Shown here in pieces: positions 1 to 53,872 of a stretch of DNA of 53,872 nucleotides (within the stretch, counting starts at the first letter, position 1; every line of letters begins with the position of its first letter). The notes under the pieces are model-generated. The model was given only the letters and a program-made list of their open reading frames with translations. It made no database searches and was not told the DNA's origin. The translations under genes were made by a program, and so were the position numbers. The DNA is from Patescibacteria group bacterium (GTDB taxonomy: Bacteria; Patescibacteriota; Minisyncoccia; Phycocordibacterales; JACZSL01): NCBI GenBank assembly GCA_022574205.1, contig JACZSL010000003.1, positions 1 through 53,872 of the forward strand, written 5' to 3'.

Positions 1-408
1 GACCCCAGCTCCTCGCAAAAAAGTGATTTTCTCCACGTCGAAAAATTGTGGAATGAAATATGCGAGTATCGGAGCGAGTATGATAATTATCGCTATGTTT
101 CCACTGATTATTGCAATTGGAAACCCTGGATTAGGCGCAACAACCATGGATTGGCCGAGTAAGATATTCGCAGCTGCACCAAATACAATTCCCATCAATA
201 GCACCAAAAGCGCAGGCGCCTTGATAGACAATATCTCCAGTTGGTTTGTGTAGAGACTCCACACAACAATACCAACCACTGTTCCAAAGAACCACATCAA
301 CATCCCAGTTTCAGACCTTAGTCCGAAGTGTTTACTGAGTGTTGGAATTAGCAAAAAAAACGGCACAAGCAGGAACATCGCAATGATGCTTTTAGTAGTC
401 CAATGCAT
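1..408 (-). CDS. Multi-pass membrane protein, DMT/EamA-like (runs off the window; not in the ORF track)
   Basis: Hand translation from ATG at 408: MHWTTKSIIAMFLLVPFFLLIPTLSKHFGLRSETGMLMWFFGTVVGIVVWSLY...APNPGFPIAIISGN..., open to position 1; GGAGG SD upstream; several hydrophobic helices. Confidence 0.6.
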   Translation of the reverse strand, partial: MHWTTKSIIAMFLLVPFFLLIPTLSKHFGLRSETGMLMWFFGTVVGIVVWSLYTNQLEILSIKAPALLVLLMGIVFGAAANILLGQSMVVAPNPGFPIAIISGNIAIIIILAPILAYFIPQFFDVEKITFLRGAGV

Positions 409-445
409 GACACCTCCCGATATCTGTTGCTAAGAAACTACAGCA

Positions 446-474
446 ACAATACCATTGTCATATGATATTGTCAA
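446..474 (-). promoter_or_regulatory. Sigma70-type promoter for the DMT-like gene
   Basis: TTGACA (474-469), 17 nt, TATTGT (451-446) with TGn extension. Confidence 0.55.
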
Positions 475-479
475 TAGTT

Positions 480-494
480 GTGGACCGCACGGAC
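480..494. repeat. Degenerate copy of the tRNA-Ala 3' end (att-like direct repeat, copy 1)
   Basis: gtggaccgcacggac matches 1316-1330 (gtggaccccacggac) at 14/15 and resembles the tRNA end at 1428-1442. Confidence 0.6.
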
Positions 495-632
495 GAAACT
501 TGCCATAGGTGCTGAGTTAAACGAAGTAGAACCGCCTGCATGAATGGATATTCGAGGCGTCAGAGGTGATTCTGGGGCTAAACAGCAAAAAACAGCCTTG
601 GTTTAGCTGTTTGTTATCACATGGTGAATAAT

Positions 633-661
633 TTGACTCGCTAACTAGCGTTTGATAGAGT
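633..661 (+). promoter_or_regulatory. Promoter of the toxin-antitoxin pair with an operator-like palindrome
   Basis: TTGACT (633-638), 17 nt, TAGAGT (656-661); palindrome CGCTA-ac-TAGCG at 639-650 in the spacer. Confidence 0.5.
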
Positions 662-672
662 ACAATGTCAAT

Positions 673-804
673 ATGAAGAAGTGGTTATTACAATTCAAAC
701 AGATATTCTCTAATTCAAAAAAGAGCCCCAGAGATATGCAGGAGGTTATGAAGCGCGTAGACGATCAAGTTGGACGTGCCGTAACTCGTTTGTCTGAGCG
801 GTAA
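673..804 (+). CDS. Putative 43-aa antitoxin of the Doc toxin (not in the ORF track)
   Basis: MKKWLLQFKQIFSNSKKSPRDMQEVMKRVDDQVGRAVTRLSER*; stop overlaps the toxin start (TAATG at 802-806). Confidence 0.6.
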   Translation: MKKWLLQFKQIFSNSKKSPRDMQEVMKRVDDQVGRAVTRLSER

Positions 805-1304
805 TGGTTTATTATCTCTCTGAAGATCATCTCAATCTAATTTTTGAACTTCTCTCAAAGCGTTATGCCCGTGTAGAGGAAGTCCCCCATTATAAACTAG
901 AAACTACAGGTTTTGATAGTTTGTGTGGGGTGCTCAAACGAGTCCAAGCAGATACTTACTATCCACTGCTTTTCGAAAAAGCTGTGTATCTTCTGATAAA
1001 TATTAACAAAGGACATTTTTTCTCAAACGGAAATAAACGATTAGCACTCGTTACCATGACGACTTTTCTTGATATAAACCAATACAAACTTAAAAAAGAA
1101 AGTAAAGATTGGTACAGAGAATTTTTAACTAAACTATTTCCAGAGTATAAACAGTGGCAAGATTTTGAAGATTTTAGGTCAACAGACTTCGCAACATACA
1201 ACTTATCAATTATGATCGCAGATAGTGGCGTATATAACATTTCGCATGACGAATTGAAGGAAAGAGTACTAAGCTTCCTTAAAAACGCAACGGAACCGTT
1301 GTGA
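804..1304 (+). CDS. doc: Fic/Doc family toxin (death-on-curing type)
   Basis: Doc motif HFFSNGNKRLA preceded by YPLLFEKAVYLL, typical of the family. Confidence 0.85.
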   Translation: MVYYLSEDHLNLIFELLSKRYARVEEVPHYKLETTGFDSLCGVLKRVQADTYYPLLFEKAVYLLININKGHFFSNGNKRLALVTMTTFLDINQYKLKKESKDWYREFLTKLFPEYKQWQDFEDFRSTDFATYNLSIMIADSGVYNISHDELKERVLSFLKNATEPL

Positions 1305-1313
1305 TCGTACACT

Positions 1314-1330
1314 TGGTGGACCCCACGGAC
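1314..1330. repeat. Degenerate copy of the tRNA-Ala 3' end with CCA (att-like direct repeat, copy 2)
   Basis: Minus strand reads GTCCGTGGGGTCCACCA; shares GGGTCCAC with the tRNA 3' end. Confidence 0.65.
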
Positions 1331-1387
1331 TGTCCGGGGGACAGTTCGTGCCGAGCCCGAAGGGATCGGGCATCACGGGTCCAATAC

Positions 1388-1420
1388 CACAATCAGCTAC
1401 CTTTATGGTAGGTGATTGTG
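1388..1420. terminator. Strong hairpin between convergent doc and tRNA-Ala, probable terminator
   Basis: cacaatca-g-ctacc-tttat-ggtag-g-tgattgtg inverted repeat; no clear U-tract. Confidence 0.5.
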
Positions 1421-1428
1421 TGTATCTG

Positions 1429-1502
1429 TGGACCCGACAGGAATCGAACCTGCGACCTCCTGAGTGCAAAACAGGTGCTCTAGCCAACTGAGCTACGGGC
1501 CC
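1429..1502 (-). tRNA. tRNA-Ala (UGC), CCA not encoded
   Basis: GGGCCCG TA GCTC AGTTGGCTA GAGC A CCTGT TTTGCAC TCAGG AGGTC GCAGG TTCGATT CCTGT CGGGTCC A; G3:U70 alanine identity pair; U31-U39 mismatch. Confidence 0.95.
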
Positions 1503-1691
1503 AAATATGCTAGGAGCATATTTTGGCAAATTTTAACTAAACCGAAATTTGCACAATTGTCACTACTTTATAACACATTAGCTCCTCATAGCAAGTTGTT
1601 TAGCCACAAAATCGTCCATACCCTGCCTATTAATAATACCCTGTTCTAGAAGCTCTTATCATAGTTGGTGTTTTAATGTATAAATAACAGT

Positions 1692-1823
1692 ATGGATAAT
1701 AATGTAATTTATAAATGTGAAGGAACTTGTGGTGGTGAATCTACAGAACCCAAAAACTGTGGAGACCCGAACTGTACTCGTCACGGTAAGCCACTTACAA
1801 AGAACGACAAAAAAGAAAGCTAA
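1692..1823 (+). CDS. 43-aa Cys/His-rich microprotein, putative metal-binding (not in the ORF track)
   Basis: MDNNVIYKCEGTCGGESTEPKNCGDPNCTRHGKPLTKNDKKES*; C-x3-C-x9-C-x4-C-x2-H. Confidence 0.7.
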   Translation: MDNNVIYKCEGTCGGESTEPKNCGDPNCTRHGKPLTKNDKKES

Positions 1824-1899
1824 ACGCAACTTTACTGTTCCATTATCACTAGACTCCATAAAAGAATGCATGCATTCTTTTTTTAATGAGTGAAAAATA

Positions 1900-2865
1900 T
1901 TAACCCTTTATGGCAAGCTGTACAATGTGATCCAGAAAATCTGGAAATTCTATGCCGACTGCCCTGAGACTCTTAGGAATGAGCGATTTATCTGTGAGAC
2001 CGGGGAGAGTGTTCACTTCTAGAAAATAGACATCCCTCGGCGTCATAATGAAATCGGAACACGAGTAGTGTGAAAGACCAAGTGCTTTATGCACAATCTT
2101 GGCAAGTTTTTGAATATACATACTTTCATCATTAGTAAAGTTTCCGGGACATAGTTCTTTACTTCCCCCTTTATACTTTGCTTCATAATCAAAAAAAACT
2201 CTTCCATCCTTTGGAATAATCTCAATGGGAAGCAGGGTGTAATATCTCTTTCCACGAAAATCATCAATAACGCCACATGTTACTTCCCTACCCACAATAA
2301 ACTCTTCAATTATTACTTCACCAAATAATTCAAGTGCTGTCTCCAAATTCTCCAAAAATTCCTTGGGGTTGTAAGAGATTGTGACGCCAACTGATGATCC
2401 TCCGAAAGTCGGCTTTATGACATGTGGTGCTGCAAACGTTTTATATGCGCGTGTGCACAATACTTTTGGATTGTCATCGCTTGAGGCGACGATAAATTTT
2501 GGCGTCTTAATACCTGTACTCCACAGGGCCGCCTTCGTCTGCGCCTTGTTCATACATATTGCTGACTCAATCACTTGAGAGCCGGTGTATGGAATGCCAA
2601 GATCCGTGAGAATTTTTTGTACACGGCCATCCTCGCCGTATTCCCCATGAAGTGCATTGAAAACAACGTCTACATGGGCGAAAAAACTGCTTAGCTTAAG
2701 TGGGAGACCTCGATGGTACCACACACCATCTTTGTCAATCAGAATGTCCTCAACGTCATATTTATCTTGCGGGAGATTTCTTAAAACAGCCTCGCCGCTT
2801 AAGAGTGAGATGTCGTATTCGTTGCTTATTCCGCCGCGAAGAACGCCGACTCGAACTTTTTGCAT
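1900..2865 (-). CDS. ddl: D-alanine--D-alanine ligase
   Basis: GGISNEYDIS, NALHGEYGEDG, GSSVG, FFDYEAKY and LEVNTLPG motifs. Confidence 0.95.
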   Translation of the reverse strand: MQKVRVGVLRGGISNEYDISLLSGEAVLRNLPQDKYDVEDILIDKDGVWYHRGLPLKLSSFFAHVDVVFNALHGEYGEDGRVQKILTDLGIPYTGSQVIESAICMNKAQTKAALWSTGIKTPKFIVASSDDNPKVLCTRAYKTFAAPHVIKPTFGGSSVGVTISYNPKEFLENLETALELFGEVIIEEFIVGREVTCGVIDDFRGKRYYTLLPIEIIPKDGRVFFDYEAKYKGGSKELCPGNFTNDESMYIQKLAKIVHKALGLSHYSCSDFIMTPRDVYFLEVNTLPGLTDKSLIPKSLRAVGIEFPDFLDHIVQLAIKG

Positions 2866-2884
2866 GCAAATAGTATATCATGCG

Positions 2885-4126
2885 CTATCGTATGGAATCT
2901 CTTTTTTTCCGGTGGTATGCAATGGCAAAGCGATGTGCTTCGGCGTTGGCAAGAAGAATGTCCTTTTCATACTTTATACGAAGAGCCGCATTTCCGATGA
3001 TTTCCTTGGGTCTGTGATATTCGTCTTTTACAACACCAACTATTGGTATTTTAACTCCTGCATCAAGCAACACCTTTTTTGCTGCATTTATTTGAGCTTT
3101 ACCGCCGTCTACAACGAAGAGCATGGGGAGCGGCCACTCTGGGTGTGCAAGGCGTCTCTCAAGGATTTCCCGGAGTCCGGCGACATCGTTCGCCCCTGTA
3201 TAGCTTTTAATCTTGAATTTCCTATACCCATCTTGCTTTATTTGGCCACTTTCCACGACTGTCATAACACCGACTGTATCCTTACCTTGCATGTGCGACA
3301 CGTCATAGGCCTCAATGCGGAACGTCCTTCCGGTTATATTTCCTCCAAGCTTCCGGAATTCTTCCTTCAACAATGAGACGTCCTGAATATGCGTGAGCGC
3401 AAAAATGCGGCGTTTTATCTCCCCTGCTTTTTCAAATTCCTCGCTTTTTACATATTCTTTCATCTCCTTTTTTAACTGTGAAAGCAATTGTTTTTTCTTG
3501 CCGTCAAAAAACATCCTCAAGTGCCTTATGGTACGCGCGTAATCCCTTTTACTGGTTAGGGCGCTCGGATAGAGACCGATTTGCCGATTGAAATCAATTC
3601 TTATCTTTCCCGAACCTTTTAACATTTTCTCGACAGGTTGCTTTGTATCGTAGTATGGAAAAATCTTGCGTATGAGCTTTATCGCCTCTTTAAACAATCC
3701 TGTCTGCACAAACGGACCAAAGAGATGTTTGATATCTTCACTCGCAAATTTTTGGTAGAGCTCGCGGCCACGAACCACTAAAACACGTGGATACGTCTCG
3801 TTTGTTATCACAACATAGTTGAAGCTTTTGTCGTCTTTGCCCTCAGTGTTGTAATAAGGTTTATAGCTTTTTATGAGACTTGCCTCCAATAAGAGAGCTT
3901 CAAGCACAGAATCGGTCTCTCTATAGTCCACCGTCTTCGTTTTATCCACCATCTCGGAAATAAGCGGACTTCGTTTTTCGATTATGTCGTCTGAAAAATA
4001 ACTCATTACACGACTTTTAAGCGATGTTGCTTTTCCTATATACAAAATCTTCTTGTGTGATTCTAGGAAAAAATACACGCCTGGTTTCTGTGGAAACTTT
4101 TTTATTTTTTCTCTAATGGTTGACAT
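2885..4126 (-). CDS. uvrC: Excinuclease ABC subunit C, short form (GIY-YIG + UVR + RNase H-like; no HhH tail)
   Basis: PGVYFF...YIGKATSL, EEFEKAGEIKR, RIEAYDVSH, VVDGGKAQ; ends at FAIAYHRKKR; start reassigned to MSTIREK (TATAAT 6 nt upstream). Confidence 0.9.
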   Translation of the reverse strand: MSTIREKIKKFPQKPGVYFFLESHKKILYIGKATSLKSRVMSYFSDDIIEKRSPLISEMVDKTKTVDYRETDSVLEALLLEASLIKSYKPYYNTEGKDDKSFNYVVITNETYPRVLVVRGRELYQKFASEDIKHLFGPFVQTGLFKEAIKLIRKIFPYYDTKQPVEKMLKGSGKIRIDFNRQIGLYPSALTSKRDYARTIRHLRMFFDGKKKQLLSQLKKEMKEYVKSEEFEKAGEIKRRIFALTHIQDVSLLKEEFRKLGGNITGRTFRIEAYDVSHMQGKDTVGVMTVVESGQIKQDGYRKFKIKSYTGANDVAGLREILERRLAHPEWPLPMLFVVDGGKAQINAAKKVLLDAGVKIPIVGVVKDEYHRPKEIIGNAALRIKYEKDILLANAEAHRFAIAYHRKKRDSIR

Positions 4127-4161
4127 ATGCTCATTATAATGTATAATTCTATGTATTGCAA
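4120..4161. promoter_or_regulatory. Overlapping divergent promoters (uvrC leaderless on minus; accessory ORF on plus)
   Basis: Minus: TTGCAA (4161-4156), 17 nt, TATAAT (4138-4133), 6 nt, ATG 4126. Plus: TTGACA (4120-4125), 16 nt, TATAAT (4142-4147). Confidence 0.7.
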
Positions 4162-4182
4162 CAAACAAAGGAGTTCTTTCAA

Positions 4183-4482
4183 GTGAAAACAAATAACGCT
4201 CTACCTGACGAGCCTGAAAGTGAAAAATGGCGGTCGAACATGGTCCGTGATTCGCTCGTTTCGTTTACTGTTCTTATTCCTCCGTCTTTCCTGCTACTAA
4301 TCTTCGCAATACCGTCCGTAAAGCACAGTATAACTATAGTCGCGATCATGATTGTGCTGTTGTGGTATAGCGGTCTCTGCTGGACCTGGGCCCGCAAGCC
4401 TTATCACTATAAGCTCGAGCGCAGGTTAAAAGAGAACAAAGTATTACTCGACGAAATTCTGAAGAAGCTGGAGGATTTATAG
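4183..4482 (+). CDS. Hypothetical membrane protein (2 TM + C-terminal coiled coil)
   Basis: ORF-track frame; GTG start at 4183 chosen because AAAGGAG lies 9 nt upstream; followed by a terminator. Confidence 0.6.
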   Translation: MKTNNALPDEPESEKWRSNMVRDSLVSFTVLIPPSFLLLIFAIPSVKHSITIVAIMIVLLWYSGLCWTWARKPYHYKLERRLKENKVLLDEILKKLEDL

Positions 4483-4499
4483 CGGAGTTCTTCATCCAC

Positions 4500-4526
4500 A
4501 CCCCGCCCCCAAAAAGGCGGGGTTTT
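4500..4526 (+). terminator. Intrinsic terminator
   Basis: accccgcc-cccaaaaa-ggcggggt followed by ttt. Confidence 0.7.
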
Positions 4527-4614
4527 ACTTATCCACGTTTTTATTTTGGTATTCCTGAAATTCAAGCTATAATTATACTTTAGAAGTACTCATACATAAC
4601 CAAAGGAGGGCGCT

Positions 4615-5031
4615 ATGAAGCTCAGCCGCTTTCTAGTATGGTATATCGCGGGATATACTTTAAAGCATGCGTTACAATTGCGCATTCTTTTAATGCGATC
4701 CGTTTCAAGGCACTTTTCTGTAAGCGAAAGAGAGTATGCTGAACGTGTCTATATGCTCTATTACAAAACACACATAGGGAGTGTCGACACGTATTGGAAT
4801 CCTCTCTTCAAAAAAATGAAACCGAAGATACTTAAGCGAGGATGTGGTTGTACTGACGATGAAATTTGGGACATGATTTTACCGGTTGGTCTGGCTCAAA
4901 TCCGGAAGATAAAAAAGAAGCTTCCAAGTCACTCGGGAAAATTTAAATTACTTATACCAAATCTCCTTGAAACAACGGCTAGTGCGACGAAACCTATCTT
5001 GCACGACGTGATTATGTATTTCCGTTGGTGA
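4615..5031 (+). CDS. Hypothetical protein, 138 aa
   Basis: AAAGGAGG SD, TATAAT at 4568-4573, fills the gap before convergent uvrA. Confidence 0.6.
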   Translation: MKLSRFLVWYIAGYTLKHALQLRILLMRSVSRHFSVSEREYAERVYMLYYKTHIGSVDTYWNPLFKKMKPKILKRGCGCTDDEIWDMILPVGLAQIRKIKKKLPSHSGKFKLLIPNLLETTASATKPILHDVIMYFRW

Positions 5032-5046
5032 GCGTGGACATTGTGT

Positions 5047-7638
5047 CTACGCTTTCTTTTTTAACACTCTTCTTAAATATTTTGCCGTATGTGAATTTTT
5101 AACGAGAGCAACTTCTTCAGGAGTACCCTTAGCTATTACTCGCCCACCGCCTACACCACCATCCGGACCCATGTCGAATACGTAATCAGAGTTTTTAATG
5201 ATATCCATATTGTGCTCTATAACCATAACAGTATTCCCGCGAGTAACTAGTTTATCCAGAATTTCGATTAATTTTTTGACATCCTCGTAGTGAAGTCCAA
5301 TTGTTGGCTCATCAAGAAGATAGAGTGTTTTTTGTATATTCACTCTAAAAAGCTCTGAAGAAATTTTTACGCGCTGTGCCTCCCCACCGGAAAGCGTCGT
5401 TGCCGATTGTCCAAGTCCAAGATACCCAAGTCCTACATCATTTAATGTTTTCAATCGGTCATATATGGCAGGAATTTCTTCAAAGAACGCGAGTGCCTCT
5501 TCGACCGTCATATTAAGAACGTCGTGAATATTTTTCTTCTTATATTTTATTTCGAGTGTTTCTTTCATAAAACGCTTGCCGAAACATATGTCACACTCCA
5601 CGTAAACGGTTGGCAAAAAGTGCATTTCAACGGCAATGGTACCGTTGCCGTGACAGGCTTCGCAACGACCTCCTTTGACGTTAAAGGAGAATCTGCCCGG
5701 TTTCCACCCTCGGACACGTGCTTCGCTAGTCTGGGCAAAAAGCTCCCTAATAAACGTAAAAGCGCCAGTGTAGGTTGCCGGATTTGAGCGTGGTGTTCGC
5801 CCGATTGGTGACTGGTTGATTAGTATGCTGCGCGAGATGTATTCGGTTCCGGAGATTCTTTTTGCATTGTATGTTTTAGCGGTACGATATTTTTTTTCGA
5901 GTCGAGCGCGTAGATTTTTGTGCAGAATCTCATACATAAGCGTTGATTTACCACTTCCTGAAACACCAGTGATGGCGATAAATTTTCCGAGCGGAATATC
6001 TATATTGAGATTTTGAATATTATATACCCTGCCACCACGAATCTTTATACTCCCTTTATTGGATGTTCGTCTCTTTTCTGGAACGGGAATTTTGATCTCT
6101 TCTCGTAAGTACGAGAGTGTTTTTGACTTTGATGCATTCGTTTTTGCGGTCAAAAGCTTGTCGAGATAATCTGCGACAACGATTTTCCCGCCGTGCTTTC
6201 CTGCTCCAGGACCAAGGTCTATGATGTAATCTGACGCGTAGATAGTATCCTCATCATGCTCTACTATGATAATGGTGTTGCCAAGATCGCGCAGACGTAA
6301 AAGTGTGCTTATCAAACGTTCGTTGTCGCGTTGATGTAGACCAATAGTAGGCTCATCCAAAACGTAGAGCGCCCCAACGAGTCCGCTTCCAAGTTGGCTG
6401 GCCAAACGGATACGTTGTGCTTCCCCGCCCGAGAGAGTATTCGCTCGTCTGTCTAGCGTTAGATAATCGATGCCAACATTTAACATGAAAGTTAAGCGAG
6501 ACTCAATCTCCTTAAGAATAACTTTTGAGATTTCCTGTTCTTTCTTTGTTAATTCCAGTTCGTAGAGAAAGTCTCTGGCATCATCTATTGAGAACGAGAC
6601 AAAATCAACTATGTTGGTTTTTTTCTTACCAAGATACACGTGGAGGGCTTCTGGTCGAAGCCTCGCCCCAGAGCAATCTGAACAGGCATCACTCCCAAAG
6701 AAGTACTTAGTGCCAAGTCCGTTACAACCAGTACAAGCGCCATAGGGTGAGTTGAACGAGAAAAGTCGTGGTTCCATTTCCGGAAAGGAAAAACCGTCGT
6801 ACGGACACATAAATTTTGCCGATATGAGGCGTTCTTTGCCCTCGGAGTCTTCAAGTCGAATAAGGCCGTCTGACTCCTCTAGGGCCCTCTCTATGGCCTC
6901 TCCAAGGCGTTCGGTACTGCCCTTGGAGTCTGCCTCAAATTCGCTGATAAATATTTCATCAACCAAGACATCGATATCATGTTTTTTTGTTTTTGTAAGA
7001 ATAATCTGTTCACGTAGCTTGTGTAATTTACCGTCAACCTTCACACGCTCATAACCCTTGCCCAAAAGGTCATAGAGGAGCTGATAATATTCTCCTTTTC
7101 GTCCCATAACAACCGGAGAAAAGATTCTTAGTTTTTTATCCTTACTAGTTACTTTTTTTGTTTTTTTCTGGACACTCTTGGCACCGCTAACTTTCACAGT
7201 CGATAAAATTGTGTCCATTATTTCTTCGTTTGTGAGACGCTTAATCGGACGTGCACACTTTAGACATGTCGGTTTGCCGACTCTGGCATACAAAATACGT
7301 AGATAATCATAAATTTCGGTAATTGTTGCCACTGTCGAACGTGGATTATTGGAACGACTTTTTTGATCTATTGAAATAGCAGGAGAGAGGCCAACGATCT
7401 CTTCAACATCCGGTTTCTGCATTTGTCGTAGGAACTGTCGAGCATAGGAAGACAAGCTCTCTACGTATCTACGTTGTCCTTCGGCAAATATTGTATCAAA
7501 TGCAAGCGAGCTCTTTCCGCTTCCTGAAACACCGGTAAAAACAATCATCTTATTTCTCGGCATTTCAACAGTCACATTCTGTAGATTGTGAGTTTTTGCA
7601 CCGCGAACGATTATTAATTCTTTACTTTCTTCTTTCAT
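5047..7638 (-). CDS. uvrA: Excinuclease ABC subunit A (insertion domain absent)
   Basis: Two Walker A motifs (GVSGSGKS), two LSGGEAQR signatures, zinc-finger CxxC motifs. Confidence 0.97.
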   Translation of the reverse strand: MKEESKELIIVRGAKTHNLQNVTVEMPRNKMIVFTGVSGSGKSSLAFDTIFAEGQRRYVESLSSYARQFLRQMQKPDVEEIVGLSPAISIDQKSRSNNPRSTVATITEIYDYLRILYARVGKPTCLKCARPIKRLTNEEIMDTILSTVKVSGAKSVQKKTKKVTSKDKKLRIFSPVVMGRKGEYYQLLYDLLGKGYERVKVDGKLHKLREQIILTKTKKHDIDVLVDEIFISEFEADSKGSTERLGEAIERALEESDGLIRLEDSEGKERLISAKFMCPYDGFSFPEMEPRLFSFNSPYGACTGCNGLGTKYFFGSDACSDCSGARLRPEALHVYLGKKKTNIVDFVSFSIDDARDFLYELELTKKEQEISKVILKEIESRLTFMLNVGIDYLTLDRRANTLSGGEAQRIRLASQLGSGLVGALYVLDEPTIGLHQRDNERLISTLLRLRDLGNTIIIVEHDEDTIYASDYIIDLGPGAGKHGGKIVVADYLDKLLTAKTNASKSKTLSYLREEIKIPVPEKRRTSNKGSIKIRGGRVYNIQNLNIDIPLGKFIAITGVSGSGKSTLMYEILHKNLRARLEKKYRTAKTYNAKRISGTEYISRSILINQSPIGRTPRSNPATYTGAFTFIRELFAQTSEARVRGWKPGRFSFNVKGGRCEACHGNGTIAVEMHFLPTVYVECDICFGKRFMKETLEIKYKKKNIHDVLNMTVEEALAFFEEIPAIYDRLKTLNDVGLGYLGLGQSATTLSGGEAQRVKISSELFRVNIQKTLYLLDEPTIGLHYEDVKKLIEILDKLVTRGNTVMVIEHNMDIIKNSDYVFDMGPDGGVGGGRVIAKGTPEEVALVKNSHTAKYLRRVLKKKA

Positions 7639-7722
7639 TTTTAGCTTTATATATACGCAAAAACAAACCCTCGTCGGGCTTATAGGGTGGTAGTATGCGC
7701 TCTTAGGGTATCAGAACTTTCG

Positions 7723-8541
7723 CTAGGCGGCAACAGTAACGCCCTGATTACCTTTTTCTTGCATTAGCTTGCGCATTTTAGCAACAACTTCGTCAATGCT
7801 AAAGTTTGATTTAATCAAAAATTCGTCTGCACCAATCTTCTTTGCTTTGTCTATGTCGCTCTCTTGTCCTAGGTTTGAGAGAATAATTACAGGAATGTTT
7901 GCGGTATTAGGATCTGCCTTTATCGCAGTGAGAACCTCAAAGCCATCCATTCCGGGCAAAATCAAATCCAGCAGAATAATAGATGGGTGCTCATTCTTTG
8001 CAAGTTCAAGTCCCTCTTCACCATTTGCTGCAATTAGTAAATCGTACTTTTCATGCGTCAGTTTGCGAGCTAAGAGATCACGTAAAAAATTGTCGTCTTC
8101 AACTACTAAGATGCGAAATCCAGTTTCGTGCAACTTGTCATCCTCCACACTGCTTCCCGACGAGTGAAGTTGGTTTTCTACCTTGTGAAGTATCTCCTCT
8201 GGAGAAAAATCGCTTTTGATTATGTAGTCCTTGACGCCAAGAGCAAGAATCTTGCTAACCTCAACATGCTGGCCGGCCTTCAAAAGAGCAATCACTGGAG
8301 GGAATGAGCCGAGTCCTCCTTTTTTATTTAGAGCCTCAAGCACTTCAAAACCATTAAGCGACGGGAGCATCATATCAAGGAGAATGAGATCGGGTGCAAA
8401 GGTGTCAATCTTCTCCAAGCCCTCTTTTCCATCCTTAACTAACTGTGTGACATAGCCCTCATTCTTGAGCTTGTCTACCATAACACTTCCTAAAGCGTCA
8501 TTTTCTTCAAGTATTAGAATACGTTTTGTGCTGTTATCCAT
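7723..8541 (-). CDS. Response regulator made of two receiver domains, no output domain
   Basis: DLILLDMMLPSLNGFE and IILLDLILPGMDGFE; both domains end with the IKS lysine. Confidence 0.9.
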   Translation of the reverse strand: MDNSTKRILILEENDALGSVMVDKLKNEGYVTQLVKDGKEGLEKIDTFAPDLILLDMMLPSLNGFEVLEALNKKGGLGSFPPVIALLKAGQHVEVSKILALGVKDYIIKSDFSPEEILHKVENQLHSSGSSVEDDKLHETGFRILVVEDDNFLRDLLARKLTHEKYDLLIAANGEEGLELAKNEHPSIILLDLILPGMDGFEVLTAIKADPNTANIPVIILSNLGQESDIDKAKKIGADEFLIKSNFSIDEVVAKMRKLMQEKGNQGVTVAA

Positions 8542-8636
8542 TCTGCTAAAAATATATTTTATTAAAATATATTACCTAAGAAAATTATCCGTCCCTCACA
8601 CTGAATATGTAACGTCGCTACATTATAACACCTCTA

Positions 8637-10088
8637 TCATTTCTTTCCCACGTCTATGGGAATGATAAACGTGAACGTGGTACCTTTGCCTTCTTCGCTC
8701 TTAAAACTAACTTCACCGTTATGTTTTTCTACAATACGGCGCATTATATAGAGTCCTAGTCCGGAACCGTCTGCTTGGAGTTTTCGGGCATTGTCCGCTC
8801 TGAAAAATTTGCTAAAGATTTTTTGTTGTTGATCCTTTGGAATACCTATACCTCCGTCTGTAACCGTCGTTACTATTTTATCACCCGCTCGGTCAATGGT
8901 AACCAATACACGACCTCCAGGATATGAATACTTAACTGCGTTATCAATAAGGTTTTGAACGACCTGGCGGAGTTTTGTTGCGTCAGCGTGCACTTGTGGA
9001 ATGCCCTTCTCTTTGCCGGTGAAATTAATACTTACATTGCGTTCGAGTGCGCGTGGAGAGACAAGGTCAATGATATTATCGATGAGCGCTACAAGGTCTG
9101 TCGGTGCAAATTCAAACTGAAGTTTTCCAGAATCAATACGATCGACGTCTAGAAGATCGTTCACTAGACGGATTGAGCGATCATTACTTTCATACCCTTT
9201 CATAAGAATAGTTCTCTGGTCAATGTTTAGTGGTCCAAAATCCTGATCCAAAATAATTTTTACTGACCATTTAACAGCGGAAAGCGGGGTACGCAATTGA
9301 TGTGCGACAGTTGTAATAAAGTCGCTCTTTAGACTAGAAACCATCTCGTTGCGCTCGCGGACTGATGCAATACTTTCAAGCATCAGATTAAACTTTTCAA
9401 AAACCTTACTAAAACCACCGCCTGGACCCTTTGGGAGTTTTTCTGAAAAAGTACCATGACTCACATTTTCCATTGCTATTTTTAGTTTGCTAAGTGGACG
9501 CGCCACAAAATAGAATCCGGCGACATATAGTACCGCTCCTATTATTAAGGTAAGTCCAATGAGAAGTCCAAGCTGCATGCCAATGAGTGAGTTTGTTGAC
9601 AAAATCTCGGCCCTCGAGATACCCATCCATAGTGCGTGTATACTTTCGCTACGATAAGTAATTTCTATTTGGTCTTGAATGCGGTTAATACTAATTTCGC
9701 CGGCCTCCATCGAGAGTTCTGGTAAGCGTGTAAAGTAAAGATTTAGTTCTTCTTCGTTTGCGCTTGCAATGATCTGCTTTGTATTGATGTTTATGAGACG
9801 ATAAAATAAAATACCACTCCGCTCTGGAAGCGTTTCTTTGGCAGTTTCATTGGATTTGTTTAAAGCTGCGCTAATTCTAGGCACTGACAGCACACTTCCA
9901 CCCTGTGCGTAGAAATTCGGCGAGTTGAAGATAATATTGCCTGTTGTCTTGACCTGAGACGCGCGCTCGCCTATAACATTGTTTATGATCGCGTTCTCGG
10001 CGATCCGTGCGGACACGACAGCAAAAAGGCTCGCCAATATAAGAAAAAAGGCAAGTAGACCGATAAAAATGTTGCGTAAGGAGAACAT
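8637..10088 (-). CDS. Membrane sensor histidine kinase (2 TM, HAMP, HisKA, HATPase)
   Basis: H-box VAHQLRTPL, NLIDNAVKY, DGGIGI, GSGLGL; start could be 10109. Confidence 0.93.
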   Translation of the reverse strand: MFSLRNIFIGLLAFFLILASLFAVVSARIAENAIINNVIGERASQVKTTGNIIFNSPNFYAQGGSVLSVPRISAALNKSNETAKETLPERSGILFYRLININTKQIIASANEEELNLYFTRLPELSMEAGEISINRIQDQIEITYRSESIHALWMGISRAEILSTNSLIGMQLGLLIGLTLIIGAVLYVAGFYFVARPLSKLKIAMENVSHGTFSEKLPKGPGGGFSKVFEKFNLMLESIASVRERNEMVSSLKSDFITTVAHQLRTPLSAVKWSVKIILDQDFGPLNIDQRTILMKGYESNDRSIRLVNDLLDVDRIDSGKLQFEFAPTDLVALIDNIIDLVSPRALERNVSINFTGKEKGIPQVHADATKLRQVVQNLIDNAVKYSYPGGRVLVTIDRAGDKIVTTVTDGGIGIPKDQQQKIFSKFFRADNARKLQADGSGLGLYIMRRIVEKHNGEVSFKSEEGKGTTFTFIIPIDVGKK

Positions 10089-10162
10089 TATATGAAAGCT
10101 ATACTTCAAGCGTACTAGAAAATTGGGGATTTGTAAGTCACCACTCCTTAGCGGTGTGGAAA

Positions 10163-12175
10163 CTAAACCCCTTCAAGTGCGCGTATTTCGTCACGGATAA
10201 TTGCTGCAGTTTCGAAATCAAGGATTTTAACAGCTTTCTCCATGGCGAGTTTCTTATCTTTAATAACTCCTTTTGGATTTTTTTTGTAGAGTTCTCTGTC
10301 AACTAAAAGTAATGTAGAAACAGTTTTTTCATGAGAGCTACGTAGTTGATCAGTGATGTCTTCAATTTTTTTTATGATGGTCTTTGGTGTAATTTTATGT
10401 TTCTTGTTGTGCGCTAGTTGTATTTCCCTGCGTCTATTTGTTTCAAGGGTGGCAACCCGCATGCTCTTTGTGACGTTGTCAGCGTATAAAACTACATGAC
10501 CTTCGACATTCCTTGCCGCTCGACCTATAATCTGAATAAGTGCTGTAATAGAGCGAAGAAAACCTTCCTTGTCTGCGTCTAAGATACCTATAAATGAAAC
10601 CTCTGGGAGATCCAACCCTTCGCGAAGCAAGTTCACACCAACAAGGCAATCAAATTTTCCTTTGCGAAAGTCAGTTAAAATCGTGATGCGCTCAATTGTC
10701 TTAATGTCGCTGTGTAGGTATTCTGCTTTGATATTTTTCTGTTTTAAAAAATCGGTAAGATCTTCTGCCATTTTTTTTGTTAGCGTTGTTGCCATTGTTC
10801 TATTTCCGCCTTTAATAACCTTCTCACTTTCCTTAATGAAGTCGGCTACCTGACCTTCATAAGTACCCTTGCTTACAATACCGCGCAAAATAATTTCTGG
10901 GTCAACGAGTCCTGTCGGACGAATTATTTGTTCCACAGTATTTTTGGTTCTCTCTAGCTCATATGGACCTGGGGTCGCCGACGTATAAATTACTTGATTG
11001 ACCCTCTCTTCAAATTCTTCAAAGTTTAAAGGTCTATTATCAACAGCGCTAGGAAGTCGAAATCCGTGTTCTACAAGATTATCTTTCCTCGAGCGATCAC
11101 CTGCATACATTCCACCAAGTTGTGGAACGGTGATGTGCGACTCATCAATTATCGTTAAAAAATCTGCTCTACCGCTTGCTGTGTGAGGAAAATACGAAAG
11201 CAGTGTGTATGGTGGTTCCCCGGGCCTGCGGCCATCAAAATGCCGTGAATAGTTCTCAATGCCGCTACAGTAACCAATCTCTCGAATTAGAGCTATATCG
11301 TGGCGTGTACGCCGTTTTATGCGTTCTGCTTCCAATATCTTGCCGGCTTTTTCAAATTTCTTGATTCTTTCCTTTAGTTCCATCTCGATGTCGGAAATTG
11401 CGCGCTTCCTCTCATCCTCTGGTGTAATAAAATGCTTTGCGGGATATAAGAAAAAGAGATCTATATTTTCGATAATTTTACGACTGATGGCATCAATTTT
11501 TTCTATTACAGAAATAACATTCTTTTCAAGTGTTAAGCGGTAGATTACTTTCTCGTTAGTTGGCATAATCTCTATAGTGTTTCCTACCGCGCGAAATGCC
11601 CCTGGGGAAAGGTCGGCGTTTGTGCGTTCAAAGTAAATGTAAATAAGTTTGCGCAAAAATTCGCCACGCGTGACTGTATCTCCTTTTGCGATCTTTATAT
11701 GAACTTTTTCATACTCCACAGGACTTCCCAACCCATAAATTGCGGAAACACTTGCTACGACAATTACGTCGCTTCGCGTTAAGAGTGCTTGTGTACTCGC
11801 GTGACGCAACCGATCAATCTCCTCGTTTATTTGTGCTTCTTTTTCTATATATGTATCACTGACAGGTAGATACGCTTCAGGTTGATAATAATCATAATAC
11901 GAGACAAAGTAATGAACAGAGTTACTAGGAAAAAAAGTCCTATATTCTTGAGCAAGTTGGGCAGCAAGCGTCTTGTTGTGTGCAATAACGAGTGTTGATT
12001 TTTGAACTTTTTCTATAACGTTTGCCACTGTGAACGTTTTTCCTGAACCAGTCACACCTAAAAGGACCTGGTGATTGAGGCCCTTTTTTATACCTGCCGA
12101 GAGAGATTGTATTGCTTTTGGTTGGTCTCCTGCCGGCTTAAATTCAGATTGTAGTTTAAACTTTTCGTTGTTCAT
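10163..12175 (-). CDS. uvrB: Excinuclease ABC subunit B
   Basis: GVTGSGKT, beta-hairpin YYDYYQPEAY, DESH, C-terminal UVR (DFETAAIIRD); start reassigned to MNNEK. Confidence 0.97.
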   Translation of the reverse strand: MNNEKFKLQSEFKPAGDQPKAIQSLSAGIKKGLNHQVLLGVTGSGKTFTVANVIEKVQKSTLVIAHNKTLAAQLAQEYRTFFPSNSVHYFVSYYDYYQPEAYLPVSDTYIEKEAQINEEIDRLRHASTQALLTRSDVIVVASVSAIYGLGSPVEYEKVHIKIAKGDTVTRGEFLRKLIYIYFERTNADLSPGAFRAVGNTIEIMPTNEKVIYRLTLEKNVISVIEKIDAISRKIIENIDLFFLYPAKHFITPEDERKRAISDIEMELKERIKKFEKAGKILEAERIKRRTRHDIALIREIGYCSGIENYSRHFDGRRPGEPPYTLLSYFPHTASGRADFLTIIDESHITVPQLGGMYAGDRSRKDNLVEHGFRLPSAVDNRPLNFEEFEERVNQVIYTSATPGPYELERTKNTVEQIIRPTGLVDPEIILRGIVSKGTYEGQVADFIKESEKVIKGGNRTMATTLTKKMAEDLTDFLKQKNIKAEYLHSDIKTIERITILTDFRKGKFDCLVGVNLLREGLDLPEVSFIGILDADKEGFLRSITALIQIIGRAARNVEGHVVLYADNVTKSMRVATLETNRRREIQLAHNKKHKITPKTIIKKIEDITDQLRSSHEKTVSTLLLVDRELYKKNPKGVIKDKKLAMEKAVKILDFETAAIIRDEIRALEGV

Positions 12176-12291
12176 CCCGTACGAAATAGGTCGCGGCAAA
12201 ACTATGTTGACCTATAATTAATTTTACTAAATCCGATATTGTGTATGTTACGAATTATATATACATATGCGACCCGCGATTTCGTACGGGA
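12175..12291 (-). mobile_element. Start-codon hairpin element at uvrB (no intact target duplication)
   Basis: Perfect 13-bp terminal IR tcccgtacgaaat/atttcgtacggga plus inner ggtcgc/gcgacc; terminal base is the A of the uvrB ATG. Confidence 0.65.
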
Positions 12292-12296
12292 ACAGC

Positions 12297-12944
12297 TTAG
12301 CTGAAATGATCTTTGATGGAATCCAGCAATTCGTCAGGACTATCAACAACATCAATCACGCTATCAGAAATCTCGGAGTCTTTAAAGTGTCGGCGTTCGT
12401 GAATACCCCACGTGACCCCTATTGATTGCATGCCGGCTTCTTCAGCTTCCATAACATCGCTAGTGGCGTCTGTTATGTAGATTGCGTTTGCTGGATCAAT
12501 GCCGAGTTCGCTCATGATATTTTCAGATTTCTCTGTTTTTGACTGCGCATCTTCTATTGTTAGAATTATTTTAAAGAATTTCTTGAGATTGTGTTTTTCT
12601 AATAACGGTATCGTTCTTTCCTTCCCAGAGTTTGTGTTAAGAGCGAGGATGTATTCGTCACCAAGCATCTTCAGCACTTCTTTCATGCCACTGTGTACTT
12701 GTGCTTTCTCTAGTTTCGTAATTGTGTATTTCTTTGTTCGTTCTTCTTTTTCTTCCTTGGTTTCATCTATGTGCAGATGCTCATATTCTTTTCTTGCTTC
12801 ATCTGGCGTTTTTTTATGCGTGACATTTTGATACATTTCCCATGTAAGCGATGGATGAACGCTTGCTGCGTTCGTAAAAGCCAGTTGCATTGAATCAATA
12901 ATAACCCCGTCAAAATCAAAAATGAGTAGTTTTTTATGCTCCAT
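12297..12944 (-). CDS. HAD-family hydrolase (phosphatase)
   Basis: Motif I FDFDGVI, motif IV-like YITDATSD; start reassigned to MEHKK. Confidence 0.9.
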   Translation of the reverse strand: MEHKKLLIFDFDGVIIDSMQLAFTNAASVHPSLTWEMYQNVTHKKTPDEARKEYEHLHIDETKEEKEERTKKYTITKLEKAQVHSGMKEVLKMLGDEYILALNTNSGKERTIPLLEKHNLKKFFKIILTIEDAQSKTEKSENIMSELGIDPANAIYITDATSDVMEAEEAGMQSIGVTWGIHERRHFKDSEISDSVIDVVDSPDELLDSIKDHFS

Positions 12945-13079
12945 CCCGATAGTTACCCGCCTGCCATCGCTACAAAGCACAGGGGGTTTGTATTATTGCT
13001 TATAAATAATGACTCAACCTTTACGTTCATAATTTCAATGATAATAGCTATAGCTTTGGCGGGCGGGTAACTATCGGGA
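12944..13079 (-). mobile_element. Start-codon hairpin element at the HAD gene
   Basis: About 23-bp terminal IR with one mismatch; TGGA duplicated on both sides (12940-12943, 13080-13083), each as ATGGA on the minus strand. Confidence 0.8.
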
Positions 13080-13134
13080 TCCATAGTTTGTTTAGTATAC
13101 ACCTTTAAATAATCTTATCTTAGACCTAACAGTT

Positions 13135-13164
13135 AAAACGCCAACTTTTTCAAGTTGGCGTTTT
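13135..13164. terminator. Intrinsic terminator downstream of the FKBP gene (likely bidirectional)
   Basis: aaaacgccaact-ttttca-agttggcgtttt. Confidence 0.75.
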
Positions 13165-13204
13165 ATTTTTTTCTTTTTTAGGCGTATTTTACGCACCGAA
13201 AATC

Positions 13205-13696
13205 CTACCTTACAATCTCAATCAGCATTACTTGAAATAGAAGCGTAGAGTTCGCCGGAATTGGCCCCACCACTACGTCACTATAAGCGAGATGAGGAGG
13301 TATAACGAGTGCGCGAACACCCCCCACTTTCATTCCAAGAAGTCCCTGATCCCAACCAGCAATAACTTCTCCTACTCCAAGTGTGAAGGTAAACGGCTTT
13401 CCATTGTCTAGTGAATTATCAAAAGTTGTTCCGTCCAGAAGTTGTCCAACGTAGTGAACTACTATACGCTCACCACCGACAAGCGTGTCCCCATCTCCTA
13501 AGACAACGTCCTCTGTAATCAAATCCTCAAGACTTGGTACATCGATGGCTTCCAAACCCAGAGCCATCGAAGAGTCTCTGCTTGAGAGCGAGTTTTCCGG
13601 AGAAGAAAAGAAAGATGGACTCAAAACAAAAAATATAAGCACAACAACGAGGCTTACGTACATACCAATTTTCTCGTTTCGGTTAAGTGATTTCAT
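13205..13696 (-). CDS. FKBP-type peptidyl-prolyl isomerase with N-terminal anchor
   Basis: VHYVGQLLDGTTFDNS, VIAGWDQG, IPANSTLLF. Confidence 0.92.
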   Translation of the reverse strand: MKSLNRNEKIGMYVSLVVVLIFFVLSPSFFSSPENSLSSRDSSMALGLEAIDVPSLEDLITEDVVLGDGDTLVGGERIVVHYVGQLLDGTTFDNSLDNGKPFTFTLGVGEVIAGWDQGLLGMKVGGVRALVIPPHLAYSDVVVGPIPANSTLLFQVMLIEIVR

Positions 13697-13822
13697 CCCG
13701 ATAGTGAGAAATTATGTTGTAATAAATTACGACTACTAATCAAACAAAGCGATCTCAACATGTTGATACATATACATACACCGCCCCCTGTGCCCCGCAC
13801 CACATAATTTTCTACTACGGGA
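13696..13822 (-). mobile_element. Start-codon hairpin element at the FKBP gene
   Basis: Imperfect ~23-bp terminal IR; TGAA duplication (13692-13695, 13823-13826); outer ATG lies 5 nt after the upstream gene's stop. Confidence 0.75.
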
Positions 13823-13831
13823 TTCATGAGT

Positions 13832-14458
13832 TTATAATAGCGTTAATTGTTTTACTACGCCATAGTATTTAATATGAGTGTTTGTAGGATATATCGAGGC
13901 TTCTTTAAGTCGTCTTCTGAGGATTTTATAATTTTTAAATGTGAGTGAAATAAGTTCCCAAAACTTTTGAGAATGATTCAGTTCTCTAAGGTGGCAAAGT
14001 TCGTGAACGATAAGGTAGTTTTGAAGATCCTCTGGGAGATGGATTAGCCTATAATTAAAATTTAGATTCTTCTTTTCTGTACAACTTCCCCACTGCGCCT
14101 TATGATTTTTCACGTATATTTTGTTGTAAGAAAAACGATAGTTGGTATTAAAGTAGGACACTTTTTGCTCTACAAGCTCCAGTACTTCTTGTTTTCTAGT
14201 TTTATACTCTTTCTCATATGTGTCTCGTTGTTCATCATGTGATCGTAACTTGTCGACGTTAATATACTTTTGAATCCACGAGCGTTTCTCTCGTATAAAA
14301 CGTTCTGCGCCCAGGTGGGTTCCACGCCGTGGAATTGTCACTATAAGCCTACCGTCGTCTAGAAGTGTGAGACTTATCCGCTTTGAGCGCGGATGTCTTT
14401 TCAAAACATATGGAATAGTTATTCCGTCTAAACGTATTTCTTTTTTTACTTGCAACAT
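13832..14458 (-). CDS. M48/YgjP (DUF45)-like metal-dependent hydrolase
   Basis: WGSC...NFNYRL...YLIVHELCHLRELNHS (HExxH). Confidence 0.85.
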   Translation of the reverse strand: MLQVKKEIRLDGITIPYVLKRHPRSKRISLTLLDDGRLIVTIPRRGTHLGAERFIREKRSWIQKYINVDKLRSHDEQRDTYEKEYKTRKQEVLELVEQKVSYFNTNYRFSYNKIYVKNHKAQWGSCTEKKNLNFNYRLIHLPEDLQNYLIVHELCHLRELNHSQKFWELISLTFKNYKILRRRLKEASIYPTNTHIKYYGVVKQLTLL

Positions 14459-14496
14459 TTGAATTTTTTAATGTGGTGATTGGAATATATTTTTAA

Positions 14497-15459
14497 TTAT
14501 ATGCTAATACCCAGTACTTCCTGTATAACACTTCCGATTGCGTATGTAACAATTACTGCTATTGCAAGAATAATAATATTTGTAAGTATGCGCTTTTTAA
14601 CATCCATACCGGAAAGAAAAGCGAGAAAGTATGAGACTATGATAATCATGATTCCAGAAGTTACAATAGATGCTAAAACGCTTTGAGATCCAAAAAATAC
14701 CGGAAGGACTGGGACTAGTGCCCCGATAAAATAAGAACCGCCCACAAATATGGCGCTACTTAAGGGTTTTACGGGATTGTCGGCTACTTTTTCTTCACCT
14801 AAAAATTCTCTTTTTTGCTGCGTGGAATTTTTAACTTCGATTTCAGATCCCATTGCAACAAATGCTCCGGCTGCCATTGAAATACTTCCAGCGACAGCGA
14901 CAGTAAAACTTGCTATAAGAACTGATGACGCCATCCCAAACGCGGCGAAAAATCCACTTACTGCTCCTAGTACTTCAACGAGTCCATCGTTAAAGCCAAG
15001 AAAAATATCTCGAATTCGTGCCGGATGAATTTTGCGTTTAATGGCATTACTTACTATATTGTCTTCGTGTTTAAACTCATCTTCCAAGACACGTCGCACA
15101 GCTTCCCTAAGAGGGTCGTCTTTGTAATGCTCCCACACGTCCAAGTACTTTCTTATGCCATAAATTTCAACAGCTTCAAGAGTTAAATGTATACCTGTAT
15201 CTCTTCCAATTCGGCAAAGAAGAACGATGATGGACATTTTGACTCTCCGAAAAAAGTTAAGTTTAGAAATCTGTATATTAAAGAAATCCTGCCAGAAGGC
15301 AAAGTGCTCATTTTCGATTTTTATTAGCTCGTTTAGAAGTACTTTGGTGTTATTGTTGGAAAATTTTTCTAATTTTGTGTATAAAGTAAGATCAAAAAGC
15401 TCATCTAAAATAAAAGCTCGCGCGAGCTTTTTATCGTAATTATTGGTCTGGCCAGCCAT
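14497..15459 (-). CDS. VIT1/CCC1 iron transporter with N-terminal ferritin/rubrerythrin-like domain
   Basis: ExxH pairs (IENEH, DEFKH) followed by FLGFNDGLVE and AGSISMAAG membrane domain. Confidence 0.85.
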   Translation of the reverse strand: MAGQTNNYDKKLARAFILDELFDLTLYTKLEKFSNNNTKVLLNELIKIENEHFAFWQDFFNIQISKLNFFRRVKMSIIVLLCRIGRDTGIHLTLEAVEIYGIRKYLDVWEHYKDDPLREAVRRVLEDEFKHEDNIVSNAIKRKIHPARIRDIFLGFNDGLVEVLGAVSGFFAAFGMASSVLIASFTVAVAGSISMAAGAFVAMGSEIEVKNSTQQKREFLGEEKVADNPVKPLSSAIFVGGSYFIGALVPVLPVFFGSQSVLASIVTSGIMIIIVSYFLAFLSGMDVKKRILTNIIILAIAVIVTYAIGSVIQEVLGISI

Positions 15460-15653
15460 GAATCAAGTATAGCACTCTAAGAGTAACCTTATCTACAGCA
15501 GATTTTGTGGAATACTAAGGCTGTATAGAGGAGATATGTGATATATTTAGTCTACTTAAATAATGCTATATAGGCCAAAACCTCTATGATTCTGATGACA
15601 TCATAGAGATTGTTGTTTCAGATTAGTTTCAAAGCCGCTCTATTTCCGGCTTT

Positions 15654-16301
15654 TTACACCTTAGGCGTTTCGGGAACTGGCACAAGCTCGCGATGCAGTA
15701 ATTTCCTGTACACGTAGACAGTTGCCATAATCGTTATAGGTATTGTAACAAAGAGTCCAACGAATAGGGCTAGCGCACCAAGAATATTTATTAATGCTAA
15801 GACAAGTCCAAATAGGAAAATATTCCACTTTTCCCCCTCTGTTATATCTCTACTTTTGCGGATCGAATCCATGACTCCTAATTTTTCATCAATAAGCGCG
15901 TATTTATAGAATTTATATTTGATCGCCCATATAATTCCCGGAACTACAAAAAGGATGAGTCCTGCTATTACTATAAGTGTGTAAACTGCTGACGCGCCTA
16001 TAAATCTCCAGAGAAGAGGTGCGGGCTCTAATAAATCCTTATATGCGGCCTTATTCTCGTCATATATTTTAAGTGTTATGTAGATAAGGCCAATACCAAG
16101 TAAGAAACTTATTAGTAGTGAGACTACGAAAAGTGTAAACACTATAAGATTATTACCTGTGGAACTTAAAAGTTCTTCTGCATAACTAAAACCTGCGTTG
16201 ATTGCAAATATTCCAACAACCAGACTCACAAGGAAGACTATGTGTTCTCTTGTCGACTTCCACCCGTATTTAATCGCTTCTTTAATTGAAAATGCCTGCA
16301 T
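15654..16301 (-). CDS. Integral membrane protein (DUF975-like)
   Basis: Hydrophobic helices with a SIRKSRDITEGEKWNIF motif. Confidence 0.7.
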   Translation of the reverse strand: MQAFSIKEAIKYGWKSTREHIVFLVSLVVGIFAINAGFSYAEELLSSTGNNLIVFTLFVVSLLISFLLGIGLIYITLKIYDENKAAYKDLLEPAPLLWRFIGASAVYTLIVIAGLILFVVPGIIWAIKYKFYKYALIDEKLGVMDSIRKSRDITEGEKWNIFLFGLVLALINILGALALFVGLFVTIPITIMATVYVYRKLLHRELVPVPETPKV

Positions 16302-16390
16302 AGATTGAATTAATTATTATATGTAAATTATACCACATGCATTTAGACCAAAACCAACCGTGTTTAACCTAGATTGTCTCTTGGTTATTT

Positions 16391-16912
16391 TTACCGTGCG
16401 GTAATAAAAATAGTAATGATAGATGCGAAAATCCACCAGAAGAAATATTCCGGTGTTGTAAAAAGTGTATCAACCGGTGTTAGTGTTTTAAATCCATATA
16501 TAAGACTTGTTTTAAACGCACCAAGCGATAGAAGGCCTGTCACAAAAAAAGCTAGTACTATTGTTTGGTATAGTCCGCCGAGCCTCGTCAACTCCCACTC
16601 ATAGTCCACCACTCTTCGCATTGCAATAAAAGCGAGAAAAATAAACCCAAAATAAATAAGTAAACTACCAAGGTCAAAGCGCCCCAAAACTACTTTTTCT
16701 CCTACATTTAGGATATCCTTATATGGAAACAATGGCGTTAAGAGGAGCGCGATGTATATGGATAGAATAATACCTATAAGGTTTCCACGACTACTTCGTA
16801 ATCCATAGGCGATAATTAATAAGAAAAAACCTCCTAAAAAGAGGATTTCAATGGAAAGGCTTGTTAAATAGCCGAACGCCTCTTCGGTTATTGATTCAAT
16901 ACTTCCCTTCAT
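16391..16912 (-). CDS. Hypothetical integral membrane protein
   Basis: 173-aa hydrophobic ORF directly after dnaJ. Confidence 0.7.
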   Translation of the reverse strand: MKGSIESITEEAFGYLTSLSIEILFLGGFFLLIIAYGLRSSRGNLIGIILSIYIALLLTPLFPYKDILNVGEKVVLGRFDLGSLLIYFGFIFLAFIAMRRVVDYEWELTRLGGLYQTIVLAFFVTGLLSLGAFKTSLIYGFKTLTPVDTLFTTPEYFFWWIFASIITIFITAR

Positions 16913-16927
16913 ATAATTTAAGTGTCC

Positions 16928-18007
16928 TTATATCCCCTCCTCTTTGAGCTCTTCGACGAGCATTTTCGCTTTCTTCGAGAGTTTTTGCGGGAGTTTGATC
17001 TTTAGCTTTATAAATAGATCCCCACGTCCCCCACCGCGTTTTGGAACACCCTTACCGCGAAGGCGGAGCATTTCTCCGGGTGAAGCACCTTCCGGAACTT
17101 TTACTTGGATTTCGCCGTCTAGTGTCGGTAGTGTGTATTCTTTACCTAATAGCGCGTCTGTGAGTTTTATATTAAGTGTTGTTGTAATGTTGGTACCTTC
17201 GCGCTTAAACCGAGGATCGTCCTCTACGTGGAGCTTTACATACAGATCACCTGGCACACCGCCTGAGAGTGCCTCTCCAGCACCGCTAAGACGAATCATT
17301 TCACCATTATGAATATTTTCTGGAACTGTAATACTAATCTCAACCTCCTGCCTCTTAATACCGATGCCGTGGCAGTCATTACATTTATCGTGCGGGACTT
17401 CCCCCTTTCCATGACATGAATCACACACGCGCATACTCGTGAAAGTCCCAAGAAGTGATCTTTTTGTCTCGTGAATATTTCCCTTGCCGTTGCATGTAGG
17501 GCAAGTGTCCATGCTTGAACCAGCTTTTGCACCCGTTCCTTTACACTTCTTGCATTCGGACACTTTCGTTATGAGTACTTTTCTCTTTGTACCAAAAACT
17601 GCTTCAGTAAACGGAAGCTCGAGATCAATAGAAATGTCACGACCTCGCTTTACACGTCGTGCACCGCCTCCACCATTGAAGAATTCAGTAAAAATGTCTC
17701 CGAGATCGAAATTCTGAAAATCTTGTGCGTTGAATCCAGAGCCTCCAAAATCAAACCCTTCAAAGCCGGCTCCTGGTGCGCCTGGCGCACCAGCACCATT
17801 AAACACCCTTCCGTAGGAATCGTATTCAGCGCGTCTTTTATCATCTGATAAGATGTTGTACGCTTCGCTTATTTCCTTAAACTTCGCGTCGTCGGTGTTT
17901 CCTTTATCTGGGTGGTGTTTGTGCGCAAGCTTGCGAAACGCTTTTTTTATATCGTCTTTAGTGGCATTACGTTCAATGCCGAGGATTGTGTAATAGTCTT
18001 TATTCAT
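16928..18007 (-). CDS. dnaJ: Chaperone DnaJ
   Basis: HPD J-domain, G/F region, four CxxCxGxG repeats. Confidence 0.97.
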   Translation of the reverse strand: MNKDYYTILGIERNATKDDIKKAFRKLAHKHHPDKGNTDDAKFKEISEAYNILSDDKRRAEYDSYGRVFNGAGAPGAPGAGFEGFDFGGSGFNAQDFQNFDLGDIFTEFFNGGGGARRVKRGRDISIDLELPFTEAVFGTKRKVLITKVSECKKCKGTGAKAGSSMDTCPTCNGKGNIHETKRSLLGTFTSMRVCDSCHGKGEVPHDKCNDCHGIGIKRQEVEISITVPENIHNGEMIRLSGAGEALSGGVPGDLYVKLHVEDDPRFKREGTNITTTLNIKLTDALLGKEYTLPTLDGEIQVKVPEGASPGEMLRLRGKGVPKRGGGRGDLFIKLKIKLPQKLSKKAKMLVEELKEEGI

Positions 18008-18159
18008 CCCGTTAGAGAATTATCCTTTCAATATATAAGTGTAGTAATATATTAATATTGTCATCTCTCCCTCTCCACATCATCCAATCTATCCGTAATT
18101 CCTAACGGGACTTGTCCCGTTTAAAAAATTAGCCGTCTCTTATACATCCCCGTGGCGGA
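18007..18159 (-). mobile_element. Composite start-codon hairpin element at dnaJ
   Basis: Inner arm pair tcccgttag..ctaacggga (18007-18110), extra CCCG/CGGG arms at 18106-18119 and 18147-18159; TGAA duplication (18003-18006, 18160-18163). Confidence 0.65.
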
Positions 18160-18243
18160 ATTCATTGTGGTGTGGGCTTCTCAAGATTTGACTCTATTGT
18201 ATCACGGTGGGTAGAGGCTAGTAGAAAGAAAGGTGGATATTAG

Positions 18244-20166
18244 TTAGCCCTTATTTTCCGGGCCTTTAGAGGAATCTTCGTCATCTCCTGATGCGTCTTT
18301 TTCTTTGTATTCTACGTCGCGGACACCTTCCTCTCCTCCTTTGGGATCACTTCCTTCCGATTTAGCCGCAGTGCTCATTGCTTCTCCAATTTTTTGCAAT
18401 TCGCCAGATAACGCCTCTGTTGCTGCCTTTACAACTTTAATATCCTTGTCGTCTTTTACTTTTTTCAACGCTTTGATTTTTTCCTCAACACTCTTCCTCA
18501 CATCTTCTGGAACTTTACCCTTTTGATCTTTGAGTGCTTTTTCCGAAGTGTAAACCATCTGGTCAGCAAGGTTTCTCGCCTCTGCAGATTCTTTTGCCTT
18601 TGCGTCTTCATCAGCGTGTGCTTCTGCATCCTTCTTCATTCGTTCAATATCTTCATCAGTCAGTCCACTAGAAGCCTCGATACGAATTGATTGTTCTTTA
18701 CCGGTTGCTTTGTCCTTTGCCTTGACTTTTAAAATACCGTCAGCGTCCACGTCAAATGAAACTTCAATCTGCGGGATACCGCGCGCCGCTGGTGGAACAC
18801 CGTCTAGCATAAAACGTCCAAGACTTTTGTTGTCACTCGCCATTGCACGCTCTCCCTGAACTACGTGTACTTCAACGGAAGTCTGATTGTCTGCTGCTGT
18901 TGAAAAGCGCTGAGTCGCTGTTGTTGGAATAGTTGTATTTCTTTCAATGAGTTTGGTAGAAACTCCGTGAAGAGTTTCTATTCCTAGAGACAATGGAATA
19001 ACATCCAGAAGAAGAATGTCTTTCACATCCCCTTGCATGATACCTCCCTGAAGAGCAGCGCCGAGGGCTACTACTTCGTCTGGGTTGATTGATTTGTTTA
19101 CATCCTTTCCAAAGAAATCTTTAACTGCTTTTTCGATTGCCGGCATGCGTGTTTGCCCACCAACAAGGATAATTTCATCTATTTCAGATACTTTAAAAGG
19201 AGAAGCTTCAACAGCACGTTTGGTAATTTCAATTGATCGTTCAATGTACGGACGAGCAAGTTCCTCAAGTACTGAACGTGTCATTTTTAGAAGTAAATGT
19301 TTTGGCCCGTCTGCATCGCTAGTGACAAATGGAATATTTATTTCGGTTTCAGTTGCTGTAGATAGTTCGTGCTTTGCCTTTTCTGCGGCTTCATCAAGCC
19401 GTTGTAGAGCAAGTGGGTCCTTTGTTAGATCAATTCCACTCTCTTTTTTAAATTCGTCGGCAATCCATCGAATGATTTTCTGGTCAATATCCTTTCCACC
19501 CATACGATTGTCGCCGTCGGTTGATTTTACTTCAATTGTATCGCCAGAAATTTCTAGAACAGAGATGTCAAACGTTCCTCCTCCAAAATCAAAGACAACA
19601 ATTTGTTCCTCTTTCTTTTTATTGAACCCGTAAGCAAGCGCTGCGGCTGTGGGTTCATTTATTATTCGCTTTACCTCGAGGCCGGCGATCTGTCCTGCGT
19701 CTCTTGTGGCTTTTCTCTGTGCGTCGTTAAAGTAAGCAGGTACAGTTATAACAGCCTCTGTGATTTTCTCACCAAGCTTGCTCTCTGCGTCGGTCTTCAA
19801 TTTCTGAAGGATCATTGCGGAGATTTCTTCAGGGCGATAGTCTTTTTCTCCCATTTTTATCAACATACCGCCGTCTGGTCCAGCTTTAATGTCGAATGGG
19901 ACAATCTTCATTTCTTCCTGCGCCGCATCCTCCTTAAAATTGTGACCAATAAGTCGCTTGATCCCAAAAATCGTATTACTAGGGTTTGTCACCGCCTGAC
20001 GCTTTGCTACGAGTCCTGAAAGTTGTTCTCCGGCTTTTGAAAAAGCAACTATCGAAGGTGTCGTACGTGCCCCCTCTGCGTTTTCAACAATACGCGGCTC
20101 ACCTCCCTCAACTACTGCTACAGCAGAATTTGTTGTTCCTAAGTCTATACCAATTATTTTTCCCAT
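18244..20166 (-). CDS. dnaK: Chaperone DnaK
   Basis: [39 protein letters not shown]. Confidence 0.98.
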
Positions 20167-20202
20167 ATTATTTTCTGTTACTTGTTTTGAAAATTTGTAA
20201 TG

Positions 20203-20787
20203 CTATTTTTTTGTTAAATGTGCGACTTTAACTTTTGCCGCTCGTATTACCCTTCCATTCATTTCATATCCTTTTTGTAAAACTTTTACTATATGGTTAT
20301 CATCCTTCTTTTTATCTGTATCTATGGTTTCTATTGAATCGTGTTTGGACGTATCAAAAATCTCTCCTTTCGGATTCAACACCACAACATTATGTTCTTT
20401 GAGAATACTTAAAAGCTGTGAGTGTATATTTTGAATTCCAATACTCCATTCTGGAGACTGATCCTTAGCTTTATCACTAAAGGCCATGTCAAAACTATCA
20501 AGGATAGGCAGGATGTCCAGAACCATACTTTCTTTTGAGCGCATAACAGCTGTATCAAGGGTTTTTGCGTCTTGTTTCCGTGCGTTTAGAAAGTCAGCCT
20601 TAGAGCGCTGCCAGCCATCGAGATATTCCTTTTTCTCAGTCTCACAGGCTTTTAACTTATCCCGAACTTTTTTAACAGACAATGTTATCCTAGCCTCTTC
20701 ATCAATATCCTCAAATTCCACATCATTATGCTCCTCTTCCTGAGCATTGTCAAGAGCTTCACTATTCACTAATGATTTTCTTTTCAT
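20203..20787 (-). CDS. grpE: Nucleotide exchange factor GrpE
   Basis: WQRSKADFLN, VLQKGYEMNGRVIRAAKVKV; start reassigned to MKRKS. Confidence 0.9.
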   Translation of the reverse strand: MKRKSLVNSEALDNAQEEEHNDVEFEDIDEEARITLSVKKVRDKLKACETEKKEYLDGWQRSKADFLNARKQDAKTLDTAVMRSKESMVLDILPILDSFDMAFSDKAKDQSPEWSIGIQNIHSQLLSILKEHNVVVLNPKGEIFDTSKHDSIETIDTDKKKDDNHIVKVLQKGYEMNGRVIRAAKVKVAHLTKK

Positions 20788-20815
20788 ATAAATTAATTGT
20801 GGCCCAGTTGTCTTG

Positions 20816-20847
20816 CTATCGCTTCGACCAAATGAGCCAAGCTTTGC
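20816..20847 (-). repeat. Displaced duplicate of the rpsI 3' end (att-like scar)
   Basis: ctatcgcttcgacca at 20816-20830 is identical to 20991-21005; partial match continues (gagc..gctttgc). Confidence 0.75.
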
Positions 20848-20990
20848 ATTTTCGAACCCACGGTTCTCAACATTCGCTCCACTCATTGCTCTCCTACACG
20901 AACTGAAAAGTGGTGGGATTGCTTTTCAGGCCGTTTCCGCGGAAAACAATCCCATTGCTTTTCGCCCTTTCCACAGCACAATGATCTTCT

Positions 20991-21407
20991 CTATCGCTTC
21001 GACCATTGAGCTGCTTTGCGCGCTTTCTTTAGACCAAATTTCTTGCGCTCTTTGACGCGAGGATCTCTCTTCAAAAATCCTGCTTTTTTGAGTTTTGTGC
21101 GAAGTGCTGGTTGAAGCTTAATGAGTGCTCTCGAAATTCCCAAGCGGATTGCCTCTGCTTGGCTGGTCTGTCCTCCACCGCGCACTTTAACACTGACAAA
21201 AAATGTTTTATCAATATCAATATTTCTCAGCGCTTCCTCAACAATTTTCTGAAGAGTTTTAATAGGAAAAAAGTCAACGTGGTCTTTATCATTTACAGTG
21301 AATGTTTCTTTCTTATTTTCAAAAAGACGTACGCGCGCAACAGCCGTTTTTCTCCGGCCGACTGCCTCAATGTATTCTCCTTTTTTCATTGCTGGAGTTG
21401 TTACCAT
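20991..21407 (-). CDS. rpsI: 30S ribosomal protein S9
   Basis: AVGRRKTAVARV...ERKKFGLKKARKAAQWSKR. Confidence 0.97.
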   Translation of the reverse strand: MVTTPAMKKGEYIEAVGRRKTAVARVRLFENKKETFTVNDKDHVDFFPIKTLQKIVEEALRNIDIDKTFFVSVKVRGGGQTSQAEAIRLGISRALIKLQPALRTKLKKAGFLKRDPRVKERKKFGLKKARKAAQWSKR

Positions 21408-21457
21408 GTCTTAGATCTTGTTAATTATTCTGAGCGTAGCGAGAAATAATGTTATTA

Positions 21458-21586
21458 AATCTTAAACCCGCCGCAGTTTTTGAACATACACCAAAATACT
21501 GTGCTAGCATAGCACATGTGTTTTTCTCCCATAATGTATCTTTTTTCCTCATGGTGTTTGTTCAAAAATTTAGGCGGGTAAATTCG
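21458..21586 (-). repeat. 129-bp structured intergenic repeat, copy A (rplM-rpsI)
   Basis: Homologous to 23995-24123; long imperfect stem acccgcc..tttttgaaca / tgttcaaaaa..ggcgggt; adjacent 11-bp hairpin at 21592-21624. Confidence 0.85.
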
Positions 21587-21636
21587 CTTTTCTGTATTCT
21601 ACTTCGATTCCTCGTAGAATACAGGATCTCATTTAG

Positions 21637-21984
21637 TTATTCTCTTACGTTAAGCTTTTTCATGCGTGGTGCACGTAACTTGTTGCCGGGAAGCATACCA
21701 TAAACTGCCTTGCGTACGAGTTCACCAAACCCATGTTTCTCTACAACCTTTTCTCCAGTACGAAATGATAGTCCTCCAGGATATCCTGAATATGAGGGGT
21801 ACTGTTTTTTCTTTAGAAAGTAGTCTCCTATGTCTAGCTTCGAAGCGTTGAGGACCTCAACCTCTACGTTGCTAATTTTCTGTGGCTCGTAATCTGGGCT
21901 GTCTTTACCCATGAGTTTATAAGCCACTTCAGTTGCGATTCGTCCAAGTTTTTTTCCTTTTGCGTCAATCGTGTGTTTTTTCAT
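21637..21984 (-). CDS. rplM: 50S ribosomal protein L13 (short)
   Basis: IDAKGKKLGRIATEVA...SGYPGG...AVYGMLPGNKLR; start MKKHT 1 nt after the rplQ stop. Confidence 0.95.
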   Translation of the reverse strand: MKKHTIDAKGKKLGRIATEVAYKLMGKDSPDYEPQKISNVEVEVLNASKLDIGDYFLKKKQYPSYSGYPGGLSFRTGEKVVEKHGFGELVRKAVYGMLPGNKLRAPRMKKLNVRE

Positions 21985-21985
21985 A

Positions 21986-22336
21986 TTATTCAACGAACTC
22001 AATAACTGCTTTTGATTCGTTACCTCGTCCTGACAGTTGACTTATCCTGGTGTAACCACCACCTCTTTCTTTGAAGCGAGGGGATAGTGTTTCAACAATT
22101 TTCTTAGCCTCGTCTTCACCTCCGCCAAGCCTAGATATTATTGTACGCCGAGAGGCGAGAGTTCCTTTTTTCCCGAGTGTAATTAATTTTTCAACGAAAG
22201 AACTAAGTGCTTTTGCTTTTGCTGGACTTGTCTCAATACGCTCACGTTCCACAAAAACACGTGCAAGGCCTCTAAGCAAAGCTTTTCTTTGTCTTGCTAC
22301 GCGTCCAAATTTTTTGTTGGTGTTGTAGTGTCGCAT
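21986..22336 (-). CDS. rplQ: 50S ribosomal protein L17
   Basis: ERIETSPAKAK, RFKERGGGYTRI. Confidence 0.95.
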   Translation of the reverse strand: MRHYNTNKKFGRVARQRKALLRGLARVFVERERIETSPAKAKALSSFVEKLITLGKKGTLASRRTIISRLGGGEDEAKKIVETLSPRFKERGGGYTRISQLSGRGNESKAVIEFVE

Positions 22337-22345
22337 GTTTCGTTT

Positions 22346-23314
22346 TTATTTGAGAACAATGCCGAAATTGCTCAATGCTCTCTTAATCTCCTGAAGCCCT
22401 TTAGTTCCAAGTCCTTCGAGCGCTAGTACGTCTTCTTCTTTCTTTCGTGCAAGCCCTCCAATCGTACGAATGTTTGCGTTTGAAAGTGCATTTACTGTAC
22501 GTGCTGAAAGATCCAGACTTTCGATACGTGTCTTCAAAGACTCCGAGTTAATCTCGTCCTCGTTTGTTGCGCCATGAGCCTCTTCTACATCGTCTTCTGA
22601 GGTAGGAATCTTAATCTCTTCCTCTTTAAATCCAATAATTGCTTTGAGTTGATTGATCATAATCTCGATTGATTTTTGAAGCGCCTCACGTGGTGTTATT
22701 GTCCCGTCTGTTTCAATAAAAACACGGAGACGATTAAAGTCAGTTCTGTCACCTATACGCATATTCTCTACTTCGTAATTTACCCTTCTTATCGGTGTAA
22801 ATGTTGCGTCGAGTGTAATTGTGCCAATATCTACTTTTTCTTTTCGAAGAACGTCCTTTGACACATACCCGAGTCCTCTCTCTACAGTGAGTTCAATATC
22901 AAGTTTTGTATTAGTTCCTGTTACCTCAACAATTGGTTGATCCGGATTCAAAATCTCAACTTGTGATGGTGCCTCAATGTCACTTGCAGTTATTTTCTTT
23001 GGGCCTTTGGATTTTAGTTGCATTGTCTGCGGTTCATCAGAGTGGACCAAAATACGAATCTTTTTTAAATTCAGCAAAATTGTGATGACGTCTTCTTTTA
23101 CACCAGCAAGTGTTGAGAATTCATGACTGACACCGTCAATCTTTATAGAAGTGATAGCGGCTCCAGGAAGACTCGACAAAATGATACGACGTAGCGAGTT
23201 CCCCAGAGTGTGTCCATACCCTGGATACAAACCATCTATCTCGTAGATGCCTATAAGATCCTCTTCTTTAACAATTCGAGGCTTGGATGGCAATGTTATG
23301 TTGTAATCTGGCAT
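22346..23314 (-). CDS. rpoA: RNA polymerase alpha subunit
   Basis: GYGHTLGNSLRRILLSS, VERGLGY, alpha-CTD LSARTVNAL. Confidence 0.97.
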   Translation of the reverse strand: MPDYNITLPSKPRIVKEEDLIGIYEIDGLYPGYGHTLGNSLRRIILSSLPGAAITSIKIDGVSHEFSTLAGVKEDVITILLNLKKIRILVHSDEPQTMQLKSKGPKKITASDIEAPSQVEILNPDQPIVEVTGTNTKLDIELTVERGLGYVSKDVLRKEKVDIGTITLDATFTPIRRVNYEVENMRIGDRTDFNRLRVFIETDGTITPREALQKSIEIMINQLKAIIGFKEEEIKIPTSEDDVEEAHGATNEDEINSESLKTRIESLDLSARTVNALSNANIRTIGGLARKKEEDVLALEGLGTKGLQEIKRALSNFGIVLK

Positions 23315-23341
23315 AATAGTGTTAATAATTTATTAAAATCC

Positions 23342-23959
23342 CTATCGACTGTAGTATTCCATGACAATTCCTATATCGAAAAGGGCTTCGATAGATTCCC
23401 TAGTTGGAATACTTTTAACCTTACCTTCTAATTTATTACGATTAAAATCTAACCAAGTTGGTACACTGCGCTCTTCTTCACCTTCTTTAATGTGAGCATA
23501 AAGCGGGCTATTTTTGCTTTTTTCTCGAACGGTAATTACATCATTTGCTGAAACGTGATGTGATGGTATGCTCGCTTTTTTATCATTCACACGAACGTGT
23601 CTATGCGAAACCATCTGCCGTGCTCCACGCCTTGTCGTTGCTAGTCCAAGTCGAAAGAGAACATTGTCAAGACGAGTCTCAAGCAGTACCAAAACATTGC
23701 TTCCGGGGTCTCCTTGCTTTTTATTTGCCATACTAACGTAGCGCGACAATTGCTTTTCCGTAATACCATAAGTTGCCCTAACGCGCTGTTTTTCAAGAAG
23801 CTGTTTTCCATAATCGCTAAGGCGACGAGGACGTCCTCGGCCAATTCTCATCCCAGACTGACGCCTCGACTCTCGTAGGGCATACTTCTGTGTCTGACAC
23901 TTTTCGTAGACTGAATTCCCCAACCTTTTACATACTTTGTATCGTGGTCCTACAATCAT
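23342..23959 (-). CDS. rpsD: 30S ribosomal protein S4
   Basis: LSDYGKQLLEKQR, LETRLDNV, ARQMVSH. Confidence 0.97.
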   Translation of the reverse strand: MIVGPRYKVCKRLGNSVYEKCQTQKYALRESRRQSGMRIGRGRPRRLSDYGKQLLEKQRVRATYGITEKQLSRYVSMANKKQGDPGSNVLVLLETRLDNVLFRLGLATTRRGARQMVSHRHVRVNDKKASIPSHHVSANDVITVREKSKNSPLYAHIKEGEEERSVPTWLDFNRNKLEGKVKSIPTRESIEALFDIGIVMEYYSR

Positions 23960-23994
23960 GTTAGATTTTATTAGCGAGCAAGGCGAGATTAGAA

Positions 23995-24123
23995 AATCTT
24001 AAACCCGACAAAGTTTTTGAACACACACCAAAATGCTGTGTTAGCGTAACATGAGTGTTTTGTTCTTTCAATATGTTGTTCTCTGTCATAATGTTTGTTC
24101 AAAAATTTAGGCGGGTAAATTCG
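23995..24123 (-). repeat. 129-bp structured intergenic repeat, copy B (rpsK-rpsD)
   Basis: Same length as copy A, last 32 bp identical; adjacent 12-bp hairpin at 24129-24160. Confidence 0.85.
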
Positions 24124-24168
24124 TACTTCTAGATTTTGTTTTGTTCCTAACAAAATCTAGGTGTTTAT

Positions 24169-24603
24169 TTATACTCTCCTAGGCTTTTTTGCCCGTGGAC
24201 CGTTAAATGGAATAGGTGTCATATCTTTAATGGTTTTTATCTTAATACCTTTTGATGAAAACGCACGAAGCGAACTCTCGCGCCCGCTCCCCACTCCTTT
24301 AATAACAACATCAACATCTTTAACACCGATTAGTGCAGCTTTTTCCCCAACAAGCTCGCCTACTTTTGCTGCGGCAAAAGGAGTCCCTTTTCGTGCCCCA
24401 CTAAAACCGAGAGCTCCACATGATGAAAAAATAACAGCACCACCTTCTTTGTCTGTAAGCATAAGTATTGTGTTGTTGTATGTTGCTTTAATATGTAAAA
24501 TACCTGCCTCCATTCTTTTCTTTGGCACGCGAGAAAGAGACCGACTTTTTAGACCTTGGTTCATTCCACCTCCTTTTTTCTTAACAATTCGTTTCTTTCC
24601 CAT
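24169..24603 (-). CDS. rpsK: 30S ribosomal protein S11
   Basis: ATYNNTI, KGTPFAA, GVGSGRES, PIPFNGPRAKKPRRV. Confidence 0.97.
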   Translation of the reverse strand: MGKKRIVKKKGGGMNQGLKSRSLSRVPKKRMEAGILHIKATYNNTILMLTDKEGGAVIFSSCGALGFSGARKGTPFAAAKVGELVGEKAALIGVKDVDVVIKGVGSGRESSLRAFSSKGIKIKTIKDMTPIPFNGPRAKKPRRV

Positions 24604-24641
24604 TTTAAATTTGGTTGGATATTCTGAGAGTTAATATTTAT

Positions 24642-25022
24642 CTATTTCTTATCAAGTTTACGCTTACCACTTCCCATTGTTTTTCTAACATTTCCACGCA
24701 CCGTGCGAGAGTTCGTCTTTGTTCGCTGACCCCTAGATGGAAGGTGTTTCGTGTGGCGAAAACCGCGATATGATTTTATGTCCTTAAGACGCTTGATGTT
24801 TTCAGAAACTTCTCGCTTTAAGTCTCCTTCTATTTTGTTTATTTCGATAGCTTCGCGTATAGAACCACTCTCGCTTGCTGTGAGTTCGCTTGCTTTTTTC
24901 CCAGCGTCGATCTTGAGGCCAAGGAGTATCTCTCTTGCACGACTTCTTCCAATACCAAAAATCGCTGTCAAGCTGATTTCAAGTCTTTGATTGTCTTGTA
25001 GTGTAATTCCTGCGATGCGCAT
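24642..25022 (-). CDS. rpsM: 30S ribosomal protein S13
   Basis: MRIAGI, GIGRSRA, RGQRTKTNSRT. Confidence 0.97.
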   Translation of the reverse strand: MRIAGITLQDNQRLEISLTAIFGIGRSRAREILLGLKIDAGKKASELTASESGSIREAIEINKIEGDLKREVSENIKRLKDIKSYRGFRHTKHLPSRGQRTKTNSRTVRGNVRKTMGSGKRKLDKK

Positions 25023-25052
25023 GTTTTAAATTTTGCTATTGGCGTAACTCAC

Positions 25053-25166
25053 TTACCCCTGCCTCTGTTTGTGGCGTGGATTCGTACAAATAACATAAAC
25101 GCGGCCTTTCCTCCTCCTAGTTTTACAATTTGGACAAATCCTTTTGACTGATGCTTTTACCTTCAT
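25053..25166 (-). CDS. rpmJ: 50S ribosomal protein L36, zinc-binding form (not in the ORF track)
   Basis: [37 protein letters not shown]. Confidence 0.97.
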
Positions 25167-25278
25167 CCCGATAGTAATAGGACACGGACATTAATTATCC
25201 TTGCCATAAATTTAAACTTTTGTAATTGTTCGACTTTTTCTTCATATATCGTGTTAGTGTCCGTGATTACTATCGGGA
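25166..25278 (-). mobile_element. Start-codon hairpin element at rpmJ
   Basis: Terminal IR tcccgatagtaat/attactatcggga plus inner cacggacaytaa arms; TGAA duplication (25162-25165, 25279-25282); an extra decayed arm CTAATAGG-ATG precedes it. Confidence 0.8.
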
Positions 25279-25420
25279 TTCATCCTATTAGAGAGTTTTC
25301 TCTCTTGAAAAATGTACCAACTCTAATAAAAATACTCCACTCCCTCATTCCCTTTTTATAAACAAAAAAAACTACGAACACGCCTTTGGCGTAAATAACA
25401 AGTAGTTATAGTCTTTTCCC

Positions 25421-25639
25421 CTAAAATCTGCGAATTATTCGCCCCTTACCGCCGTATTGGTCAAGTATAATTTCCACCTTGTCTCCCACAAGTACCCTGA
25501 TTCGATACATTCGCATCTTTCCAGAGAGAAATGTAAGGAGTTTCTCACCATTTTCAAGCGTAACTCGAAAAAGTGTGTTCGGTAGGGCCTCATCGACCGT
25601 TCCGATCACTGTTTCTTGTTGTTTGCTACTATTACTCAT
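25421..25639 (-). CDS. infA: Translation initiation factor IF-1
   Basis: [27 protein letters not shown]. Confidence 0.95.
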
Positions 25640-25771
25640 TCACATTTGGCAAGTTTGCATATATTACCAGAAATGAGTGCGTAGGTCAATATATTTTGCT
25701 CTTTCCCGCCATTTTTTGCGATTATATATAACATGAGCAGTATCGGCTCAGTTATAGCTCTATTTTGCGTT

Positions 25772-26035
25772 TTAATTGGTGGATATTTCTGCCAGTTTAC
25801 TGTGCGTTTTAGGTCCAAACCGACCATGTCCGGTCGTACCCGGTGTTCCGGAAGATACAATACCGTATTTTGCCTGAAACTTTTGTACAGCACGCTCGGT
25901 GAGTGAACCAAAATAATTTGTCTCCAGTCCCGGTGAGCCGGCTCCGCTTTCTGCAACTTGCGTGTCGGGGTCACTGTTCAAGAGCTGTTGGAGACGTTTT
26001 ATATCAAGATTTGACTGTTTGCAAAATATTGACAG
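25772..26035 (-). pseudogene. Isolated peptidoglycan-binding-domain fragment
   Basis: DIKRLQQLLNSDPDT...YFGSLTERAVQKFQAKYGI...GRFGPKT; similarity extends upstream of the only (TTG) start to an in-frame TAG at 26036-26038. Confidence 0.55.
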
Positions 26036-26039
26036 CTAG

Positions 26040-27344
26040 CTACTCTCCTTCAAGTTCAAGAATCTGTTTTATGCTGATTTCTTCTGCGTCATCAGGAAAA
26101 CTCTTGCGCCAGAATGGCCGAACTATCACCTCTGCGCGATCGATGCCAGGATACCCTGAAAGTATAGTATAGATTGCTTCTTTTGCCCTACCTGCGAGGT
26201 CTGCCTTTAGCTGCTCTTCGTCATACAGCCAAACAATTTCGACATTACCTGTAAGTGAGAATAAAAGCGGCGACTCTTCCCACGGATTCACACCTTCATC
26301 ACTCTGCCTAGGAATGAGTGTTAGTGCTGATAGATTCAAAATGTCTACAGGGCTGTCGTCGTAATTTCCGAGTGTATTTTCCGCAAGGTAGCTAGCAAGT
26401 TCGGTACTTGTGAATAAAACGCCGTGAAGTATTCCTTTTTCACTAACAACTGCATCAGTTCCTGACTCCACTATAGGTAATGTTTCAAATTCTACAAAGA
26501 GTGAGTTGTCGAAGAAAACAAAACCTTCGGGTGTTTGTTTTGCAATGTCCGAGCGTAATGTTGTCTCAATCTCCTCGCGAAGAACCTGCCTAGTCGATGC
26601 AAGCAAACTGTCTTCAACAACCAACTGCTCTCCTATAAATCCTCCTGTCATTAACGTTACACTTCGCGCGTAGAAGTTTTCAAATTGCGGCGCACCTTTA
26701 AAACCCGGTATGACAAAGTCTGTGAGTCCCCTGTTATAACTTTCTCCTGCCTCATCTGCGTAGACTGTAACCTCAGCGCTCCCTGGAGTTGTGACACCTC
26801 CCTCTTTCGTCTGGCCTGGTACTACAACAGACTTATCAATACGATAAATTTGTCCGTCTGGTGTTTCAAAACGAGTGTTGCGGATAAGTCGCTGACCGAC
26901 AGTGTTGTAATCGTTGTATATGATTATTTTTCCGCTAGCTTTTTGCTCAACTTGTTCTCTCCCTGTTGCTTGAACTGTATCGGTCTTTGTGACACTCAAC
27001 TCAACTGTCTCATATTTAAGGCCTTCACCTGTCTCTTTAGATGGTATTGCAGAGAATGTGCCATCAACAACTAACCGTTCGTGTTTTGGGTAGATTGTCA
27101 CTTGTGCGCCTGAAAGCACCATAGATATTGCGAGAAAGCCTAGAGCAAGGAATAGGATAACAGCGACACTAACATAAAGAATGGATGGCCTTTTCCCTCG
27201 GCGAGGCATGGGCTCGCGTGGTGGTGCTGGTCTAAACCTGTCTCCTTCTTCGTAAGGTGGACGCTTGATGTTAGAATCCACAGGCGGACGTTTTGGTCTT
27301 CGTCCTCCTGGAATTACTATGTCCCGAATTGTGTTTCTTGCCAT
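26040..27344 (-). CDS. Membrane-anchored protein with a baseplate J/gp47-like domain
   Basis: One TM then KASGKIIIYN, NTRFETPDG, VTVYADEAGESYN, GGF motifs (recalled pattern). Confidence 0.55.
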   Translation of the reverse strand: MARNTIRDIVIPGGRRPKRPPVDSNIKRPPYEEGDRFRPAPPREPMPRRGKRPSILYVSVAVILFLALGFLAISMVLSGAQVTIYPKHERLVVDGTFSAIPSKETGEGLKYETVELSVTKTDTVQATGREQVEQKASGKIIIYNDYNTVGQRLIRNTRFETPDGQIYRIDKSVVVPGQTKEGGVTTPGSAEVTVYADEAGESYNRGLTDFVIPGFKGAPQFENFYARSVTLMTGGFIGEQLVVEDSLLASTRQVLREEIETTLRSDIAKQTPEGFVFFDNSLFVEFETLPIVESGTDAVVSEKGILHGVLFTSTELASYLAENTLGNYDDSPVDILNLSALTLIPRQSDEGVNPWEESPLLFSLTGNVEIVWLYDEEQLKADLAGRAKEAIYTILSGYPGIDRAEVIVRPFWRKSFPDDAEEISIKQILELEGE

Positions 27345-27400
27345 ATAAATAAGTTAATTTAGCTCCAGTATAGCATGGTAATACAGGAATCTAATATTTC

Positions 27401-28633
27401 CTATATGCCCAATTTACGCTTATAAAAAAGGATATCAAGAGCAAGAAATGGGTCAAGTGCCCATTCTCCCCCCAGCCATGTAATGTAGTTAGCAAGATAT
27501 GTACCATCGAGAACTGTTACTTCAAAATGTTGCATATCTGGCATAGTCTCTTGTTCTGATTGTGGTTCGATAATTTTTTTAAACCAACCGGAAAGGTCTT
27601 TATCTGCCAATAGTAAAAGCGTGTTAGGAAGGGGTCGTGTTTGGCGAATTTTATTCAGTGCTAAAGAGAAGGAACTAGTCCACTGTGCTCTAACGGATTC
27701 CATAATAGCAATAAAATCGCTTTCCTGTTTTTGGCTCATTTTCCCGCATAAATATAAATGCAGTAGTGAACGGGTTTCTTCGATAGGTACTTTAAGAACT
27801 TTAGAAATCTCACGGAAAACTAAATGTCGCCCTCCTGTAAACGAGGCCAAATGAACTAGCGTGCCACCATCAACAAGACTTATGTCACTCATCTCGGCAC
27901 TAATGTCCAAGAGTACAAAATCGTCGCTTTGCTCAAAAACATCCCTAGCCGCAAGAAATGATGCAAGTGGAAACGCATGAAAATCCACACTATCGTCAGG
28001 AAGTAATTCTCCTACAATTTCAGATGTTTGGTCGTGAATGTCACGTGAGATGGCGCTAAGTCCTAGATCAATTTTCAGCCTCTTTGTTGGTTTGTCGTAA
28101 GGGTTGCTCGTTTGGTAACCATTTAATGTTGTTCGAATTATCTCACAATCCACTGAAGCCAAGTCTCGATTCCTCGATTTAATAGGGGTGGTTTTGGTAT
28201 CTTCCCCAATAAATTTGGAAATCGCCTCTTTCACAAATCTTTCGGATATTTGCCTCGTCATAGTAAACGGTTCCTCCTTATTTATAGACAACCTTCTTAT
28301 CTCAACTGTAGCCCACGGACTTGAGAATGTGGTTAATACGTGATCTACGAGTTTACCCTTCAGGAAAATGCCTTCATTTTTCAATAGCTGTGTGGTAACA
28401 GATTGCACTTCGAACATAGTGTTCAGTAGTGTTGCAAGCATGGCTTTTGTTAACTTATCTAAACGTGGGGCTGTTTCATGGAAACTAATCGCGTTCCTCG
28501 TGCTGTAAAGAATCTTTGGAAGCTTTTTTGGCGAAAGTATGGCAAGAGCCGCTCCAACACTCCCGCTTCCAATGTCAAAAACAATGAGAGAACGTGTACC
28601 TGTATTCGTCTTTGAAGAAGCTTTGTTTTTCAT
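27401..28633 (-). CDS. Actin-like (FtsA/PilM-like) protein
   Basis: VFDIGSGSV and LLDISAEMSDI phosphate-loop-like motifs, GGRHL; start reassigned to MKNKA. Confidence 0.55.
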   Translation of the reverse strand: MKNKASSKTNTGTRSLIVFDIGSGSVGAALAILSPKKLPKILYSTRNAISFHETAPRLDKLTKAMLATLLNTMFEVQSVTTQLLKNEGIFLKGKLVDHVLTTFSSPWATVEIRRLSINKEEPFTMTRQISERFVKEAISKFIGEDTKTTPIKSRNRDLASVDCEIIRTTLNGYQTSNPYDKPTKRLKIDLGLSAISRDIHDQTSEIVGELLPDDSVDFHAFPLASFLAARDVFEQSDDFVLLDISAEMSDISLVDGGTLVHLASFTGGRHLVFREISKVLKVPIEETRSLLHLYLCGKMSQKQESDFIAIMESVRAQWTSSFSLALNKIRQTRPLPNTLLLLADKDLSGWFKKIIEPQSEQETMPDMQHFEVTVLDGTYLANYITWLGGEWALDPFLALDILFYKRKLGI

Positions 28634-28835
28634 CCCGTTAGAGATAGGAAACGCCAAATAACGAAGTTAAAATAGTGCTTCCTATTTTATTATTTTCTAA
28701 AAATCTTTTCATCGACCTAGGTGTTGTGCCTATTCCGGCGTTTCCGTAAGTTATTTTTTATCTTTATATACATTTACTTATTTTACTATTTTGTTAGTAA
28801 AGGTCATACATAACTATTAACTATCTCTAACGGGA
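28633..28835 (-). mobile_element. 203-bp start-codon hairpin element (twin 1)
   Basis: Perfect 15-bp TIR tcccgttagagatag; TGAA duplication; near-identical to 34198-34403. Confidence 0.9.
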
Positions 28836-28882
28836 TTCATACTACTTATTATATTTGAAGACTATTTTCCCGCAATGATTTT

Positions 28883-30688
28883 TTACTTAAGAACCGCTTT
28901 CACGCGTCTTACACCAGCGCTTGAAGCTTCTTCTTTCGTTATCTTAAATGTTCCTTTGATATCGCCAGTATTTTTCACATGAGGTCCACCACACAGCTCG
29001 CTCGAGTAGACGGTACCATCGGAGGATTTGACCATATAGACATTAACAGTGTCCGGATACCGCTCCCAAAAACTTCCCTCTACACCGCTCTCCATAGCCG
29101 TATTTTTGTCCATCTCCTCAATCACGACGTTACACTTATTCCTAATTACTTCATTAACATAGGCCTCCACTTTATCGAGCGTTCCTCGATCAACCTTCTC
29201 TCCATGAGTAAAGTCAAAACGTGTTCGCTCGGCTGTTATGTTTGAGCCGGCTTGGTGCACATGCTCACCAAGGTACTTTCGAAGTCCGGCAAGCATTAAA
29301 TGTGTGGCAGTATGAAGCATTGTAGTTTCTTCGCTCGCATCCGCTAAGCCTCCCTTAAACTTCTGCTCTGCTCCCGCTCGAGAGGTCTCTCTATGTAACT
29401 CCATTCTTCTATTAAAAGCATCTTCATCTATTCGCAAACCGCGTTCATCAGCTAATTCTTTAACAAGCTCAAAGGGAAATCCATAAGTAGTAACTAAATC
29501 AAAAACTACTTCCGAAGAAAGTTCTGAGTCTACGGTGCTTCTACCAACAGACATATTGTAGGTCCTCTCAAACTGTTTTATTCCACGATCAAGAGTCTTT
29601 CGGAATTTTTTTTCTTCTTCCTCAATTGTTCTCGATATCGTCATTACTTTGCTCCTTAAATATGGGTAATGTTTTTCATAGACGCTGACAATTACCTCGA
29701 TCAAAGAGTGTAGTCCTGAATCCTCTAATCCCAGTCTGTCCTTTGCGATAACTGCCCTTCTTATCAATCTTCTAACGATATATCCATGTTCAGTGTTGCT
29801 TGGCAATACACCCTCAGCGGTTATAAATACGGCACTACGAATATGATCTGCAATAATTCTAAAAGATTTTTGATTATCTGTGTAAGATTTTCCTGAAGTC
29901 TCTTCAAGTTTTTTTATCACTCCGGAAAATAAATCCGTGTCGAATATATTGTCTTTGCCCTGCATTACCATCGCAAGCCTCTCAAGTCCGGCTCCTGTGT
30001 CTACGTTTTGTTGTTTTAGTTTTCCGACGATTCGCCCGTCCTTTTTCTCGTACTCCATAAAAACATCATTCCATATTTCCACAACTTGCTGTTTCTCATC
30101 TGCTTTTTTAAATTCCTCTTTGCTTTTAAGATTCAGATTTCCTACAACATCATAAAACATTTCCGTGTCTGGTCCGCAGGGCCCATTGTCGCCCGGACTC
30201 CACCAATTATCTTTTTCACCAAGAAAATAAATTCTCTCTTTTGGAATACCCAAACTCTCCCAGATCTCAGCGCTTTTTTTATCTTTAGGAGCGTCATCAT
30301 TGCCCTCAAAACATGTTATATAAATACGAGCTTTATCAAGTCCTAATTCATCTATTAAAAATTCATAACTCCATTTGATCGCATCCTCCTTAAAATAATC
30401 TCCTAGGGACCAGTTACCCAGCATCTCAAAAAACGTGACGTGTATGTTGTCGCCAATTTCATCTATATCTTGTGTTCTAACGCACTTCTGAACACTGACC
30501 AATCTCTTACCCTTTGGATGCTCTTCACCTAAAAGATAAGGGGCCAACTGCTGCATTCCAGCCGTTGTAAATAAAACTGATTTATCTGTTTCACTCGGAA
30601 TGAGGGGCGCGCCTTGTATCAATTCGTGTTTGCGCCTAGGGTCGGTAAAAAAAGCTATAAACTTAGCTCTTATGTCGTCTGATTGCAT
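28883..30688 (-). CDS. alaS: Alanine--tRNA ligase, C-terminally truncated (no C-Ala domain)
   Basis: FTTAGMQ, TFFEMLGN, VDTGAGLERL, editing HTATH and ELCGGPHV; ends at 601 aa. Confidence 0.95.
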   Translation of the reverse strand: MQSDDIRAKFIAFFTDPRRKHELIQGAPLIPSETDKSVLFTTAGMQQLAPYLLGEEHPKGKRLVSVQKCVRTQDIDEIGDNIHVTFFEMLGNWSLGDYFKEDAIKWSYEFLIDELGLDKARIYITCFEGNDDAPKDKKSAEIWESLGIPKERIYFLGEKDNWWSPGDNGPCGPDTEMFYDVVGNLNLKSKEEFKKADEKQQVVEIWNDVFMEYEKKDGRIVGKLKQQNVDTGAGLERLAMVMQGKDNIFDTDLFSGVIKKLEETSGKSYTDNQKSFRIIADHIRSAVFITAEGVLPSNTEHGYIVRRLIRRAVIAKDRLGLEDSGLHSLIEVIVSVYEKHYPYLRSKVMTISRTIEEEEKKFRKTLDRGIKQFERTYNMSVGRSTVDSELSSEVVFDLVTTYGFPFELVKELADERGLRIDEDAFNRRMELHRETSRAGAEQKFKGGLADASEETTMLHTATHLMLAGLRKYLGEHVHQAGSNITAERTRFDFTHGEKVDRGTLDKVEAYVNEVIRNKCNVVIEEMDKNTAMESGVEGSFWERYPDTVNVYMVKSSDGTVYSSELCGGPHVKNTGDIKGTFKITKEEASSAGVRRVKAVLK

Positions 30689-30718
30689 TTATAAACAGTA
30701 CTATAGGTTGACTCTAGC

Positions 30719-30958
30719 TCAAAATAGAAAGTCGCTGTCAATGACAATTAGGATATAACCAAGAATGACGAGTAATATACCACTAATAACGTATCGCCTC
30801 TCCTTTCTCATTGCCTTGATCACATACATATCAATGTGTCTCTCGTGAATAATATGCGAATGCACATTCATGACCGTTATGGCAATTAATATCGTTCCCA
30901 ACGTCTCTGCTGTAATACCTAAAAAACCAAGACTTAATGCTGAAAGAAATTCAATCAT
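30719..30958 (-). CDS. Small hypothetical membrane protein
   Basis: 79 aa, 2-3 hydrophobic segments. Confidence 0.6.
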   Translation of the reverse strand: MIEFLSALSLGFLGITAETLGTILIAITVMNVHSHIIHERHIDMYVIKAMRKERRYVISGILLVILGYILIVIDSDFLF

Positions 30959-31031
30959 ATAATAGTACTAGTGTAACATCACTTTAAGGCAAACATAACG
31001 CTCACATGGTACTAATTCATATCAAATCCTA

Positions 31032-31066
31032 CCACTTTGATCGAGATCGGATCTCGATCAAAGTGG
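31032..31066. repeat. Perfect 17-bp inverted repeat containing four GATC
   Basis: ccactttgatcgagatc-g-gatctcgatcaaagtgg. Confidence 0.85.
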
Positions 31067-31107
31067 AAAATTTTCCTTATACTTTCCCCATATACCAATA
31101 CTTATAC

Positions 31108-31371
31108 TTATACTTTATATCTCTCTTTTTCAAGAAGTGCTCGCTTCTTGTTAACGCCGCCATTGTAACCGCCAAGTTTGCCAGTAGAGCAGATAACGCG
31201 ATGACACGGAATTTTAGGATCGTGGTTTTTACTCATTATCATACCTACTGCACGCGCGGCAGCTGGGTTCCCAGCACGCCGCGCAACCTCAGTGTAGCTT
31301 AAGACTTCGCCCATCGGAATATCAGAGACAACCTCCGACACACGAGTTTTAAAAGAGCGTTCCTGTTTCAT
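31108..31371 (-). CDS. Methylated-DNA--protein-cysteine methyltransferase (MGMT DNA-binding domain only)
   Basis: IPMGEVLSYTEVA...AARAVG...IPCHRVI...GGY; start MKQER overlaps the nuclease 3' end by 23 nt. Confidence 0.88.
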   Translation of the reverse strand: MKQERSFKTRVSEVVSDIPMGEVLSYTEVARRAGNPAAARAVGMIMSKNHDPKIPCHRVICSTGKLGGYNGGVNKKRALLEKERYKV

Positions 31372-32200
31372 TCTTTGATACTTTTTTAGATTTGGCTGTG
31401 ACTTTTTCTGCACTCCCTCTTGCTTTTGGAGTATTATTTTCTTGATGTTTCTTCAAAAGTTTTTTCCCAACGAATTCACGATATGTGCAGTAGTCACAAT
31501 CTTTGCCCACGGGAGGAATCTTCTCACTTTCTAACGTCTCTTTTATACTAGCGAGTGTCCCATCTATCCAGCCGTCGTCCCCAACGTAAGCAATCAAGGT
31601 CAGAACAAATTCAAGTTTTCCATCAAACATTTTTTTGTCTCTACCGGCATTTGCATATACGAAGTAACCGGTGTTTGAGACTTTGAAACCTTTCTGTCGC
31701 AACAGCCATTGATACACTTCCATCTGCCGTTTGTAACCTTGGTGCCAATCTTTATCAAGCGTTTCGATCTTCTCGTTTTTGCTGGTTGCCTTGTAGTCAA
31801 CAACAATAATCTCGCCATCGGGGTTCACCCACACATCATCGACTGCGCCGGAAACCGTAAACCCAGTCGGCTCGTGTAACACCCGTACACCCTTAAAGTT
31901 CTCACGCCAAACGTCGAGATCTTTATGTACAAAAGGAATGGCATCTACGCCATACTGCTCCATTAACGGATGTGGTTTACCTTTAGCGCGATAAATATCA
32001 AACTCTTTTTTGAGGAGCGTGTCGACAGCACTATTTAGATTAAATGGAAACCCTGGTGGGCGTGCTGTCCCAAGTTTATTATCTACATAAAAGCATCTGG
32101 GACACGAAACGAATAAATCGATTTTGGAGCGGGAAAGACGCCAGCGTGTTCCTCCATAATTCCAGTCCTTGCTTCGGTCTGGTCTATAAAACTGACTCAT
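31349..32200 (-). CDS. PD-(D/E)XK nuclease family protein (RecB/Cas4-like)
   Basis: LSRSKIDLF..CPRC, GAVDD..VVDYKAT, QMEVY, CDYC. Confidence 0.85.
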   Translation of the reverse strand: MSQFYRPDRSKDWNYGGTRWRLSRSKIDLFVSCPRCFYVDNKLGTARPPGFPFNLNSAVDTLLKKEFDIYRAKGKPHPLMEQYGVDAIPFVHKDLDVWRENFKGVRVLHEPTGFTVSGAVDDVWVNPDGEIIVVDYKATSKNEKIETLDKDWHQGYKRQMEVYQWLLRQKGFKVSNTGYFVYANAGRDKKMFDGKLEFVLTLIAYVGDDGWIDGTLASIKETLESEKIPPVGKDCDYCTYREFVGKKLLKKHQENNTPKARGSAEKVTAKSKKVSKNETGTLF

Positions 32201-32231
32201 GAGAGAAAGTATAGCATGGCTATCTGCCCAG

Positions 32232-32732
32232 CTAGTCCCTGTCGTTTACGACAGCCTCCACTTTCGTATCGTCTTCTTCGTAGTATTTAAGTGATTTAAT
32301 CTTTTGTTCAATAGCCCAAAGGATGGTGAAGACGAGCAATGTCAAAAGTGTCGTAAATATCGCAACTGCATAAAGTCTGAAGCCAACTGCCATACCGATT
32401 CCTGCCGCAACCCAAAGGCTTGCTGCTGTTGTAAGTCCACTTACCCTTGATCCTCGAAATATAATCATGCCGGCACCCAGAAAACCTACCCCTGTTACAA
32501 TACCGCCTGCGACACGAAGGGGGTCAAAATTTAACAGTGGTAGATATACTCCTGTTGCAATAGTGGATGTAATGATAAAGAGTGCGGAGCCTAAAGATAC
32601 AAGCGCATACGTTCGCATACCAGCAGTCTTTCCAGCAATAGATCGTTCAGTGCCAAGAAGCATCCCTAAAAATACAGCTAACACGAGCTGCGAAAAGAGT
32701 GTTACAAGATCTGGATTCACTAATAAATCCAT
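32232..32732 (-). CDS. MgtC/SapB family membrane protein
   Basis: AGMRTYALV, RVAGGIVTGVGFLGAG, GLTTAASLW. Confidence 0.92.
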   Translation of the reverse strand: MDLLVNPDLVTLFSQLVLAVFLGMLLGTERSIAGKTAGMRTYALVSLGSALFIITSTIATGVYLPLLNFDPLRVAGGIVTGVGFLGAGMIIFRGSRVSGLTTAASLWVAAGIGMAVGFRLYAVAIFTTLLTLLVFTILWAIEQKIKSLKYYEEDDTKVEAVVNDRD

Positions 32733-32794
32733 TCAATTAGAAAATTATCCTTTTAATATATAACTAACAATGTGTCCATTAATCTTACAGCAGA

Positions 32795-33304
32795 CTACTG
32801 TGTCTTTCGATCAATTTGCACCGCCATAAACACACCCTCGATAAACCCTCCAAGAGAGTCCTGTAATGGACTGTCATCCCCTAAATTAAACTCTTTATCT
32901 CCGTTGTCATTATATAGAAGTGCGTGGTACGTCTGATTTATTTCGGTGTTCCTCAAAAGTTTTACATATACCTTTTCGCTAACACCAGCATTGAGCCTGT
33001 GTGCGCCAAGTGCATTTCCTAAGACACCATTTACTTCTTCGTGTATAACCACCCACCCATCCTTCTCTATAGACACTGTGTCAATCAATACTCTATCACC
33101 AGACAATTGGTCCGAAATAGCAACGTTGTTATTTTCGGACACAAGTGCGCTATTGCCGCCGGAGCCAGTCATGTTGTCGTCTCCGCCACCACCGTTCAAT
33201 GAGGGAACCCTGTCTCCAATGAGAAACATGATACCAATACCAATTATGAATCCTGCAATAAATGAACCGATTACTTTACTGTTGACTGCTTTGTCTTCAT
33301 CCAT
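32795..33304 (-). CDS. Membrane-anchored surface protein with an Ig-like GWVVIH domain
   Basis: N-terminal TM, Gly-rich linker, DGWVVIHEE...LG motif. Confidence 0.65.
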   Translation of the reverse strand: MDEDKAVNSKVIGSFIAGFIIGIGIMFLIGDRVPSLNGGGGDDNMTGSGGNSALVSENNNVAISDQLSGDRVLIDTVSIEKDGWVVIHEEVNGVLGNALGAHRLNAGVSEKVYVKLLRNTEINQTYHALLYNDNGDKEFNLGDDSPLQDSLGGFIEGVFMAVQIDRKTQ

Positions 33305-33340
33305 ATTCTTTCGTTTCCCTCAGTTATGGCTTATATACAC

Positions 33341-34198
33341 CTATTCTATACGATGATCGCCGGTACACAAGGCTTGACTTTCTGCAATAACCGTGGCTAT
33401 TTTCGCAGGCGCAACACCAGCTTTTTGTAGCGCGGCGGCGTCTTCGCCCAAGTCACGGCATAGCACAATTTTCTGTTCAAGGAGATTCTTCTTTTCCCTA
33501 TCTGACAGCGTTGAAAGACACGTTATAGGATAGATGCGAGTCTGTGTAATGAGGTCGTATAGGCCACGCTTGTTGGGATAGAACCAACTTAGAAGTTTTA
33601 AATCAACGCACTTAGCATACGAAATGGAACTTTTTGTAAATTTAGTATTGGTTATCAACCAAGCTTCACGGACCATGTCCCCTTCTTCCAAGTTTTCTTG
33701 TTTGTGAATATCGAGAAAACGAGCATGCACATAGAGCGCAACTTTTAAGTCCGTTTTAATACCTAGATTGTTGTGAAATTTAATCTCGGCGGAAATTCTT
33801 GTATTGTCCTTCTCCGCAACAAGATCTACTTCGTGGGTTGCACACTTTCCCTGAATCACTTGTTGGATACGCGTGCTATAACCTAATGCGTTAAAAACTT
33901 CTGCAACGTAATTTTCAAACGGGAATCCACTTGGACCAAGAGCGAAAACTCCGCGACGAATTGAGTACCGTGCAGCGACAGTTTTCTCCTTACTTTTTCT
34001 CAGTAGCGAAAAAGCATGTCTGTAGATCTCGCTCGTAGTCATGCCATCCTCAATTTCAGCATTAACGTGATTAACAATTTCCTTGATCAATTTTTGAGAT
34101 GTACCGGTTTTTTTGAGGGACCGCTCAAGTTTACTCTGTAAGAATAATTCTTTCTCGCCATTGGCTTTTATGACATAAATTTCTCGATATTCCTTCAT
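33341..34198 (-). CDS. ATP-cone + Mrr-like restriction endonuclease domain protein
   Basis: VIKANGEKELFLQSKLERSL (ATP-cone), GFPFENYVAE, HEVDLVA...AEIKF; start reassigned to MKEYR. Confidence 0.8.
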   Translation of the reverse strand: MKEYREIYVIKANGEKELFLQSKLERSLKKTGTSQKLIKEIVNHVNAEIEDGMTTSEIYRHAFSLLRKSKEKTVAARYSIRRGVFALGPSGFPFENYVAEVFNALGYSTRIQQVIQGKCATHEVDLVAEKDNTRISAEIKFHNNLGIKTDLKVALYVHARFLDIHKQENLEEGDMVREAWLITNTKFTKSSISYAKCVDLKLLSWFYPNKRGLYDLITQTRIYPITCLSTLSDREKKNLLEQKIVLCRDLGEDAAALQKAGVAPAKIATVIAESQALCTGDHRIE

Positions 34199-34403
34199 CC
34201 CGTTAGAGATAGGAAACGCCAAATAACGAAGTTGAAATGGTGCTTCCTGGTTTATTATTTTCTAAAAATCTTGTCATCGACCTAAAAATGCTGTGCTTAT
34301 TCTGGCGTTTCCGTAGGTTATTTTTTATCTTTGTATACATTTACCCATTCTACTTATTTTGCTCGTTGAGGTCATACATAACTATTAACTATCTCTAACG
34401 GGA
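34198..34403 (-). mobile_element. 206-bp start-codon hairpin element (twin 2)
   Basis: Same TIR and TGAA duplication as 28633-28835; first 38 and last 40 nt (flanks included) identical. Confidence 0.9.
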
Positions 34404-34510
34404 TTCATTATTTCGTACAGTTTTAAATATGGTTTTAAATCTAGATTTAAATGTAAATTTAAAACTATATTTAATTATATGACAGGAATGGGTCTAAACG
34501 AAATAAGTTC

Positions 34511-35578
34511 TTATAAAATCACTCCACCGCCGAGGCATTCGTCCCCATCATAAATAACTAGAGACTGTCCACTTGCAACGCTCGCCTGCTTAGTTTCAAA
34601 TTCGATTTTGACTTCGTCCACACCAGTCCTAACGATGCACCTTACTTGCTTCTGCCTATAGCGATACTGCGCTCTCAATGTCTTACCTTCTTTCGGCGTA
34701 GTAGAAATCCAGTTAACATCTTTAAGTAGAATTTCTTTTTTATTATGCTCTGATTCGGTGGGTGTACTCGAGACAGTTATCGTATTATCCTCCACGTTTC
34801 GATCGACTACGTAAAGTGGTGCCTCGCTAGGTGTTTTTTTATCAGTGATAAAGCCATGACGTTGCCCGAGTGTGTAAAAGAAAGCCCCCTCGTGTGTACC
34901 TATTTTTTCTCCTTTCTCATTTATAACATCGCCCTCCTTAGAGTCGATAAAGTGCTTTAAAAAGTCTCTCAGGTCTATCTTTCCAACAAAACAGAGTCCT
35001 TGGCTGTCTTTCTTGTCAGCCGTTTCCAATCCGAACTCTGAGGCTTTTTTTCTTACATCCTTTTTTTCCATATCTCCAACGGGGAAAATAGTGGATTTTA
35101 AATCGTCTTGCGTAAGCATCCACAAGAAATACGTCTGATCTTTATTTCGATCAATTCCGCGCAATAGCTTATAAGTGCCTGTCTTCTCATCAAACGTTGA
35201 GCGAGCATAGTGTCCCGTGGCAATAAAATTTACACCGCTTTCGCGTACTTTTCTTAGGAACGCACCAAACTTAATGTGTCGGTTGCACATTACGTCTGGG
35301 TTTGGTGTTTTTCCAGCCTTGTATTCGCGCACCATATAATCAACTACATCCTTCTTATACTCACTCTCAAAATCAAACGTCATAAACGGTATGTTGAGCT
35401 TGACGCAGACACGCATGGCGTCGCGTCGCTCAGTCTTCCACTCGCATGGCAAAAAATCAGGGTGCCAGACTTTTATGAAAACACCTGTAACATCATACCC
35501 TTCTTTTTTGAGCAGTGCCGCGGACACACTAGAGTCCACACCACCAGAGAGTGCTACAAATACTTTTTTTCTTTCCAT
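34511..35578 (-). CDS. mnmA: tRNA-specific 2-thiouridylase MnmA
   Basis: ALSGGVDSS, TPNPDVMCN, ATGHYA, KKDSQGLCF; start reassigned to MERKK. Confidence 0.95.
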   Translation of the reverse strand: MERKKVFVALSGGVDSSVSAALLKKEGYDVTGVFIKVWHPDFLPCEWKTERRDAMRVCVKLNIPFMTFDFESEYKKDVVDYMVREYKAGKTPNPDVMCNRHIKFGAFLRKVRESGVNFIATGHYARSTFDEKTGTYKLLRGIDRNKDQTYFLWMLTQDDLKSTIFPVGDMEKKDVRKKASEFGLETADKKDSQGLCFVGKIDLRDFLKHFIDSKEGDVINEKGEKIGTHEGAFFYTLGQRHGFITDKKTPSEAPLYVVDRNVEDNTITVSSTPTESEHNKKEILLKDVNWISTTPKEGKTLRAQYRYRQKQVRCIVRTGVDEVKIEFETKQASVASGQSLVIYDGDECLGGGVIL

Positions 35579-35588
35579 ATACTTATAC

Positions 35589-36626
35589 TTAACGGAGATA
35601 TCTTGTCTTATTGTCCTTATGTTCGTCAAATGTTTCCGCATAATGAACACCCCCTTCTCTGTCATGCAAATAATACAGATAATCACTTTTAGTAGGAGTT
35701 ACAGCTGCAAGTATAGAATCAAGCCCTGGGTTTGCGATAGGACCAACCGGTAGTCCTCGCCTAGTATATGTATTGTATGGTGAATCTATTTTCAAATCGT
35801 CCGTTGAGAGTTTGAACGTGCTCTTGCCGTTTACATACTTAAAGGTAGCATCAACCTGAAGTGCTATACCAAGTTCTAACCTCTCCCACAAAATTCCGGA
35901 AATCAATCTTCTCTCACTTAAACTATCGGCCGACTCCTTCTCAATGAGGGAGGCCATTATAATGACATCCTCTAAAGACTTACCGTGTTTTAGGATTTCT
36001 GTCTCTAGGCTGTCTATTTTTTTTATAAAATTCTTTTCCATGGTCTTCGCCACCTCCTTTGCACGAACGCTTGGAAGGAAAAAATATGTGTCGGGAAATA
36101 AGTACCCCTCTTTATCTTTTGTTATCTCTAAGAACTTTTCTGCATCAAATTTGTTAAACTTTTCTTCATATGAGTCAGCCATCTCCTTCCTAGTTTCTCC
36201 CTCGAAAACGGTAATGCGCACGGGATCAAGTCCGAAATTTCCATTGGTTAGCATGCTTACTACAGCAAAAAGTCCTTCTTTGTCATGGAAATAGTAGTCG
36301 CCAGCTAGCACACCTCGATTTCTATTTTTTAAGACCACGAGTATTTGGAAAACAAACTTAGACCTGATGAATTCGTCCTCTTTCAGCTGAAGTGCCGCCG
36401 ATGCAATACTCTCACCCTCTTCTATCGTGGTAATACTTCTCTCTGGAAATTTATTTGGTGCGCTCGCGACAAAAAAATACATCAACCCTAAAGATAAAAG
36501 AACAATTATAATAAAACACAGAACACGCCTGTCCGCATGTTCTGGAAGGATAGAGTCAACTTTGCTAACATACCAGGATGCTTTGTCCATAAGAATCCCT
36601 TTGTAATATTCAAGTTTTTTATGCAT
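35589..36626 (-). CDS. mltG: Endolytic transglycosylase MltG (YceG family)
   Basis: EGYLFPDTY, MASLIEKE, LQVDAT, SPYNTY...GLPVGPIANPG; start MHKK 1 nt after the upstream stop. Confidence 0.92.
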   Translation of the reverse strand: MHKKLEYYKGILMDKASWYVSKVDSILPEHADRRVLCFIIIVLLSLGLMYFFVASAPNKFPERSITTIEEGESIASAALQLKEDEFIRSKFVFQILVVLKNRNRGVLAGDYYFHDKEGLFAVVSMLTNGNFGLDPVRITVFEGETRKEMADSYEEKFNKFDAEKFLEITKDKEGYLFPDTYFFLPSVRAKEVAKTMEKNFIKKIDSLETEILKHGKSLEDVIIMASLIEKESADSLSERRLISGILWERLELGIALQVDATFKYVNGKSTFKLSTDDLKIDSPYNTYTRRGLPVGPIANPGLDSILAAVTPTKSDYLYYLHDREGGVHYAETFDEHKDNKTRYLR

Positions 36627-36627
36627 T

Positions 36628-37875
36628 TCATTGCGGAATGTTCCTGGGAGCTTCTGCACGACGGCTGGCAATACGTGTTACGCCAGGAGCCTGAGCTGTA
36701 CCTCCGGGAAAGTGGAAAATAGTTGCCAGTTCCTCGGTGTTTAGAACATAAGAAGGTGTCTTGTATGGCGGATAGAACCAAGAACGTCTCCGATACGCAT
36801 CAAGGAGTCTCCTTCTAGTCCGATCTTGCCGTATGTCTTTATAGTCCTGCCACGGGTAATCAAATTTGGCGAGCCAGCGTGTGATGGAAAAGCCATTCAG
36901 TGTGTTTGAATTAAACTGTCTCAAAGAATAAATAAATGCGGGGATTTTTGGACCAACAAATGCATCATTTTTGGCAATGTAAATACCTCGAATACCGCAA
37001 TCAAATCCTAGTTTTGTGATGCTTCGTTCAATGGACTTTATAGTCTCCGCTTGCCCTGGTGTTAACTGCACTAATCCTCCAAACGCATCCCCTGCTTCCA
37101 TAGACGGTTTCACCTCATCTTGAAGTTTTTTAACGAGCTCTTCAGCTTCCTCTCTCCAGTCACGTTTACCAAAGAATGTTCCGGGCTTTTTACGCTCTTT
37201 TCTTGTTTGACGAATAAGAATCTGGTACCACAGCTGTTCACCGGGACCCATTGAACTCAAAAACTCAAGAAGTCCGGAAAGCGGATCAACTTTTTGCTCT
37301 TCTTTAGTGGTTTCTTTATCGAGCCCGTAATCAATATAAGTCTTGATTGGATATGCATCTTGTTTGGTTAACTTAAAGTCACATCCCCACGCGCTCGTTT
37401 TTCCTTTTTCGAAATTTGCGTACAGTGAATAATCCTCTGATTCGACTATTTCCACATCAGGATATTGTGAATAAATAGCCGCTTCAACGACATTTTTAAG
37501 GTTTTTTCTGGTCCATATAAAGAAGTGCACCTTGCCCTCTATTGAAACGAGTTCAAGCGAAAACCACGGACGCATCGTTCCAAGTATTCTTCTTTTTATC
37601 CAAGTTGTTTCTCCGTGTTGCATTTGGAAGCTGGCCAAAACCGCCTCCATTGCAAGTGGTGTCTTTTTGATTTCAGCCGGAAGTCTGATCTCAAGTAATA
37701 CATGTTCTGTATTTTCAATAGTCCTCATTTGAATGTACCTCATCCATAGACGCCCGAGCGCAACAAAGAGGACTATTGGTAGCCACACAGGAGACGCCCA
37801 CTTGAAAATTTGGAAACTAAACAAAAAAGCAGGAGTTTGGAATAAAGCTAGGAATTCTGTTATTAACTCGCTCAT
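36628..37875 (-). CDS. Conserved membrane-anchored hypothetical protein
   Basis: 415 aa, N-terminal TM, LEIRLP...PLAME, YSQYP, LNTEELATIFHFP motifs seen in CPR proteins (recalled). Confidence 0.75.
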   Translation of the reverse strand: MSELITEFLALFQTPAFLFSFQIFKWASPVWLPIVLFVALGRLWMRYIQMRTIENTEHVLLEIRLPAEIKKTPLAMEAVLASFQMQHGETTWIKRRILGTMRPWFSLELVSIEGKVHFFIWTRKNLKNVVEAAIYSQYPDVEIVESEDYSLYANFEKGKTSAWGCDFKLTKQDAYPIKTYIDYGLDKETTKEEQKVDPLSGLLEFLSSMGPGEQLWYQILIRQTRKERKKPGTFFGKRDWREEAEELVKKLQDEVKPSMEAGDAFGGLVQLTPGQAETIKSIERSITKLGFDCGIRGIYIAKNDAFVGPKIPAFIYSLRQFNSNTLNGFSITRWLAKFDYPWQDYKDIRQDRTRRRLLDAYRRRSWFYPPYKTPSYVLNTEELATIFHFPGGTAQAPGVTRIASRRAEAPRNIPQ

Positions 37876-37916
37876 TATGGTCTATGATACTGTAAAAGAA
37901 AGCATGAGACTATACC

Positions 37917-37944
37917 AAAATACCCACATGTATGTGGGTATTTT
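37917..37944. terminator. Bidirectional-type intrinsic terminator
   Basis: aaaatacccaca-tgta-tgtgggtatttt. Confidence 0.75.
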
Positions 37945-37954
37945 AATTTCAAAT

Positions 37955-38983
37955 TTAGGCAAGGCTGTAGGTTCCGTCCTTATGCCGCTTGAATAGCGAG
38001 GAGTCCTGAAGATTAACAACAATCGTGTTGTCCTTTACATAGCGTTCATTCTTGACCTTGTCGATTATCTCATCACGTGTAAGTGGTCCATTTGCCCTCA
38101 CGACGTCTACAATGACATCTTTCACAACACCGCTCGAGTACCCCCACTCCGCAAGTGCGTAGAGCCCACGTCCTACAAGTACAAATCGTGCGTCTTTGAT
38201 GAGTTCGTTGTGGCAAGTTGCAATATGTGCTTTTCGGTTAAAGAGGCTGGAAATAGATTTTGCCACTTCGGAAAAGTGCATAGGTGAACCATGTCGCTTA
38301 ATTGTAAGATACGCATAATCACGCATGCCCTTAGCGCGCACATTTGGTGACGAGCTTCTACCCCATTCACCAAGTGGGTTTTTCCCAATAGTCTTGGACA
38401 ACGCCAACCACCTTCGGATAATTTCGTCATTCTTATATTTTTGGTTTAAATCTTTTACCTCTTTTAGGAATGTATCGATAAGATCGCTTTCCAAAACAAG
38501 CTCGTTATCCTCCAGATTTTTATATAGATTTCTGAGCGATGTGTGTATGCTGTCTGCAAGATCTTTGTCTATGTGCCAATGATGTGTGAATTCATCATTT
38601 TCTCGCTCACGGTTAAACGCGTCGCCAAGAACTAGAAAAAAGTACACATGGTTTTGAGTACCTTTGTCCGACGCAATCTCATTCAAAAGTTCAGCTTCCG
38701 GGACAATGCCACCGAGAGAATCAACGACGCTTTCAAGATCGTCGAAAGTAACCTGCTCTTTTTTGAATGTGTCAGATTTACGAATAGTGCCGAGTGCGTA
38801 GTTTTCAATCTGTCGAACACGCTCTCTCGTTATGTCGTACTTTTGTCCAATGATCTCAAGTGTCAGTTTTTTGGCATCTTTACCAAGACCGAAACGGCCA
38901 ACTAGAATAGCTCTTGCACGCGTAGGAAGTTCTGACAGGAGTCTTTTAGTTACTTGTTTTGGCTTAAATGTAATTTTCGTCAT
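37955..38983 (-). CDS. Sigma70 region 4-like HTH + C-terminal winged-HTH (RNAP delta/HARE-HTH-like) protein
   Basis: GRFGL...TLEIIGQKYDITRERVRQIE; GSPMHFSEVA...HNELIKDARFVLVGRGLYAL; no sigma region 2 seen. Confidence 0.75.
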   Translation of the reverse strand: MTKITFKPKQVTKRLLSELPTRARAILVGRFGLGKDAKKLTLEIIGQKYDITRERVRQIENYALGTIRKSDTFKKEQVTFDDLESVVDSLGGIVPEAELLNEIASDKGTQNHVYFFLVLGDAFNRERENDEFTHHWHIDKDLADSIHTSLRNLYKNLEDNELVLESDLIDTFLKEVKDLNQKYKNDEIIRRWLALSKTIGKNPLGEWGRSSSPNVRAKGMRDYAYLTIKRHGSPMHFSEVAKSISSLFNRKAHIATCHNELIKDARFVLVGRGLYALAEWGYSSGVVKDVIVDVVRANGPLTRDEIIDKVKNERYVKDNTIVVNLQDSSLFKRHKDGTYSLA

Positions 38984-39071
38984 ATGTCCATACCCACTAG
39001 TCAAAAGCTAGTTTTAATATTGTAATTTCTATCATATTAAAACTTGTACGTCAAGCACGTTCCTTATCTCC

Positions 39072-41909
39072 TCAAATGACTATGTTTATAAGCTTTTTTG
39101 GAACATAGATTAATCTTTTTGGTTTCTTGCTATTAGTCCACTTCAAAATATTTGGAATGAGGAGCGCCTTCTCGAGCGCCTGCTCCTTGGTCAACCCACC
39201 CTCACCCTCAAACTCTCCCCTAAGTTTTCCATTAACCTGAACAGCCACAGTGTATGTATTCTCATTTATTTTACTCGCGTCATAACTGGGCCACGGTGCT
39301 TTATGAATCGACTCTCCTTCTCCGATATTTTCCCAGAGTTCTTCTGTAATGTGGGGGGCAAACGGAGCGAGTAATTGAAGAAATGTTCTGTATGCGCCCC
39401 TCGACACGCGCCCCTCTTTTTCGATTTCATTTATAAAGATCATAAGAGAAGAAACTGCGGTATTGAATTTCATCGCTTCAACATCTTCGCTAACTTTTTT
39501 TATAGTCTTATGTAATAGAGCGTCTATGGACTCCACGTCTCTCTTGTCGTCGACAATATCCATTACCCTCCACACTCGATCGAGAAACCTTCGTGAGCCA
39601 ACCATGTTGTCAGTGCTCCAGCTGATCGCCTGCTCAAATGGTCCCATAAACATTTCGTAGACACGTAGTGTGTCTGCACCGACGTTGTCTATGACTTCGT
39701 CTGGATTTACTACATTCCCCTTTGATTTGCTCATTTTTCCCCCTCCTTCGGCGAGAATTAGTCCATGTGATGTTCGTTTTTTGTATGGCTCGCTGGAGGA
39801 TACCAACTTCTGATCATATAAAAACTTGTGCCAAAAGCGGGAATAAAGCAGGTGGAGTGTTGTGTGCTCCATCCCGCCGTTGTACCAATCAACCGGCATC
39901 CATTCTTTTAGCAACTTCTTATTTGCAAACTCCTTAGCGTTTGTTGGATCAGCATATCGAAGGAAGTACCAACTCGAGCCGGCCCAGTTTGGCATGGTGT
40001 CTGTCTCGCGACGAGCGCGCCCTCCACACTTCGGACATTTAACATTAACGAAGTCCGAAATGTTTGCTAAGGGTGACTCGCCGCTGTCAGTCGGCTCGTA
40101 TTTTTCAACTTCTGGAAGTTCGACTGGAAGTTGGTCTTCCGGCACAGGTACCCAACCGTCGACTTTGCAGTGGATCATTGGTATCGGCTCACCCCAATAC
40201 CTCTGGCGCGAGAAGACCCAATCACGAAGTTTGTAGGTTGTAACCATCTTCCCGCCAACCTTTTTTATGATCTTTTCCTTAGCCCCCTCTGACTCCATTC
40301 CATCAAATTTGCCAGAGTTCATTAAAAAACCAGTCCCGATTAGCGCTTCCTCATTTTGCAAAATGTGCCAAACTTGCCTCTGGTGATATGGGGTTAGTCT
40401 GTTCAAAATCTCTTTTTTATCTACCCACGTTAGTGTATGAAGAGACTGTTCATGCTCGTTAATCTTACCTTGGGAGATTAGATCGTCGACTTCTGCCATA
40501 AATGCGTGGACAATAGCACAGCGATTCTGTTTTTTGTGGGATGCACAATATTTGGCGGCTGTAATCCAACGTGATCTGCTAACAATTTTGGCATTTGGAA
40601 TAGCTGCCTCCTCCTCTATTTCGGTAAGTGCAGCTTCTTCGGGTGTTTGTCTTTTTTCAATTCCTCCCATAATTGCGGTGGTAATACCTTCTAATGATCC
40701 GTGCCAGTCAAGTAATGCAAATTTACCAGTTGATTTATTACGCAAGTGCACAATAATCATGTCGCGTGACACCTCGTCAAATCTTTCCTGAGGTGGATTT
40801 GTGACATCCTCTGCACATGTAACTAAAACTTGGCGTATTTCAAGATTGTACTTTTTTGCAAAAGCAAAGTCGCGCTCATCGTGAGCGGGGACGGCCATAA
40901 TCGCTCCCGTTCCATAGTGGGCCATTACATAGTCCGCAATGTAAATAGGAATCTCTTCATTGTTTGCCGGATTAATAGCTTTCACTCCCTTAAGTTCCAC
41001 CCCCGTCTTTCCTTTAGTGTCGTCAGTCCTTTCGATCTCACTCCTCTTCGCCGATACTTCGATATATCGCAGTACTTCGTCGAGGTTTGTAATTGAGTCT
41101 TTAAGTTCTTTAACTAAGGAGTGCTCCGGTGCAAGAACCATGTAGGTTGCTCCAAACAAAGTGTCGGGACGAGTTGTGAATGTTTTAATTTCTTTGTCAC
41201 TACCCTTTATTTTAAAAGTTATCTCCGCCCCCTCACTTTTACCAATCCAGTTGCGCTGTCCTACTTTTATAGCTTCTGTATAGTCGAGCTCCTCCAGATC
41301 ATCATGGAGGCGGTCAGCGTACTTTGTGATCGAAAGCATCCACTGTTCCTTTTCTCGCATATCTATCTCGCCACCACAGCGCTCGCATTTACCGTCAATA
41401 ACCTCTTCATTTGCTAGGCCAATCTTACACGTTAAGCACCAGTTTATAGACATCTTAGCCTTATATGCCAAACCTTTTTTATAGAGCTGTAAAAAAATCC
41501 ACTGTGTCCATTTGTAATAAGTTGGATCAGTGGTATTAATCTCGCGCGACCAATCAAAAGAGATGCCGATAGATTTTATCTGCGCCCTGAATTTGTCTGT
41601 ATTGTTTTTTGTTACATCCTTCGGATGCGTGCCGGTTTTTATCGCATAGTTTTCTGTTGGCAGTCCAAAAGCATCCCACCCAATCGGGAATAGTACATTT
41701 TTACCCTCTGCGCGTCGTTTGCGCGCAACGATATCCATCGCCGTATATGGCCTGGCGTGACCGACGTGTAAACCGTCACCAGAAGGATACGGAAATTCTA
41801 CAAGAATATATTCTTTGTCGCTCTTTTTGTCGTCCGCTTTATATAACTCTTTCTTTTCCCAAACATCCTGCCACTTTCTTTCTATGCGCTTGTGGTCATA
41901 CTTTTTCAT
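39072..41909 (-). CDS. leuS: Leucine--tRNA ligase with an inserted Nudix-like domain
   Basis: HVGH, editing-domain TTRPDT and GTGAIMAVPAHD, KMSKS; ATG overlaps the upstream TGA. Confidence 0.97.
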   Translation of the reverse strand: MKKYDHKRIERKWQDVWEKKELYKADDKKSDKEYILVEFPYPSGDGLHVGHARPYTAMDIVARKRRAEGKNVLFPIGWDAFGLPTENYAIKTGTHPKDVTKNNTDKFRAQIKSIGISFDWSREINTTDPTYYKWTQWIFLQLYKKGLAYKAKMSINWCLTCKIGLANEEVIDGKCERCGGEIDMREKEQWMLSITKYADRLHDDLEELDYTEAIKVGQRNWIGKSEGAEITFKIKGSDKEIKTFTTRPDTLFGATYMVLAPEHSLVKELKDSITNLDEVLRYIEVSAKRSEIERTDDTKGKTGVELKGVKAINPANNEEIPIYIADYVMAHYGTGAIMAVPAHDERDFAFAKKYNLEIRQVLVTCAEDVTNPPQERFDEVSRDMIIVHLRNKSTGKFALLDWHGSLEGITTAIMGGIEKRQTPEEAALTEIEEEAAIPNAKIVSRSRWITAAKYCASHKKQNRCAIVHAFMAEVDDLISQGKINEHEQSLHTLTWVDKKEILNRLTPYHQRQVWHILQNEEALIGTGFLMNSGKFDGMESEGAKEKIIKKVGGKMVTTYKLRDWVFSRQRYWGEPIPMIHCKVDGWVPVPEDQLPVELPEVEKYEPTDSGESPLANISDFVNVKCPKCGGRARRETDTMPNWAGSSWYFLRYADPTNAKEFANKKLLKEWMPVDWYNGGMEHTTLHLLYSRFWHKFLYDQKLVSSSEPYKKRTSHGLILAEGGGKMSKSKGNVVNPDEVIDNVGADTLRVYEMFMGPFEQAISWSTDNMVGSRRFLDRVWRVMDIVDDKRDVESIDALLHKTIKKVSEDVEAMKFNTAVSSLMIFINEIEKEGRVSRGAYRTFLQLLAPFAPHITEELWENIGEGESIHKAPWPSYDASKINENTYTVAVQVNGKLRGEFEGEGGLTKEQALEKALLIPNILKWTNSKKPKRLIYVPKKLINIVI
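40350..40820 (-). other. Nudix-like domain inserted in LeuRS (boundaries approximate)
   Basis: GGIEKRQTPEEAALTEIEEEAAI aligns to GX5EX7REUXEEXGU. Confidence 0.75.
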
Positions 41910-42853
41910 CACCTGATTCGACTTGGTATCTCTTTACGTGGTGGAAATCGATCAGGGTCAATAGTTCTTTCAAAACATGTTTCACCTTCGGAGTGCGCCC
42001 AGCTGGTCCCTTCCGTACTGAACTGTGGATATCGTAAGCTTTCACTCTTACCACTACTTTCAAGATTAAACTCTGCGCATAGTGCAAACGATCGCGCGCC
42101 AGTGACACGATAAGTGTAAGCCTCTCTGGTCTCAGGGTCATTTGGCGCAACGTATCCGGTAATGGAATCTTCAAGGTCGGTTAAAGTTTTTGGTAAGACT
42201 TCTTTGCTTTGCCAGTGATCCACAATCTGCCATTGTATGTTTTGAAGGTCAGACACTCTTTCTCTATCGATTCGAAGCTCGCGTTGGCTCGCTGGGGAGC
42301 CTGTGATGAAGAAGCCGCCCACTATAGAAATAAATACCACTAGAGCAACGGCAATACTCACGCTACGTGCAGCTTTTGGGTTACCGGCCCAGCGACCCTT
42401 AAGGTCATAAAAGTAATAACTAAAACCTCCCCCTATAACAACAAAGATTGAGAGTACTTTAAGAATAAATCGTGTCGTTAAATCTCCACCAAGAAATGTA
42501 TTAACGAGCACTATAAGGTCTATTGCAACGGTTGCCCCTCCAATAAAAAGTGTCAAATATATAAGCCATCGTCTTATGCCAAGATCGCTTTTGCGCGAAT
42601 CTCTCCTTATCTCCCTGTTTACATAGCGTGATAGATAAATGAAGAGTGGAAAAACTATGATGAGAGCCGCCATCGATGAGCGGATAGCACCAGAAAAGGG
42701 ATCAACGAAACTATTTAAAGTGCTTGGAAATAGAAGGTTGATATATTGAAACCACAGCACAAGGAGACTAACTGCACTTATGTACAGCGTTATCATTACA
42801 CCCACATAAAGGAAGAAGTCCTTTGGGGTCATTTTCACTTTTGTTTCTACCAT
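41909..42853 (-). CDS. Multi-TM protein (DUF5671-like) with a pilin-like C-terminal domain
   Basis: PKDFFLY...WLIYLTLF TM block; DRERVSDLQNI...LP...DPET...YTY...LCAEF tail. Confidence 0.7.
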   Translation of the reverse strand: MVETKVKMTPKDFFLYVGVMITLYISAVSLLVLWFQYINLLFPSTLNSFVDPFSGAIRSSMAALIIVFPLFIYLSRYVNREIRRDSRKSDLGIRRWLIYLTLFIGGATVAIDLIVLVNTFLGGDLTTRFILKVLSIFVVIGGGFSYYFYDLKGRWAGNPKAARSVSIAVALVVFISIVGGFFITGSPASQRELRIDRERVSDLQNIQWQIVDHWQSKEVLPKTLTDLEDSITGYVAPNDPETREAYTYRVTGARSFALCAEFNLESSGKSESLRYPQFSTEGTSWAHSEGETCFERTIDPDRFPPRKEIPSRIR

Positions 42854-42917
42854 AGTTTAAAGTTATTAAGGGTTATTTCAAAATCATACAACAAAAAAGA
42901 GGTACAGCCAATAGAGA

Positions 42918-42938
42918 TTAAATCTTAAATTCAACAAC
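42918..42938 (-). repeat. Displaced duplicate of the ychF 3' end
   Basis: GTT GTT GAA TTT AAG ATT TAA (VVEFKI*) versus the gene's GTC ATC GAG TTT AAA ATC TAA (VIEFKI*). Confidence 0.7.
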
Positions 42939-42959
42939 CCCGAACCAAAGCGGAGCTTG
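42938..42959. repeat. REP-like palindrome copy 1 (truncated)
   Basis: ccccgaaccaaagcggagcttg is the reverse complement of part of 44244-44273. Confidence 0.75.
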
Positions 42960-43000
42960 TGTCCAAGATGTCCGAGGTCGAACCTCGGACATCTTGGACA
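42960..43000. repeat. Perfect 19-bp hairpin
   Basis: tgtccaagatgtccgaggt-cga-acctcggacatcttggaca. Confidence 0.9.
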
Positions 43001-43068
43001 ATTTGGCTATATTTTTTGGCTATATCCTAAATTCAATTACGACGAGATACTGCGATATATCGAAGTCA

Positions 43069-43115
43069 CGGCGAACCTGAACCAAGGCGGAGCTTGGTAC
43101 GGGCAGGCGTCGCCG
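43069..43115. repeat. REP-like palindrome copy 2 inside a hairpin abutting the ychF stop
   Basis: cggcga..cctg-aaccaaggcggagcttggtacggg-cagg..tcgccg. Confidence 0.75.
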
Positions 43116-44219
43116 TTAGATTTTAAACTCGATGACGTCGCCGTCTTGTACTATGTAGTCTTTTCCCACTGTTTTTATGAGTCCCTTTTCGCGCGCAGCG
43201 GCGTACGAACCGACCTCTAATAAAGTGTTCCAAGGTATCACATCAGCGCGGATAAATTTATCTTTAAAGTCAGTGTGTATGGCGGCTCCAGCAACAGGCG
43301 CGATAGATCCATTTTTTATTGTCCAACCACGCGTTTCATCTTCTCCCGTTGTGAAAAAAGTTATGAGATCTAGCATCCCATATCCTTTTTTTATAAGGTC
43401 ATCAATGCCACCATCAATAGCTCCGAGTTCTCGCCTTAGTTCTTCTTTGTCACCGATCGCCACATCATTTAGCTCGCCCTCAATACTTGCATCTATATAT
43501 ACATACTCCATGTTCTCTTTTTCAAAGTATTCCATGCAATTAATGAATCTTTCTGAATTTTCTTCGTCTATATTGTGTCCACCACTTTTTTTATTTAGCA
43601 CGTAGAGCATCGGTTTTGCTGTCAGTAGGTGAAGCCCTTTAATAGTCTCACGCTCTTTCTCGTTAAGTATAAGAGTTGAAACAAGTTTTCCGCCCTCTAG
43701 GTGCTGTAGTAATCTTTGTAAAAGATCGTTTTCTTTGATTTTAATAGAGTCTTTATTTCCTTTCTTTATTTCCTTTTCCGTTGAAGCGATTCTCTTCTGA
43801 AGTGTCTGCACATCTGCCATAATGAGTTCTATATTGATAACCTGTATGTCGTCTACAGGACAAACTTCACCGTGTACGTGGGCAATATCTGTATCGTCAA
43901 AAAAGCGAACGACGTGAGCGATGACGTCAACTTCTCGAATGTTTGAAAGAAATTGATTGCCAAGCCCTTCTCCTTCGCTCGCCCCCTTAACGAGGCCTGC
44001 AATGTCTACAAACTCAACCACAGCCGGAAGAGTTTTTTTAGAGTGCGAAAAATCCGACAATTTTTGTATGCGGTCGTCAGGAACAGGAACAACACCAACG
44101 GACGGATCGATGGTACAAAAAGGATAATTCTCGGTCGGGACCGATTTTTTTGTTAGTGCATTAAAAAGCGTCGACTTGCCGACGTTCGGTAATCCTACAA
44201 TTCCTATGCTAAGTGACAT
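43116..44219 (-). CDS. ychF: Redox-regulated ATPase YchF
   Basis: GIVGLPNVGKST, NYPFCTIDP, DIAGLVKGAS, FFTTGEDETRGW; start MSLSIG. Confidence 0.97.
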   Translation of the reverse strand: MSLSIGIVGLPNVGKSTLFNALTKKSVPTENYPFCTIDPSVGVVPVPDDRIQKLSDFSHSKKTLPAVVEFVDIAGLVKGASEGEGLGNQFLSNIREVDVIAHVVRFFDDTDIAHVHGEVCPVDDIQVINIELIMADVQTLQKRIASTEKEIKKGNKDSIKIKENDLLQRLLQHLEGGKLVSTLILNEKERETIKGLHLLTAKPMLYVLNKKSGGHNIDEENSERFINCMEYFEKENMEYVYIDASIEGELNDVAIGDKEELRRELGAIDGGIDDLIKKGYGMLDLITFFTTGEDETRGWTIKNGSIAPVAGAAIHTDFKDKFIRADVIPWNTLLEVGSYAAAREKGLIKTVGKDYIVQDGDVIEFKI

Positions 44220-44230
44220 ATTATTATTTA

Positions 44231-44282
44231 TTACCAACACCTGCCCCGTACCAAGCTCCGCTTTGGTTCGGGGTTTGGTAAG
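44231..44282. repeat. REP-like palindrome copy 3 upstream of ychF
   Basis: Core ccccgtaccaagctccgctttggttcgggg (44244-44273) nested in ttaccaa/ttggtaa. Confidence 0.8.
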
Positions 44283-44311
44283 CCAACTATGCCGATAGAA
44301 AGTGATATTTG

Positions 44312-44533
44312 TTACATCAATCCCTTTAACTCGCTTTGATACTTGCTCATAACTTCCACAGTGGCAGCCATTTGGTCTTTTCCGCTCTTTTGGAGTGCTT
44401 TAATTTCAGTAGCGATCTTTTGGAAAAGTGCTGGATTTTTCTCTACCATATCGAAAAGCTTGTCCTGATCTGCCTCAGGAATTCCTTGAAGTTTCTTGCC
44501 AAGCATTTTCTTCATCAACACTCGTTTAAACAT
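44312..44533 (-). CDS. Small conserved hypothetical protein, 73 aa
   Basis: MFKRVLMKKML...VEKNPALFQKIA...KDQMAA; TACCAT 7 nt before the ATG. Confidence 0.75.
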   Translation of the reverse strand: MFKRVLMKKMLGKKLQGIPEADQDKLFDMVEKNPALFQKIATEIKALQKSGKDQMAATVEVMSKYQSELKGLM

Positions 44534-44602
44534 GCACACAATGGTATCCTGTTCAGGTTGATGAAGCAACTATAAAATCTGGCCAAGGCCACTAGGCTTA
44601 AT

Positions 44603-44631
44603 TTGACTTATCGTAATTTTAGTACTATAAT
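44603..44631 (+). promoter_or_regulatory. Sigma70 promoter of the RND operon
   Basis: TTGACT, 17 nt, TATAAT. Confidence 0.75.
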
Positions 44632-44646
44632 CCACGAACTTAAAGT

Positions 44647-46305
44647 ATGTTTAAAAAAAATAAAAATTTGATATTTTGGCCTTACAGAGCTGTTAAAACA
44701 AGGCTAAAGGAAGCGACACAATTGCAATTAATACGAGATGGCGTTGCCCTCTTTTTGGTGATTGCTCTTGTAGCGCTCATTGCCTCTAGGAGCGGAACTC
44801 TGGAAGATATTCCATTTGATACAACACGCGAGGTAATGGTTTCAAACGTTGCTCTTCTTTCTACACAGTACGATCCCCTATCAATAACTGGAAATGTACG
44901 ATCAACGTCGCAAGCAAATCTCCGTGCAGAGTCGCAAGGAGAGATTGTTGGTGTGTACCGCTCTGTTGGTGATTTTATTTTTGCTGGCACGGTAATCGCG
45001 GAAATAAAAAATAATGCAGAGCGAGCGGCAGTTTTATCTGCAGAGGGTGCTGTTGAACAAGCCGAAGCTCAACTAAAAAAATTAGAAGGAGGTACGCGCG
45101 AAGAACAACTTGCTATCCTAGAGTTAACTAGAGATGGTGCGGCTCAAAGTTTTAATAATACAAAAATATCCACGCTGAGTAGCTTACTTTCTGTATACGC
45201 AACAATTAATGACGCAATATTACAAAAAGCTGATCAAATGTTCTCGAACCCTCGAACAAACAATCCGAACTTTAGTGTGGTGACTTCGGATTCTCAATTA
45301 CAGAATACTCTTGAATTAAAACGATTAGAGATAAACGTGATAATAGAAAGGCAGAAAGATAAGCAAAACACTTTGTCTGAAGATGATGATTTATCCAAAG
45401 AGATAGATACGGTTCGTGACGAAATAAGGTTTGTCTCAAGTTTTCTTGACGACTTAAACATTGCGTTAAACAAAGCGTTACCGACGCCGAGCATCACACT
45501 CTCTACCATCGCTCTATATAAGATAGACGCCTCGAGCGCGCGCGTAAGTGTGAACTCTTCTCTGTCAGCGGTTACAGCTGCGCGAAATACTTTAAATAAT
45601 TCTGAGACTCTATTAAAAGTGGCAGAAAAGAATCTCGAACAAGGAGTGACTGGCGAGCGAAGTGAGGACATCGCTGTGGCGCAGGCCAGTCTTAAACAAG
45701 CGCAAGGCGCGCTAAGGTCTACTCTGGCCAACCTTTCAAAGAAACTTATACGCACTCCCATTAACGGCACTATAAATACGCTAAACGTTGACCGCGGCGA
45801 CTTTATTGGAGCGTTCGAACTTGTTGCGGTTATCTCAAACAACAACACACTCGAGATACAAGCGTTCATAACAGAAACTGAAAAAGACCAAATCAAGGTT
45901 GGATCATCTGCTTTGATTTCGGGGCGCTACGCTGGCGTTGTCACAAGTGTCTCCCCCGGCCTCGACCCTATAACTAAAAAGATTGAGATTAGAGTCGCAC
46001 TCGCTGGGGACGCATCGACTCTTACACACGGTGGATCTGTACGAGTCCTTATAGACCGCAATGGATTCGATATTAATCCGGAAGAGATAGAGACTATAAC
46101 GATCCCGATTAAAGCGCTAAAGGTAGAGACAGACAGGATAATCGTGTTTACTGTCTCACGTGATAGAACGCTTGTTCCTCACGAAATAGAAGTAGGGTTG
46201 CTCTTAGGCGACAATATCATCATTACGGAAGGTCTATCGGCCGACATGGATATTGTCATCGACGCACGAGGTCTCCGCGCTGGGGATAGGGTGATCGTAA
46301 AGTAA
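44647..46305 (+). CDS. RND efflux periplasmic-adaptor (HlyD-like) protein with long coiled coil
   Basis: LRAESQGEIV lipoyl half, IRTPINGTI, VTSVSPGLD. Confidence 0.88.
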   Translation: MFKKNKNLIFWPYRAVKTRLKEATQLQLIRDGVALFLVIALVALIASRSGTLEDIPFDTTREVMVSNVALLSTQYDPLSITGNVRSTSQANLRAESQGEIVGVYRSVGDFIFAGTVIAEIKNNAERAAVLSAEGAVEQAEAQLKKLEGGTREEQLAILELTRDGAAQSFNNTKISTLSSLLSVYATINDAILQKADQMFSNPRTNNPNFSVVTSDSQLQNTLELKRLEINVIIERQKDKQNTLSEDDDLSKEIDTVRDEIRFVSSFLDDLNIALNKALPTPSITLSTIALYKIDASSARVSVNSSLSAVTAARNTLNNSETLLKVAEKNLEQGVTGERSEDIAVAQASLKQAQGALRSTLANLSKKLIRTPINGTINTLNVDRGDFIGAFELVAVISNNNTLEIQAFITETEKDQIKVGSSALISGRYAGVVTSVSPGLDPITKKIEIRVALAGDASTLTHGGSVRVLIDRNGFDINPEEIETITIPIKALKVETDRIIVFTVSRDRTLVPHEIEVGLLLGDNIIITEGLSADMDIVIDARGLRAGDRVIVK

Positions 46306-46306
46306 T

Positions 46307-49300
46307 ATGTACAATTTCTGGAGCTTTTTTATACGAAAAAAGATTTTCAGCTATCTTGTAATGATAGCTTTGATTGTCTTTGGGTTAGTTTCTTTAATAA
46401 CTCTCCCGAAGGAATCAAATCCTGAAGTAGATATTCCTATTGGTATAGTCTCGACCGGTCTTGCTGGCGCAAGCGCCGCTGACATCGAGAAGTTAATAAC
46501 CAATAAACTTGAGGAAGGGATAAAGAACAATCTCGATAATATTAAGAAGTTGACCTCGACTTCGAGAGAGGGTTTTTCATCAATCGTTGTAGAGTTTGAC
46601 GCAAAAGCGAATGTCGATAAATCCATCCAAGAGCTAAAGGATGAAGTAGATAAAATAAAACCCGAACTTCCGAGCGAGGCAACTGATCCGGTTGTCTTGA
46701 ATGTTGATTTCAGTAGCGAGCCAGTCCTCACTTTTTCTGTTTCGAGCGAACTTCCTGAAAAAGTGTTTGGGGCTATCGCTAGACAACTCGAGGAAGAAAT
46801 AAAAGCCATACGAGGTGTCTCTGACGTCTCGGTCGCGGGTCTACGGAGTCGTGAAGTCCAAGTCATAGTGAGCAAAGAGTCGCTAAACACATTTGGTATT
46901 AATATTACAGATGTTATAGGCGCGATCGCGGCAACAAACAGTACTCTTCCGGCCGGAAACATAGTCATAGATAACGTTAAGTACAATGTACAGTTTGAGG
47001 GCGACATAAATGACCCCAGTGAGATCGCCGACATAGCGATACTCGACCGCGGTGGTCTGCCGATTTATGTGCGCGACATAGCGACAGTCATAGATGGTTT
47101 TGAGGAGAGGACTACCCTTTCAAGAATAAGCATAGACGGTGAGCCGTCAAGATCATCTCTTTCATTTAATGTTTTTAAGAAAAGCGGTGGCGACATTACA
47201 GAGATAACGGGTTCTGTACAAGAACGTCTCGAGGAGCTGAAAGCGCCGGGAGAATTATTGTTCGGCCTCGACACACTTATCATTTTCGACACGGGCGAAT
47301 TTCTACTTAAGGACCTCAAGAGTCTGTCTCGGACCGGTTTGACCACAGTCTTTCTTGTAATGTTCGTACTTTTCATATCGATCGGGTGGCGCGAAGCGCT
47401 TATAGCAGGAAGTGCCATTCCACTTTCGTTTTTGATAGCTTTTATCGGTCTATCTGTCAGTGGCAATACATTAAACTTTGTTAGCCTCTTCTCGCTTATA
47501 TTAGCAATTGGTATTTTAGTGGATACGGGGATCGTTATAGTTGAAGGAATAAATACGCGATTGGCACGCTATGGGAGTAAGGTTGAAGCCGCTAAAAGCA
47601 CCATACACGAGTTCCATACACCTCTAACTAGCGGCACAATGACGACTATTGCGGTCTTCGCTCCCCTCTTTTTCATCTCCGGCATTGTAGGAGAGTTCAT
47701 TAAGAGCATTCCGTTTACAGTAATATCTGTACTCCTTGCTTCACTCTTGGTTGCGCTAGGATTCATCCCGCTCATCGCGTCTATATTTATGCGTGAACAT
47801 AAAAAGTCGACGAAGCTAGACGAACTACAGACTCGCTATACATCCAAGCTCCAAAATTGGTATCGTAATTATCTTGAAGTATTTCTCTCTTCAAAACGTC
47901 GAAAAAAAATATTTGCTTACGGGCTTGTGATACTTTTGGTTACTGCTGTAGCTCTCCCTATATCCGGATTAGTTAAAACAGAATTTTTTGGTGCGGGTGA
48001 CGAAGACTTTTTGATCGCAGAGATCGAACTTCCTGAAGGCACGGTTCTTGGAACTACTGACATAGAGGCGCGCAAACTTGAAGAGATTTTATACACGCAG
48101 AAAGAAATCGAGGCGTTCACTATAACGGTGGGTGCTGGGAGCGCATTTACAAACGGCGGCCAAAATACAAAAATTGCAAACGCCTTCCTTCTCTTGGATC
48201 CTGATCGCGAAATTACAAGTCGCGAAGTTATGAATGAACTTCGCGACAAACTTAGAGACGTTCACTCTAGCATTATACGTATCGTTCAACTTAGCGATGG
48301 ACCTCCTGTAGGAAAGCCTGTCGTAATAACATTCTTCGGGGACGACCTAAGTCTTCTCGAGAGTGTTGCCGAAGACGCTTCAAAAATTCTATCGTCTATT
48401 TCCGGAACGAGCGATGTCACTACAAGTACAAAAAACGACGGAACACAATTCATACTAAAAATCGACAAAGCGAAAGCAACCGAACTTGGTCTAAACTCAA
48501 ATGTGGTTTCGCAAATTCTCCGTGCCTCTGTTAACGGTATCGAAGCAACGACGATTAAGAGCGCCAGCGAAGACATCGACGTTTTGGTTAAGCTTGATCT
48601 AAATCCTGATTTTATAACTCCTCACGACACCAACCGTGTAAACCTCGACGCTCTGCGACAGATTGAAATCCACACACCAAAAGGTTCTATTCTACTTGGT
48701 TCCATCTTAGAGCCTAGTATTGCAAAGAGTAATACAGTGATTGCGCACGAGGATGGTAAACGCCACTCGACAGTTGAAAGTGAGTTGACCGAAAATGGCA
48801 ATACGCGCAATATCGTGAAAGAGTTTGCAAAGCGTGCAAAAACGGAGAATCTTGTACCTCTAGGAGTTACTATGGTTGTTGGTGGAGAAAACCAAGAGAC
48901 TGACGAGAGCTTTGCTGACATGGGTAAAGCGTTTGTCATTGGTATAATTTTAATGTTTGCGATCTTAGTACTTCAGTTTAACTCTTTCAGACATGCTATT
49001 TACACACTGTCTGTAGTACCGACGGCGCTTATTGGACTCTTCTTTGGTCTATTGTTTACAGGAAAAGCTCTTTCGTTCCCATCTTTAATGGGACTGATCG
49101 CGCTTTCCGGAATAGTGGTTAATAACTCGATTATTCTTATCGATACTATTAATCATCTTCGGATTAATAATCCTCTTATGAAGCATATCGACGCAGTGAT
49201 AGAAGGCTCTGTTCAGCGCCTTCGCCCAATCCTTTTGACGACAATAACTACCATAATCGGTATTGCTCCCCTTACGTTAGCGACAGAACTATGGGCGCCA

Positions 49301-49414
49301 CTCGCATGGAGCGTCATCTTCGGTTTGTCATTTACAGTATTTGCAACACTACTTTTGATCCCACTTCTCTACAACCGAAAACCAGGCACGCTTGGGAACG
49401 ATAAAAAAGTATAA
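46307..49414 (+). CDS. RND efflux permease (AcrB/AcrD/AcrF family)
   Basis: 1035 aa; LAIGILVD, GIVVNNSIIL, RLRPILLTT. Confidence 0.95.
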   Translation: MYNFWSFFIRKKIFSYLVMIALIVFGLVSLITLPKESNPEVDIPIGIVSTGLAGASAADIEKLITNKLEEGIKNNLDNIKKLTSTSREGFSSIVVEFDAKANVDKSIQELKDEVDKIKPELPSEATDPVVLNVDFSSEPVLTFSVSSELPEKVFGAIARQLEEEIKAIRGVSDVSVAGLRSREVQVIVSKESLNTFGINITDVIGAIAATNSTLPAGNIVIDNVKYNVQFEGDINDPSEIADIAILDRGGLPIYVRDIATVIDGFEERTTLSRISIDGEPSRSSLSFNVFKKSGGDITEITGSVQERLEELKAPGELLFGLDTLIIFDTGEFLLKDLKSLSRTGLTTVFLVMFVLFISIGWREALIAGSAIPLSFLIAFIGLSVSGNTLNFVSLFSLILAIGILVDTGIVIVEGINTRLARYGSKVEAAKSTIHEFHTPLTSGTMTTIAVFAPLFFISGIVGEFIKSIPFTVISVLLASLLVALGFIPLIASIFMREHKKSTKLDELQTRYTSKLQNWYRNYLEVFLSSKRRKKIFAYGLVILLVTAVALPISGLVKTEFFGAGDEDFLIAEIELPEGTVLGTTDIEARKLEEILYTQKEIEAFTITVGAGSAFTNGGQNTKIANAFLLLDPDREITSREVMNELRDKLRDVHSSIIRIVQLSDGPPVGKPVVITFFGDDLSLLESVAEDASKILSSISGTSDVTTSTKNDGTQFILKIDKAKATELGLNSNVVSQILRASVNGIEATTIKSASEDIDVLVKLDLNPDFITPHDTNRVNLDALRQIEIHTPKGSILLGSILEPSIAKSNTVIAHEDGKRHSTVESELTENGNTRNIVKEFAKRAKTENLVPLGVTMVVGGENQETDESFADMGKAFVIGIILMFAILVLQFNSFRHAIYTLSVVPTALIGLFFGLLFTGKALSFPSLMGLIALSGIVVNNSIILIDTINHLRINNPLMKHIDAVIEGSVQRLRPILLTTITTIIGIAPLTLATELWAPLAWSVIFGLSFTVFATLLLIPLLYNRKPGTLGNDKKV

Positions 49415-49433
49415 TTAAAACCCATTATTATAG

Positions 49434-49469
49434 AAAAGAATCCTTGCTTTAAAGCAAGGATTCTTTTTT
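49434..49469 (+). terminator. Terminator of the RND operon (34-bp perfect palindrome)
   Basis: aaaagaatccttgcttt/aaagcaaggattctttt followed by T-run. Confidence 0.75.
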
Positions 49470-49471
49470 AC

Positions 49472-49496
49472 ACGCAAGGCACGTCGTGCCTTGCGT
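49472..49496. repeat. Perfect 11-bp hairpin
   Basis: acgcaaggcac-gtc-gtgccttgcgt. Confidence 0.8.
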
Positions 49497-49509
49497 CACA
49501 GATTTCGCA

Positions 49510-49548
49510 TAAAAAAACCACAGTGGGGAGAAAGCTCTCCACTGCGGT
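49510..49548 (-). terminator. Intrinsic terminator of the 91-aa gene
   Basis: Minus strand accgcagtggagag-cttt-ctccccactgtggt then TTTTTT. Confidence 0.8.
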
Positions 49549-49577
49549 AACTGTTTGATCGTGTCGCTCATTTGGTC

Positions 49578-49853
49578 TTAGTCTGGGCGGTTGTGGTCCT
49601 GCAACTCTGCTATTGTGTAGACCCCTTCAGCCCAGAGGCAGCCCTGTATAAAACCAAGCCACCTGAAAGTTTTCTCTACCCTTCCTTCTTGGATGAAATC
49701 CAGCATTTTGTCGAGCATGCCGTGGCAATGACCAAGCGTGTCTTGGGGTGAATAAACTATTTGCTCATGGTGATATTCTATTTCCTCTATATCATGCTCT
49801 ACAAAGTAAGCTCGATATAGGCTAATGTCCTCTCGTACCTTATCGGGTGTCAT
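49578..49853 (-). CDS. 91-aa hypothetical protein (RWLGFIQG family)
   Basis: SD-like GGAG/AGGTG upstream, own terminator; LGHCHGM...EKTFRWLGFIQGCL motif. Confidence 0.75.
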   Translation of the reverse strand: MTPDKVREDISLYRAYFVEHDIEEIEYHHEQIVYSPQDTLGHCHGMLDKMLDFIQEGRVEKTFRWLGFIQGCLWAEGVYTIAELQDHNRPD

Positions 49854-49950
49854 TTCACCTACTCCTGTGTAGCGATTTCTGGCTCTAATTTATAGGTTTA
49901 TGCGAGAAAAGTAAAGGGTTGCCGCGATAAGTCAGCGATGTACAATAATA

Positions 49951-50031
49951 GGTGAACCATCACGTAGAATGGTGGTTCATAGAACCACATTCACTGGGGG
50001 TATTTCTCTGTATTTCCCCAGGATTTTTTAT
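49951..50031 (+). ncRNA. Candidate small RNA, unit 1
   Basis: TACAAT (49941-49946), GTGAACC..GGTTCA stem, CACATTC linker, GC stem + U-tract. Confidence 0.6.
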
Positions 50032-50083
50032 TTGAAAAAGATAGGTTGTCGCACAGATAGAATTAATGGTGTACAATAAGTAA

Positions 50084-50160
50084 GTGAACCTTCCCCAAAT
50101 TAGGTTCAAGTGCACCAGCACACATTCCCGGGGTTGCGTAAGCTCCCCGGGTTTTTTTTA
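50084..50160 (+). ncRNA. Candidate small RNA, unit 2
   Basis: TACAAT (50072-50077), GTGAACC..GGTTCA stem, CACATTC linker, cccgggg/ccccggg stem + T8. Confidence 0.6.
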
Positions 50161-50192
50161 TTTTGATGATCTCCCGTAGTCTCCCTCGTATT

Positions 50193-50243
50193 TATCCCGT
50201 ATGAAATAGGACGTAAACGTCCGTAATTTCGTTCGGGGCTCAT
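50193..50243 (-). mobile_element. Short decayed relative of the uvrB-type hairpin element
   Basis: tcccgtatgaaatagg..atttcgttcgggg resembles tcccgtacgaaatagg..atttcgtacggga; flanks ATGAG / ATAAA. Confidence 0.5.
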
Positions 50244-50279
50244 ACTCTATACTTATACTTTAGGTGCTACAATACACTC

Positions 50280-51323
50280 ATGCGGTTTACTACAATACAG
50301 CAATCAGTATTTTTTGGTTTACTTATTATAGTCACTGTAGGATTTTTATTTCTGATTCGTGATTTCCTTATGCCTGTATTTTGGGCGATAGTTTTTGCGA
50401 TTATCTTCTACCCACTCTATAGCTGGTGGCTTAGCGCCACTCGCGACCGTGCCTCGCTTTCTTCCTTTTTGACGATTATAACTATAACTTTGCTCATATT
50501 TACGCCTCTTTTCTTTCTAGGAAGCATGGTAGTAAAGGAATCTGTAGACTATTATCAGCAGTTTGCGGCGGGAGGAACTGTCAATGTCCTAGCCAAAGCT
50601 ACTGTAGCTACGGACTACCTCCAACAACTAGGTATTGAGCGCGAGCAGATTCAAGACGGCGTGGCAAGTGCCGCAAAAGCCGCAAGTAGCTGGCTTGCCA
50701 CGCAAGCTATAAGCTTCGGACAGAACACATTCAAGATAACGCTATCGTTCTTCTTCATGTTGTATCTATTGTTCTTCACACTGCGTGACGGAATTAAACT
50801 TAAGAAACGGCTTATCGAAATTTTGCCACTTGGCTACAGTAAAGAGAAAAGATTATTTAGAAAATTTGCATCCACAACTCGCGCGACCATAAAAGGCACG
50901 TTCCTCATCGCACTTATTCAGGGAGCGCTCGGTGGTATATTGTTCTTTGCAGTAGGAATAAGCGCGCCGTTTTTGTGGGGTTCCATCATGGGAGTGCTAT
51001 CTGTGATCCCCGCTATAGGTCCAGGCATTATCTGGCTTCCTGCCGGAATAATACTTCTCGTAAGTGGAAGTATTTGGCAGGGAATCTTTGTGCTTGTCGC
51101 CGGCGGACTTGTGATAAGTCTTATAGACAATGCACTTAGACCTATCTTTGTAGGAAAAGATACGGAGATGCCAGACTTTCTAATACTGCTTTCAACTTTT
51201 GGTGGACTATCTGTCTTTGGTATCACAGGTTTTATAATAGGCCCGATCATTGCCGCATTCTTCTTATCCATGTGGAACATGTTCGAAGAAGAATACAAAA
51301 AAGACCTCAAACTCAGAGGCTAA
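50280..51323 (+). CDS. AI-2E family transporter
   Basis: Multi-TM; DNALRPIFVG, GFIIGPII; leaderless TGC-TACAAT-6nt-ATG. Confidence 0.9.
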   Translation: MRFTTIQQSVFFGLLIIVTVGFLFLIRDFLMPVFWAIVFAIIFYPLYSWWLSATRDRASLSSFLTIITITLLIFTPLFFLGSMVVKESVDYYQQFAAGGTVNVLAKATVATDYLQQLGIEREQIQDGVASAAKAASSWLATQAISFGQNTFKITLSFFFMLYLLFFTLRDGIKLKKRLIEILPLGYSKEKRLFRKFASTTRATIKGTFLIALIQGALGGILFFAVGISAPFLWGSIMGVLSVIPAIGPGIIWLPAGIILLVSGSIWQGIFVLVAGGLVISLIDNALRPIFVGKDTEMPDFLILLSTFGGLSVFGITGFIIGPIIAAFFLSMWNMFEEEYKKDLKLRG

Positions 51324-51346
51324 GTCGCCTATAAAACCAAAGAAAA

Positions 51347-51814
51347 TTAGAGCTCGAGCTCCTCGATGTCGTGAAGAACTTCTTTTGCGTGCTCCGCTGG
51401 TTTTACCTTACGGTAGATTTTGGCTATGTTCCCTTTTGGATCGATAAGAAATGAATCGCGAAGTGTTCCCATATATTTTTTGCCCATAAAGTTTTTCTTT
51501 CCCCAGACCCCATATTTTTCTACCACTTCTTTACTCTCGTCGGATAGAATATTAAATGGGAATTTAAATTTCTCCGAGAACTTTTTATGGCTTTCGATTG
51601 AGTCAATGCTTACTCCAAATATAACAGCGTTAAGCTTTTCAAAATCAGAAAATGCGTCGCGCAGAGTCTCACCCTCTGTGGTACACCCTGGCGTATCGTC
51701 CTTTGGATAAAAATACAAGAGCACCCACTTGCCCAAGTAGTCATTGAGTGCGTGCGTCTTGCCGTCTTGATCAGGAAGACTAAATTCTGGAGCTTTATCC
51801 CCTACTTTAATCAT
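51347..51814 (-). CDS. bcp: Peroxiredoxin BCP (1-Cys type)
   Basis: [14 protein letters not shown]. Confidence 0.93.
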
Positions 51815-51821
51815 AGGGGAA

Positions 51822-52750
<929 letters not shown>

Positions 52751-52805
52751 TTAGATTATGTTAGTAAATTTGAGCATGTCGATAATTTGCGTTACAGAAT
52801 GTTAG

Positions 52806-52848
52806 ATCCTGTGATTTGTGCTCATGAAATGAGCACCAAACACAGGAT
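52806..52848. other. Intergenic hairpin between atpG and atpD
   Basis: atcctgtg-atttgtgctcat-gaa-atgagcaccaaa-cacaggat. Confidence 0.6.
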
Positions 52849-52881
52849 TAAGTAAAATATATTTGTTTATAAATTCGCTCA

Positions 52882-53796
52882 TTATTTTTCTAAACTTTCC
52901 ATTCCACCAATAATTTCACTAACCTCACGTGTAATAAGCGCCTGACGGGCTTTATTAAACTTAAGATTTAACTCTTTCGAAATCTCCTCTGCTTTGTCCG
53001 AAGCATTCTTCATTGCAACCATTCTGGCTGAATGCTCGCTGGCTTTTGCCTCAATCAATGAGTGAAATACCTGAATGTTTATTAAAAAAGGTAAAAGTTC
53101 TTTGAAGATTTCATCAGAATCCGGCTCGAGCGTATATGATTGCACTTTTGTGTCATGCTCTTCGTCGGAGAATTTTCCAGTCTTCGGAACTATACCTTCT
53201 ATAACATCTTCCACTGCGCCATATGAGATAGGAAGGAGTCTTCGTATAACTGCCTCTTGTTCAAATGTGGAAAGAAACTGCGTGTAGAAAACATCACATC
53301 TGTCTATCTCACTGTCTTCAAACATTTTTATCAGCTTATTAGTAATCTCTTTCATATCATCAGTAGATACGTCATCGTTTATGTTGTCATAAGATTCGAT
53401 CACATTGAAGCCACGCTTTTTAAAGAATTCGCTACCTTTCTTTCCAATACATATAAACTTAGTATTTTCCTTAGTAAGCCCCCTTTCCTCCATATGCGCT
53501 TGAACTTTCTTTAAAATAGCGTTGTTTAAGTTTCCAGCAAGCCCTTTGTCACTGGTTACAACTAAAAAGCAACTAATTTTAGCATCCCTTTTTGCACGCA
53601 AAGGTGTGTTATCAAGTGTTCCACTTTCGCTCACGCGATGCAATATGTTTAGCGCAGAGTATGCATATGGCCTTGCCTGCAAAGCCCATTCCTGACTTTT
53701 GCGCATCTTAACTGCCGAAACTGCCTCCATAGCCTTCGTCACTTTATGCGTCTTATCAACAGAACGTATTTTGCTTTTAATAGTTTTGAGTGACAT
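52882..53796 (-). CDS. atpG: ATP synthase gamma subunit
   Basis: KVTKAMEAVS, TSDKGLAG, SEHSARMVAM, RQALITREVSEI. Confidence 0.95.
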   Translation of the reverse strand: MSLKTIKSKIRSVDKTHKVTKAMEAVSAVKMRKSQEWALQARPYAYSALNILHRVSESGTLDNTPLRAKRDAKISCFLVVTSDKGLAGNLNNAILKKVQAHMEERGLTKENTKFICIGKKGSEFFKKRGFNVIESYDNINDDVSTDDMKEITNKLIKMFEDSEIDRCDVFYTQFLSTFEQEAVIRRLLPISYGAVEDVIEGIVPKTGKFSDEEHDTKVQSYTLEPDSDEIFKELLPFLINIQVFHSLIEAKASEHSARMVAMKNASDKAEEISKELNLKFNKARQALITREVSEIIGGMESLEK

Positions 53797-53809
53797 GGTG
53801 ATTTAGTCA

Positions 53810-53836
53810 AAAGTTGAAAGTTGAAAGTTGAAAGTG
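53810..53836. repeat. Heptamer tandem repeat (AAAGTTG)x3.8
   Basis: aaagttg aaagttg aaagttg aaagtg. Confidence 0.85.
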
Positions 53837-53872
53837 ATGATTAATAATGTTATCGGTTTTTCGTTCATGACT

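Follow-up and report, generated by a model that had tools for sequence, protein, structure and literature searches.

Putative sibling genes for small non-coding RNAs in tandem in a Patescibacteria group bacterium from marine sediment

The window, by which we mean the whole stretch of DNA analysed here (53,872 nt of contig JACZSL010000003.1), carries two short and similarly built units in tandem on its plus strand. Upstream of them lie genes for HlyD- and AcrB-type efflux proteins and a divergent gene for a 91-aa protein; downstream follow an AI-2E-family transporter gene, AhpC and ATP-synthase genes. The remainder of the window is housekeeping in content, with LeuRS, AlaRS, UvrA, UvrB, DnaK and a sigma factor. 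Named relatives of the AcrB, AI-2E and 91-aa proteins come from Saccharibacteria, Minisyncoccia, Kaiserbacteria, Pacebacteria, Taylorbacteria and entries labelled 'Patescibacteria group', which bears out the assignment to the CPR. The features of the locus are as follows.

49578..49853, minus strand: divergent 91-aa ORF, with no demonstrated link to the RNAs
49917-50031, plus strand: unit 1, comprising promoter-like region, hairpin, linker and terminator
49917..49946, plus strand: promoter-like region of unit 1, called by a sigma-70 scan
49917-49925, plus strand: GGTTGCCGC of unit 1, including the -35-like TTGCCG at 49919-49924
49939-49946, plus strand: TGTACAAT of unit 1, including the -10 element TACAAT at 49941-49946, with a 16-nt spacer to the -35-like element
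49951..50029, plus strand: predicted transcript of unit 1, ~79 nt, placed from the promoter and terminator positions
49952-49979, plus strand: GTGAACC...GGTTCA of unit 1
49953..49979, plus strand: hairpin of unit 1, a 10-bp stem (49953-49962 with 49970-49979) and the loop CGUAGAA
49980..49993, plus strand: linker of unit 1, with CACATTC at 49987-49993 and including GAACCAC
49994..50029, plus strand: intrinsic terminator of unit 1, CUGGGGG/UCCCCAG (49994-50000 with 50015-50021), U6 at 50024-50029
50044-50160, plus strand: unit 2, with the same order of elements as unit 1 plus a mini-hairpin
50044..50077, plus strand: promoter-like region of unit 2, GGTTGTCGC at 50044-50052, a 20-nt spacer and TGTACAAT at 50070-50077 (TACAAT at 50072-50077)
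50083..50159, plus strand: predicted transcript of unit 2, ~76 nt, placed from promoter and terminator
50084-50108, plus strand: GTGAACC...GGTTCA of unit 2
50085..50108, plus strand: hairpin 1 of unit 2, a 7-bp stem (50085-50091 with 50102-50108) and the C-rich loop UCCCCAAAUU
50110-50121, plus strand: mini-hairpin (hairpin 2) of unit 2, GUGC-ACCA-GCAC; the region with the linker spans 50110..50126
50121-50127, plus strand: CACATTC of unit 2, including the single-stranded ACAUU linker
50127..50159, plus strand: intrinsic terminator of unit 2, CCCGGGG/CCCCGGG (50127-50133 with 50145-50151), U8 at 50152-50159
50265..50282, plus strand: promoter of the AI-2E gene, TGCTACAAT, 6 nt, ATG
50280-51323, plus strand: AI-2E-family transporter gene in a leaderless arrangement

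Both units share GGTTGYCGC, TGTACAAT, a hairpin at the predicted +1, a linker, a G+C-rich terminator and a U-tract, and they repeat with a period of ~131 nt. All of the sequence features that an initial annotation had listed for the two units were found where it had placed them. The transcription start of unit 1 was placed 5-7 nt past the -10 element and its 3' end within the U-tract. The terminators are unidirectional, with U-tracts confined to their downstream side on the plus strand, and an intrinsic terminator is present in both units (U6 and U8) and in all of the orthologues described below.

These elements are in excess of chance. Where 0.05 occurrences of GTGAACC-N5-25-GGTTCA would be expected in the window there are two, and the promoter motif GGTTGYYGC...TGTAYAAT is found there only at the two units, which align with 77% column identity and fold more stably than their shuffled counterparts (z -3.2 for unit 1 and -4.6 for unit 2, the latter more exactly -4.55). 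A mixed MAFFT alignment of both unit types was dropped for model building, as it misaligned the 3' arm of the unit-2 type, and the covariance model (R1) was trained on unit-1-type sequences alone. This model recovered unit 1 at 49947-50033 with 96.7 bits and its orthologues with 80-101 bits, and it also detected unit 2 (50079-50163, 23.7 bits, E 9e-4) and the other unit-2-type copies (23-30 bits, E 1e-3 to 1e-5), upholding the earlier claim that the two units are homologous. Further copies below E 0.01 were found neither in the 53.9-kb window nor in 125 kb of relatives' loci.

No known RNA family accounts for the units. A scan of the whole window against Rfam 15 at gathering thresholds, which the initial annotation had proposed as a check, returned only a tRNA, and a permissive scan of 49800-50350 (E up to 10) gave matches at chance level and no riboswitch model, the best being LhrC (RF00616; 17 bits against a gathering threshold of 110, E 7.3) and OmrA-B (RF00079; 16.5 bits against 40, E 1.9). 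Comparison by blastn with phage and plasmid collections gave no match to the units, and specific patterns for the promoter plus 5' part and for the unit 1 hairpin had 0 matches in metagenome, genome and viral contig collections. A relaxed unit 1 hairpin pattern had 58 matches in genome contigs, mostly from Clostridia and none titled Patescibacteria, which were taken as unrelated by taxon and not one by one; the pattern GTGAACC..GGTTCA..CACATTC was too loose, with >119 unrelated genome-contig matches, for example in a coding region of L017. Searching GTDB genomes for synteny of AI-2E and AcrB retrieved only relatives at 30-55%, none of which carried the units. In the collections searched, homologues of the units were found nowhere beyond a narrow clade of marine-sediment Patescibacteria.

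Within that clade, an exact-protein look-up identified the near-identical strains L132, L133 and L140. Variant loci were L153 and L154 (91-aa protein 85% identical), L141 (68%) and, by the AI-2E protein, L214 (80% identical) and L216 (95%). Orthologous units were present in the contigs of L140, L141, L153, L154, L214 and L216, all from marine-sediment Patescibacteria, and the runs that contain the sequence are likewise marine-sediment metagenomes. Every unit-1-type locus keeps the promoter elements, hairpin and terminator, with the exception of L216, whose unit-1-like copy is represented by its 3' end alone. Across these orthologues, related CPR strains keep the units, and the substitutions preserve structure on the plus strand. 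Over six sequences, 59 of the 60 pair cells of the 10-bp unit 1 stem are paired (98.3%), against 18-55% with slid partners; one pair changes from A:U to G:C in two sequences, a compensatory change, and five others vary on one side only, all of them staying standard (G:U wobble or U:A). G:U pairs occupy 13 cells, which would be A.C mismatches if read on the opposite strand, and the structure of unit 1 is therefore that of a plus-strand RNA. With only six close sequences, 106 of 500 shuffled controls reached the observed covariation score, and we regard covariation in unit 1 as apparently supportive, not decisive. RNAalifold recovered the hairpin plus terminator from the unit-1-type set, and all variants fold in that form (z -2.9 to -6.6).

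Sequence conservation is unevenly distributed along unit 1. Its promoter is conserved in five strains and is 83-93% identical in L141, L153 and L154, about as much as the neighbouring CDS; promoter and hairpin together are 76-94% identical to other strains and the neighbouring CDS 81-89%, compared with 31-62% for the linker, the fastest-evolving segment. The loop context CACGUARRAUG is conserved across strains, and the terminators of the unit 1 orthologues have different G+C-rich stems of different lengths, each followed by U5-6. A linker carrying CACATTC had been described as conserved; it is present in both units of the window, and across strains it is kept only in unit-2-type copies. Two mutually exclusive folds had also been proposed for unit 1 on the strength of the gtggttc/gaaccac pairing. 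The alternative (linker GAACCAC with 49971-49978) is the MFE fold in the window strain, but GAACCAC is absent from L141, L153, L154 and L214, in all of which the upstream hairpin is the MFE element, so that the proposed pair of folds is not supported by the comparison.

Units of the second type evolve by replacement. Copies were compared from the window, L216, L153 and the X17 contig, which extends L154. They have in common the promoter and the stem base GARC/GUUC, to which GCACACAUUCC and the terminator can be added wherever the sequence reaches that far; the window, L216 and the X17 contig do not differ in GCACACAUUCC, and the unit 2 terminator is retained in L140 and L216 with minor changes. 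No sequence relationship links the distal stems and loops of the different strains, yet they still pair: the window has the loop UCCCCAAAUU, L216 has CCCUUCG-UCCUC-CGAAUGGG, the X17 contig has CCUC-CACUCCCCCGU-GAGG, and the loop of L153 is U/G-rich. Strains that differ by such a replacement of the body still have AI-2E genes with 93-95% identity. In hairpin 2 of L216, the kept GUGC/GCAC base is topped by an insertion, which folds into a 7-bp helix of its own. Variable loops, as claimed for the pair, are thus strongly in evidence for unit 2, whose hairpin body is wholly different between close strains, but not for unit 1, whose loop is conserved; a C-rich loop, similarly, is a property of unit 2 and of three of the four type-2 variants (UCCCC, UCCUC and CACUCCCCC), but not of type 1. 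The comparison suggests two subtypes, a type 1 with a constant hairpin and the conserved loop CACGUARRAUG, and a type 2 with an exchangeable distal stem and loop that is usually C-rich.

The composition of the array also differs between strains. Across the samples of the source study itself, the two-unit form is stable. In L214, unit 1 stands immediately before the AI-2E promoter; loose ends in X6 and X7 carry an additional unit promoter past unit 2, and an X25 contig has a divergent body between inter-unit junctions on both sides. In L215 (AI-2E 61% identical), 26 nt separate AcrB from the following AI-2E gene, and this direct adjacency identifies the 91-aa gene and the units as a lineage-specific insertion. 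In L141, unit 1 is succeeded by another kind of segment, C/U-rich and provided with a terminator. In place of unit 2 (reverse strand, ~800-1020), this strain has a TATAAT box, the C/U-rich stretch UUUUCCACCUAUUCUCCCUUAUACUUCUUCUC and, ahead of the T-tract AGATTTTT, the terminator GCCAAGGAC-C-GTCCTTGGC; the module may be a third, unrelated type of sRNA. Positions 170-215 of L214 keep only the promoter-like part of this L141-type module.

Several observations concern the flanking genes. The 91-aa protein has 42 homologues, those named being from Patescibacteria MAGs, and it matches phrog_7775, a phage family of unknown function (E 1e-11), with no match in Pfam. Its AlphaFold model (pLDDT 93.6) is a helical bundle of four helices with no significant or informative neighbour in the PDB, and its invariant residues include an RWLGFxQG motif. 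A TACAAT or TATAAT box lies exactly 6 nt before the ATG of both AI-2E (50268-50282, plus strand) and AhpC (51814-51826, minus strand), whose mRNAs are probably leaderless. The spacer that runs from the unit 2 terminator to the AI-2E promoter (50161-50240) is 86% identical in L141, against 72-81% for the flanking CDSs, and is wholly absent from L216 and X17-type strains; it contains the perfect 6-2-6 palindrome GGACGTAAACGTCC (50209-50222), a possible operator for the AI-2E transporter gene. The ATP synthase beta ORF (51917-52747, minus strand) encodes 276 aa, comprising the N-terminal barrel and, of the 213 positions of the nucleotide-binding domain, only 1-127. AhpC follows ~100 nt past this ORF, atpC is missing and atpD looks truncated; the corresponding ORF in L132 has 182 aa and different genes downstream, which suggests that the atp operon is decaying or rearranged, or that two pieces were joined in assembly.

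Elsewhere in the window, the LeuRS ORF (39072-41912, minus strand; 946 aa) has a NUDIX match at residues 413-507 (E 6e-6), just past the editing-domain match at 220-369, which would be an unusual insertion if real. The ORFs at 27401-28657 and 33341-34222, both on the minus strand, have almost identical upstream and start regions (ggaagcacYatttYaacttcgttatTTGGCG) and may share a duplicated 5' module; one of them has ATP-cone, Mrr-type restriction endonuclease and AF1548-like domains and the other is without a Pfam match. A replication origin at the strand switch at 44.3-44.6 kb was considered and rejected, with no DnaA-box cluster there.

A promoter scan called unit 1 (TTGCCG-16-TACAAT, 9/12), and left unit 2 uncalled because the spacer between its -35-like and -10 elements is 20 nt. 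In L153, L154, L216 and the X17 contig the unit 2 spacer is 16 nt, 4 nt fewer than in the window. Metatranscriptome runs, labelled as RNA, yielded Logan contigs over 49538-49990, over 50114-50311 (these two at a depth of 3-6) and over an extra unit. The contigs are unstranded, have a depth of 3-9 overall, about that of the neighbouring genes, and continue across promoters and terminators into the flanks; the libraries were size-fractionated or WGA, and carried-over DNA or read-through would account for the pattern no less well than sRNAs would. The contig at 49538-49990, from RNA-labelled runs X13 and X25, is identical to the window over 49860-49990 and has 38 mismatches, all upstream of 49860, those listed lying at 49569-49698 in the 3' part of the 91-aa CDS; it is a recombination mosaic with a breakpoint inside the 91-aa gene.

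The sequences show the anatomy of the units, their homology, structure-preserving change on the plus strand, the absence of coding conservation and the variation in copy number and body, and transcription, the RNA ends, an action in trans and any target are inferred. Each unit would be transcribed from its own sigma-70-type promoter (GGTTGYCGC / TGTACAAT), the RNA starting at the foot of the 5' hairpin, running through the linker (and, in unit 2, the mini-hairpin) and stopping at the intrinsic terminator, to give products of ~75-80 nt stabilised by the 5' hairpin and the terminator. The likeliest mode of action for such RNAs would be regulation in trans by base pairing with mRNAs, contact being made through the exposed hairpin loop, in a loop-first 'kissing' interaction, and/or through the conserved single-stranded ACAUUCC. 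On the sequence evidence, we consider it probable that the units are independent non-coding RNA genes; base pairing in trans is a tentative proposal that falls somewhat short of likely, and in the combined reading of tandem sibling sRNA genes that are independent and act in trans we place modest confidence.

Candidate targets were sought in the window. Complements of the loops occur across its 53.9 kb at chance frequency only, and duplex energies against its 47 start regions gave no robust outlier, the best duplex (YchF, -19 kcal/mol) sitting upstream of the likely true start. An SD-like motif, even loosely defined, precedes only ~11 of the 47 gene starts, and several genes look leaderless; general masking of SD sequences is therefore unlikely, with individual G-rich sites possible. 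The proposal that the C-rich loops target SD regions as a general mechanism is accordingly weak, with no target above chance, and the idea that CAU serves as an anti-AUG is not supported, as CACAUUC is not conserved in unit-1-type copies and has no start-codon match in the window.

In kind, the units have several counterparts among characterised sRNAs. LhrC1-5 of Listeria, RsaE and the Rsa family of Staphylococcus and the csRNAs of Streptococcus are multicopy, partly tandem RNAs with C-rich loops (UCCC/CCUCC). Like them, the present units are sibling copies with C-rich motifs in the type-2 hairpin loops, followed by a terminator; unlike them, the type-1 loop is not C-rich, the type-2 loop of L153 is U/G-rich, and the rarity of SD motifs in the window makes generic SD masking less plausible here. 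The LhrC score given above is at chance level. OmrA and OmrB pair with their targets through a seed in their conserved single-stranded 5' end, whereas the 5' end of the present units is a hairpin with the variable part as its loop, the host is a CPR bacterium, and the OmrA-B score reported above argues for no homology in sequence or structure. The resemblance lies in near-identical 5' and 3' parts, a divergent middle and a varying copy number, the units here being predicted RNAs. In Enterobacteriaceae, the omrA and omrB genes are adjacent, same-strand genes of ~80 nt, each with its own promoter and terminator and in lineage-dependent copy number, and there is established precedent, in OmrA/OmrB and the csRNAs for instance, for tandem siblings that share their ends and diverge in the centre (PMC4211561). 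With the antisense and kissing-loop regulators CopA, RNAI and Sok, known from plasmids and toxin-antitoxin systems, the units share a short stable stem-loop in which the loop would set specificity, and their loop and distal stem are replaced between relatives with the scaffold kept, but no complementary target in cis or nearby, no toxin-like ORF and no replicon context was found. The units thus resemble siblings of the OmrA/OmrB and LhrC/Rsa/csRNA kind and are members of none of those families.

Among the rival readings, the foremost, though unlikely, is that the RNAs are transcribed and act through a protein, as sponges, decoys or RNP components, with the type-1 loop CACGUARRAUG as the recognition site and the type-2 hairpins as specificity modules. 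A loop whose sequence is kept as its stem drifts is what a recognition loop would be expected to show, the window yielded no mRNA target, and in the closest strains a conserved 91-aa protein is divergently encoded beside the units. Against this reading, the model of the 91-aa protein is a plain helical bundle without a match to RNA-binding folds, the upstream regions of its more distant homologues lack such units, and unit 1 of L214 has a different upstream context; nor do the units contain the repeated GGA-type or other multi-site motifs typical of sponges. Next in rank, and with rather less probability, the units could be promoter-terminator modules that insulate or tune the 91-aa and AI-2E genes in cis, by interference, roadblock or a stop for read-through from the AcrB side, with the RNAs as by-products. 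They do sit between genes that directly adjoin one another in L215, unit 1 still neighbours the AI-2E promoter in L214, and the contigs from RNA-labelled runs continue over the unit borders into the flanks. Insulation would need terminators alone, leaving the conserved promoter, the conserved loop and the pair-preserved 5' hairpin unexplained, and past the two terminators the AI-2E gene is served by a separate promoter. Given that promoter, the units do not form a 5' leader to the transporter gene, and a riboswitch or leader was rejected with two full terminators and TGCTACAAT-N6-ATG intervening. A CRISPR or TIGR guide array was likewise rejected: every unit comes with a promoter-like region and a terminator of its own, TRF detected no array, and the neighbouring and large genes of the window (RND efflux, AI-2E, AhpC, ATP synthase, LeuRS, UvrA/B, DnaK) include no Cas or Tas effector.

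Ranked third, and held by us to be similarly improbable, is evolutionary debris, a duplicated promoter-terminator segment with no function, conserved by strain relatedness only. The restriction of all orthologues to one narrow clade, covariation within the shuffle control, the off spacing of the unit 2 promoter in the window and the differing presence and number of units between strains would all fit such an origin. Counter to it is L141, where the neighbouring protein is 68% identical and the unit 1 promoter and hairpin are kept at 76-83% against 46% for the linker; stem substitutions are almost all pair-preserving, and replaced type-2 bodies always re-form hairpins with the terminators kept. 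Least probable by far are leaderless mRNAs for small proteins, with GTG frames of 27 aa (49952-50035) and 31 aa (50084-50179). The GTG stands 5-6 nt past TACAAT, a spacing like that of the leaderless AI-2E gene, the 50084-50179 frame is in the ORF list, and GTG is replaced by ATG in L216. Against this, codon 7 is a TGA in L154, and indels in the linker put orthologues in different frames; CAGCACACATTCCC, which the window and L216 have both conserved, falls in a different frame in each, and the peptides predicted for the two bear no relation to each other. The frames also extend through the terminator hairpins, and changes in the stem are paired, not synonymous. We rejected small proteins on the L154 stop, the frame shifts and the unrelated peptides. 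The description of the units as non-coding, with promoter-like and terminator elements, is supported; the GTG reading frames are not conserved among the orthologues.

A more speculative extension, in which we place little confidence, is that type-2 units are exchangeable 'specificity cassettes', in which a fixed scaffold of promoter, stem base, GCACACAUUCC and terminator would carry a hairpin with its distal stem and loop swapped by recombination between strains and array positions, as a guide-like or kissing-loop system directed against mobile elements, transcripts of the episymbiont's host or competing strains. If this were true, each strain would carry a different loop-encoded recognition set, a system not described so far in CPR bacteria.

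Returning to the reading that we favour, the locus looks like a small set of tandemly arranged sibling genes for short non-coding RNAs, carried by a CPR bacterium of marine sediment and forming a putative new family restricted to its clade. A literature search for sRNAs in Patescibacteria and Saccharibacteria gave nothing relevant. Members of this lineage have tiny genomes with few regulators, and the window is rich in genes that lack SD motifs or have leaderless starts. Should the RNAs not be expressed, the locus would be merely a strain-specific duplication. The presence of a constant sibling beside a hypervariable one provides a natural experiment, in which it can be asked whether loop variants track target variants, and the conserved promoter-hairpin-terminator pair is a concrete and testable candidate for RNA-based regulation in this lineage.
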